Shown here: piece by piece, positions 1 through 64,000 of the stretch
Layout: every line of letters begins with the position of its first letter
How positions within the stretch are numbered: position 1 is the stretch's first letter
NCBI GenBank assembly: GCA_013239625.1
Contig: MU053629.1
Location: forward strand, 2,011,567-2,075,566
Direction: 5' to 3'
From: Lama guanicoe
Taxonomy: Eukaryota
Length of the DNA: 64,000 nucleotides
Notes under the pieces: generated by a model
Database searches by the model: none
Told to the model about the DNA's origin: nothing
Seen by the model: the letters and a program-made list of their open reading frames with translations, nothing else
Translations under genes and position numbers: made by a program

Positions 1-454
1 GCAGTGCCCATGGTATCTCTTCCTACTCAAACTTTGCCAGCTCAAGTTCCTGGATGGTCTTCAACAGCTGCAATGGGAAAAAACAAGTACTGGAGAGAGC
101 AGCCAAGAAATCTGTATAGCTGAAACTTGCACAACAGTAAGTGGCAAAGCACCTTAACTTTAGTGATCGTTCAGACATTCTCAATTTAGATCTCTCATCG
201 GGCCCCTTTACCACCTGCAACTGTCATGTAGACAGTGCCACATCTAGCTGACACTTCTAATGCCCAATTACATGTCTCAAAGAATTAAAGCACTGGTCAA
301 TTAACACCAAATGACCTAATATCAACCTTTTTGAAAGGGAAACCCAAGACTTTGAACAATGTTTCTAATTACATCTCAGAATGTTAGAAAATCTCTTTTC
401 AAAACCATCCCCACACATTACTTTACTCATTTTAGTTTTTAAAACAAAATGAAA

Positions 455-940
455 CAAAACAGGGGTTGGGGTGGGAGAGAGGGATAAAATGGTAGGGCAC
501 AGATGATTTTCAGGGCATTGAAAATACTCAAAATGGAGAGGTGGTATAGTTCAGTAGTGGAGCACACACTTAGCATGCATCAGGTCCTGGGTTCAATCCT
601 CAGCACCTCCATTTAGAAAATACTCTAAATGATATTATAATGATGGAAAAATGTTACTATACGTTTTACTATACATTTACTATACATGTATAGTAACATT
701 TTTCCAAACCTACAGTATGTACAGTAAAAAGAATGAACCCTAAATTAAACTATTTTGGGTGGTTATGATGTGTCAATGTAGGTTAATCAATGGTAACAAA
801 TGTACTACACCATAGGGGATATTGACAATGGGGAAGGCTATGCATGTGTAGGGGCAGAGAGTATACTGGAAATCTTTGCACGTTTCTCTCAACTTTGCTG
901 TGAATCTAAAACTGCCCTAAAAAAGTCTTTTAAAAAAATA
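455..940 (+). mobile_element. Old LINE-1 (L1M-type) 3' end fragment, interrupted by a SINE
   Basis: Motifs typical of old L1 3' UTRs (gaaccctaaattaaacta, tgtgtcaatgtaggtt, tttgctgtgaatctaaaactg) ending in an A-rich tail; boundaries approximate. Confidence 0.7.
535..615 (+). mobile_element. tRNA-Ala-derived SINE (vic-1-like)
   Basis: tRNA-like head with B box ggttcaatcc; flanking direct repeats gaaaatactcaaaatg (520-535) and gaaaatactctaaatg (616-631). Confidence 0.85.
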
Positions 941-989
941 CATTAACATTTTTAGAATAGAAAACATTTTAATAAAACAAATGGATACC

Positions 990-2390
990 CTTGTGCAATA
1001 ACACGAACATAGACACAGTCTTTAAACCTTCCCCCCAAACTCAAAACAGATCTTAGAACCCAGTGTAAAATGCAAAACTATAAAAATTCTCAAAGGTAAT
1101 ATAGGAGAAAAATCTATGTGGCCTTGGGTTTGGCAATGAGTTTCTAGAGACAACACTAAAAAGCAAGCTCAATGAAAGAAAAACTTGTAAAGTTGGATTT
1201 TATTTAAAACTAAAAACTTTCATATAATGAAAGACACTGCTAGGAAAATAAAGAGACAAGCTACAGATTGGACAAAAAATACTCGCAAAAAATGTATCTG
1301 ATGATAAAGGATTTGTATCCAAAATATACAAAGAACTTAATTAAAACTCAACAAGAAGAAAACAGCTCAATTTAATATGGACAAAAGATCTGAACGGGCA
1401 TCTCACCAAAGATAAAAAGATGGCAAATAAGCTTACAAAAAAGGTGTTCAACACTGTATACCATTAGGAAATTGCAAACTAAAAGACCTATTAGAATGGC
1501 TCAAGGACAAAAAAACTGACCATATCAAACTCTAGCAAGGACTGAGAGCAACAGGAATACTCATTCATTGCTGATGGGAATGCACACTAATGTGACCACT
1601 TTGAAAGACAGTTTCACAGTTTCTTACATAATTAAACACAGTCTTACCATACAATCCAGCAATAATATTTATCTACCTAAAGCAGTTGAAAGCTTATGTA
1701 TACACAAAACCCTGCACATGCTTCTTCATAGCAGTTTTATTTGTAATTGCCAAAAAAAAAAAAAAAGGAAGCAGCCAAGATGTCCTACAATAGATGACGG
1801 GATAAACAAACTGTAGTACAATCATATAATAGAAAATTATCCAGCAGTAAAAGGCAATGAGTTATCAAGCCGCAAAAAGACACATAGGAATCGTAAATGC
1901 ATGTGGCTAAGTAAAAGAAACCAGTCTTAAAAGCTACATACTATATGATTCCAACTATATGACATTTTGGAAAAGACAAAACTATAGAGTAGTAAAAAGG
2001 TCGGTGGTCGTCAGGGATTCTGGGGAAAGGAGAGGAGGGACGAATAGTTAAAACACAGGGGATTTCTAGGGGGGTAAAACTATTCTATATGAAACTGCAA
2101 GGCAATGGTGGACACATGTTATCATACATTTGTTATAAACCAGAACTGTACAACACAAAAAGTGAACCTAATGAAGATTATGGACTACAGTTAATAATAA
2201 TGTATCAGTAATACTGGGTCATTAATTACAACTAATGTACCACATTAATGCAAGATGTTAATAAGGGAACCTGGTGGGGGGTGTAAGGTGGGTGAGAATT
2301 AAGTGGATTTGGAAAGATACGAAATTATCTGCTCAATTTTTCTGCAAACCTAAAACTGTTAAAAATAAACTCTTAATTAAAAAAAGAAAA
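990..2390 (+). mobile_element. Decayed LINE-1 ORF2 3' part and 3' UTR (L1M-type)
   Basis: A-rich strand with L1 ORF2-like phrases (atccaaaatatacaaagaac, tggcaaataag, cattgctgatgggaatg, atgattccaactatatgacatt) and an A-rich end; no intact ORF. Confidence 0.8.
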
Positions 2391-5300
2391 TTGGCCATCC
2401 ACAATCTCAAAGAGCATATACTGCGACTTTGAACTACAGAGATTATAGCAAAGTGAAAAAACTACTTAAATAAAATCAAATTTGAATAAACATTTCAATA
2501 AATTTAAATTAAAAGAAATTAACTTTAATCACCTTGCCTTTTTCCTAGCTTGGTCATATCCTTGCTCAGAGAGTGATCTCTAAGAGATGAAAAAGAAATC
2601 CAGCTGGGAAGCTGCTTGACCACATCTGTAGTTAGCAGTTTAGCCTGAAGAACCAAGATCTTGTGATCATCACGGACACTCACACACACACACAACTTAA
2701 AACATTTCACATCATTCATTAATACCAAAAGATAAATTAAAGTGCATTTATAAACCCATCAAGATGGATGTAATGTATAGTACTTTCATTCAGAGGCCCA
2801 AAAATCCTCAATGCTCCTTTTTCTAGGTTAAGAATTAGAATGTGTAAACTACAGAAATCAATGTGGGTCCAATGCTATCCTCTCTTGGAAATTTTATGTG
2901 GCATTTTGATAGAGACCTCAAACTGTGGCATTCTGACAGGCTTACCCAGCACCAAGTTCTCTCTGATGGGAAGGGCAATGACTACCCGTTCACTCAGCTT
3001 CTCTGGCCAAGGCAAAATCCAAGAGAATATCCCTTTCCCTACTATGTCTATGTCTCCATTGTGATGGGTGAGCAATTATTGAAGAACAATTACCAGCCCT
3101 GACATCCCAGCCCCTGCCATTACCACACTGCCCGCTTGGAGCTTCTGAGTGAGGAAGAGACTATAGCAGTACAAAGGAAGTCGATCTGTCTTCCTACATC
3201 ACCCAAACATTCCTACTGCAGACAAAGCATGGCTCTCTTCTATCCAGAAGGCTCTCTCTTCAAGCCATTTCTGGGATACCACACTAATTCTACTTTATTG
3301 TTTCTCAAAGATGCCTGGGTCTTTCTGGTCTATGCTAGGTGCCTGACTACAGTAACCTGAACAAGATACAGTCTTTTCCAGCTCAGTAAGTCCAAACGCC
3401 TGTCCTCAGGATTCATTACGATTCAAATTGAAAAGCGAAAAGTATGTGCCCTGTGAACTGTAAGGTACCACTTAGATGAAAACTATAGCAATTGGCATAA
3501 AGTAAGGCAAAACTCACTATTGAAAGTTACATTTAAGTGGACTTATCACTAAATAAAAAAATCCACAGGAGAAGCTTCTCTTCTGATTGTAATATAAGAG
3601 GAAAAAAATGTTTACTCTGTATCTCCATAATCCTTTTTTTTTAAGCAACTTCCACCAATAAGCAGACAATGGTAAGCATTACTGACAGGAAAGGTTTAGC
3701 TACCTAATGTTCACATACTTTGAAGAAACAATTACTTTTAACCAATGCCTGTGATCTGTCTATGTAACTCAATATTAAACGCAAGTTCTTTTAGTTACAC
3801 GTTCACTGGTATAGCTGAAATTATATAACCTAAATCCACTGAGGATTTTTATTTTTGAAAAAAAAAATCTGATGAATTCAAAGGCACAGAACATGAAGGG
3901 GTGTGGGAATAGGAATCTGGAACAGATGGCATCTAATTTTTTTTCCAAGTCCATCTTGAACACAATCCCAATAATGTCAAAATCCAATTTAGCTCTCCAA
4001 ATAAGTAACCTACGAAACATAAAATGGTAATTCTAAAGTAATTCATTCTTTTTTTTTCTTCTCCCAGCTTCTCAAAGTTTCTATATTAGGCAGAAATTAG
4101 TAGAGACAAGTTAAATGTTAAAGAGAAAAAAACTATCATTCCACAAAATCTAAAGGTTCTTTCACGAAAATCTACTTACACTTATCTGAAGCCATTGAAG
4201 CAGTTTCCATTAAGATTGGTGATATTAAAATCTTTGATATCAGCCTTTTTTTCTGGATACAATGATTCTTTACCCTTGCTAGAGACCAAATCATAACTCC
4301 AAAAAGAAATATGCTTTAAAATAGAAACAAGCTCTAGAAGAATACTCATTTGGTTTGAGCAAAGCACTGCCTGGCATTTGTTAAACATTTGCACAGTAAT
4401 TCACTCCTGATTTGGCAGCACCAACAAAATTAACTGTACTCTGTTCATTATACATTCTAGGGGTAAATAAACCTTCTCAATCTTTCCTAAAGCTTTCTGA
4501 GATCATCCAAGAGACAGACATTAAAGGAAGGTTTAGTCATTTTTAGATTTCCTGACAAGCAAATTCCACAACTAACAACTGCAAAGATCCATGGAATGGT
4601 CACATACTTTGTTTAAGTGGAAAAGGTCATTGAGAAAAGTATCATCTCTAACAGTCTCTATTGTTGCCCACATTTTAGATAGATCTTTATACAACTAGTA
4701 TTTCATCTCTTATACCAAAATAAATGGTTTATTAAAGTTTTATGAGAAGACAGGCGGGAAAAATGGGAGCTTCTGATGGCTTTACAAAGCAAGATAATAT
4801 GGTCTCAATTTTAAGATTCAAAAGATGTTGAAAAATAATGATCCAGGAAAACACAGTTAACACATACATATACAGTAAAGACTTTACAATATCAGAAAAG
4901 TCATTTAGAAAGTTGAATAACCTTACAAAAATCCACAACTGCAGCAAAAACATAATTTCAACTCTTTAAAAAATAGTATAAATATACCTTATCAATTATT
5001 TTAAATATATCCATCCATTTTTCAATTTGACCATTATTTATTTGCTGCCTATTATGTAACTTTAGTGGTGGATAAAATTTTAAACAGTATTTCTACCTCA
5101 AAGAGCATGCAATATAGTTGAGTGATCAAAAAAACAAAAAGGCAAACTCTGTTTAAAAGAGACACAAAGAAATATATTTGAAAATTTCTCTCAAAATTAT
5201 GCAAAACCTGTAACCCCTAAAAAGGGATACTGAATTACAAACTTTCTACTCTTCTTTCATACACAGACAAAAAAGTATTATTAAAGCAAGTTATTTAATT

Positions 5301-6029
5301 TTTACCTTTTGAGTATAAAGTACATTTATGAATTAAAAATTACTAACTACAAAATACATCAGAAAGCAAACTACATTAGCTGACAATCTAACATAGAACA
5401 GGTTACGCAGGTTACATACAACGGTATCATCTTAAACCTACAAATGAAAAAAGACTTCATGTTTCCAAGATATATTTCTATATTACCATCACAATGATTT
5501 GAAGGTAGAAATTCCATTTTTATTTCTTTTACAAATTTTATATATATACATATAAATTCTGTAAGTTTTTGCTAATACTTTAAGTCTAATTGAATCATGC
5601 TACTTCTATTGATTTTAATTCTAAAATTACAACTACTTTCTATTTTATGCCCCAGTTTTAATTCTCTCCAGAGACAAGCAATGTTAATTAAGATTTACAT
5701 ACACTACTTTTTAAATGTTTTTCTCATCAATACAATACAATCCAAATCTGAGAAAAACCTTTGAAAGATTACTGGCCATTTCAGTTAATGCAAACATATC
5801 CTGCTTTATTTTCAAGAGTTTGAAGAAATTACTGACAACTGGATTTCATGCTACTAGAAGCCACTGAAAGCCAGTTGTATACTTATGTTTCAGAATATTA
5901 TCCAGTTCTGTTCTATCACAAACCTCATTCCACTAAACTGGGCTACTTTGAATGTGTAAGAGTAATAATAAATCATCTTTCAATTAGAAGGTGCTTCCAT
6001 TTAAAGTGTGCTATTATTTAAATACATTA

Positions 6030-6190
6030 TCCCCCTTACAATACAGATAAGAATTTTAACTCATGTTACTTAAGAAGAAACTGAATCTCTGGTAAGTTCC
6101 ATGACTTGCCCAAGGTCAATAACTAGCCTGTGGCAGTCCAGGTTCAATCCGAGATTTACTCAACCTCAAAGCCAACACTTCCACTTGATC
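6030..6190. mobile_element. MIR fragment
   Basis: MIR core-like gaaactga...gacttgcccaaggtca...ctag. Confidence 0.6.
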
Positions 6191-6679
6191 ACAATTATCT
6201 CCTTAAAAGATTAAGAGGCAGGCTCAAAAGCTGAGAATCTTTGTCTCTCTGAACGTTCACATAATTATTCTGAGACACCTATAAACACACAGTACCTACA
6301 ATTCAGTCACTGATTGAAATATAAATGAAAGGATCTCTGCTTCATTTAAACTAGGGCAGGCTTACTGGCAGGTAACAAAGAGGTTGAAAAAGGCTTGCCT
6401 CAACATGTCTCGCCTAAACCTCTATATCCATACGGTTCCCCAGGTTTATTTTTTATAAACGCGCATATTTACCAAAAAAGGCTACGCCAGACTAGCCTAT
6501 AGCCTGGTGCCTTTCAGAAGTGCACTTTTCTAAAATAATTTACACCAGATTTCAAATCAAGCTGGGAGATTTGGCTGAATATTGCAATTTTGGCACTTTC
6601 CAAACATTCGAAGTATTATTTAGGGGCAACCAACCCAGTTCGACCCTCTTAACGCTGTGATACCAGCCCACTGAGGGGC

Positions 6680-7620
6680 GTTGGGGGGAAAACCGCTCTT
6701 GCAGGACACTGGAGCGAGAGAGCAGTAAAGGAAGAAGTGGGGGAAGCGCACGGAAGTTGGGAGGAAGGAGGTCTTTTTACCCACTCTTCTTCCCTAGCTC
6801 TGCCAAGGGCGGCTCCCCACGGTGCCCAGCCGACTCACAACCCCCGCAACCCCAGAAGCCGGGCTCTGTCCCAACGGGGTGAGCAGGGGAAGCAAGCAAC
6901 AGAAGTATGGGATTGCCCCGGCCACCTCGCCGAGCTCCACGCTCTCCTTTTGACCCAGGAGGATGCTCCCCCTTTCAGAGTGAGCCCTCCAGGTGGCAAA
7001 CTCCCGGTCCACACCGGCCGAAGTCGTCTGCATCCGAGGGGGCGCCTCCTCCGCAATCTCGACTCGGCTTCCCAAAACTCTCGCCCAACGGTGTCCCCCA
7101 ACCCTCCGATTCCACCCCCGCAACCCTTCACAGTCACACACGCCTGCCTGAGCCCCACCCAGGATCTCCGCGCTCCCCTTCCCGACCCGGAGAAGGGGCC
7201 CCCACCCGCCCCTACAGACACACACACCCTCGGGCTCCAGCCTCCCGGACCCCGTCGAAGCCGGAGCAAGTACCTGGTCGTGCCGTGCTCCGGAGCTCAG
7301 ATGGGGCGGACGCAGTCCCCTCCCGGAGGCGCCGATGCTTCTCTACCCACCCGCAGCGGCGGCTTCTCTTTTTCCCAGGAATGGGAGGGAGGAGAGGTGC
7401 GAGAGGGGAGGGGGAAGACGGGGAGCAGAGGGGCGGCAGAAGCCCAGCCGGAACCACTAGCGCGGGCCCCACCCTCAGCCCAGCGCAGAGCACACTAGCG
7501 CTCCCGATAGGTCAAACTTAAAGCAGGCAGCAAGAAATGGACACCACCACTTCCGGGTCATCCCCACTACCGCCCCTCCTTAGCAACCGCGTGGGGTTGC
7601 TAAGCGGAAGTGCCTTCAAA
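6680..7620 (-). promoter_or_regulatory. CSNK1G1: CpG-island promoter (probable CSNK1G1)
   Basis: Abrupt GC/CpG-rich block in AT-rich surroundings; ETS motifs cacttccggg (7548-7557) and cggaagtg (7605-7612), GC box ccgccc, paired RFX-like half-sites. The gene name rests only on the known mammalian order CSNK1G1-PCLAF-TRIP4. Confidence 0.65.
7274..7550 (-). other. CSNK1G1: Non-coding first exon (probable CSNK1G1 5' UTR)
   Basis: Minus-strand donor CAG|GTACTT at 7274/7273 inside the CpG island; TSS end approximate; no kinase coding sequence in the window. Confidence 0.55.
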
Positions 7621-10498
7621 GACAACCACCCTCATTTCTTCTGGGACTAACAAGAGGTATGAGGGACGTGTGCTCCTCTTTGGCAAAACGCTCTTACCTT
7701 CTGCTCTTGGTCTTGGGTGGAGCACGGGCTTCCCTGCCAAAGCCACGAAGTGCACCCTGATTTCTCTTCAACTGTACTCCCCCTACCAGCCCCCAGTTAC
7801 TATTTACTCCTGTTCCCTTCCTCCCTGAATCCCAGGCGGACCCACTGATTTCTCCTAAGGCTGACTGTGGTCCCTCGTGGGAGTTACTTTTTGGCGGTTT
7901 AGCAAGCATCTCCCTCTTGTGGATTTTCAGTTGTGTTTCAACTGGGTTTTTAAAAATCTCCAATGTTATGAAAGCTTTTTCATGCACTTCGCTCTCCTGT
8001 GACAGCCCCTGAAACCGAATAATGAGAAAGTTTTGCGTTCACTAATCTTCTTTTGAAAGGACTGCACATGTTTGTGTATGATCTAGAAATAACCTGGCTA
8101 AATGGAAGGGGAAAACAAAGATTCACTGTAAATAGAGTAGAATGATTACTCCCTAAAAGAAAAGAAAAAAATGAGAAAAGGCCAGAGGAAGCTGGTAATC
8201 AAACTTGGGAAGGAGGAAGACATTTAATCCTCCACTCAGAATAAACCTTCATTCCCATACTGTGGACAGAACAGTGTTAATAAGAGACATTTATTCTTGT
8301 GTTGGGGTGATCTGAGCTTGAAAAACATTGGGAAAACCACTGCTTGGGGCAAAAGCCAACAAACTAATTAATCCTCTCTTCTGAAAAATTACCTATATCT
8401 TTATGGCAATTAAATATTCAGAGAAATGTAGTTGGGCATTCAGAGAAAAATGAGTAAAAATCTTGGCTTAACTTTCCTATCTTGAATAAGTCTGCTTAAA
8501 AGCAGTAAAGTTTAATCGTAGCTCATGAATTTGTTATCTAGCCCATGGCAGTGAATGTACTTGCAATTGCTGGCTATTGGTCATAATAACTTTGGTCATA
8601 ATTTTTTTGGTCACCACTTAGTCACCAATACTGAACTGTTTTCCACCTAGCTGGGGCAGAGGAAATGAGCTTTGGTAACTCTAAAGAAACAGCAGGTCTG
8701 TTGGTTTCCTATACACATGATACAGCATTAAACTGATTCACCTTAGAGTCAGTTCAGCAAAACCTTTAGGAAATCACTAGGTTCAAATGTCATTAGAAGG
8801 TTGTTTAATAAATCTGTAACATTTCAACCCTTGCTATGCACATACATACATGATGTGGGAGTATATATGTACACAATTCAAATGGAATGTGAGCACAATT
8901 ACCTGGCTGTAACTGACAAGTGATGATTCTGCTACCATGACAAAATAGAGCTTGCCAACAGGTTTAAATATTTTAAAATTTTAATTAGAAAAGTAAGATT
9001 ATAAGCCCAATGAACAACTTATCTGAAACTATGGTGGACTCAGATGTCTCTAAAAAATTAAAAACATGAATTGGTAAATGTGTCCCATAGAAGGAAATGT
9101 TTTATTGGGTAAAATAGTTAAGGTCAAACACGGCAATTTGTGTCAACATAAAAATGCAAATTCCTATGCATCATTCATTTTTCCTGTTGTCTGAAGAAAT
9201 GTGACTTAAATTAGCATATAACAACATTCATTTAGATCCACTCTTCCTACAGTTTTTTAAAAATTATTATTCAATCACTTTTGTATAGGTGCATGAATAC
9301 CTGGCTTGACTCCTAAGTGGTCACGTGACTTCCGTAATTCTATCATTTTCAACATACTCATTATTTGGAGACCTCAAAAGATGTATAGCACAGGTGTATA
9401 TATTTATCAAAGCTTGTACACTGAATATATATGCACCTTATTGTATGTAAATCAATGTTGTAAGTGTTTAAAAATTCAAATAAATAAATAAATATGTATA
9501 TAACACAATCCACACCTAAAACTAACTATGTAGGTTTAACTACACTTTTAGGATTTTTTGAGTAGTACCACAGGAATCCATAGTCTTAATATGAACCATA
9601 ACTAAGACAGTGCTCTCAGATCTATGCTAGATCTCAAATAGCCTTCAAGGTCAGTATAGTACCTTCATCCTGTAGGACCTCCAGCCATTTTTTCCAATCT
9701 CTTGAAAGCCTTTTAAAAATTTTTTAATTGTCCCTTGCAATCATTTAAGAAAGAATTAAGGTATCTAAGGTTTATTTTGGGGAAACCCAATACTCTGTTA
9801 CTATTAAATTATTATTTATTATTATTAATTATTGAATTAATACTTAAATGCTCAAATATTCTTAAAGTTCTATTGGCAGTTCCAAGTACTAAAGAAAAAA
9901 TAAGTAAACATAAAAGATACCAAAATTAATGAATTCTTGGGATCAATTAGAAGAAATGTAGCCAGATTTACCATTTATCTGCCTGAGCAGTATACAAGAT
10001 GAAAGGCATGGCCCCATACACATTCTCTTAAGGGACTTAAGAGAAACTCACTTAGGATAAATGTGACATAATAGAATGTTTAGCTTTAGCCTTAAGAAGA
10101 GAAGGCTAAAGATGTAACAGCTATCTTTAAATACTTAAAAGTTGTCACATGGAAGGAGTAACTTGTTCTATGTTATTTTGAGGACAGAACTAAGAACAGG
10201 AGGAGAGTTCAGAAAAAAATCAAATTTTTAATTCATAGCATTTTCACAATTAGAGCTGCCAGCTAATAAAACAATCCACCTAATGAAAAGCTATAGCTGG
10301 CCTGGGGGAACAAGATAACTTCTAACATTCCTCTCAGTTTTGATTCAGGGACCATCTCTCCCTCCTCCATAGGCTATCCTCAAAGGTAAAAAGAATCATC
10401 TTAACACTGTCAGTTGGACAAAAGCCCAGCTAAATCTTCAGATTTCCCAAAAATGAGTTAGCCTGAAGGATTCTAAGTACAGTGAGATTTGTAAGCAG

Positions 10499-10560
10499 TC
10501 TCTCTCTCTCTCTATATATATATCTATGTATGTGTGTGTGTGTGTGTGTGTATGTGTGTA
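10499..10560. repeat. Compound microsatellite (TC)n(TA)n(TG)n
   Basis: Directly visible. Confidence 0.95.
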
Positions 10561-11469
10561 TAGGAAAGGTTGAGTTTAGGCTCTATTTTCTGCTTTTTAA
10601 AAAATGATAAGCATTTCTCATCTCATAAATAACTCTAAGCATACGTTACAATTTTTGCTATAGTATTACTCTTCCATTGTGAAACTATGTAAAAAACAGG
10701 AAATCATATAATCCTCAGAGTGTCCTATCATTCAAAAATTCCATAAATATAGTTTTAATCATTGTTTGGTCAGGAATTTAACACTAAAATTAATAATTTG
10801 AATGACCCGTTCAAAGAGGAAAACAATATTAACTCTGTGACGAGGAATACAAAATTAAAATTTAGTTTATCTTTTTAATGTACAAAGTTTATTTTTGATT
10901 CAGTTTCAGTGTAAACAGGGAGTCTGTAGTTCTCTCATGTTTAGAAGAGGCTAAATTTCCAATCTACATTTTTTAAAAGCTTTGACAAGGAAAGATTACA
11001 TGGGACCTCTGCCTAATAAAAGTTAGACATCATCAAAAATACTGTATATTTTGAAAGGATTGTATTTGAAAAGACTGCAGGTTCTTTAGGTCACATTTTT
11101 TAGAAACAGTTACATATCAAAATTAGACTTCATTGGACACACCATCATAAAGTTTCTCTCTCCATCAGTGAAAAATAGCAAATCAGGTTTCAAACCTATT
11201 AAAACTTGACTTATTTAGAGGGTTGGTTTGAGCTACTCCTTAATAAAAAGCCTAATTATCAAGGAAGTACTTAGGATAAAAACTCTACTCTCAATTCAGT
11301 AACATTCTGTTTAATATCCACCTCTAAAAGACAAAGAAAAAAATATTCTACAGTCATCCAGACTCATTTTGGAAGTTGATAAAATCAGGCCAGTGTACTG
11401 ATTTGTATTTGAAAGGAGTAAAATAGAAATATCTAGTAGTATATAATCTTAGGAAGCACACATATGGAT

Positions 11470-12448
11470 AGTCTTGTGAAAATGAGTAATCGTTTATTAA
11501 AAACAAACTTCAGAAAAGCATGCCTGTTAAAACATGGTTAATTTTGACAACAGGATGTCAGTAAGCAAAACGCCTGATAAGGAAGCAGAACATCAGTTAC
11601 TAAGTAACACTATACCCACCTCTTCGATTATACCCCTGGTTATCTTGAAGAATACAATAGTAGCTCTAAGGACTTTAGATATAGCTCTGGGTTTATAGCA
11701 TAATTTGCCTTTCATGTTTTATTGATTTCCAACTCTAAAAGTATAGGCCCAAAGGGTAATATTTTATGGCATTGAAGAAAATGCATATTCTAGGAAAATT
11801 CCTCTCTTTTAATGTAGTCTGTGGAATCTTCCTGCCTGATTGTATGCTAGTATTTTATCTTTTTGTTTTGTTGTTGTTAGAAGCTTTATCAACCCTTTAA
11901 ACCCTTAGGACTAAACTGTCCTTAAATTTTTCTAAGGAGAAGATAAATAGCCATCCAAATGTTTTCAACATTGCATCTTTGCCCCACTTTATTAAAAAGG
12001 GGTATGGGTTCAGTTTAATTAACACTGAATTTTTCGATGTGCAAAAATCTAACTCTGCTTTTTAAAGCAAATAAAAAGAACAAAAATATGGCATCATTCC
12101 AATAATCATATGCCAATAAAAATGGCAACAGTACAAAGATCCAAGCAAACCTCAAATACAGTAGATTCATAATTAGAACACCATGCAATTACATTAGCAA
12201 GAAAAAGCTTAATAACAGGTAAAAGAAACCAAATACATTATGTTGAATACTAAGCTAAGTAACCATAATTAATCTCACAAACTTTCCAATATCATAACTA
12301 CTTGCTCTTGAATAACTAAATGTAAGCCTCATTTTAAAATTAAATGCCTATTCAACAAAGCTAATTGGAACAAATACATTTATGCAAATTTACACCCTAG
12401 AATACCAGAGAAAACAGGAGACATCAGTCAAGGATGAATAAAAAAGTT
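11470..12448 (-). other. PCLAF: PCLAF 3' UTR with candidate poly(A) signals
   Basis: Follows the TAG stop; minus-strand AATAAA at 11993-11988, 11723-11718 and 11498-11493; the actual cleavage site cannot be determined from sequence. Confidence 0.55.
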
Positions 12449-12494
12449 CTATTCTTTTTCGTCATCTGTGTGATCAGGTGGCAAAGGACGTGCT
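12449..12494 (-). CDS. PCLAF: PCNA clamp-associated factor, coding exon 4
   Basis: Acceptor ctacag|; 46 nt encoding (K)ARPLPPDHTDDEKE-stop. Exons 46+81+163+46 = 336 nt = 111 aa plus stop. Confidence 0.95.
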
Positions 12495-12699
12495 CTGTAG
12501 AAAGAATAGAGAACTTCAATAGTCACCTGAGCCAAATGTTTAAAAATCAAAACATAAACAGTGTTTTAAAGACATATAAATCAAGAACATTAATTAACAG
12601 TGCAGTGGGTGTGGTCAAGAGACTGGAAATGAGAGAAAATTAGACTCCAGTAACTGACAAACTCCTACAAATTCCAAATCCTAGAGCGATAAAACTTTT

Positions 12700-12862
12700 T
12701 AAAATATTTTATTTATTTTTATTTATTATCCTACCATTTTATTATTTTTTAGCAGGGAGGGTAATTAGGTTTATTTATTTTTAATGGAGGTACTGGGGAT
12801 TGAACCCAGGACCTTGTGCATGCTAAGCATGTGCTCTACCACTTGACCTATACCCTCCCCTT
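12700..12862 (-). mobile_element. tRNA-Ala-derived SINE with target-site duplication
   Basis: Full head plus tail; TSD tagagcgataaaactttt (12682-12699) / tagagcgatgaaattttt (12863-12880). Confidence 0.92.
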
Positions 12863-13076
12863 TAGAGCGATGAAATTTTTAATAATTTATTTTGCCTGTG
12901 AATTTGCCAAATCAGTGTCTCCTTTAGGATATGTTGCCATTTTTATTAAAAGGGAATCTCTATTTCTATAGCATTCTATAAGGAGGAGGAGGGTAATCTA
13001 CCTCCTTATAGATTAAGTGGATTGATGAGGAGTATAATCATTCAGTGAGAACTCTGTAGTAATAAAAGGCAAAAAA

Positions 13077-13148
13077 GGGGTGGGGGGGGTCAGTGGTAGA
13101 CTGCATGCTCTGGGTTCAATCACCAGTGCCTCCATTAAGGGGAAAAAA
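13077..13148 (+). mobile_element. Internally deleted tRNA-derived SINE
   Basis: tcagtggtagactgcatgct...ctgggttcaatcaccagtgcctcca. Confidence 0.7.
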
Positions 13149-13871
13149 ATTTTAACCAATACACTCAAGCAGAGAAAATACAGCAAGTTGTCATATTTGA
13201 CTGTATACTCTTTTGGAACTATGTGAATGTATTACCTAATTAGAAAAACCCCAAAACTGTCTTAAATTGGCATGCGGTAGTCATAGCTTTTGAAAAATAA
13301 TTTATATTATCCCAAAGCTATTTTGTACTTATTATACTTTTTATACAGAAAAAGTCAATTAAAAGCTTAACCATAAATCAGAATCTTTTTCAGAGCTGAT
13401 AAAGGTTTGTGAGATCTCTCCTAAAATAATCAGTTTTCAAATTAGATCCAGTAAGCCTGAATGGTCATAGAGCTAGGTAGTCAAAGAAGGAAACTAAAAC
13501 AAAGGTTTTCTGATTTAGTATAGGATTACCATTGACTCACCTACCATTATATTACCAAGAGGTCTTCATTGTACTTGCCTGGAAATGAAATCAAGTTAAC
13601 AACTTAACACTATCATGACCCAAAATTCTTTTTGTGGGGGACCTGATTTAACTTACTTTAGGTATCACAGTTCTGTTCAAGGTTTTGAGCAGATAGTCTT
13701 TCTTGATTCTGATTCTCCCCCATGCACCTGATGGGTGTTTACCCAGCCTTTGTAAGAATTATGAAGTCATAGGAGTAGCGATGTTCTATATTTTGAATTA
13801 GAGAGTTTATAGCAGAAGTCCTTCTAATATACTGATAGTTTACTATTTACTATCAATACTAAATCTATTGA

Positions 13872-14057
13872 AAGAGTTCCCATCACAAGGAAAAAAAGTT
13901 TGTTTCTTTAATGTGTCTATATGAGATGATAGATGTTCACTAAACCTATTATAATCATTTCATGATGTATGTAAGTCAAATCATTAGACTGTACACCTTA
14001 AACTTATACAGTGCTGTATGTCAGTTTTGTCTCAATAAAACTGGAAGAAAAAAACAG
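13872..14057 (+). mobile_element. LINE-1 extreme 3' end fragment
   Basis: ctgtacaccttaaacttatacagtgctgtatgtca...tctcaataaaactggaagaaaaaaa; flanking repeats taaatctattga (13860-13871) / taaatctatcga (14058-14069). Confidence 0.75.
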
Positions 14058-14724
14058 TAAATCTATCGATTTACCATCAATAAAGTGATACTTACAACTC
14101 TCACAAACAAAAACAAATGTTAAGAAGCCTAAAGCAATAATGTAAACCTCTATTACCTAGTTTTATGTCACAGATTTTATTATACGATGGATCAAAGTTC
14201 TTTATAAGACTATATGTGTAATCTTTCTCCATATGATGAAAAGCCTGTGATACACGTTTTATTGCTATGATGATCAATGGCATAGCCACATTTGGCTATA
14301 TTGCCAAATATTTTATGTCCTTAATGGAAGTCACAAATAATTCAAGAGGACTGTCATATATTCTAGAGCTAATATTGACTTTAAGCTTGTTCATATTAAC
14401 ATGAGAAAGTATATGGAAGAATAGTGCCAGAAAATGAGAAGGAACTAAAGGAGACGTATAGGAAAACAAGTCTATTAAAAAACTATCCAAAAATGTATCT
14501 CCTTGCTTGTTGATTTTACTGAAACCAGGATTCATATAGTGATATAGCAACAGAGTATAAAATTTGATTAATGCTCCAGAATTTAACATTCCTTTTAAAC
14601 ATCTCCTAAGATGGAAAGTAGGCACTCAATAACAATTTACTAAATGATCTTATGAAATTGTTGACTAATTCTTAACATTTTATATGCATAAACATCATTT
14701 TATACGTAAAAAGCTTCGTTTTAA

Positions 14725-16536
14725 TTGCTCTTTTGGCCATTTATTTTTATTTAGTTTGTGTTCAATGCAAATCAATTCCAAACACAATGTACAATCCAAA
14801 ACAGTACAGTGTTTTTGTACACTGTTCAGATGTACAGTGTTCAGATATGAAGCAAAGGGGTGTGTTCACTCACACACATAGATCTAACAGAGCTTGAGAT
14901 CTGTTGGATCTGGTTGTTCCTGTGTAGGTTTCTAAAGATGGCAAATATTGGCTTAAGACTTACTAAGAGTACTATGGACATACTAGATACTTAACACCTA
15001 AGCATCATTCTGTGAACATGTGAACTAAAGATTTCACGGAGTATCTATTTCTAAAAAGGTTTCTGTACATCAAGGCAGTTGTAAAGTTTTGCTTTCCAGA
15101 ATCAAGCCCACTTAGATTTAGTAGCAGGTTCTAACTATCTTAAAAATAATGACTGATGTAGGTGTTCCACATGTAGCTATTCTGATTCATCAAGTTTTAC
15201 AGAAAGAGCAAAAAACAGTTGTGAATTTAATGCAGGCAAATTTCCAGTCTTCATTTCCCAAAAACCCAATACACATTATTTTGGCCTCCTTCATATATTT
15301 GCCTCTTAATTTCAAGATCTGTCAAATATGCCTTCAAAACAGGTCAATTTTTAAGCTGTAAAAATTATTCAACATATGCACAAATACGAAGCAGTATTTT
15401 AAGACCGGTTGAAATCATCGTACTTCTAATCTTTGGAATCAAGTTAAGAGATCCAAATCAGCTATATGAGTCTGGCACCCTTATTGGATGGGACTGTGTG
15501 ATAGGAAATACCTATCATTTGATTTTGAATATATATGCAAGGATTACTTAATCTTGGATTTGTAGTAGATTGCAATTCATCATTGCCCTGGCACACATCT
15601 GTTACTACAAAAAGCAAAATGCAAAGGCAAATCCAAAGCCCCAGAGGAAAAAGTTACAAAAAAAACAGTAAAAACTTAACAATGTAAAACCTGGTTTAAA
15701 AAAAAAACCTGACAGAGTATATCAGCATTACACTAGGATTGCTGAAACAATACATAGAAGGTTTACCGTAATACCTGGTGAGTGTACATCATAAACAGAA
15801 TCACTGAAGCTTTTTATATTGTCTAAGCATTTTATGGCCTTCTAGGTTTCATGAACCAAAATGAAAACTGAATCTCCATTCCACAGCTCATCCTTTCTCT
15901 CTAGATGACTATGAAGTTATTATTTACCAGGTACGGTTTCAAGTGTCCATATTTCTTAAATTACACTTAATCACATCATTAATTCTCCATGGTCTTTCCA
16001 GTGTTGTACGTGAAACTCCAACAGATTTAATTTTGGCATTCATTATCTGGTCAAATCCTTCAGACGCTCTTTAAAATAGTCCAATTCGGGACTGTCAACA
16101 TTTTCTGTGTTAATAAGGAGTGGAATTAGTAGATTTGATGAAGACCTGTTTTTTTTTTCCCCCTTGCCACGCTGGACTTGTAGATGCCGCATGGAGTGAG
16201 CTTTAGGAGATGGGTTGGTAAACTGTAGCTGTTTCTTGGCCAAGTCTCTTAACGGTAGAGATGTAGAAGGGCAAGCAAGACCACAAGGAGACTAGCTGTT
16301 GACTGAAAGGCACAGCCGGCCGCCGTGGTTTGGATAGAAGGAGCTTGCGTGCTGGTTTTAACAACGGACGAATAAATCTGCATGGGTAGGAGCAGCACCA
16401 GAAGCAGCAGCCCCAAACTGAGCCTGGCCGCCATCTCCTTGCCCGCGTTGATCACTGCGCCTTGGACGGGGCTCGCTATGCGGGCGCTGGAGGATCACCG
16501 GGTCCTGGCTGATGCAAGGGAGGGACCTAGCAGGGT
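14725..16536 (-). pseudogene. CD24: Processed CD24 retrocopy (5' UTR, intronless CDS, ~1.5 kb 3' UTR) inside PCLAF intron 3
   Basis: Translation [26 protein letters not shown]...[24 protein letters not shown] matches CD24 (human [26 protein letters not shown]...[24 protein letters not shown], recalled). The parental intron position CAG|ATTTATT is fused at 16378/16377. Downstream sequence resembles the CD24 3' UTR (caggtcttcatcaaatctactaattccac...) and ends in tandem AATAAA at ~14740-14751. Confidence 0.93.
16249..16434 (-). CDS. Residual open frame of the CD24 retrocopy, 61 aa (expression unknown)
   Basis: ATG at 16434 in context gagATGg, uninterrupted to TAA at 16251-16249. The ORF-track start at 16455 is a GTG. 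Confidence 0.3.
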
Positions 16537-17314
16537 CTTAAATTAAGTGACTTCATAATGCCAGTGACGTGGCACCAAGCCTACCTGCCCTCACCACTCC
16601 CCACCTCCAGTCAAATAATTTGTTTTTGAAATAAAAAATTTCAAAACTCTTTGGAGAGTCTGGACACTAATACTCATAAATCGACTTAAAAAGCAGGTTG
16701 CTATTGCTTTTTTTTCCCCCAATGGTACTATTGTTTTCCTGATTCTTAAAATATGTTTGTCGTTGAAAGTTGGAAGCACTGAGTATGAGGAGAGATTTCT
16801 ACCCAGAGATTATCACTATTGATACTTGGCATATTTTGTACAGACATTTGGTATATTTATATACATGTCTTTTACACAATAATCATTGTATTTTTGTATC
16901 CAGAATTTTTGCTTAACATTTATCAAGAACACTTGCCTGACATTAAAAATTTGAACGCCTGATTTAATTATCTTCTTAGGTTTACACACTGAACTCTGTA
17001 TGTGTGCAGTTTTATACCCACCTTGTTTTGTTTTGAGGTATCCTTGCATAATTATAGAGGAGGTGTGAAGAAAATACACCATGGTGTTAGTTTTGGTTAT
17101 TTCTTGGTGATGGGGATTTCTGTATTTTTGAACTTTTCCATAATGGTTATATACTTCCTGTGGAGGTTGAACTAGTAGTTTCTGAGAGGTGGGGTTAATG
17201 GAATTCAAGCTACATAAACCACCATAGAAATTGCTTTTGAAAAAAATCTATAGAAAACAGTAAAAATTAAAGAATAAAGACCAGAAGTTCATGGTTAATA
17301 CTGTAGTACTTATC

Positions 17315-17355
17315 ATCTGAATGGGAACTTTATCTGAATGGGAATTTTATCTGAC
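17315..17355. repeat. Short tandem duplication (17-bp unit atctgaatgggaa(c/t)ttt, ~2.4 copies)
   Basis: Directly visible. Confidence 0.8.
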
Positions 17356-17657
17356 CCTCTTTCAGTGACTGAGATTAGTAAAAATAATAACTTCTACTTA
17401 CGTCTCAAATTTCAGAGTGACTTAAATAAGGGATTAGCAGTTTTTAAAAGTTCTGGTTTCAGAGTTTGGGTATTTTAAGCACCAGCCACCCTTTCTCCTT
17501 CCTTAGCCCTGCAATAAACCTTTTTCGGCTCCAAAAAAAAAAAAAAAACTGGTTTATATTTTCTTATCTGCTCAAAGAGAAATCTTTCCGTTACTCGATA
17601 TTCTGTTGTCTTTTATCTTCAAGAATATGTCTTCATATTCCAAATATAAAAACTTAC

Positions 17658-17820
17658 TTTCTCTTTGCTTTTCCCAAGCCACTGCTTCCTGCCTCTTCAG
17701 AAATTCTATTCTCTTTTTCTGAATCTTTAGGGGACAGCCTGAAGAATTCTCCGATTCCTTTTTGCCACTTGGGAGTTGGGCGCACACAAACTGGATTTCC
17801 TCCTGCATATTTATTTTCTG
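17658..17820 (-). CDS. PCLAF: PCLAF coding exon 3 (PIP box, KEN box)
   Basis: tatag|...|gtaagt; 163 nt encoding AENKYAGGNPVCVRPTPKWQKGIGEFFRLSPKDSEKENRISEEAGSSGLGKAKR, containing PIP box QKGIGEFF and KEN. Confidence 0.97.
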
Positions 17821-17954
17821 CTATAAAATATAAACAGATGGAACTAAGTAAAAATTAGGAATACAATCACCATTCCTTAAAGGGAAACTTAATTCTTTAG
17901 CATCAAATCTAAATGATATTAAATGATATTACATCCACCTTAAAGTGAATTTCA

Positions 17955-18073
17955 TTTTATTTTTTTGTGGGGGAAGTAATTAAGTTTATTTTTAGAGGAG
18001 GTACTGGGGATTGAACCCAGTTCCTTGTGCATGTTAAGTATGCACTCTATCACTTGAGCTATATCCTTCCCCT
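17955..18073 (-). mobile_element. tRNA-Ala-derived SINE
   Basis: gaggtactggggattgaacccag...gagctatatccttcccc; imperfect flanking repeats taaagtgaattt / taaaatgaaattt. Confidence 0.9.
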
Positions 18074-18486
18074 TAAAATGAAATTTAAAATGTAACATAA
18101 TAAAGCTGTATTCAGTCAGTAGTACATTATACATTATTATATATATCATTTAGCCTAGAAAAATTGCATTAACAAAATAGAAAATATTTTTCACATTTTC
18201 TCCACAAGCAGAGGTATTCAGTTAGTCTTATGTACTGTCTTACTAAAATTTGACACAGTTTTTTTCCGTATGTTCTTAACTAGGGCTTGTGGAATTTATC
18301 TTCCAAACTGCTCAACTTCCTACTGAAAGAAATGAGACACTAGATGGCACGGTATTTCCTCAACCTCTCATGGCACAGAAGGAATGGTGTGAAGGTATTT
18401 CCCTGGCCCAGTTTTCCCTCCTAATGTCCCAAAAGCAGTATCAGGAGCTGCAAAGTTTGAAAACACACGCCAAGGACACCACACAC

Positions 18487-18487
<1 letters not shown>

Positions 18488-18534
<47 letters not shown>

Positions 18535-18568
18535 AAGAAAGAAAAGAAAAGAAAGGGAAGGAAGGAAG
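18488..18568. repeat. A45 homopolymer followed by GA-rich repeat
   Basis: Pure A run 18488-18532, then gaaa/gaaaa/gaag units. Confidence 0.95.
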
Positions 18569-19015
18569 CCTGGAAAGTAGGTAGTAAGGGAAAAAAAATG
18601 CACAGAAATGAAAACAAAAACATTTACAGGAAGGAGACAACGTGATTAGCACTGTCAACTATTGTCCTAATTCTTAATCTAGTAAAGAGGTGCTTAAATA
18701 GCCCCTCACAAGAAAAAGTCCATCTGTAAATATTAAGAAAAATAAGAACGCTAAAGCAGAAAAGAAAAAGGTTTGAAGAGAAAGTTTGTCCGTCCCTAAT
18801 TCTTTACTATGCAACACCCCACCTCCACCCCAGCGCGCCAAGAGACCAAGGCCCATTCATTATATCAGAGGGCAAGGAAGAAATTCAGGGGTGAGGATCT
18901 CAGGAAAAGAAATTCCACGGTGGGTCAGGGGGCTCGCAGGTCAGGAGAACTGTGGTGCCAGGCCTGATCTCCTTTTGAGAGGGTTCCTCCAGGAGCTTGC
19001 AGGGGCGCTTTTTAC

Positions 19016-19096
19016 CTTTCCGTGACGAAAACGACGTGGAATTATTGGCAGACGTTGAGGAACCAAGCACCTTCCTGGGGGCTCGAGAAGCCACCA
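19016..19096 (-). CDS. PCLAF: PCLAF coding exon 2
   Basis: ccgcag|...|gtaaaa; 81 nt encoding VVASRAPRKVLGSSTSANNSTSFSSRK. Confidence 0.97.
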
Positions 19097-19390
19097 CTGC
19101 GGAGAGAGGTAAAGGACAGCATTCAGAAGGGGATAGGAAGTCTTACAGCCACGTTCTTACCAGTCTCTGACCCAGCCGACCGCAGAGAAGAGCCCCGCGA
19201 TGCAGAACAGCAGATAACCCTCCCCTGTCCCCGCCGCTTCTTCCTCCTGATTAAAGGGGCCGGGCCGCCCCTTCCTGGCGGGCTGGACCAGTTTGGCGGG
19301 CAGCGCCGTGGGGAGTCCCGGCCTCTCCCGCCTGCGGCGGGGATGTCCGAAGAACCACCTGCCCTTCACTGTAGTGCTCGACTGCCTCAC

Positions 19391-19436
19391 CTTTTCTGTA
19401 GGTGCCAGGGACACCATCTGCTTTAGTCCGCACCAT
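19391..19436 (-). CDS. PCLAF: PCLAF coding exon 1
   Basis: ATG at 19436; MVRTKADGVPGTYRK then donor G|gtgagg; 46 nt. Confidence 0.97.
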
Positions 19437-19720
19437 GTTCAAACACGAGATGAGAGCAATCAACTGACACTCCAGTCAAGGGTGTTTCACGGTACAAGGC
19501 CCTGAAAACGAATCTCCCGCCAGAGTTTATATTGGTCGCTTTCCCGCGCGCTCCCTGTACTCTCCCGGGCCGCCGCTCTCATTGGTCCCGCGCCTTTAAC
19601 GCGCAACCAATCACCAGTGTCCGGTGGTGACTGCTGCCGGCGCTGGGCGAGGTGTTGACCCGCCCATCAACTCGCAGAAGGTTGTGATTCGTATCTGCCC
19701 CAGGTGGGCGATGCCAGGGT
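19437..19720 (-). promoter_or_regulatory. PCLAF: PCLAF cell-cycle promoter / CpG island (CCAAT, E2F, CHR-like sites)
   Basis: CCAAT boxes at 19531-19535, 19581-19585 and 19607-19611; E2F-like tttcccgcg (19540-19548) and tctcccgcc (19513-19521); minus-strand TTTGAA at 19443-19438. Confidence 0.8.
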
Positions 19721-20977
19721 GCTTTCCTAGGGTGCCCAATGTGTGGGTGATAAGACTCTGAACCAGGGGAAAGGGCCTATTAAGAAAAGAAAGCCCAAGA
19801 AAGACAGTGAATTCCAGTATTTCCTCAAAAGTTAACCACAGGCTTCTATCCATAGTGATTGACTCCCAGAAGCAACATCTGAAATGAACTTCTTGATGCA
19901 AATTAAAATAAAGAGAACGTTCCTTTAATAACTGAGGCATGCACTCTCTTTACAGCGTCCATAATTAAAACAATTCTATGGAATGGGAAAAAGGAAGCTA
20001 ATGCAATTTATTTACAGGTTTTTTTTTTTTTAGGATAGTGCGAAACTGAAGAAAAAACTGGGTGACTTGTATATACATACATACATTAAAAGAGACGTTA
20101 TTATTATTACAATAAAACATTTTCCTGAGATCTGTATGGTCTCACAATTCCTTAAAAATATGTCAAATGTGCAAAGGGTATATCCCTGGCACATCGTGTA
20201 CTCTCGAATAGGATCTCATAACTATTGTTTATCCCTATGCTTATCTTAATTACTCACAGTATCCCTGGGGGAGTGATTTTCACTCTCTGAATACCATTCA
20301 CAAAACCTGATCAAATGAACTTGCCTTAGGATGTATATTGTTAAATGTGTACTTCAAAGGTAACCCTGAAAATTTAAGCACAGCATAGATTCTTTCCAAT
20401 GAATTATGCTTGAACTTTCTGAATAAAGGTTACTCTGTAATTTAACAGAATCAACAACTACTTTGTGTTTTTTAATTACAGAATCTAGACAACAGATGAA
20501 ACTAACACTGTAATAGGAGGAAATGTATTGCAAATTACTTGTAGTTTAATCTAAATCTTAGAGCCTAAGATTATAGCCAAATTCCTATCAGAAAAGTCAA
20601 CAAGCCCTAAGGTATCCTTCTTTGTTCCTTGTCATCAAGCCCCTCTCAATACACAACATTTCTTCAGTGCACATTATTTCCATTTCAGATAAGTGGCTTC
20701 TACTTAAGGCCTGAATTACCTAATTTGAACTCATATCCATGATCCTTGGAAAGATCAGAAATGCATAGAGAACCTGGTCTTTTCTCTTGGTCCACAGGCC
20801 AAATAAATTGCTAGAAAGAATTGCAAATATACCTTTGTACAAAGGATCTACATATTACTATAGCTATATTTGTAGGTTTGTCTTTTTAATGTCAATTATG
20901 ATAAGGAAGCATGTATATTAGAGTAAAAATTAAGAAAAAACAGTGATATGGAGTAAAAATTCCTTTTTAAAATTTTT

Positions 20978-21004
20978 TGAGGAGGTAATTAGGTTTATTT
21001 TTTT
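20978..21004 (-). mobile_element. Tail half of a SINE split by an L1-containing insertion
   Basis: ggaggtaattaggtttattt is the tail seen in intact copies; the matching head resumes at ~22990. Confidence 0.7.
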
Positions 21005-21190
21005 CCACTCTCACCACTTTTATTTAATATAGTATTTTTTAGATAAAACAAAACTTTAATTGCAAAGCAATCTGTTACAGTGTAAGATGTTTCAATACAA
21101 ATACATTAGCTATTTGTTTCTATAGTAGCTTCAAAAAGTGACTTGTCATGCATTATGATATTTCAGAGTGTGCTCAATAGGTTTTTTCTG

Positions 21191-21222
<32 letters not shown>

Positions 21223-22950
21223 TTAAAGATGACTTAAAGAAATAGAAAGATATGCCATGTTCTTGGATCGGATGAATTAATATTGTTAAAATGGCCATAC
21301 TACCCAAAGTAATCTACTGATTTAATATGATCCCTAGGAAATTACCCAGGACATTTTTCACAGAACTAGAACAAATAATCATAAAATTTATATGGAATCA
21401 CAGAAGACCCAGAATTGCCAAATTAATACTGAAGAAAAAAAAATAGAGCTGGAGGAATAACCCTCCCAGATTTCAGACAATACTATAGGGCTACAGCATT
21501 GATGTAGATCAATGGAACAGAATAGAGAGCCCAGAAATAAACCCACAGACCTATGGTCAATTAATCTTTGACAAAGGAAGCAAGAATTTACAATGGAGTA
21601 AAGACAGTCTCTCCAGAAAATGGTGTTGGGAAAACTGGACAGCTGCACATAAATCAATGAAGTTAGTTACAATATTCCCTCATACCACACACAAAAATAA
21701 ACTCAAAATGGCTTAAAGATTTAAACATAAGACTAGACACTATAAACCTCTTGGAAGAAAATATAGGCAAAACATTATCTGACATAAATCTCAGCAATGT
21801 TCTCTTCTAGGGCAGTCTACCCAGGCAATAGAAATAAAAGCAAGAATAAACAAATGGAACCTAACTAAACTTTTAAGCTTTTGCACAGCAAAGGAAACCA
21901 TAAGCAAAACAAAAAGACAACCTACGGAATGGAAGAAAATATTTGCAAAAGATGAGATTGACAAAGGCTTAATTTCCAGAATAGAAAAACAATTCATACA
22001 ACTTAGTAAAAAAATCCAAAAATAGGCAAAAGACTTAAACAAGCAATTCTCCAATGAAGACATACAAATGGCCAATAAGCACATGAAAAAATGCTCAATA
22101 TCACTAATTATCAGAGAAATGTAAATTAAAACTACAACGAGGTATCGCCTCACACCAGTCAGAATAGCCATCATTCGGAAGTCCACAAACAATAAATGCT
22201 GGAGAGGATGTGAAGAAAAGGGGACCCTCCTACACTGTTGGTGGGAACATAGTTCAGAGCAGCCATTATAGAAAACAGCATAGATTTCTCAAAAAACTAA
22301 AAATTGACTTACCATATGACACAGCAATCACACTCCTGGGCATATATCCACAGGGAACTTTAGTTCTAAAAGATATATGCACCCCAATGTTAAAAGCAGC
22401 ATTATTTACAATAGCCACAACATGGAAGAAACCTAAACGTCCATTGACAGATGACTGGATAAAGAAATTGTGTTATATTTATACAATGAAATACTACTCA
22501 GCCCTAAAAAGGATAAAGCAATACCATTTGCAGCAACTTGGATGGACCTGGAGATTGTCATTCTAAGTAAGCCAGAAAGAGAAAGAAAAATACCGTATGA
22601 TATCACTTACATATGGAATCAAAAAAAAAAAAAGACAAATGAACTTATTTACAAAACAGAAACAGACTCACAGACATAGAAAACAAACTTTTGGTTACCA
22701 AGGAGGAAAGAGGGTGGGAAGGGATAAATTGGAAGTTTGAGGTTTGCAGATACTAACTAATAAATATGAAATAGATAAACAACAAGTTTATACTGTATAC
22801 CACAGGGAACTATTCAATATCTTGTAGTAACTTAGAAGGAAAAAGAATATGAAAACAAATATATGCATGTATATGTATGACTGAACTATTATGCTATACA
22901 TCAGAAATTGACACAATATTGTAAACTGAATATATTTCAAGGAAAAAAAA
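21005..22950 (+). mobile_element. 5'-truncated LINE-1 (ORF2 3' half and 3' UTR) with an internal inverted non-L1 segment
   Basis: ORF2-like translation PLSPLLFNIV (21005-21034), then KDDLK..KDMPCSWIG..NIVKMAILPK from ~21225; frameshifted; 3' UTR and short A tail at ~22943-22951. Confidence 0.92.
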
Positions 22951-22989
22951 ACAAGGGAAGAAACTCGAGGACATGGGATAAAAGAGACT

Positions 22990-23075
22990 ATTTGTTGATG
23001 GAGATACTGGGGATTGAACCTAGGCCCGCCTGTATGTTAAGCATACACTGTACCACTGAGCTATACCCTCCCCTC
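22990..23075 (-). mobile_element. Head half of the split tRNA-Ala-derived SINE
   Basis: gatggagatactggggattgaacctagg...cactgagctataccctcccc, lacking its own tail. Confidence 0.85.
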
Positions 23076-23311
23076 CTCCAAAAAAATCTTAATTTAAATG
23101 TTTGCTTTGTTGAAGTTCTTCTCCTTTACAGTTAAATAAAACAGAGTTGTGTGGTGTGAATGTGAAATTTCTAAAGGTGTAGGGCATTAAGAAAAGTTGT
23201 AGTATGTACAAATGAAATTTCTGCCTAAATTTATACATAAGAATATCTTTAAATCATATTAAATAAATGTGCTTGCTTTGTTCAGGCAGAAATTTATTTT
23301 AATAAATGATA

Positions 23312-23442
23312 ATGGGAGCTATATTCAATATCTTGTAGTAACCGATATTGGATAAAAATGAAAAAGTATATATATGTATAACTGAGTCACTTTGCTGTGA
23401 TACTGACACAACACTGTAAATCAACTGTATTTCAATTTTAAA
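23312..23442 (+). mobile_element. LINE-1 3' end fragment
   Basis: gggagctatattcaatatcttgtagtaacc...ctgtaaatcaactgtatttcaa, similar to 22805-22940. Confidence 0.75.
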
Positions 23443-24589
23443 ATGATGATTATGAATGGCATTATATTACATATATTACAAACTAGAGATTACAATCATT
23501 AACATATTCCTTATAAAAAAAGAACATTTTTATTCTTAAGGTTCTCGTAATTTCATCATAATATGCATGATATACTAAGTCCTATTGTACAAATAGCTTA
23601 GGTTAGTCTCTGTCTCCAAAAATTTAACATTTTAGTTAACAGAACAGTATAAAAACAGGTAAGGAAGTTGAATACGTTAGAATTAGTATTAAACGTAGCA
23701 GATTTCTATGAAGAAACAAAACTTGTACCATTTATGAACATTCAGAGTGTTTTTTTAAGCTGGTAAATCATGGATTTTCCAAATTAATTATAAAGACAAT
23801 CTATACTTAATGTACATCAACATATATATGATTCTGATTATTTATGTTGGTAAACATATTAACATAAAAAGGTGAAACAGCATCCATTATTGTAATTACT
23901 TAGCCTAAACAGCCTAATGTGAATGAAAAACCTATACACGTAACATAAAGCCAGTCAATTAAATTTACTGATGAACTATGTCAGAAGACATTATGTTCTC
24001 CAGAAAAATCTGGCTAAATTTTTCCCAGTCCGTTGTCCCAGTGGAGTAGGAAGTAGCCAAAGACCTTTAACTCTGGTCACCTTGGGTTCAAATAATTTTA
24101 ACTTCTTAAAAATCAATACGTATGATTCATGTGGAAGGTCTTCAAAGCCAAACCCCAGCACCTGTTTTACTTGTTTTCCCCTCCTTGAGCTTGCAAAGTT
24201 GTCGTGGCCCTCCTAGAAAAGACCTGGCTCAAAAAAATAAATAGAGATTTTAGCAGCCTGACTCTAGTATTGGACTGTATAAAAACCACAGTGCCACCGG
24301 AGCAAATCCTTACAGCATTTACTCTTAGTTTTCAAGTGCTATTTAAAATGTTTTACATAAAACCAGACCAATTCAAGAGCTGGCCCCTCCAGTTACAGGG
24401 TATTATGTTGTTTTTTTCCTAACCTGTAGTTTTTATAGGTATTTGCACTGTCTTCTCAGCAGAATTCCCAATTTTCACGTCCTACATCTGACGACGCGGA
24501 AGCATCACGCACAGATGGAGCCCTGGTACAATTGAAAACATCAGGAAGTGGGAAGGAGGAGGTGGCACAGGTGGGAGGGATCTGTGTTG

Positions 24590-24635
24590 GGGGCGGTGCT
24601 ACGGCGTGGGGCGGTGCTACGGCGTGGGGCGGTGC
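24590..24635 (+). repeat. 18-bp tandem repeat ggggcggtgctacggcgt x2.5
   Basis: Perfect units at 24590-24607 and 24608-24625, partial 24626-24635. Confidence 0.95.
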
Positions 24636-24736
24636 CGGCTGGCGGAACCCGCGCGAGCGAGGTCGGTGTTGCGAAGGGAACTAGTCCGGCGCAGGACGCC
24701 GAACGTTTGTAGCCCAGCTGGTTCCGGCTGGGGAAA

Positions 24737-24837
24737 ATGGCGGTGGCCGGGGCGGCGTCCCAGGAGCAGCTGGTGGGCTGGTGCACCCAGCAGTTGCGGA
24801 AAACTTTCGGCCTGGATGTCAGTGAGGAGATCATACA
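24737..24837 (+). CDS. TRIP4: TRIP4 / activating signal cointegrator 1, exon 1
   Basis: MAVAGAASQEQLVGWCTQQLRKTFGLDVSEEII; donor CA|gtaaga; 101 nt. Confidence 0.96.
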
Positions 24838-26534
24838 GTAAGACCGGTTTAGATTCGAGGTGGGAAGTAGCTCTGGGATGTGCGCTGGCTGAGCGAACCG
24901 GGAAGCGAGGAGGACTAAAAAGTTGATGAGTGAAGCAATGTAATAAAAGGACTGCTCTCCGTCTCCGAGCGCGGGATTTTGACCTCCGGCTTTTTAGTTT
25001 AGTTTCTGGAGTGAGGTGTCAAGGCTCCACGATCGGCCGGCGGGGCCTTTTTTTCCCATAGGAAAACGCCAAATGCCTGATAATTAGACTTGGAGGACTC
25101 CCCGGAGCCGGTTTCGTATAGATTCTGGGGAGAAGAGGCAAGCCAAATTGTCTTTCCAGAAATTCCTTACTCTGAGTATTTCAGTTTGCCGGATCCGGTT
25201 TGTGTCAGATAGGACATGAAATTTAAATGGGTGCGGCGCAATACAGTGCAAAAATAGCTCCGGATTCCCGAGTCCCAGGTTCTATTTTCTGTGGTCATTC
25301 ACCGGTTTTTGGAACTTCAAGCAACTTAATTTTCCTCTTTGTACCTTAGTTTCCTCATATGTAAAATGAATAATTAGCAGAGGTTATCTTTAATGCTTTA
25401 TGTTTCTTATCAGATGGAGATGATAACATGACTTAATGTCTGCTTTTAATTGATTTGTTTCACACATTTTTTTTTATAAAGGCTTGGTTGGTTTTATTGT
25501 TTGCTTTTTGCGCTACTGCATACCAGGTGCTGGGGCAACAAAGATGGTTGAGACGATTGGATTCTCCTTCGTTGATGAGTGCTGAGATGGGAAAAGTGCA
25601 GGGTGTTGTGGGAGCATTGAGTAAAAGACTTCGTTAGGATTTGAGAAATTCGGAAGCTTTATTGCAAGGGATGAGTTTAACCTGAGAACTAAAGGATAGG
25701 TAGGTGGCAGTGCAGTTTTCAAGCAGAGGAAAAAACTTCTACAAAAAAATTGAACGTAATCAAGGAACCTGAAAGTGTTTCTTGATTTGTTTCCTTGCTC
25801 GTTGATTCTGACACCTGAATTACATTCTAGGGCTTTTGTAGAAAGTAAGGTTAATTTCTGAATTTCAGAGAAAGTAGACTTGTTGGCAAGGAGAGAGTTA
25901 AGAGAGCCTATTTTAAAGGATTATTTTGATGCAGAGATGGAGGAAAACAAGCCAAAAAAGCAACTGCACCCCTGGCCTGGGGTTAGGTAATCATCTATTT
26001 AGAATCCAAGATATATAGGCAATAAACCAACTTCAGGACTATCTATTTCTCTTAAAATTTTTCCAAACAAATGCTACAGATTTTGGGTAATATGCCCATA
26101 ACCCAGCAGGTACAAGACAGTTGATTGAGCCAAAGTGAATACTGTTACCTTCACCTGAGAAATTGGTATTTATCACTAATTTCAGTCACTGTCAGTTTTT
26201 GTCTGTAATATCTTTTGAAGCTTAAACTGTTTTTTCATCTCCTAAATTCTGTCCTTAGAACTAAAGCATTTCTTATATCTGTAAAACAGTAGCCAAGGTC
26301 TTCTCCCTTTAAGAAGCACTGGTGTAAGGTAAATATACAGTTTTTGCATATAATTTAAAATCTTTGATATGAATTAGCTTTACTATGTGCATGATGGGAG
26401 GAAATAAGTGTAAAAACCACTCTAATAATTTATATATCTGGAGTTGGGTAGGTATTTAGTTGTTTTTTGAAATTAAAGTTTTAGGTCTAAAAATAAAATA
26501 AAGGATTATTTTGAGCACTGGAATAGACTATCAA

Positions 26535-26765
26535 AAAAACCCAGTCAAGCAAATATTATATGATATCACTTATATGTAGAATCTAAAAAGTAATACAAAT
26601 GAATTTTTTACAAAACAGAAACAGACTCACAGACATAGAAAACAAATTTATGATTACCAAAGGGGAAGAAGGAGGGGAGATTGATAAATTAGGAGTATGG
26701 AAGTAACATATACACACCACTATATACAAAATGGTTAAACAACAAGGATTTACTATATAACACAG
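26535..26765 (+). mobile_element. LINE-1 3' UTR fragment
   Basis: atgatatcacttatatgtagaatctaaaa...caaaacagaaacagactcacagacatagaaaacaaa, similar to 22595-22810. Confidence 0.85.
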
Positions 26766-28510
26766 TGTGCTTACCTGAACAGTTTGGTATGAGTGGCCTG
26801 AATTTTTTAAAAAGATGATATAGAGCTGTTACTCTACTAATCAGTGGTACGTTTATGAGACATTAAGGTCTGTAAACAGAGCAAAATAAACTTTGTTCCA
26901 CAGCCTGCATTAGTTCTTGTGTTGGTTGACTCTATTGTGATGAGATTTGGTATATAACCCATTTGGATGTATGCTGTTCTTTATTATACTTTGTTAAATA
27001 GTTAAAATGACTTGTATTCAAATGTTTCTGGAACTCTTTAAGTAATTCCTAGTAACTCTTGAATACTCCAGAGTTAAATGATCCCTTGAGGTTCCTTGCA
27101 GCTCTGTGAATTCATAATAGCGATTAATCTTTTAATGGGGCCTGGTAAGTTTGGAGATCAAGCTGATTAAACTATGAAAGTCCTGAAAATACTTGTGCCT
27201 TTTTAAAAAATTTGTGATGGATTAGAAGATGCCCTGAATGAGATGCAAAGGCACAGATTTGTTCACGAATAGATTGTTAACTCTGCAAATCCACCACCAC
27301 ATTAGGAAAAGAACCCAGTACCTATGCTACCAGTGATAGGACAATTGCATGATTTTTTAAAAATTTAAAGAATATATAGCATTATTGTAATAACTTTTCT
27401 TGTATCCCATACTAGCGTGTCTGCATTACAGTTTCTTCAGATCTTCTATTGCTTTCATGGTCTGATATCTTAATTTATTAGTAATTTTTTTCACTTCTTT
27501 CTTCCCTAATGATGTGACATATGTGCTGTAGAAAACTAAAAAAAAAAAATCGGAAAAGGATAAAGGAGGAACCAAGATTACCATAATACCACAACCTAGA
27601 GATAACTATTAGTGTTTTTTCTTATGAATATTGTAATGCGTTTTCAAAATACATTCATTGTAGGGGAAAAAAAGAAAATAAAAATAAACCAAAAGTCTTT
27701 AATCATATCACTTAGTGGTAATCACTTTGGTATATAACCTTCTAGCCTTTTGTCTACGTGTAAGTGTACGGATATACACATTCCTTTTATGGCAATTGGG
27801 ATCCTGTGCTATATAGTCTATCCTACTATTTCACTTTATGTGAGATCATTTTCTCAGATAAATATTTTGCATAAATTTTCCTGTGTCTCTTATAGAGTCC
27901 TATTTCTTACAGTCCTATAAATGGAATTGTTGGATTGTTTTTAAGGCACTTTAAATATTTTGGCTGATCGATTTCTAGAAAGGTCGTACTGACTTGTACT
28001 CCCACCCTGTTTCACTTTTAGGAATCCTTTATACCGTTTTCTTAAAATAGATCTGCTTATTCTGAGTGATGCTAAACTTGATTTATAATTTCTAAGAATG
28101 TTAAATCAGTAACTGATTAGCTTGTAGTATACATATTTTTGGCAAAAAAGAAATTTTAGGTTTTGCAATGTAGAGATTAAATAATTGTATTGTCCTTAGG
28201 AAAATATAATGACTGTGCATGTGTAGTTATGGCGAGTGTTCGTCTATTAAGACCATCCCTGAGTCTGTCTTCAAACAGTGATTTGATTCTACAAATACAA
28301 AAAGGTTATATTAATTTAGATTATGAACTACTTGAGATCAGGGTCTTTGTCTAATCAAATTTGTATCTCTAGCATCTAACCTAGAACTTGCCTTGAAATA
28401 AAAACTATTGAATTAATTTTTTTCCCCACTACTTTGATGTCTGTTATAATTATTGAAAAACATAGTATAAGCTAGCCTTGTTTCAACAACTTGTATCTTT
28501 GCTTCTTGAG

Positions 28511-28680
28511 GTATGTTTTGTCAATTGAGAGTGCTGAAGAGATGCGAGAATATGTTACTGATCTCCTTCAGGGAAACGAGGGCAAAAAAGGTCAATTCAT
28601 AGAAGAACTTGTAACCAAATGGCAAAAGAATGATCAGGAGTTGACTTCTGATGCTCTGCAGCAGCCCTTCAAGAAAGATG
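28511..28680 (+). CDS. TRIP4: TRIP4 exon 2
   Basis: ttcttgag|...|gtaatt; 170 nt; YVLSIESAEEMREYVTDLLQGNEGKKGQFIEELVTKWQKNDQELTSDALQQPFKKD. Confidence 0.96.
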
Positions 28681-29021
28681 GTAATTTACTATAATTAAGT
28701 AAAGGTTGAAATGTTGGTAGATTGGCTGGTTTATGGGACCTGGTATGTTCTGTCACCATTTATTTCCTCACAGCAAACTTAACCAGAATTATATGTATAC
28801 ATATTTTAGTTCAGTTCTACTCAGTGTGTAGAAACAGTGAATGTTGTTTTGGTCCAGACTTTTTCAACTTAGAAAATATCACAAAAATACGTATTTATAG
28901 ATACAAATGTGGCTTCAGAATAACTTGAGAAATTTATACATGAGTTAAAGGCAAACTTCAGTTATGTATATACATGGATGTAAATAAATGTTAACAATTT
29001 TTAGTATGAATAGCATTTAAA

Positions 29022-29135
29022 TTTTTTTTTAATTGAAGTATAGTCAATTATAATGTGTCAATTTCTGGTGTACAGCACAATGTCTCAGTCATGCATATAC
29101 ATACATATATTTGTTTTCATATTCTTTTTCATTAT
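29022..29135 (-). mobile_element. LINE-1 extreme 3' end
   Basis: Poly-T then aattgaagtatagtc...tgtgtcaatttctggtgtacagca. Confidence 0.75.
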
Positions 29136-29480
29136 GAATAATGTTTAGAGGCAACTTTTAAGTTAAATAATACAAAAGATAAGCACCAAATTAAATAAGG
29201 CATTATTACTATACAATCTAAAGTATCAGACTTTAATTTAACTTCTTAATGTTAGCCAGTAGTCTTTTATCATTGACTACAATCTTGAAAATGGTGGTTT
29301 AAATTTAATTCTGATTTGAGAGGAAAAGATAATTTAAAAACCTGCCTGACTTCGTATCTTGACTCTAATACTAAGCATTGCCTTCTCTTTATTAGCTATT
29401 AATTCAACAATGAGTCCTACTATTTTCAATTTATCTATGTACATGTGTATATATATATATTTTTTTCTTCTTCTTTAAAG

Positions 29481-29614
29481 AAATTTTAGATGGGCAGCGA
29501 TCAGGAGACCAGCTAAAGAGGAGTAGGCGGAAAGGGAGAAACAGACAGGAAGTTCCTGCATTTACTGAACCTGATACGGCCATAGAGGTCAAAACACCTT
29601 TTGATTTGGCGAAG
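29481..29614 (+). CDS. TRIP4: TRIP4 exon 3
   Basis: tttaaag|...|gtgagt; 134 nt; ILDGQRSGDQLKRSRRKGRNRQEVPAFTEPDTAIEVKTPFDLAK. Confidence 0.96.
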
Positions 29615-29860
29615 GTGAGTGCTTTGAGAATGAGCCTTTTTTTGGCTATATAGAGAAGAGATAATGACTGATACATTTCAGAGAGCAAAGGGTACACATT
29701 GATCTAGTATGGCAATTTTTCAACAAATGCATGAATTTTATGGTGAGAGAGTGATAATGATGACATTTTCTATATGTAGATTTTTTGAGCAGCTTGATTA
29801 AATAAGTATTATAAGGATTTTTTGCTTAGAGATATATATACTATATATATGATGGAAAAT

Positions 29861-30218
29861 TTTTTTAACATTTTTTATTGATTTATAATCATTTTACAAT
29901 GTTGTGTCAAATTCCAGTGTTCAGCACAATTTTTCAGTCATTCATGGACATATACACACTCATTGTCACATTTTTTTCTCTGTGAGTTATCATAACATTT
30001 TGTGTATATTTCCCTGTGCTATACAGTGTAATCTTGTTTATCTATTCTACAATTTTGAAATCCCAGTCTATCCCTTCCCACCCTCCACCCCCCTGGTAAC
30101 CACAAGTCTGTATTCTCTGTCCATGAGTCTATTTCTGTCCTGTATTTATGCTTTGTTTTTGTTTGTTTGTTTTTGTTTTTGTTTTTTAGATTCCACATAT
30201 GAGCGATCTCATATGGTG
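29861..30218 (-). mobile_element. LINE-1 3' UTR fragment
   Basis: Poly-T and minus-strand AATAAA at the left end; ttagattccacatatgagcgatctcatatgg at the right; flanking ggaaaat on both sides. Confidence 0.85.
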
Positions 30219-30999
30219 GGAAAATATTTAATGAAGTGCACTAGGGCTTCAATTTCAACATTTTTTTGTGAGTCTATACTGAAAGAATGCACAATTCTAG
30301 CTGTTTTAAGAGTATTTCTATTTTAGACCATTCACTACCACCACCATCCTCACCATCATTATTTAGCATTTAGAGTTCTTTCATACTCTCTCTTGGTTCT
30401 CAAAATAGCCATGCAAGGTAAGCAGAAATATTTATATTCAGGGAAATTTGACAAGCTAAATTTCCCAGCAGACTGGAATAGTTAATTATGCTAAGAAGGA
30501 AGAGAAGTGACCAAAAAATTCTGAGTGTGATGACCATGCGAAAAAACACGGAAAATGGTTTGCAAAGTACTGTGAACTTAAAGAAAAAAAAATAGACATT
30601 TAAGCCTTTTATTAATTAATATAAAATGAGCACAGACTATCACAAGCAAAAGAAAAAACACAAATGAGCAATAAACATAAAAAGATGTTTATCCTTAGTA
30701 ATAATTAAGATGACCATTTTGTTGCCCTATTTGCCTAGACTCTCCTGATTTTAGTACTGAGAATTCCCATATTCTGCTAGTACTCAAATAAGAAAACAGT
30801 AAATCCCTGAGATAATTGCCTATCAAATTGTCAAAGATTTAAAAAATAGAATACTCAGTCCTGTTGAAGTTATATTAAAACAAGAACCTCTTGTACACTA
30901 CAAGTGGCGATATATATTGGTTTAAGTTTTCTGGGGGACAGTTTGGTAGTGTACATCAAGAACTGTGGAACTGTGGAAATGTTCTTAGGCTTCGGACTG

Positions 31000-31527
31000 A
31001 TTTTTTATTTTTTCTATATATATTTTGTTATTGAAGTATAGTCAGTTTACAGTGTTGTGTCAATTTCTGGTGTACAGCTTAATGCTTTAGTCATATATGA
31101 ACATACATATATTTTTCTCATATTCTTTTTCACCATAAGTTTATTATAAGATTTTGAATATAGTTCCCTGTGCTATATAGTATAAACTTGTCTGTTTTGT
31201 ATATATTAGTTAGTATCTGCAAATCTTGAACTCCCAATTTATCCCTTCCCATCCCCTTCCCCTCCTGGTAACCATAAGCTTGTTTTCTATGTCTGTGAGT
31301 CTGTTTCTGTTTTATAAAAAAGTTCTTTTTTTTTTCCCATTTTTTTTGTTTCCCCATATAAGTGATATCATATGGTATTTTTCTTTCTCTTTCTGGCTTA
31401 CTTCACTTAGAATGACAATCTCCAGGTCCATCCATGTTGCTGCAAATGGCATTTATTTTATTCTTTTTATGGCTGGGTAGTATTCCATTGTGTAAATATA
31501 CCACAGCTTTTTTATCTAGTCATCTGA
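31000..31527 (-). mobile_element. LINE-1 3' fragment
   Basis: Closely similar to the reverse complement of 22445-22940. Confidence 0.9.
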
Positions 31528-31884
31528 CTTATTAATATGACTTCAATATCTAACTTAAGGAAGTAATCAGAAACCCACAAAAAAAGGTTATGTTCTGCAT
31601 GATGTTATTTATAATACTGAAAATATGAACTGACCTAATTTTTTAAACAGTAAGAGATAGATTAAAGAAATTATTGTTCCCTCATTTGATGGAATTACCA
31701 TGCAGCTAATTTCTTTTTTTAATATATGTTTTTAATTGAAGTATCATCAGTTTACAATGTTGTAAACTGAACACTGTAAACTGAAACTAAAATAGAAACT
31801 AGTTTCTGGTGTTCAGCGTACTGTTTCATTTATACGTATGTATATATTCCTTTTCATATTCTTTTTCATTATAGGCTATTTGGT

Positions 31885-32465
31885 TATTCAGAAATTTTGA
31901 TTGTATCTGCTGTGTGTCAAGAACTGATTTAGGAATTTGAGGTATAGCAATAAACAAGACACATTAGGTTTTGTTGCCCTCCTAGAGTTTACATTTTAGT
32001 GGTTCAGAGGAAAGGTAGAAAGATAGTCAAAAGAAAAATTTTAAAGTAATTAAAAATTTTGAAGTAGATTGTGAAAACTGCCATGAAAAAATAAAAAGAG
32101 CAATGCAGTAGGCAGTAATTGATAGGACAGGAGCTCTTGTGGATAGGCTGGGAAAGCCTCTCTGAGGGAGTGGAATCATAGCTAAGACCTGAACACTGCC
32201 AAGGAGCCAGTATATGAAGAGATGGGCTGGGAACAAGGCAGAAAGGAAATAAGTGCGAAGGGGAGATGGAGAAAAGTCTTCTCGGGAGTACCAAGAGCCC
32301 TGTGTGTCTGGAGCATAGTGAGCAGGGTAAGAATGATAAGTAGATGAGGTTGGAGAGCACCTGGGGGTCGTATGTAAGGCATTATAGGTACTTATAAGTA
32401 GCTTGGGTTTTATTCTTAGCAAGATGGGAAGCCAGTGGATGGTTTTGAGCAAGGGGTTGATACAC
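31885..32465 (-). mobile_element. L2 fragment
   Basis: L2-like phrases (ttgccctcctagagtttacatt, gggaaagcctctctgagg, gggaagccagtggatggttttgagcaaggg). Confidence 0.65.
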
Positions 32466-33026
32466 TTATGAATTTTCTTGCTTGCCCTGTTCTCTCCTTC
32501 TCTGCTCTATTACTCTCTCTCCTTCTCCTTCTCAATGAATGCTTATTGCCTGTTGTATATAAGAGACCTAATCAAAGCACAGCCCTCAATCTCTCAAATA
32601 CCATATTTTAATGTAACTGGATACTTTAATGGGAGTGAAATAGGAGTTTCTGCTCAGAGATTTTACTCTTCCCCTCACCACCATCCTGAGAGCCAAAGAT
32701 AGGATTGCCTAGCTTGAAAAATGGCAACCTGTTAGATTAGATAAAATCCTTAGCACTTGCCTTAGATTTTAACTTTTGTCTAGGTTGACTTATTTGATAC
32801 TGTCCTTGTATCTCAACTTTTGGCTTTGGACGTTAAGGCATGTCACCTGTCTTTATACCTAACAATTGTTACCTTTCTTATGGTAACTTTCCTACCCACT
32901 AGAACTCCAGAGATTTTTTTGTCTCTGAAACTTCAGTCTCTGGAAATGATTGAGAAACTCTCAATTTAAAGCGAAAGTAAGATCACAGCATGGGAGAGGC
33001 CTCTATACACCCTAAGTGTCACAGGC

Positions 33027-33531
33027 TGCTATGATCTGAATGTTTGTGTCCCCCTCAGAATTCATAAGTTAAGCAGGGGAGGGTATATATAGCTCAAGTG
33101 GTAGCGTGCATGCTTGGCATGCACAAGGTACTGGGTTCAATCCCCAGTACTGCCTCTAAAAATAAAGAAAGAAACCTAATTACCTCCGTCCCAAAACAAA
33201 CAAACAAAAAACAAAATTCACAAGTTAAAATGTTAATGCCCCGTGTGGATTAGGAGGTGGGACCTTTGAGAGTCTCTTATGTCAAGAGGGTGGAGCCCTC
33301 ATGAATGGGTTTAGTGCTCTTATAAGAGACCCCACCAAACTCCCTACCCCCTTTGGCCATGTAGGATACGATGAAGAAGTGATTTCTGTGACCATGGAAA
33401 ACCCTTGCCCAACCATGTGGCACCCTGATACTGGACGTTCACCCTCCATAGCTGTAAGAAATAAATTTCTGTTGTTTATAAGCTACCCAGTCTGTGGTAT
33501 TTTGTTACAGCAGCCGGAATGAACTAAGACA
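33027..33531 (+). mobile_element. MaLR solo LTR (MST/MLT1A-type) with nested SINE
   Basis: Begins TG (tgctatgatctgaatgtttgtgtcccc), has aataaatttctgttgtttataagc, ends ctaagaCA; 5-bp flanks caggc/gaggc. Confidence 0.85.
33073..33214 (+). mobile_element. tRNA-Ala-derived SINE nested in the LTR
   Basis: Full head and (CAAA)n tail; TSD aattcataagttaa (33059-33072) / aattcacaagttaa (33215-33228). Confidence 0.92.
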
Positions 33532-33559
33532 GAGGCTGATAAATATAGTTTTCTTTTCA

Positions 33560-34310
33560 AAGTTTTTATTTTTAACACGCATGCAGAAGTGAACAGGTGA
33601 ATTTTCACAAACTGACTTTTGTATAGCCAAAAACCAAAACATTACCATTCCTCTAGCAAACCCCTCCATGCACCCCCAACTGATAACCCTCCCAAGGGAA
33701 AACACCTTCTTGACTTCAAATACCATAGATTAGTTTTGCCTACTCATGAACTTTGTGTAAATGGAGCTAGATGATATATACTCTTTTGTGTCCCTTGGTT
33801 TATGAGAATTATCCATACTTTTGTATGGCTGTGCTTTTTCATTCTCATTGGTACATAGGATTCTATTAAGTGAATGCTCAGAAACTATTGAACATTTGAG
33901 TGGTTTCCAATTCTAATGGTGCAGTGAATGTTCTTGTATATGTCTTTTGTTGAATATATTTACACATTTCTGTTGAGTATGTACCCAAGAGTTGAACTGC
34001 TGAGTCACAGGATATACAGATGCTCACTTTAGCAGATACTAGTTTACACTCCCACGAACAGTATGTGAGAGTTCTGATTGCTCTGCATCCTTGCCAACAC
34101 TCTGTATTTTCTGTCCTTTCAACTTAATTATTCTCGTTCATGTGTCATGGCTTTGCATTGTGGTTTTGTTGTGTATTATCTTGATGACTAATGAGGTTGA
34201 GCACCTTTTCATGTGTCTGTTGGCCATTTGAATATTTTCTTTTATGAATTTCCTGTTTAGGTCCTTTGCCCAATTTTTTATTGTTATCTGTCTTTTTCTT
34301 ACTGAGTCAG
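33560..34310 (-). mobile_element. Old LINE-1 fragment
   Basis: Antisense L1 phrases (tttacactcccac, catccttgccaacac, gatgactaatgaggttgagcaccttttcatg). Confidence 0.75.
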
Positions 34311-34703
34311 TTCTTTATAGATTTTTCTTATTTTATTCGTCTCATTTCCAAATCTATGAACATCATCTGCTTTTAGAGGCATTTTTGTTTTTTATGATCT
34401 CCAATTTAGCTGTGCTTAAATATGTCACATAAACAGTTTTTATTGCTACATTTACCTTCCACTAGCTGTAATACAGGGCTGAAGGCCAATAGCAGAAAAG
34501 TGTGAGTTTATTACCTAGTTTTTCAGGAGAATAACCTTTTCTCAGACCCTTGATAATAACTAATTTGTATTTCTCCCACTCCCTTTCATGGTTCCTGAAT
34601 AGTGTGTAAGTCATTACTTAACAGAACTGAGGTTTTTCCTCTCTTGACTGTTTTCATTGTCATTAATTATCTGATATTATTTCTGATATCTTTGTACAAT
34701 TAG

Positions 34704-34916
34704 GCACAAGAGAACAGCAGCTCCTTAAAGAAGAAGACGAAGTTTGTCAGTTTATACACAAAAGAGGGACAGGACAAACTTGCAGTCTTGATCCCTGGTC
34801 GCCACCCTTGTGATTGCCTGGGCCAGAAGCACAAGCTGATCAATAACTGTCTGATCTGTGGGCGTATTGTCTGTGAACAAGAGGGTTCTGGCCCCTGCTT
34901 ATTCTGTGGTACCCTG
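34704..34916 (+). CDS. TRIP4: TRIP4 exon 4 (C2HC5 zinc finger)
   Basis: aattag|...|gtaagt; 213 nt; ...PGRHPCDCLGQKHKLINNCLICGRIVCEQEGSGPCLFCGTL. Confidence 0.97.
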
Positions 34917-36377
34917 GTAAGTTGTTTCTTTTCTATTTTACCACACTTTGGTTTTATACATAGGGACATTTACACTCCTAATCTCTCTTTTTCTTAGTAA
35001 GTTCTTCCTCAGGATGTCCAGGAAATTCTAGTAGCAGGAACTTGTATAGTCAGAAGCCCCAGGTGATATCCCAGTCCTGAGGCTTATTAGTCAGAGGGTT
35101 TTGAGAACATACATTGCTGAGGGATCCAAGTCTTGTATGAGATTAACTTCAATTCAAGAAAACTTTAGGGCCTGAAATGACAAAATTTTTTTTGTCAGTC
35201 TTCAGATGTAGCTCCCATTCCTAGGGAAACAGTGCCACCGTGATGTAGTCCTCCAGTCTTTATATCTTTTTTTTTTCTAGAACACCTCCTTTTTATAGCA
35301 CTTCATTATTTGCGTGAATGACCTCAAAGAGTGTAGCAGTAATAACTCTCTTACAGATACCCTAGTGAGCGGTCTAGAAAGCTTGTTCTGCCTGTTCGCT
35401 GACTGGCAGAAGCAGTGGCATTTGGCATTGGTGAAGGCGTATATTTTGTGTTGCTTTGTTTTCCCTTCTCTGATGGGGCCTTTAATTTTTCAATATACTC
35501 GCCGAATAAGCTGATAGACAATGGATGACCTGAAAAATATAGTATCTAATGTAACAAGTGTTTGTAAAATGGCAGTAAATGTCCTCCCCTATGAGACTTT
35601 CTCTAGAGAAACACCCTACAGCTGCTGGAAGGAACTCTATGTGCCACTCAGGCAGCTGCTAGCCAAATGCAGTATTTTCTGTTAGGTCCCTGGATTCCTT
35701 CAGTTCAAGAGAGAATAATGTGGATTGGCTTTGACATCTTGTAGTTTTATAAGCTCAGTATGAAATTGTTTTTAAGGAACCCCTTCTTCTTTTAAATAAC
35801 CTCCATTCTTATAATTGCAGTGATTTTATAATAAACAGAACTTTTCCTTTCTTTAATACGTTTATTACTTTATAAGTAGATAATGTTCGAAGGCAAAGAA
35901 AAAAATATGTATAGTGTAAAAGCTAGACTAGTTTTCCCTGGTGGTACTGTATTTTGCTTCTTTTTCTGGTTCTTTCTAATAATACACCTGCTTATACTTT
36001 CTCTTGTAAGACCTGGATTTCGCCATTAGAACTGGAAGGTTTGTTTTTTTTTTTAAGTGTTGTACATTTGTTCAGTATTCCCCATGGTGGCAGATCTTTG
36101 TTCTTTGAAAGTAGGTTAGATTTTTTTTTTACCTTGTCATTCAGAAACACTTACAGTGAGATCCGTTTTTGGTGTGATTTATAAAAGAAAGGAGAAATGG
36201 AAAGAGGCTAGCATAAAACTCATTTGGATATACATATTTTTTGGTATGTTTGTCTAGATAAAAAAAAACTCATTATTTTATTGTCCTGTCTTATGTGTAA
36301 TTTGAGGTTACTTTTTAAGTGTATTAAGCAAACAATTTAATGATTGAATTGTGTGTTTTACTCTTATTACTTTACAG

Positions 36378-36456
36378 GTATGTACTCGTGAGGAACAGGA
36401 TATTTTACAGCGTGACTCAAACAAGAGCCAGAAACTGCTGAAGAAGCTCATGTCAG
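36378..36456 (+). CDS. TRIP4: TRIP4 exon 5
   Basis: tttacag|...|gtaggc; 79 nt; VCTREEQDILQRDSNKSQKLLKKLMS. Confidence 0.96.
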
Positions 36457-36619
36457 GTAGGCAACAATCTTCTACCTGGATCACACTGGTGATGGATATG
36501 TTTTGTTCTATCTGTGGTTGTTTCTCTTTCTTGTATCCTGGTATGCAAGATGCAGTTTATTTACTCATTTACTCTACAAGCATTTTGTTTTTTAAAGTTC
36601 TTATTAAAACCACATAACA

Positions 36620-37165
36620 TTGAGCAAAAAACTAATTATAGTACTATTGGATTATAACCCAAAGAATAAAATAATATCATGAATTAACTGAATGTTAGTT
36701 AATACGTGGTGAAGAAGGGACAGCTTTCTTATGAAAGAATTCTAATTAATACACTGAAGGAATTAGAGTAATAGAAAATTACCATTAGAACACTTCAGTA
36801 GTAGTAATTGCTACAGACAAGATCCACCAATGGATGCTAAAATTATTGGATGTAAGTTTTATAATAGAAGATTTGCAAAATCATGAAAGACAAGGAAAGA
36901 CTGAAGAATTGTCACAGATTGGAGAAGACTAAGGAGACACAACAACTAACTGCAATGTAGGATCTTGAAGTGGATCCCTAAACAGGAAAATAGTATTAAT
37001 GGAAAAAATGTTGAAATTCAGATAAAGTCTATAATTTAGCTAATGGTATTGTACTAATGTTAATTTTTTACTTTTGATAATTGTATTATGGTATGTAAGA
37101 TAAGATATTAAGGAAAGATGAATGAATGTTATACAGGAAGTCTGCAATTTTTGCAACTCATTTCA
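36620..37165 (+). mobile_element. Old L1 (L1MC-type) 3' UTR fragment
   Basis: gaaagacaaggaaagactgaagaattgtcacagattggagaagactaaggagac...tgcaatgtaggatc motif. Confidence 0.6.
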
Positions 37166-38688
37166 CAGTCTTTTATATTTGGAAAAAGTATGACAAAAAT
37201 CGTTAAGGACTTTTTAAAGGAAAAACAATGTACTCATTACTGTAAATTTGTGTAAATATTTTGTTTCTGCTTTAGTTCATAGTTGTTTTTTTTAATATAG
37301 ATTGATTTGTATTATGAAGTAGCAGTCACAGTGTATACAGAATTTTACTTTTTCCCCTTTTTTAAATTAATATTTTATAATTTTTTTGTTACCATATATT
37401 CTTCATATTTGTAAATTTTAGTGGCTAAAATAGTCATTAACTTGACTTTAAATTTTAGTTTGATTACCTATTTCCCAATTATTGGATATTTTAACTGTTT
37501 CCAAATTGTAAATAATACCACAGTGGTCAACTTTGTTAATACTGTGTCTTTTGATTTATTTCCTTGGGATAAATTCCTAAGAGTGGGTTTACTGAGTCAA
37601 AGAATATGGTCATTTTTGACCCTTAAGATATATTTGCCATATTACTTTACCAAAATATTGTACCAGTCTACAACAACATTAGTATTTTATCCTCAAAGCT
37701 GTCACTGTTGAATTTTGACATTTCAAATTATTTTATTTTTATAGCTGTGTTTTTTTAATTATTATTAATGAGGTAGAACATGTCTCCATATTTTTTTAAT
37801 TAGGATTAATTTAGGGTCATTGTTATGAGAAAAAGTAGTTCTAAATGCTTTTCTTATATTCAGAACACAAGAATCTCTTTTCTAAATTAAAAAAAAAGAT
37901 TTGACAGGACTTTGAACAGGCCTAGAGTTTTAGGTAAAGAGAAAAGTCATCCTTCGTTATACTCTAGTTGTTTTCCTAACATGTCTTAGGTCTTGGTTTT
38001 ATCATAATATATGGCTGTCTTTTCTGGATCAGATTTGTGGTATGCTGTCACAAAGGAGATAATACACGGGCCAAGGAATAAATATACGCTTTAGAGTTAG
38101 ACAGACCTAAGTTTGTATTTTGTTTCCACCTTTTAATTTCCAACTTAGTAAACTCAGTCAGTTTTTTAATGTCTCTGAGCTTCAATTTATCTGTAAAACA
38201 AAGATAATACAAACTGTCTTATAGGGTTATTGTGAAAATTAAGTAGTATGTATTAAATGCCTTAGCATGTAATAAGTTCTCCATTATTGATTTCTGTCCC
38301 TTTCCTGCAATTTCTTCTCTTTTTTCTTCTATTATTTAGTTTTTAGCTTTGATATATGAAGTATGTTTAAAAGCTATATTCAGCCCTATTCAATAACTTT
38401 TTTTATTTATAAAGCCTTTTTATACTGTGTTGTTAAATAGTTTGTTACCTTTAGTGATCCACATTCCCATGAGGGAAGAAATAAATTCTTAACATTTACT
38501 GAGAACCTATTATGTTCGAGCACTTCTTGTTGCTTGACAAGTAAAACCTGGCCTGTGTACTTGTTTTTTGCCATGGCTGGCCGTCATTAGGGGCAAAGCT
38601 AGATCTTTTCATGTGTTCTTTGCTGCACAGTGGTACAACTAATTTGTATTATAGGCTGACAACATTTGATTTCCTTATTGAATTTCAG

Positions 38689-38818
38689 GGACTGAGAATT
38701 CTGGAAAGGTGGACATCTCTACCAAGGACCTTCTTCCTCATCAAGAATTACGATTTAAATCTGGTCTGGAGAAGGCTATCAAGCATAAAGACAAATTGTT
38801 AGAGTTTGACAGGACTAG
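38689..38818 (+). CDS. TRIP4: TRIP4 exon 6
   Basis: tttcag|...|gtatga; 130 nt; TENSGKVDISTKDLLPHQELRFKSGLEKAIKHKDKLLEFDRT. Confidence 0.96.
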
Positions 38819-39445
38819 GTATGATGTGATTAGAATAAAAAATGCTAAGAAAAAGACTAGTCCGTTATTTTGGCACTTGATCTTTTTAGGGTGGACTATG
38901 GAAGCGTTTACAGCAAAAGAAGAGCTGAAGGCTCTATCTAGGGGTTATACATCTTGTTTTTGAATCCATGTTTGAATAAGTTAGGCTCCCACCAAAAGGA
39001 TCTTACCTTGCAACATTTTTGATTCTTAGCAAATGCTAGTATACCCCCTGGAAAGTTGATCTGAGTTGACAGATTCCCTGCTTGTTTCATTTACAGCCAT
39101 TCATTCATTCAGTCAGCACATGTTAAAATGCCTACCATGTACAAATGTTGTGCCAGGCCCTGGAGATTCCCTAAGAAATTGCCTTTGGGAGAGTGTAGGT
39201 AACACCATATCATGGGAAGGCGTGATTTACCCTCCCTTTTCCCTTTGACACTAAATTTGTCTTCTTTTTCAATAATGTCCCTAAATTTTAAGTTTTACAC
39301 ACCTACACTTTGGTCATTTAGCCCACTAACTTCTCTTTAGGAGGCAAGTTGATGGATTTGTTAGTTCTATTTTTAATTTCTCTTTCATTTTTTTTTCTCC
39401 GTTTGGACAATATATGTATTGAGATCTAGTTGGTGGTAAAGAATA

Positions 39446-39567
39446 TTTTTTGTTTTTGTTTTGGGGGGAGGTAATTAAGTTTATTTACTTACTTATTTAT
39501 TTTAATGGAGGTACTGGGGATTGAACCTAGGACCCTGTGCTTTACCACTGAGCTGTACCCTCCCCCC
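39446..39567 (-). mobile_element. tRNA-derived SINE (internal deletion)
   Basis: Tail plus head lacking the anticodon arm; flanks aaagaatattt / aaagaatcttt. Confidence 0.88.
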
Positions 39568-39594
39568 TAAAAGAATCTTTAAATAGGGTTTATT

Positions 39595-39735
39595 GGGGGA
39601 GGGTATAGTTCAAGTGATGGAGCACATGCTTAGCATGCATGAGGTTCTGGGTTCAATTCCCAGTACCTCCTCTAAAAATAAGTCTAATTACCTCCCCTAG
39701 CCCCCCACTCAGCAAATTAATTTTAAAAAATTTTA
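39595..39735 (+). mobile_element. tRNA-Ala-derived SINE
   Basis: ggggagggtatagttcaagtg...cttagcatgca...ggttcaattcccagtacctcc. Confidence 0.9.
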
Positions 39736-40937
39736 AAATAGGACTTATATTCTCACTTCTCAGACACAATCTCTTCTTTAATGGTAACTAAGTATGTCTG
39801 TTTCTAGCCTTATAATCCTTTGGTTACACACACCTAATATAGATCATTTGCATGGGATATAACTTTGAAAGCTATTCCTTGAGTAAGCCCATCACAAGGT
39901 TTGTAACTAATATTTGCTCTTAAACTTTTAAGTATCACTTTTAGCCCTTCTCGGTGAAACTTACTAGAATAGAGTACATTTTTTGTTAAAGAGAAACTGG
40001 AAAAGGATCTCTCCCTATTGATTTTGCCTTTATGCTTGTGTGTTCAGGGACACCAGTTTCATTATTTAGGTTCACCTATAGTATAGGACCACTCTCAGTC
40101 TACTTTAAAACTTCCGTAATTCTAGCTGAGCCCTGGAAAATTGCTAAATGATTCTGATTTCAGTATTTCCCAATACCTGTATGTATCATTAATTTCTAGT
40201 GAGGCAGTTGAGACTGGATTTGTAACTTTGGAGTAGTCAGTTGACTTCTTTGAGCCCCTATCTGTAGAATGAGAGAGTTGGATCATCAGGATTCCTTCTA
40301 GTTCTTAGTTTCTTTGTCAGTGTAATTTTAGAAATAGGCCTAATTGTTATAATCTTGGAACATGCCCCTTGTATATTGAGGGAAGGGCTGAAGATAGGGT
40401 TGGGGTGGGGATGGCGGAGGTGGTTGAAAAATGACATATAGAAGTAGTAAAATAATAAGATAACTGAAGAATAAGTTACAGGACTGAGGGTCCAGGATAG
40501 AGCTCCAATTTCTAAGGAAAAAGGGCAGCAATTGGGTCTAGCAAGAATAGACTAGGTCCCAATTGTGCAGGGACTAGGATGTTGAGTAAGCTACCAAGAT
40601 GCGAACTCAGATGCAGCAAAATCAGACAGAATTCCAGCTATAAGGTGAGGGTTGGACTAGTAAGAAAAGTAGGACAATAAATTATGGTGCTATGTCTTTT
40701 CCTGCCCAGGGTAAGATTAGTTCTAGAAGCTGATTCCCTGCAGTGGGGATAAGGTATATGCAGAAGGTGGGAACCAGGCAGAGCTTGACCTATTTTTGGA
40801 ACATTCTTGGTCATCTATATTCGAGATGATAACTTTCAGGATAGCAGAAGAGTGAGCTGCTTTGAAACAGCTTCCTAGTAATCAAGTCCCTGTTTGTCAT
40901 CAATGTAATTACCATATGTTCTTTTATTTTTCTTCAG

Positions 40938-41153
40938 CATTCGAAGGACCCAAGTCATTGATGATGAATCAGATTACTTTGCCAGTGATTCTAACCAGTG
41001 GTTGTCCAAAATTGAGCGGGAAGCCCTACAGAAGCGAGAGGAGGAGCTGAGAGAATTCCGACATGCCTCTCGGCTCTCTAAGAAGATCACCATTGACTTT
41101 GCAGGCAGGAAGATCGTGGAGGATGAAAATCCACTAGCTGAGTATCACAGCAA
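40938..41153 (+). CDS. TRIP4: TRIP4 exon 7
   Basis: tcttcag|...|gtaagt; 216 nt; IRRTQVIDDESDYFASDSNQWLSKIEREALQKREEELREFRHASRLSKKITIDFAGRKIVEDENPLAEYHS. Confidence 0.97.
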
Positions 41154-41419
41154 GTAAGTGGGCAACACCAGAAGGGGTCTGAAAAACGGGGGCAGTCTGA
41201 CTGTAAAAGATTTCCCCCCTTTAATGGGTCTGCTGTTTCTGTTAATTTTTGAAGTAATACATTTATTTGGAATAGAAACGTGTAAGAGTAGCTAAGAAAA
41301 TTTTGAAAATGAACCATGAGGGCACCTTATTCTCCTATATAACTACTGTAGTTTTGTAAAAAGCTGTATGTATGTGTGTATCTATGTATTGTAAAAAAAA
41401 CCCAAAAAACCTTTTTAAA

Positions 41420-42130
41420 ACAATGAGGTACAGTTTGGGCACAGGAATAGATCGATGAAATGTAATAGAATTCAGAAAGAGACCTGTGTGTCTGCATTGT
41501 GTGTGTATGTGTGCATGAGTGTGTGTCTATAGCTTTGTAAATACAGAGATGTTTAAATTTAGTACATTTAGTAATTTGTAATTAGTTACAAAGGAAAAGA
41601 TTAAATAAACGATGGGCCACCAGCTTAGAAACAATCTATGTTAGATCTCTACCTCAAACCATACTGCGATAATAAGTCTGAATAAAGCATTAAATGCAAA
41701 AGAAATAAAAGGATCAGAAAGAAATAGAATAGTAGAAATTTAGGAGAATAGAGTTACTGTCTTGGTATGGTAAAGCTCTTTGTAAGCAAAGTATAAAATC
41801 CAGAAGTCGAAGAGACATAAGATATTTTAAATAAAGTAAAAAAGTACAAGACTGCAAGAAAACATTTTAAACAGTTTTAACAGTTAAAAAGAGCAATATC
41901 CATACTATATAAAGACCTGCAAATTAACAAGACAAATCCAGTTGAAAAATGGAAAGAGGCTAAGAACAGATAATTTACAAGTGAGGAAATTCAGATGGCC
42001 AGTAAGCATTTGAAAAGATGCTCAGTTAGCTATTAGGGAAGTGCAAATTTTAAAATATAATGTATCATTAAATTGGCTGAATATTAAAATATGTAACATT
42101 GCATCATCTGTGAGTGTAGGAAAATGGATA
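41420..42130 (+). mobile_element. Highly decayed LINE-1 ORF2 fragment
   Basis: A-rich; cagatggccagtaagcatttgaaaagatgctca, agggaagtgcaaatt. Confidence 0.6.
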
Positions 42131-42139
42131 TGCCCTCTT

Positions 42140-42211
42140 AGTACTGGGGATTGAACCCAGGACCTCATGCATGCTAAGCGTGCACTCTACCACTGAGCTA
42201 TAGCCTCCACC
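42140..42211 (-). mobile_element. tRNA-Ala-derived SINE head (no tail)
   Basis: agtactggggattgaacccaggacctcatgcatgctaagcgtgcactctaccactgagctata. Confidence 0.88.
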
Positions 42212-42384
42212 TGCTTCTGTTTCATTTTGCTGTGAACCTAAAGCTGCTCTAAAAAGTAAAATTTATTGAAAAAAATTTACTTCATGGCCAATTTCAAGTT
42301 AACAACATGAAGTTACTGAATGTAGAGTTGAGAAAAGTTACACATGTTGGTTTCAGCACAGCACAGAAAAGAAAGCCCACGGAG

Positions 42385-42528
42385 GGGGATGTAAAATATA
42401 GCCCAAGTGGTAGAGTGCATGCTTAGCATGCACAAGGTCCTGGATTCAATCCCCAGCATCTCCTCTAAACATAAATAAGTAAATAAAACCTAATTACCTA
42501 CCCCCCTCCAAAAAAAAAAAAAAAAAAA
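42385..42528 (+). mobile_element. tRNA-Ala-derived SINE with poly(A) tail
   Basis: Full structure; flanks aaagcccacggag (42372-42384) / aaagctcatggag (42526-42538). Confidence 0.92.
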
Positions 42529-44458
42529 GCTCATGGAGCTCACTCCCTGTTTTGGAAATGGCATACATCTCTCTGTCTCTTTATGTTTCTTTCTCTCTTA
42601 CACACACATACAGAGAAAACTGGATATTAGTGAACACAGTAGTGCTTTCTTCCCACAAGGCTCAGTCCTTGGCCTTCTCTTTTATACCTGGCAAATCCAT
42701 CATAGAATTTTCCTAAACAAAGGTTATTCTCTCCCTGAAAGAAATTCTACCACTAACTTCAGAATAATTATTTATTCTTACCTAATACGGATATGATAGA
42801 CAGATACAAAGAACAAAACAAACTTATATCTGGGTGACAGGTTCAGGAATTTTTCATTTTCTTTCTATTAATTTGCATTTTCTAGTTTTTCCATAGTCAT
42901 GAATTGCTTTTATGACAAAATCATTTTTATGTACAATAAGATATAGTGAAGCCTTTTAGAAGTGAAATTGGGCAGTATCTCAAAATTTAAATTCTGCATA
43001 CTTTTGACTTATGAGCTATACACTAAATATCAAGATGCTAGTTTCTTTGTCTCTCAACAATTAAAAAAATAAATTTGCCATTCTGACACATGAAAAATGG
43101 TATTTCATCATAATTTTTATTCACATTCTTTTGCTTTGGTTGTATGCTGTTAAGTCTAAACATTCTAAAAATGTATTGATTAGCAATTTGTATAATTTCT
43201 TTTATAGATTCTAGAGGTGTGGATATACTTGGCACTGTACTATGTTACAAATCTGTTTCTCCTTTAGATCCCATTATCCCCATCCTATTTTAGATTTACC
43301 TCTTCCCTCAAATTCTTGAACTTTTTTTTTTTTTCCTCTAACCTTCATGCTTTACCTTTTTTCTTCTGCTTTTCCCTTGCTTTGGAAATCCTTCCTCTAA
43401 TCTTTGCTTTTTAAATATCTACCTCCCCTTTGAACCTACTTGATACAACACATAGGATGATGAGATAACAGCCACCAGATGGATTGTGCCTGTCTGATAG
43501 TAATAATTACACCCTCCCATATGTTGTTTGTCATCTTTATAGATGTCTTAAACTGCTACTTAGATTCAGAGCTTCCTGAAGGCAGGAATCCTGCCCTCTA
43601 CCCCTTTTAAGTTGCCTTGCACCTTAAAGGTTCCTAACAAATATCTCTTTAATTGTATTCAAGGTCACGGTCAGTCTTTTCTACCAGTAAAAGCTTTTCA
43701 TTATGTTCTGCCTCAGAATTATCATTGTCCACAAATGGTTGTCAAGCATCTGGCAGGGACATGGAGTGCAGCAGCGAGTAATGTAGATCTGTAGCATAGA
43801 ATAAGGTATGGTTCCTGCAGAACTTAAAATCTCTTACTAACCAGCAAGATTAGTTCCATAATCTTTAAATGAAAAAATCACATTTTTTATAGGATTAGAG
43901 CCAGATCTTCATAGCAAACACTGTAGACACAGGATAACATGGTAGAGTTGATGACTGTTTAAATAGTAGGTGCAACAGGACTTCAAAGAAAGAAGTGAGT
44001 ACTTTTGTGCTGGGTCAGTAGAAGGCCACCTCAGAAGTTCTGGGACTTGAAGCAAGGATACAATTCAGATCAGCATGGAAGAGTAGAGAGGGACTCCTTA
44101 GAGGTTGAAAGAATAATTGAAGATATTGAGAAATAGGCTGCCGTAGAATACTCTTTTGTGAGTCAGGCTGTTTCTAGGCAACTTTTCTAATCTCGGCATT
44201 ACCAGTAATCTTGTTAAACAGATAAGTGGTTGTAATGTGCCCTACCTATTTTCTTAGTGTTCAGGAGCTTTTTACTGACTCATACTCCTTAGGGTTCTTG
44301 GGAAGAGAAGGGGAGGTTGGTATGGGGAATGAGGAAAATCATCCCCTCTTTGAATTTCAAACTTTATTACTGTTGACAAGTTTTATGTTTGTGCTAAGTA
44401 AGGCTATTCTGAGCATGGAACATTACCAATTATTGCATCCTTTGGTTTGTTATCACAG

Positions 44459-44582
44459 ACTAGATGAGGCAATACAGGCTATTGCCAGTGGAACCTTGAA
44501 CCAGCCACTGACCAAATTGGATAGATCTGAAGAGCCTTTGGGACTTCTGGTGAATCCCAACCTGTACCAGTCACCTCCCCAG
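44459..44582 (+). CDS. TRIP4: TRIP4 exon 8
   Basis: tcacag|...|gttggt; 124 nt; LDEAIQAIASGTLNQPLTKLDRSEEPLGLLVNPNLYQSPPQ; cumulative 1167 nt stays in frame. Confidence 0.94.
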
Positions 44583-45346
44583 GTTGGTGGACCTTTGCTC
44601 TAACTGATGATGAAAGAAGTTTGGACCCAGATAATTTGCCTTTCAGGTCTGACTGTCTCGTAAGCGTTAGATACCAATCTGCTCTTTCAATACACCTACC
44701 GACTTTACTCTCTGGCCCAGTTTTTTTTGCAGCACTTCTGACAAGTTGTCTTTTGAGCATTTCTCAAGAGAAGGTTTTGTTAAGTACTGTAGAGGTTTAA
44801 GCAATAATCCCATGGTCCTTTTGTTAATGTTCTTTCTCTATCTTTCATAGAATGTGGGTAGTCCCATAGAGTGGTTTTTTAAACTAATACATTAATTCAG
44901 TTATTCAGTGTTATTCATTTTTCAAGTACATTGAGCATCTACTGTGTACAATCACAGTAGTAAGTCATCAACCAGACACTCTTCTGTCCTTAAAGAAGTC
45001 ATAGACTAGTAGAGGAAAAGATTACATAAGCAGCTCTGATATTAATAGAGATATAAATAAAAGTACAGTGGAAACACAGAGGAGGGAAAGACTACTTGAG
45101 TTGAGAGGTGTAAAAGAGGCCTTTATAGGGAAGATGACATTCATTAAAAGTAAATTTACAAGAGAATGGTGTTTGAGGTTGGTGGGAAAAGAAAACATTC
45201 CAGTCAAAATTAACTGCAGGATACCTCCCCAACCGCACAACCCACCCCCAAAAAAGTATGCAGAATTAACTGTAGGAATATGATGTGGCAGATACACACA
45301 CATTTTTTTACACACGTACATACATGTACACATATATACATACATA

Positions 45347-45580
45347 CAGTTGAACAATGCAGGGAAGAATTAGGAGCACTGGCCATCTGTACAGTAGAAA
45401 ATCCATGTCTATCTTATGATTATGTCTGCCCTCCATAAAGTGGTTCCACATCCAAAGTAGGTTCCACATCTGCAGATTCAACCAACTGCAGATCATATTT
45501 TTCGGTAGTATTTACTATTGAAAAAAAATTCGTAAGTGGACCCATGCAGTTCAAACCCATGTTTTTCAAGGGTGAGCTAT
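45347..45580. mobile_element. TcMar-Tigger non-autonomous DNA transposon (Tigger2/MER8-type)
   Basis: Ends cagttgaacaatgc... and ...aagtggacccatgcagttcaaacccatgtttttcaagggt; internal gattcaaccaac. Confidence 0.7.
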
Positions 45581-46199
45581 ATATGGAATAGTGAATTTAG
45601 GCTACCAAGGTAGTACTCATAAAAGGATTATATCGCAAGGAATAGATTAGGGATAGGTAGGTAGTCAGATCACTGAAGAGTTAAATGTTTAGCTAAGACG
45701 TTTTCACATTTTTATTTTGCAAATAAATGTGGGTCATAAAATGTTCTTAAGCAGAGAGATGCAGTCAGAGCACTGCTTTAGACAGTTTCACTGGGGATAC
45801 TCATTCAGCACTGTCTACGTGCCAGGTTCTTTACTAGATGCTGGGAGGTTAAAAGGCAAAAGCCCAGCTCCTGTTTTTAAGGACTTCAGATTTAGTGGGA
45901 AGATGAGTTTGAATACAGAAAATTTCAATTCCTCAAGATAATTGCTATGATAGACACATGTCATAGACACAGTTGGAGTTGAGGAGAGAGATCGTAAACC
46001 CACCAGAGTAGTCACAAAAGATAATGATGTTTGAGAAGAGACTAAAGAGATGAATAGGAATTTCCAAGCAGACAAGTCTAGGGAGAGAATTCTCCGTAGA
46101 TGGTATAACATGTACAAAGGCTCTGCAGCTTGAGAGCATTGTAGGTTTGGAGAACCACAAGTAATTAAGTATCGTTAGAAATTGAACTGGGCTAGTAAG

Positions 46200-46624
46200 T
46201 GTATTAGTTTCCTAGGGCAGCCATAACAAACTGCCACAACTGATTGGCTTAAAACAACAGAAATTTATTTTCTCACAATTCTCAACACTGAAATCAAGGT
46301 GTTGGCAGGGCCATGCTCACTCCAAATGTTCTATGGGAGAATGTGTCCTTGTCTGTTTGAGGTTCTGGTGGTTCTAGGCATCCCTTGGTTTACAGCTGCA
46401 TCACTCTACTCTCTGCCTCTGTCTTTACGTGGCCATCTTCCCTGTGTGTCTCTGTCTCTGTGTATTCTCTTATAAGGCTATTAGTCATTGGATTTGGGGT
46501 CCACTCTAATCCAGTATGGCTTTATCTTAACTTGACTGCACCTGCAAAGATGCTGTTTCCAAATTCACTGTCACAGATTCTGGGAGTACATAAATTTGGG
46601 AGGGATGCTACTCAACCCAGTATA
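46200..46624 (-). mobile_element. MaLR MLT1-type solo LTR inserted in an L2 remnant
   Basis: tgtattagtttcctagggcagccataacaaa...ggcttaaaacaacagaaatttattttctcac; 5-bp flanks gtaag/gtagg. Confidence 0.85.
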
Positions 46625-47589
46625 GTAGGTAACATCATGAAAGCCCTTATGTTTCATGCTGATGAGTTTGGTTTTATCCTAAAGTGAGCAAGAAAGAGTC
46701 CTTGAAGAATTTCAGCAGAAGACTGACATGACTTCCATGCCTATGTAGAGGATGGATTGGAGGGAAGAGGAAAGCAGAGGCAAGGAAATAGCTAGGAAGA
46801 TTATTGCAGTAGTGCAGTGGGGGACAGATGAGGACCCAAATTAGTGTTGCAGCTAGCAGTGAAGTAGAGAGATACTTAGAGGCTGTAAATGGAGGTGAGA
46901 CCAGTTAGCTGGCTGCAAATGGTATTATTGAAAGATAATAAGATTAATTTAGGAAAGTAGATGTGGAGTAGGGAAACAGGTAATACAAACAAGAACTGTG
47001 ATCGAGGTAGAACAGAGAATTAGGATCTCGGGATCGTTCAAATATCAACTTTTTTATAAAATCACTCACTTCCCCTGTAATGGATCAGTTCTTCTGTGTT
47101 CCCACTTAAGGACTTAAATCTCCGTGTAGTATTTACTCAGTTCTGCCTTACGTTTTGGATAGTTATTTATGTGCCGTCTACTAGGATTGTAAGTTCCTTG
47201 AAAGCAAGAACTGTATCCTTTTTTATATAAGTCTCCTTGCTTTATATGCTTTTCACTTAGTAAATGTTTGGTTTTTCTTTTTAAGATATGACACAGCTGA
47301 TAACAGTCATAAAGTTTTATTGCAGAAAGATTTTTAGAGATTCACTTAGTCCAACTCCATAATTTTACAGTTGAGGAAACTGAAACATTTAGGAGTGAAA
47401 TGATTGTTTAGTCTCTAGACTGACATTCTAGCATTTTTGTTTTCCCTATAAATTATTAAATAAAAAATAAAAATAAATTAATATAATTGAGTCCAAACTT
47501 CTTCATCCCAATAGAGCCCCTCCCTCCTTTTTTTGAAAATGAATTTCAGAGCACTTAGTCTTCTTGTTCTGGAAGAAGTGTTAACCTTT

Positions 47590-47711
47590 CCCCCCCCCCC
47601 TTTTGTGGGGAGGTAGTTAGGTTTATTTATTTTTTAATAGAGGTACTGGGGATTGAAACCAGGACTCTGTGCATGCTCGGCAGGCACGCTACCACTAAGC
47701 TATACCCTCCT
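47590..47711 (-). mobile_element. tRNA-derived SINE with TSD
   Basis: TSD agaagtgttaaccttt (47574-47589) / agaaatgttaaccttt (47712-47727). Confidence 0.92.
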
Positions 47712-48364
47712 AGAAATGTTAACCTTTGTCATTCTCTGACTGAGTTACTGCCAGGATTCTTTAGCCTTCTGTAATTACCTGTACTCTGTAATTGTATATT
47801 CACTTTACATGATGGGAGTAGTGCTCCATCCTCTCTTTTCAGGGACAGTTGTTCATTTCAGGATAAGAGGAATACTTCATGCATCTAATAGTCAGAACTG
47901 CTGGCCCCTGAAAGCATCTGTTTGGCTTTATCATGGTAACAGCATGCGACCCTGCCCCTGCGAAGATTGTGTGGACCAAAATGTTGAACCTTCTTTTCAC
48001 TAATAGGATTATATTGGGAAATTGTGCAAAATCTTGTATGAATCATTAATAAGTTTAAAGTGGAAATAATTAAAGACCAAGTATTTGGTCTGATAGTTGT
48101 GCTGTTGCTAGAATTAGGAAGCTATGTATGGAGAATTCAACATTATCTAATTGTCCTTTAAGAAAAGTCCTTTTTATCATACGTGAGATTCCTCCTGAAT
48201 TTATACCTTCTCCACCTTGTTTCAGACAAAGATGAAATACATTTTTCTAAGAGAATATTCCCAGTATGATTTGTTCATTATTAGCCTTCATCTCATTTTG
48301 TATACCTACCCCAAGTTCTTCCCTTGTCAGACAAAATTATATGTTTGATTTCTTTCCTGTATAG

Positions 48365-48552
48365 TGGATAGATCAGACAGGCGCAGCCTCACAGAAGGCA
48401 GCTTTCCATTCAGCAGGATCGGGGCTAGAATTGAACTCGTGTCGGCAGCAGTTTCGAATTCAGGACCAAGAATTTCAGGAAGGCTTTGATGGTGGCTGGT
48501 GCCTCTCTCTACATCAACCTTGGGCTTCTCTGCTTGTCAGAGGGATTAAAAG
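48365..48552 (+). CDS. TRIP4: TRIP4 exon 9 (start of ASCH domain)
   Basis: cctgtatag|...|gtaagg; 188 nt; WIDQTGAASQK...QDQEFQEGFDGGWCLSLHQPWASLLVRGIK. Confidence 0.96.
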
Positions 48553-49364
48553 GTAAGGACAGAAATGAATCTTGGTGGTAGAAGATTTTGCATAAACTTG
48601 ATTTAGAATTATGGATTGGAATTCATTTTCCCCAATCTAGGGATGATTTATAATACTCTTTGGCACACAGAACTTTAAGCAATATATTCATGTTACGGAC
48701 TTGTTTTTCACTGGCTAGCTTAAAAAAAAAAACAGGTTAGAAAGACTACGGATCCTAGTCATAATAAAGAATAGAATATTAGTGTTTTCACGTTTTGAAG
48801 GAAGTCTACTGAGAATGTCTCTTGGCTTTGGCTTTGCCTTTGTAATACAGCACTCAGCAACCTTAATGGTTTGAACCTATTGGAAATGGAAAGTTTTTAT
48901 GCTTACTTATTTTTATTTAAGACACCAGCCTAACTTGTTTTGTTTTTCTTTCTATACATCTATTTGAGTAACCATACTGAGGAACTATTTTACCACAAAT
49001 TCCTTTTCTATAAAAAGTGGAGGAAGTAGTGAGGGTTAAGTAGAGGTATTATAAACTTACGCTACTGTACCTATTAGTGATGGTAATAGCTTACTATTCT
49101 ATGGTTTCACATGTTTATTCTCAATTCAACTTTTTTAAATGTTTTTTTCTTAACTTTTATAAATGTGAATAGAAAACTGATACAGAAAAGTAGCTAGAAA
49201 AAGAAAGATCACCTGTAATTCCACCACCTAGAAACAGCACTGTTAGCATTGTGGAGGTTTGTTTATATTGTTTTTCCTGTGCAAATTGTTGCATAGTGAG
49301 GTCATTATATATTTATATTATGTTTTTCTTCTTTCGTTTATCGTTACATGTTCCTTTTTCCTGG

Positions 49365-49955
49365 TTTTTTGAGATGCAGATGACATAATGACATTGTTTT
49401 AAAGGTGTACAACATAATGATTTCATATATATATGCATATTGCAAAATGATTACAACAGTAAGTTTAGTTAACATCTATCACCTTGCATAGTTACAATTT
49501 TTTTTGTTTCTTATGATGAGAACTTTTAAGATTACTCCTTTAGCAACTCAACTATACAATACAGTATTGTTAACTGTAGTCACCATGCTGTATATTATAT
49601 CCCTAGGATTTATTTATCTTACAACTAGAAGTTTATACCTCTTGGACCACCTTCACTCATTTCCCTCTGGCAACCACCAATCTGTTCTCTGTATCTATGA
49701 GATTGGTTATTTCAGATTCCACATATAAGTAAGATCGTAAAGTATCTTTCTCTGTATGACTTTTTTCACTTAGCATAATACCCTCAAGGTTTATCCATTT
49801 TGTTGCAAATAACAGGATTTCATTTTCTTTTTTTTATGGCTGAATAATATTCTTCATCCATTTTCTTCACACTCATCAATGGACATTTAGGTTGTTTCCA
49901 TGTTTTGGCTATTAAAAACAATGCTGCCATGAATGTGGGGGGTGTACATATCTCT
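49365..49955 (-). mobile_element. LINE-1 3' fragment
   Basis: Antisense L1 3' UTR phrases (ctctggcaaccaccaatctgttctctgtatctatgag, tggctgaataatattc). Confidence 0.85.
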
Positions 49956-51505
49956 TTTTTCCTTCTTTTTTTATCTATCAGAATTTTATATCCTTGGCAG
50001 TGTCCTAACTCAAATCAGTAATAATGCCTTATATTTAAATACAGTCTTGCAATTTTCAAAGCAGTACCTCTATTTAAGTAGATCAGGCCAGTATTATTAC
50101 AATCCTGAACACCTAGGCAGGCAGAGGTAAAGTAGCTTGCGCTGAATTGCAAAGCTAGTTCGTGGCAGAGATGAAACTAGAATTCAGGTTTTCAGAGTGC
50201 TTTTTTTCACCCTTACTGTGTAAGCCTCTGTCATTTCTCTATTTTCCTGAAAGAAGATTTATTATCAGAATTTAGGAACAATCATTTCTGCTTGATGTTT
50301 TCATGATTAGTTGTGATTTGCATCCTTCATTAAGGTGCATTACCGTTTTTCTCCCCTCTTGAAGGTCAGACCTTCTTGCTTTGACTCCTAATTGTTTCAT
50401 AATCCATGATTTAGTGCCATTACTCAGATCTCTGCAGTTGAGGTGTCTTCCGTTTCCAAAGTAGAAAAGCAGCTTGCTTACTGCTGTGGGAATCAGAATG
50501 TTTACATTTCTCATCCTATTTTGAATCTGTTTTTCATATTTTCTCACTGAAAAGAACAGGATGAGCAGTATCCAGCCCACAATCACTAGTGCCACAGAAA
50601 TGAAGTGGGTGGTTCTGCTGCATTTGTGAGACCGTTTACCCAATAACCTTTCGGATCATTTGGTGTAGAGGGAAAAATAATATTGATTCATTCCTCATTT
50701 ATTGACTACCTGGCACTGTTCCAATTCATCTATATTGGAAAACTAAGGATATGAGAAATTCCCTGTTTCCCATTATAAGACTAGTATAATAAGGGTATAT
50801 TATCAAGATATGTTATTTCATTTTATGGGAACTAAATGAAAAACATCTTTTTATAATCCTTGGAGAGTAGGGAGTAATTAAATTCTCTTGAAGTGCATTT
50901 TGTTATTCCACTTAAAGATTCTTTCAAAGTAGTTAACAGGTCATTTAATTATCTTCAAAGAACTTGTATAAAACACTTAAGAAAATATAAATGAATGTGG
51001 TTACAATTTAGAGTAAAGATGATAGGCATTTTTATTTACATAAATTCTATTAAATAGTAATTATAAAAATACTATTCGTGGGGACTTATGTGTGGGTGAG
51101 GATTTTTCTATCATGTTGAAGAACAACTAATTAATAAATCTTTCATGACTTAAAGGCAAGGATTTCCATTTTTGTGGGACAAGTTGGATGCCTTGAAAAT
51201 AGGTTTGGATTGTCAAGTTCCCAAGGCTAGTGAAAGCTCCAAATCTGAGTTACAGAGATCAGGTTAAAAAACAGGAGCTGAGAAAGATGGATTGTCTTTG
51301 TTCAGATGATAGAAAAAAACTAGAGAACAGTATTCATACTTAAGTGAAAGGTATTATAGGAGAAATGTTTTTCACAAAAAATACCCCTCTTGGTGAGGTA
51401 TCATCTATAGATCTCTTGATTCAACTGGATAATTTGTTGTATGTTATCAGATCCTCCAAGACACTAGAATTTAGATTCTTTCTGCTGAATTTGTATTTGT
51501 TGAAG

Positions 51506-51630
51506 GGTGGAGGGCAGAAGCTGGTACACCCCTCACAGAGGACGACTTTGGATAGCAGCCACAGCCAAAAGACCCTCCCCTCAGGAAGTCTCAGAACTCC
51601 AGACTACATACCGTTTTCTTCGTGGGAAAG
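51506..51630 (+). CDS. TRIP4: TRIP4 exon 10 (ASCH domain)
   Basis: gttgaag|...|gtaaca; 125 nt; VEGRSWYTPHRGRLWIAATAKRPSPQEVSELQTTYRFLRGK; with exon 9 forms the ASCH GxKxxExR motif (GIKRVEGR). Confidence 0.97.
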
Positions 51631-52664
51631 GTAACAGCTGTATATTTTTTTAATTTCAGTCTTACTTTGTGGAGAGAAGTCATTGAAGTTCATCTTCTTT
51701 CACTTCCTTTTTCCTGTGGGTTGGTTGGTTGGTTGGTTTTTTTTGTTTGTTTGTTTTTGGCTGAAAGGGACTTTATTTGTATAGTGGCAAATCATAGACA
51801 GCTGTTCAAAGCATTAATTCATCAAACAATACAAATAAAAAATCAGTTCCCAACACCAAGAATCAACCAAATAGTCATAATTTTTTCCTTTTCCTAAAAT
51901 TATGAGAATAAAACAACTACAGTAAATTCTGGGATCTTTAGATTTGGAAGAACAACCACAAATAAGAATTTATTAATTGGGAGTGACCCAATGTAGACAT
52001 ATGCTATTGGATTTGGACAGATGAAAGTTGGATGACTTAAGTGGCATATTTTGGGAATCACCCTAAGCACAGGATCCTAAAACATCACTTTGACTCTTAG
52101 GTGTCTTGGTTTCCTTCCTCTTACTCAGCCATACAGTTTTTTGAAGGCAAAATGAGAGAATAAGTGCAAAACCACCTTTAAAAGCTGTTAGGAAATCAAA
52201 CTTTAGGAATCAAGGTTCGTGTTTCCTTAAAAATGCTGTTTTGGCTGATATGACCGACTTATTTTAAATTCATATTCTGACATTCTTATGTTTTTTACTA
52301 CATTTTATGGTTTTTCTCTTGACATCTCTAGCTTGTTTCCAAAACCCATCACTACCAAACTGCAGTCTGATCCACCTGAGTAGAGTAGAATTAATTTGTT
52401 TGAAGTTGTGGGGTCCTTGAACTTCGATGGTATGAAACTAATTTTCCTATAGTTTAGGATGTGGATAGTGGACTAAGCCAGCTACTCACTGAATTTTTTT
52501 GCTAAAATACAAACAGTTGTGCCAAATAAAAAGCCTCATTGTTTTCCTTATGCCTACAAGTAGATAATAGAGAAAGCGATTTGTTCAGAATTGAAAACAG
52601 ATATGTGAGTTCCAAGGTCTTAAAGAAGGAAATTTATCCAATCCTTCCGTTATTCTTGATTCAG

Positions 52665-52756
52665 ATGTGGAGTTTCCCAGTGACTATCCATCAGGTTGTC
52701 TCCTGGGTTGCGTGGACTTAATTGACTGCTTGTCCCAGAAGCAATTTAAGGATCAG
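52665..52756 (+). CDS. TRIP4: TRIP4 exon 11
   Basis: gattcag|...|gtgagt; 92 nt; DVEFPSDYPSGCLLGCVDLIDCLSQKQFKDQ; cumulative 1572 nt = 524 codons with no stop, so the gene continues beyond the window. Confidence 0.96.
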
Positions 52757-55700
52757 GTGAGTAAAGAGTATTTCTCTTGGACGGTTGCTTTGTTTGCCGC
52801 CATAGCTGACCTGTAGAGCCTTCAATTCAGAATATCCTGGAGATAGTAAGGTGCTAACAACCGAATTTGGACACGTGAAGAGAATCTTTTAAAAAGGAAA
52901 TATTGGGAAGAGAAGACCGTGGCAGAAACAAATATTCGGTGATGCTTTGGTTCCTGGTATGTGGAGGACTGGTACATAAACGTTTCTGCATAAAAAGCTA
53001 TTGCCACAATCCAGCTAGCAAGAATAGCTGGATTCTTATCCTTTAATAAAACTTTGCTGCTTTTGGCAAAGAAACCCTCCATTATTCCTTAAATTATGTC
53101 AGTTAGGTGGTGGGAAATGGTAGAATTTGTCATTACTTATTCTGAAACATTTGGTCCAAGCCAGAGTATTCATGATAGGCAAGTATGTTTGAACTCCAGT
53201 TGTCCAGACAGTGCCAGGTTTGGGTGTGTGTGAGTGTTTGTGCGTACATATGTATGCATTTTTTAAAAATTTTTGATTGTTAATGATTGAACTGACATAA
53301 CTAAAGTACATTTTTGAACAGTAGAGGGAGCTGAAAGACTTTGGCTTAATTGGAAAATTCTTGAAATTTAGAGCCTTTTTGATTAGGCTCAGGCTAGGAG
53401 GAATCCAGAATGAGAAGGTCCATCCTTGAAGCATGAAGAGTCTTACCTAACCAGATGGTTTTCCTGTTCTTGAATAGCTACTTTTTGCAATAGGGGTTCC
53501 CCCACTGTGCTTAAAAAAATGTCCTTTAGCTTATTTTCTCAATAAATTCTTTATTTTCCAGACTTTCCTTTGCCTTTCATTACTGCCATTAGTGTCTGCC
53601 TTTTAGAAAAACTGCTCCGGTCCATTTCACTCTCTATCCATTCCTCAAAGATTTTAGCCAATAGTTATTATCCTTCCAGTTTTCTACTTTTTGTTTTCCT
53701 GGGGATTGCCTCCTCAGCTCTTTTCTGATTTCTGTATGTGTATGAGTACAGTACATGTGTTCTGGTATGAATTTTGACTCCAACCCTTTTGTTCTGCCCT
53801 CAGTACCTGATCCAGACCTAGGCAAAACATGGAGTCCCTTTGTTTTCCACACCCCAATGTGCCTATCCTATCTTTTTGCAGATCTTTTACCTATTTTTTT
53901 TTCAGGGTCTTCTTTCCTCTCCTCCCTTTTTTTTCAGTCTAGAAGTAATAATTGTAAAAATTCCTTATCTTGGTGTAGGCCTTAGAGTTTTACAGACTCT
54001 CAGGTACAGCTTAGTATAACTTAATGTATTATATTTTCTCCTTAGGTTATTTGCATTCTAAAAGAGAACCCAGGAGCATCTGGCAGTGTGGGTGATGGGA
54101 TTGTCTTTACTTTCTCATTTGTTAATTAATCAGGCCACCACTTGATACAGGTCAAATGATTTCAATAACTAGACAGTTAGCCAGTCATCTTTCTGCCACA
54201 GATTTGTGTAGAGAAGGGTAGGGAGCTGTAATACTAGTGTATGGAGTACCACAAGGCTTACAGGAATTAGAAATCTATTTAACAAAACAAACCTTTCTGG
54301 TTTCTCAGGGATACCTCTCTTTCAGTTCAGCATGGTAGTCCTCCTTGAGCTTATTCTGTCTTTTACACAGAGGATGCTTAGGACAGCACATAGAAGTAAA
54401 GGAATTCTCCCATATGCTCCCAGGTGGAGGTCCTAGCAGCTCTTCTTATGAATTTCCCTGATGTGTGTATGACATTAGAATATCCCGAAATGCCAGAAGC
54501 TACAAGACTTCATCAAACACAGAAATCCCATACCCGTTTTTCCTGTGGTCAGCTTTTCTATGGCTTTTCCCATTATTTCTTTTCTGTGTGCGAGGCTAGC
54601 ACATGAGTGTCTTCAGAATTGGTATTAGCCATATTTGGAGATTATTTATTGGGTAAGGATCTTACCTCTTTCAAAAGTTGTAGCTTTGGTACTTGGCTGT
54701 CTTTTGGAAAATGTCTCAAGCACCTTTGGTAATCTACCTGTCTCTGTTTGAGCTAGAGTTCTCTGATATAAGTACTGTGATTGCCTGGTCTGTTTTACCA
54801 GTGTTATTCTTGCTTTTTCAAGAATGAGTTGAGAGTTTAGGAATAATAGCTGTTCTTGGCCTTTCTTTGATAAGTTAAAATATACTAAGCTTTCACTATT
54901 TTTGGCATAGTGAGATCATTTAGTTCCTTAAAAAAAAAAAAGAAAGAAAAGATTTTATTAGTGGTTGTTGAAAATCAAGTGCACTACACTGTAAGTGGCT
55001 TTAAAAATATGTGCTTAAAATGCTTTCCCCTGAGCTAAGAACTCGTCTTCCTGTTATCTTCTAAGAGTGATGTGGCTGGCATGGCTGATTTGTGCCAGAA
55101 AAAAATCCTGCTTGACCGTCAGTCCTCTTGAGTAATGGCAGGGGATCAACCTAGACAAGGTAGGAGTGATACTGAAAAGGCTGTAGGCTCAACTCAGGAG
55201 AGAAAGGTAGATGAGAGTCATCTAGTTAAAACTTCTCCTGTATTCCCCTGGAAGGAGCCGGTGCCTTGCCAGGGTTTTATCTGCCCACAGCAGATGTAAG
55301 CTCTCAAAAACAGCAGGGAGGATGTTGACTGCAACAATGCATCGAGGCTGTGGTTTGTAACCTCAATAGTAAGGCAGTTAAAACTTTTTTTTTTTAACAC
55401 AGACATTTTGATTGCCAAATCCATAACCATTAGCAGCTGTGGTTTGAACAGTTCTCTAGACCTAACAAGTTTTCAAACAGAAAAGTTGAGTTGGTGGCTT
55501 TTGTTTCTATGCATCTGTATTGGGTTTGTGCTATTTATATCTCTGTCTTCGATAGAAAAATCTGATTTGTCTGCTATCTCCTTGGTCACTGATTATTCTA
55601 CCTCTCCTGTATTGAATCCATTCCTCTCCTGCCAGCTTACTGACCCTTTAGTCCGTTTGATCTTAGGGCTTTTGTAATAGCCAAGATCCTGTACTGAAGG

Positions 55701-58700
55701 AATTATGCTGAAGCATTTCTGCTGCTGGGTGCCTGTATAATTGACATCAGCAATAGAATTAGAGTTTTCCAGTGGGGAGGAGAGTATTACTTGTTCCTTT
55801 TTAGATAAGAATGTCCATGCAATAGAGATCTGCAGAAAGATTGCATATAGCACTTCATGTGTGGAAATCATCAGCTTCTATTCACAAAAGGATTGTTTGA
55901 GAGGTGAGAAATTAGAGAATGAAGGAAGTGATAGTCTGTATTCAAACCAGGCATTGGCGTTGAAAAATGCAGTCCCCAAATTCTCTTTGAAAATATGTGA
56001 AAATGTTCTCTCTGTTATATGGAGAAAACCTGCCAATTCATAGACCTAAAGTGTATGTATGTTCCTTAAGGGGTCTGATCTGAGACCTGACAAAGAGCGG
56101 AAATGTATGTCTGCAACAACTAGCCTAACCCTAGGCAGGTCTTTAATATCACAGCTCATTTGAGTGAAATGGAGAATGTATTTGCAGAGTTCCCATGAAA
56201 ACTAGAACATTTACTTGAGTTTCTAGGTCAGAACAGACTGTCTTTAGAGTTGTTTGCAACCTGGGTATCAAGTGCCCACTTGATGAGTTGAGGAAAACCA
56301 TGTACATTAAGAAAAAGTAATCCAGGAAGCATTATGCTTTCTGCTGTACTTATCCTGAAGAGAGAAAGGGAAATTTAACACTTTTCTGTGCATTTATAGA
56401 AATTCTTTCATGTTTAGCTTTTCATCTGGAAATGAACACATAATTCTTAAGATTTTCTTAAGTATTTTATTCATCAGTAATTACTTGAGCGCCTACCCAT
56501 AAATCAGACAGTGTTTTAGACACTAAGAGAAACAAAAAGATGAATCAGCCATGGGTTCTGTCCACGAAGTCTGAAAGACCACTAGGCAGATAAGATACGT
56601 ACAACAAAATACAAAATAAAAAGCAAAGATAACTCTCTTAAGAGAAGTAAAGACTGCCTCTGAGGAATTAAAGGAGGGCAAGTTTGGGAGGAATCTCCTC
56701 CAGCTGGGAGGGAACCCAAAAGACTTTATTAAGAATGTGGCTTTTGAATTAGCCTTGAAGGATAGTAATAATAAAATCTATCACTTTTTGATCAGTTATT
56801 ATGTGCCAGACCTATTATGTATGTAATTTTCTAATCCTCACAACAACTCCAAGCAAGGAATGATTACCCTTCTTTTAGAAATGAGAGAATTTAAGACTCA
56901 GAGCTAAAATGACTTGCATGTAGTCGGTAAATGGTAAAATTGGGATTGCTGTTCAAGGCTTCCTGTTTGGGCGGTAGAAAAGTGTGTTCTAAGGAGAGGG
57001 TGTAATGTGAGGTGGAAAGTCATGGGTTCTGTATGGAGAATAACTGGAGAATAAAAGCAGACCAATTTGTTGAATGGGAAGGTGTGTTGTGGTCAGAGGG
57101 TAGATAGCTTTGAATGATAGGCTGTGGAGGTGAGACATTTTTCTCTAGTCAGTTTTGAAGGTCATCTGAGCTGAAGAAGATGAATCTGGTAGTAATGTAA
57201 AAGATGGATTGCAGTGGAGAGACTGAAGGTGGGACGTCTAGTGAGAAGGCAATTGTCATCCAAGTTAGATATGTTTTTTTAAATCTGTTTTAATTAGACA
57301 GGAAGGGGAACAGGTGCAAGGTTTTATGTAGGTAGAGTCAGTCACTCAATGTGACACCTTCACACCTTCACTTTATCTGTAAATAAACCCAGGCTTAGAA
57401 AGCAGTCTGCTTGATCTAGAAGGAATCTGCTGTAGCTTTGCAGTCTTGCTATCTTCTTGTAATCTGTTGACGGCATCTTCGTTTGTTATCCAATTTACTG
57501 TATGAACCAGGTGGCAAATTATCTCCTAATTTAAAACTTTATTGCTCAGAATAGTATATAAAAATCACACATTCAGCAAGTATTTATTGACCATCTGTCA
57601 TGTGCCAGGCACTGTGCTAAAAATTAAGGATCCACAGTTTTAACAATATATTTCATCTCCTCTCGATCTTTTCAGTCTTCTAGAAGAGACTGATACAAGA
57701 AAACTAAACCATGGTAGTTACCATATGATCAAAGGAGTGCACAAAGGAGAGGATCTAACTCCTGACTCACCTTGGCTGGAGGCAGAGCAGGGAAGGTTAA
57801 GGCAGCTTCTAAAAAAGGCAGTCCCTGGAGAAAGAAGACTTTATATCTCCATCCATATGCCATCTTGTGTCATGTCTTCATGTTCTTGTCCACCAAGAGA
57901 GTTCTGTTTGTCTTTTAAAACAGCTCAGGTGTCACTGTCTGTGTAGAGTCTTCCCTGACCTCAGCCATTTGGATTAATCACTTCCTTCTCTGGGCTACTA
58001 TGTTCATGTTTCTATTATTACATTGTAAACTATTTTTTTGTTAATTACATGTTTGCATGTAAGTCCTTTAGGAGCCATCTATGTCTTATGCACCTTTTTA
58101 CCTCCAGTATCCTAGCATGATAGCTTGGCGCATAGTAGGTGCTCAATAAATGGTGGTGACAATACTTTGAGAGGCAGGCGTTGGTTGATATACAAAAAGC
58201 CTTAAATACTGTGTTGAAGGAATTTGACTTGTATTCTGAGGGCAACCACATAAGTGATATAATAAGATAGTAAGATGTACATTTTAGAAAGATTGTTCAG
58301 GCAGCTGTAGGAAGGCTGGACCCGATGGGGCAAGCCTGAAAACAAGTAGGTTATTTAGGAAATTATCCTGTTTGTCCAGGTGGAGGCATGATGGAGGCTT
58401 GCAGTAGTGCTCTGGCAGTTGAGTTGGAAAGAAAGGAATAGATGATTGAAATATTTGGGAGGTAAAGGCTATAGGACTTGGTGACTTGATTGGATATGAA
58501 GGGTGAGAGAAAGAAGTCTGGGATAAACTTGGTGGGCTTCTGACTGTGGTGAGTTGGGTGAATGATAGTACTGTTAGTCTAGACAGGGTATACAGAGGAA
58601 CAAGATTTTCTTTTAAGGTAAATGACTTTTTAAAATAAAGGAGCTGTGGCAAAGGAAATCTGTATAGTAGCGGTAGAGGAGAGATGTTCTGTAGTATGTG

Positions 58701-58783
58701 ACTGTTGTATAAAAAGCAGTTCTGTGATTTTTCAGTTGGACTGCTTAAAATATTTTAATCTATTTTGTTCTAAAAGACATGTT

Positions 58784-59358
58784 TTTTTTCAAACTAAACC
58801 CATTATCTTCTTTTTTTTCCTTTTTCAGTTTTATTAGGTAGAATTATCACAGTTTGACTGCACATAGACATAATATTGCATGTAAATACATATATACAAT
58901 ATACTGCACATTTTTTTTAGTTTACATATATGTTCTGATCATCATTTCTGAGAACAGATTAGAGCTTTAGCTTTTTAAACTTACATAGTTACCAAAGGAA
59001 TAAAGCCAACCACAAAATAAAAATCAACAGAATGTAGTAATCAAATCATAAAGGACAGTCAAATGTGCTTACACATATTCAAGAAATCAATCACCTAAGT
59101 TATGAATAAGTAGTTCATTTGTGTCCTTATTTTTTAATTTTATTATTATTTTTTTAGATTCCACATATAAGTGATATCATATGGCATTTTTCTTTTTCTG
59201 GTCCACTTCACTTAGAATGACAATCTTCAGGTCTATCCATGTTGCTGCAAATGGTATTATTTTATTCTTTTTTATGGCTGAGTAGTGTTCCATTATGTGT
59301 ATGTACCACATCTTCTTTATCCAGTCATCCATTAATGGACATTTGGGTTGTTTCCATG
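58784..59358 (-). mobile_element. TSD-bounded retroinsertion: L1 fragment fused to a different polyadenylated 3' segment
   Basis: Perfect 15-bp TSD tctaaaagacatgtt (58769-58783 and 59359-59373); L1-like 59112-59358; remainder unlike the other L1 3' ends in the window. Confidence 0.85.
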
Positions 59359-61734
59359 TCTAAAAGACATGTTATTTGATAAGGGGACATTATTGCTGTT
59401 AATAACACTATATATTACTTGATAGTGATCTTATCTTGATATGTCAACTCATGTCAAAGGTTCTCTGAATTCTTCCTTAGAATAGTTGTCCTCATTTGAG
59501 TCAGACCAGCCATTGGTAGGTAAAAATCTGAAACTGGAAGAACCCTTAATGCCAGAGGAATCTTAGCATTCTGAGGGGTTAGTCTCAGGGTAGATTTCAA
59601 TGATTAAGTACCTTATAATGTAGTATCTTTAATTAAGAGCAATTTTCTTTTGATTTTCACTAGTTTAGGTTGATGTAAAAGCCTGCTGTATAAAAATAAA
59701 GACCAAAAATAATTGCCACGAATGGATGATTCCCAGTTAGGTCTTGAAGAATCAGAGCAGAAAAGCTATGAGATTAATTTTAGAGAAAATATAAGTCCTT
59801 GGGTTCTTTTGTGTGTGGAGGTTCCAGCACAGATAGGATTCCAAAGGGCACAGAAAGCCATAGTAGGAATTTTATTGTCAGTAGGAAGAAACCACGAAAC
59901 CAGTGCCGTGTGGCTTCAACCAGATCATCTTCCACAAATGGCTATAAGACCCAAAAGCTGCATATTACTTTTTCATTATTCCTCTCACCTGCAACATATG
60001 TGAATAGTCTCTGGAGCATTGAGCTGAAACTCTCTGTATTTGATACTAGGCCCATGATTTGAATTGGGTACTGGTATATGGGAGTTCAGCTATCCCACTT
60101 GTGATGAGTATGTTACTCTGATGTGAGAAAACTCTTACCGTCCAGTGTCATGGGGCCCGCAGTGCTAGTTATCCTGTGAACACCTTGAATTGCTTTGAAG
60201 GAAAATGTAAATGAGAACTATTTATCAGAGAACACAGTTGCTTTCAGGATATGCTTCTTTAGATCTGTTGTGCTTGTGGCCTTTTTTATCAGACTCATTT
60301 CCTTCCCTCTTTCTGAATATTATCACTTCAATCTTCTTGGAGTTGGATTTCAGCTAACTAGATTTCAGAGCCTGATTTCATGTCCAGTCTAGTTCTCCAA
60401 AGTTTAAACCATGAAAACCTACAGCAAATATATGTTCTTTGTTAATGAGTTTCTTAACTGTTTGCTTTAACCGTTAGTCCTCTGGAGACAGATACAAGAT
60501 TTACATATAGGTCATCTGGGGATTTGTCATGAAGAGTGACATAGTTTAGGATTTTCTGATCATTTCAGTCCAAGGATTAAAAAGAGGCTGGCAGAGTTAG
60601 GGGAAATGCCCACTTGGCTCTGAATCAGTAGTGGTTGCCAAAAACTGCTAAACTTTTTTTGTCTCTTACAAAAATGGCAAGAGAAATGTTTTCTAGATGA
60701 CTAGTGAATAATTTCCCTCTGGAGAGGAGAAGAAAATGGTTGTTTAGTAGTTAATTACCTGTTATGTTAGACAGCTATGAAACTTACGAGGCATGAAAGA
60801 AAGTAAGCCCGCCTCCACCACTCATGAAGCTGGAAACCAGGTGACAGGAATCATGTTGTTGTAGGCAAGAACAGCAGCAGTGTCCTGAGGAGTCTGGTGC
60901 TGAACTTGAATGGTTGCTTTGAGTTATTTGGTCTTATAACCCATATTCCCTATGCTGTGTGTTGTGCTCCCTCAGTGACCCTTAATCTAGCATCCTTTCT
61001 AAGTTGGATATGGCATCCAGAGTTTACCTCTGTTCTTCACAAGTATAAACCTTCCTTTTCTTAATTAACTCTTTCTCTGCATCAGCCGCATTTTAGTCTT
61101 TTGACTCTCAAACCAAAAATTCCTCTCTGGTAAGTCTCTGACTTGTTGGTGTTTAATGTGGTCTGCAGTGTCCAAGACTAACTGGGGAGATTATGCTTTC
61201 TTGGAGGCACTGAGGCTCTGCCAAGATGACTTTAATGCATTTTACCATGAAAAATAAACCTTTCTCCCAATGCATAGGCCTTACTTTTCTTTATTCTTCG
61301 TAGGTTTCTTTGCTTTTCAGTTCTGTTTCTTATAAGTCTCCTGAAGTTTAGTGATGGAGCTTGGGAAAGGGATATTCACAGGAAACTTGGATTTAAGGAT
61401 TCAGTTGGGAAAGTTGATTTTAGCTGTTGTCTTTATTGTGAGGCATGAATGAACAGGGGACCTCTTGTTCTGTAATTTCATTTATCCATCATTTTTCCCA
61501 TTATTTGACATTTCTTACTCTGTTAATATATGTCAGGGTAGTTTTTATTAAACATAGGGCCTTATTGGCCACCTGCCAAGACACAAAATTTCTAATGTAG
61601 CTTAGGGATAACAGATTACAGAATAACACCTGTTTTATCCAGAGTTTAGTTCTAAGAGTGTCCAGCTCCCAGCATGTGTGTATTTATCATGGTTAAGATA
61701 ATATAAATGCACAAGTTGTTAAATTTCTTGTTCT

Positions 61735-62585
61735 TTCATCCAACAAATATTTATTGATTGCCTGCTGTGTGCCAGGCATGATTCTAGGTGTTAAGGGGTC
61801 AACAAAATAGGCAAAAAATCCCTGCCCTCATGGAGCTTTCATCCTGGTAAGGGAAGTCCAAATTAAGCAATTTAAATAAGTAAATTATATAGTATCAGAT
61901 GATAGCAAGTGCCAAAGAAGAAAATTAAGGTAGGAGTTGGGGATTAAGAGTGCCTGAAGACTCACTATGAAGTTGACATTTAAACAAGATTCTGAAGAAA
62001 GAGAGAGGAAGCCATATAGATACCTAGCAGGAAGAAAGTCCCAGGAAAAGGGGGTGGGCAAGTGCAGAGATCCAGAAGCAGGAACAACAAGGAAGCCTCT
62101 GTGGCTGGAGTAGAAAGTTGGGGTAGAGTAATAAGAAAAGGCTTCAGAGAGGAAATGGGGCCAGATTGTCTAGGGACCTGTAGGTCATAGTGAGAACTTA
62201 GGCTTTTATTCTGAGATGAAAAGCCATTGCAGAGTTATGAACAGAGGAGTGACCTGATCTGATATATTTAAAAAAAAAATAGCTCTGACTGCCATGTTGA
62301 GTACGGACAAGAGGGAGGTTAATGGTAGAAATGGAGAGACCAGTTAGGGGGTTATTGTCGTAATCCAGGGAGACATTGTGATGGCCTGGACCAGGGAAGT
62401 AGTCATAGAAGTCTTAAAGTGGTGAGATACTGGATATCTTTCGAAGGTAGAGTTAACAGGATTTCCCAGTGAGTTGGTTATGGATTTTTTGGCCTGAACA
62501 ACTGGAAGGATGAAATAGCTGTTTATTTATTTTAAAGGGATATGAGTAAGAGAGGAGCAGGCTTGGGAAGGAAATCCAGGACCTT
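61735..62585 (-). mobile_element. L2 element (continues at ~63540-64000 after nested L1s)
   Basis: caacaaatatttattgattgcctgctgtgtgccaggc, cctgccctcatggagctt and further L2-like phrases. Confidence 0.8.
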
Positions 62586-62587
62586 GA

Positions 62588-63525
62588 CTTTTTTTTTAAT
62601 TTTATCTTTACTGTGGTAAATATACATAACGTAAAACTTAACACTTAAACCATTTTTAAGTGTACAACTCAGGGGACATTAAATACATTCAGTGTTATGT
62701 AACCATCACCACTATCTACCTCTAGAACTTTTCATCATCCCAAGCAGAAACTTCGTGCTAATTAAATAACAACTCCTCTTTCTTTCTCCCACCAGCCCCT
62801 AGTAACCTCTATTCTACTTTCTTTCACTATGATTTTGTCTGTTCTAAGTACCCCATATAAGTAGAATTCCTTTGTGTATGGTTTATTTCACTTAGCATAA
62901 TTTATTTTCAGGGTTCATCCATGTTGTAGCATGTGTTAGAATTTCATCCCTTTTTAAGGCTGAATAATAGTCCGTTATATGTATATGCTATATTTTGTTG
63001 GTCCATTCATCTATTTATTGATAGACATTTGGATTGTGAAAATGATTGGCTTTTGTGAATAATGCTGCTCTAAACATTGGTGTACCAGTATTTGAATCCC
63101 TGCTTTCAATTCTTTTGGGTGTATACCTAGAACTAGAATTGCTGGATCATATGGTAATTTTATGTTTAACTTTTAGAAGAACCACAAAACTGTTTTCCTC
63201 AGCAATTGCACCATTCTGCATTCACACCATCAGTTCATGAGGATTCCAGTTCTTCACATCCTGACCCATGCTTATTATTTTCCATGTTTTTTGTTTTTAT
63301 AATAATCATCCTAGTGAAGGTAGAGTGGTATCTCTTTGTGGTATTGACTTGCATTTCCAGGACTTTTTTTTTATTTTCGTTTGATTGCAATTTAATTGAC
63401 ATATAACACAGTGTTAGTTTCAGGTTATACAACATAAAGATTAGATATATGATCTATATAATGCAAAATGATTACAATAGGTTTAGTTAACACACTCTCC
63501 TCTCTCCATCACCTCTCATAGCTAC
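62588..63525 (-). mobile_element. Two adjacent LINE-1 3' fragments nested in L2
   Basis: Poly-T starts at ~62589 and ~63364, each followed by an antisense L1 3' end. Confidence 0.8.
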
Positions 63526-63539
63526 AAATTCAGGACCTT

Positions 63540-64000
63540 ATTTTTTTAACTTTGAGACTGAAGGAAATCACCAAGGTTGTGAGTATGAGAGAGAAGAGGT
63601 CTGAGGTCTGACTCTTGAAGTACTGCAATAGGGTGGGGATATGAGGAGCAGTCAGTGAAGAAGCAAAATCAGGAAGAGAATGATATCCTGGAGGCCAGAT
63701 GAGGAATGCGTTCAAGAGGGAGGGAGAGAAGAATTCTGTCAAGTTCTCCATCTGTCGCGTAAGATGAGAACTGAGAATTGATCATTTGATTTGGCAGCAG
63801 GGAAATGAATGATGACCTTTACAAGAATAGTTTAGGTGGAGTGATGGGAGTGAAAACCTGTTTATAGTGAATTCAAGGAAAAGTAGAAGGAAAGGAATTT
63901 GAGGGAGGGTGTACAGATAATCTTTGAATGAATTTTCTTATAAAGAGATTCTGAGAAATGGGGTAGTAACTGGAGGAGTATGCAGCATCTGGGGAGTTTG
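63540..64000 (-). mobile_element. L2 continuation
   Basis: aagatgagaactgagaattgatcatttgatttggca...gatgaccttt...ggtggagtgatggg. Confidence 0.75.

Follow-up and report, generated by a model that had tools for sequence, protein, structure and literature searches.

The window (the whole 64,000-nucleotide stretch of Lama guanicoe DNA analysed here) carries the PCLAF gene on its minus strand, with exons at 19436-19391, 19096-19016 and 17820-17658 and a fourth exon from 12494 down. When spliced, these exons give an intact 111-amino-acid PCLAF protein, so the CD24 copy that is the subject of this study can be placed in host intron 3 (12495-17657), as a preliminary description of this DNA had proposed; it lies on the PCLAF strand. 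The window also contains two GC-rich islands. One of them, head-to-head with PCLAF and some 5.3 kb away, includes a short ATG frame (24737-24841, plus strand) that we take to resemble the first exon of TRIP4; the other, at 7001-8000, may by our assumption be the CSNK1G1 promoter.

The parent gene is a two-exon CD24 on contig C3175; it is a true CD24 orthologue, and its protein matches dromedary CD24 at all but 1 of 78 residues. The copy in PCLAF lacks the parent’s 2,777-bp intron, with the fused junction at 16378/16377, and aligning it to the parent (a check suggested in the preliminary description) shows 79.9% of 1,680 aligned bases to be identical, in an alignment broken by 68 gap blocks. 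At the 3′ end, the CD24-derived 3′ UTR (14727..16248, minus strand; 1,400 bases aligned to the parent, of which 80.6% are identical, with 49 gaps) runs through two overlapping AATAAA signals (14751, 14745) to approximately 14727, which is also the end point of young copies. The earlier identification of an intronless, near full-length retrocopy is therefore correct. At the 5′ end, homology continues to approximately 16604 and includes parental promoter sequence; the originally proposed extent of 14725..16536 thus holds on its 3′ side and stops short on its 5′ side. Beyond both limits there are only weak AT-rich alignments, which score 32.6 upstream (against the parental stretch from -1500 to -175) and 31.1 past the poly(A) site.

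Within the windows compared on either side of the copy, no repeat of at least 8 bases marks a target-site duplication, and there is no clear poly(A) tract, so an L1 mechanism can only be inferred. The preliminary description had rightly reported both as missing but had counted this against function; such decay is expected because of the copy’s age (see below).

The open frame comprises 61 codons (16434-16249, minus strand, stop included). The equivalent of the usual first ATG is GCG (16446), and the ATG at 16434 has G at both -3 and +4. The translation scores 39.1 bits against the Pfam CD24 family (PF14984; curated cut-off, 27), compared with 38.6 for the human protein P0059; three other rows (beaver, Peromyscus and P0104) do not reach that cut-off. 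Many CpG dinucleotides survive: the observed/expected ratio is 0.58 at 16250-16620 versus 0.14-0.24 in the flanks, and it is 0.48-0.58 for the window copy, 0.11-0.16 for the two most decayed copies in this genome and 0.31-0.56 for the three youngest. The lost first start codon, the strong context of the second, the intact frame and the retained CpGs all stand as they were first described.

On the minus strand, a predicted signal peptide (codons 1-22; 16369..16434) spans the fused junction; it is assigned by CD24 homology and has a core hydropathy of 3.1. It is followed by a predicted mature peptide of 18 residues (codons 23-40; 16315..16368), the boundaries of which come from the CD24 alignment; seven of its residues are Ser or Thr, and it contains no N-glycosylation sequon. 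The remainder, a predicted GPI-addition signal (codons 41-61 and the stop; 16249..16314), belongs to the Pfam CD24 match and has a tail hydropathy of 2.69, and the predicted attachment site is Gly40. By rule and by homology, with the omega position that we take for CD24, the frame is predicted to have the signal peptide, the small omega and omega+2 residues and the hydrophobic tail of a GPI-anchored protein, with no cytoplasmic part.

Orthologues and age of the CD24 copy

Orthologous open frames were found in human (GKGM353; AAQ89011.1/Q6UWT8), marmot, Arctic ground squirrel, beaver, deer mouse and seven further records, within a set of short CD24-like proteins collected by protein searches and a profile search. 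Together with the window frame, these make 13 full-length rows that form one clade (support 100/99), apart from 24 hand-picked CD24 and CD24-like proteins; the bootstrap of this tree had not fully converged. Left out of the tree were the near-duplicates P0006, P0010, P0011, P0014, P0060, P0061 and P0173, a Colobus model with a divergent C-terminus, two PCLAF fusions and other CD24 matches. The clade has a long stem. In the 2.05-Gb genome, the window locus is the best genome-wide match of both human P0059 (E 1.4e-9) and marmot P0004 (E 3.6e-9), and a profile built from primate and rodent rows alone gives the window frame 68 bits; with this profile, the parent and the youngest copy score 49-50. 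GKGM353 is accordingly the human orthologue, being in the same clade and having the window locus as its best genomic match; unlike the camelid copy, it keeps both ATGs and a conserved Pro-Leu motif. Its database listing is a bare record with no CD24 name, gene name or RefSeq accession, and the rodent orthologues are labelled ‘uncharacterized’. A query of the ESM Atlas with the copy’s protein returned the CD24 cluster alone.

The position of the copy is fixed by gene models in which PCLAF ends in the CD24-copy peptide: P0051 (four XP accessions; Piliocolobus, macaque, Cercocebus) and P0058 (the bat Molossus). The synteny evidence comes from these primate and bat models and from a human probe label (see Discussion). 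Together with the frames in human and rodents, they indicate that the insertion predates the split between the primate/rodent and the camelid/bat lineages, which we take to have occurred some 90-100 million years ago. The original suggestion of a lineage-specific retrogene must consequently be abandoned. The same applies to three amino-acid changes that had been read as CpG decay: the position of the G>S change is non-Gly in 13/13 clade rows; Met, the outcome of T>M, is present in 7 of the 13 clade rows and in 2 of the 24 CD24 rows; and A>V is common to marmot, ground squirrel, P0001, P0002 and P0016.

Among the protein records, which show open frames only, none that is named as carnivore, horse, whale or afrothere belongs to the clade, and lineages in which the frame has been lost go uncounted. 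The metagenome data scanned held no orthologous DNA of the copy.

All 13 clade rows lack N-glycosylation sequons, whereas each of the 24 CD24 rows has them (2-5 per row); the mature part is 18-28 amino acids long in the clade versus 29-43 in CD24. As a separate observation, the mature peptides of P0004, P0009, P0013, P0022, P0103 and P0104 have in common a TYYET motif with acidic neighbours, which is absent from human and camelid; from its sequence, it is a possible tyrosine-sulfation site.

Promoter sequence inherited from CD24

The segment at 16514..16604 (minus strand) is collinear with the parent from -175 to -86, and hence comprises approximately 90 bp of parental promoter. It includes a G-rich box that is matched in the parent, a 13/13 base match, GGTGCCACGTCAC, at 16576, and, within the latter, the element CCACGTCA (16572-16565; parent -144). 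We read CCACGTCA as CRE-like; no CD24-specific paper on this element was among the matches listed. The equivalent of the parental TATA-like element, at approximately 16543, is degenerate. The promoter-only alignment score of 41.3 was reached by none of 2000 shuffles and ranked first among 1,276 background windows, although a GC-rich site near 24,500 in the window scores only slightly less (37.7).

Young copies start at -86 and -87 from the parental ATG, and we take this point, approximately 30 nt below a TATA-like element (-116), as the main start site of the parent. From these starts and the alignment to the parental 5′ UTR, we predict a 5′ UTR at 16435..16513 (minus strand) that includes the dead first start codon; the sole upstream ATG (16556) sits above the predicted start site. 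The element CCACGTCA is absent from all five other copies tested, which start at -87 to -61. Across this element, the upstream translation of P0016 matches that of the window and keeps a PRH-x-HY stretch; the match of P0013 is weak. It therefore remains plausible, as first suggested, that the copy’s own GC-rich 5′ end may serve as a promoter.

Among the 24 sequencing runs listed, six were RNA runs, which contained 0.25-0.47 of the sampled locus words, a signal that PCLAF pre-mRNA or DNA carry-over could also produce and to which we give no weight as evidence of expression. The parent CD24 is not the source of these words, since 0 of 2,071 31-mers of the window copy are common to the parent or to five other copies.

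A possible alternative junction with PCLAF

The primate and bat models P0051 and P0058 join PCLAF to an internal AG acceptor (16351..16353, minus strand; first exon base 16351). Here, a junction with PCLAF exon 3 would be in frame, and the pyrimidine tract before 16351 has a fraction of 0.60, versus 0.70-0.85 at real PCLAF acceptors. It could be argued that the main target of selection has been an alternative PCLAF last exon, by which PCLAF would gain a hydrophobic tail together with a new 3′ UTR, and that the stand-alone frame is incidental. The use of the same junction in fusion models of three Old World monkeys and a bat is in keeping with this idea, as are the orientation of the copy on the PCLAF strand, its intact AATAAA and the in-frame junction; in addition, the conserved FVPLTS codons might double as pyrimidine tract and AG. 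We nevertheless judge it unlikely. All 13 rows have an open, hydrophobic signal-peptide segment on the 5′ side of the acceptor; the Met of this segment is kept even in P0012, P0013 and P0016, the listed starts of which are elsewhere; the human record (GenBank/UniProt) starts at the copy’s own first ATG; and the pyrimidine tract is weakened in this genome. The bat fusion, P0058, has Lys at the omega-equivalent site.

Selection on the frame

Between the 3′ UTRs of copy and parent, the divergence is 0.22 substitutions per site, and the 1,400 aligned bases are interrupted by 40 gaps that would shift a frame. With 30, 50 or 70% of that divergence assigned to the retrocopy branch, the simulated neutral chance that a 67-codon frame stays open and keeps an ATG on the camelid branch alone is 13%, 3.6% or 0.9%; the simulation is lenient because synonymous divergence is 0.53. 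Pairwise dN/dS between copy and parent is 0.29 (42 alignable codons, p=0.003), a value that includes the constrained parent branch; as that constraint by itself gives the approximately 0.5 expected for a neutral copy, this is weak support for selection.

The frame is open in the primate, sciurid, beaver, muroid and camelid lines, among records that show open frames only. We consider that stronger evidence is to be had from the pattern of change within the clade. Insertions and deletions in the mature part all preserve the reading frame. Despite substitutions, each of the 13 rows has one of G, N, S and D at omega and one of A, S and T at omega+2. At position -9 of the tail, 12 of the 13 clade rows have Leu and 23 of the 24 CD24 rows have Ser, and clade-specific tail residues such as this one are held across orders. 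The first ATG, the second ATG or both are kept, depending on the line, and human keeps both.

These data bear on whether the copy might be a neutral processed pseudogene, the short frame of which survived by chance while the databases display survivors only. The frame is indeed short, survival on one branch is as probable as 13%, the ascertainment effect is real, and the human stand-alone protein is listed without a RefSeq accession. Against this, at least five separate lines have kept the frame open, fast-evolving muroids among them, clade residues are shared across orders with only in-frame indels, and other camelid copies, at 74%, 89% and 92% identity, are broken; we regard the explanation as very improbable. 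Equally relevant is the idea that the function lies in the RNA, with its conserved CD24-like 3′ UTR, and that the frame is kept merely for transcript stability. The UTR divergence of 0.22 is indeed lower than the synonymous divergence of 0.53, but constraint on the parent UTR and fast, CpG-rich synonymous sites can account for that gap, and the idea does not explain why the signal peptide, the pattern at the omega site and the hydrophobic tail have been retained; we give this reading almost no credence.

The camelid copy itself has Val-Lys in the most conserved motif, where 12/12 other rows have Pro-Leu, and it has lost the first ATG; with the degenerate TATA-equivalent, these changes could mean that a retrogene functional in the ancestor, and still so in rodents and primates, is decaying in camelids. 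This, too, seems decidedly unlikely to us: the frame, the strong-context second ATG, the omega site, the tail, the CRE-like element and the CpG richness have all been kept, and the camelid terminal branch (0.21) is inside the clade range (0-0.41).

Our preferred reading is hence that the window copy is probably a conserved, protein-coding CD24 paralogue, predicted to yield a GPI-anchored peptide with O-glycans only. As an intact frame is also found in human and several rodents, this old intronless copy is likely a real gene that has been largely overlooked.

Other CD24 copies in the genome

Four younger CD24 copies have 88-95% identity to the parent, and the three broken copies mentioned above are among six other camelid copies examined. 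There is a stop in the copy on contig C4216, a frameshift in that on C6652 and stops in that on C12521; on C5323, the first ATG is gone and the frame stays open when read from the second. We also noted a young retrocopy at C9322:2471194-2471430 (plus strand; 95% identity) that has a fully open 78-amino-acid frame and both ATGs, with no upstream promoter element, and a weak CD24-like match containing a stop at C55228:14060717-14060905.

A second old intronless copy, on C5752 (ORF from 22718261, plus strand; 74% identity), has an open 71-amino-acid frame and keeps the first ATG. Its homology to the parental upstream region reaches -183 and takes in a TATAAAA box; the CpG observed/expected ratio of this copy is 0.53. 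No Pfam match was obtained for it at E 0.01. Among 173 fetched proteins, its best match is P0091 (score 225), followed by P0097 (171), a VWA/EGF matrilin-like model with a CD24-like tail at its end; CD24 rows score at most 140. Its sequence makes it a candidate for a second promoter-bearing CD24 retrogene.

Discussion

We hypothesize that the copy arose before the boreoeutherian split by retroposition of a CD24 transcript initiated upstream of the main start site, and that the inherited CRE-like and TATA-like core would drive an independent transcript from approximately 16513 to the AATAAA near 14745. Translation would begin at ATG 16434, the first start in that transcript; residues 1-22 would direct the product to the ER and be removed after Ser22, and residues 41-61 would be exchanged for GPI at Gly40, to leave an 18-residue product with O-glycans only. 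By a second route, PCLAF exon 3 would splice to the AG before 16351. The product may then be a small display of sialylated O-glycans for lectin-type receptors, with a specificity unlike that of CD24.

CD24 itself is described, in a passage of PMC10358856, as GPI-anchored, heavily glycosylated and binding Siglec-10 through sialic acid; because CD24 signals in this manner, a role as a lectin ligand with altered specificity would, by analogy, be the likeliest one for the copy’s peptide. The signal peptide, Ser/Thr-rich core, GPI signal, 3′ UTR and core promoter of the window gene all derive from CD24 (heat-stable antigen), from which it differs in being intronless and nested in PCLAF, in having no N-glycan sequons and a more hydrophobic tail, and in belonging to a separate clade. 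A still broader picture, in which humans, rodents and camelids have within PCLAF a second CD24-like gene with a captured CD24 promoter, an O-glycan-only GPI ligand for Siglecs or selectins and a membrane-anchoring PCLAF last exon, and in which the C5752 copy suggests a small family of CD24 retrogenes, is one that we advance only tentatively and with considerable doubt as to the whole.

GKGM353 probably originated in a cDNA survey of secreted proteins, the patents of which reportedly called it a CD24 homologue; going by the naming scheme, we also take UNQ353 to be GKGM353. One probe label, in a section of PMC7057089, joins UNQ353, CSNK1G1 and KIAA0101, in keeping with a position in PCLAF (KIAA0101). 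Precedents exist for both routes proposed here: an account of retrogenes (part of PMC4772013) has the parental promoter inherited in approximately 3% of expressed retrocopies and describes intronic copies that form chimeras with host exons, the same origin route, and the window locus shows signs of both. The main text of that paper contains no occurrence of CD24 or KIAA0101, although its supplements may list the copy. HAPSTR2, described in an excerpt of PMC9834230 as an ancient retrogene formerly annotated as a pseudogene, has the same kind of origin; unlike the window copy, it did not inherit its promoter. Human CD24 pseudogenes, likewise intronless copies, are placed at 1p36, 15q21-q22 and Yq11 in a passage of PMC10358856. 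The possibility that the window copy corresponds to human CD24P2 was rejected, as a listing in PMC4081011 puts CD24P2 beside RFX7 at 15q21.3, and not in PCLAF. In the portion of PMC7589721 that mentions them, CD24P1 and CD24P2 appear merely as network nodes. Searches of the main texts of openly available papers yielded no description of a CD24 copy in PCLAF.

As a ‘do not eat me’ signal, CD24 is the target of drugs. CD52 has been called a paralog of CD24, and the passage on compensation in that article names CD52 alone in this capacity (PMC4792398); if our reading is correct, the window gene would be a further candidate for redundancy in CD24 knockouts. The copy could also confound PCLAF/KIAA0101 expression probes and the interpretation of intron-3 variants. 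In evolutionary terms, the locus would combine promoter inheritance, a feature of approximately 3% of expressed retrocopies, with possible fusion to a host gene. A conserved sister gene of CD24 would, if real, be a protein-coding gene missing from human and rodent annotation, and it would offer a natural test of the roles of N-glycans versus O-glycans in CD24.
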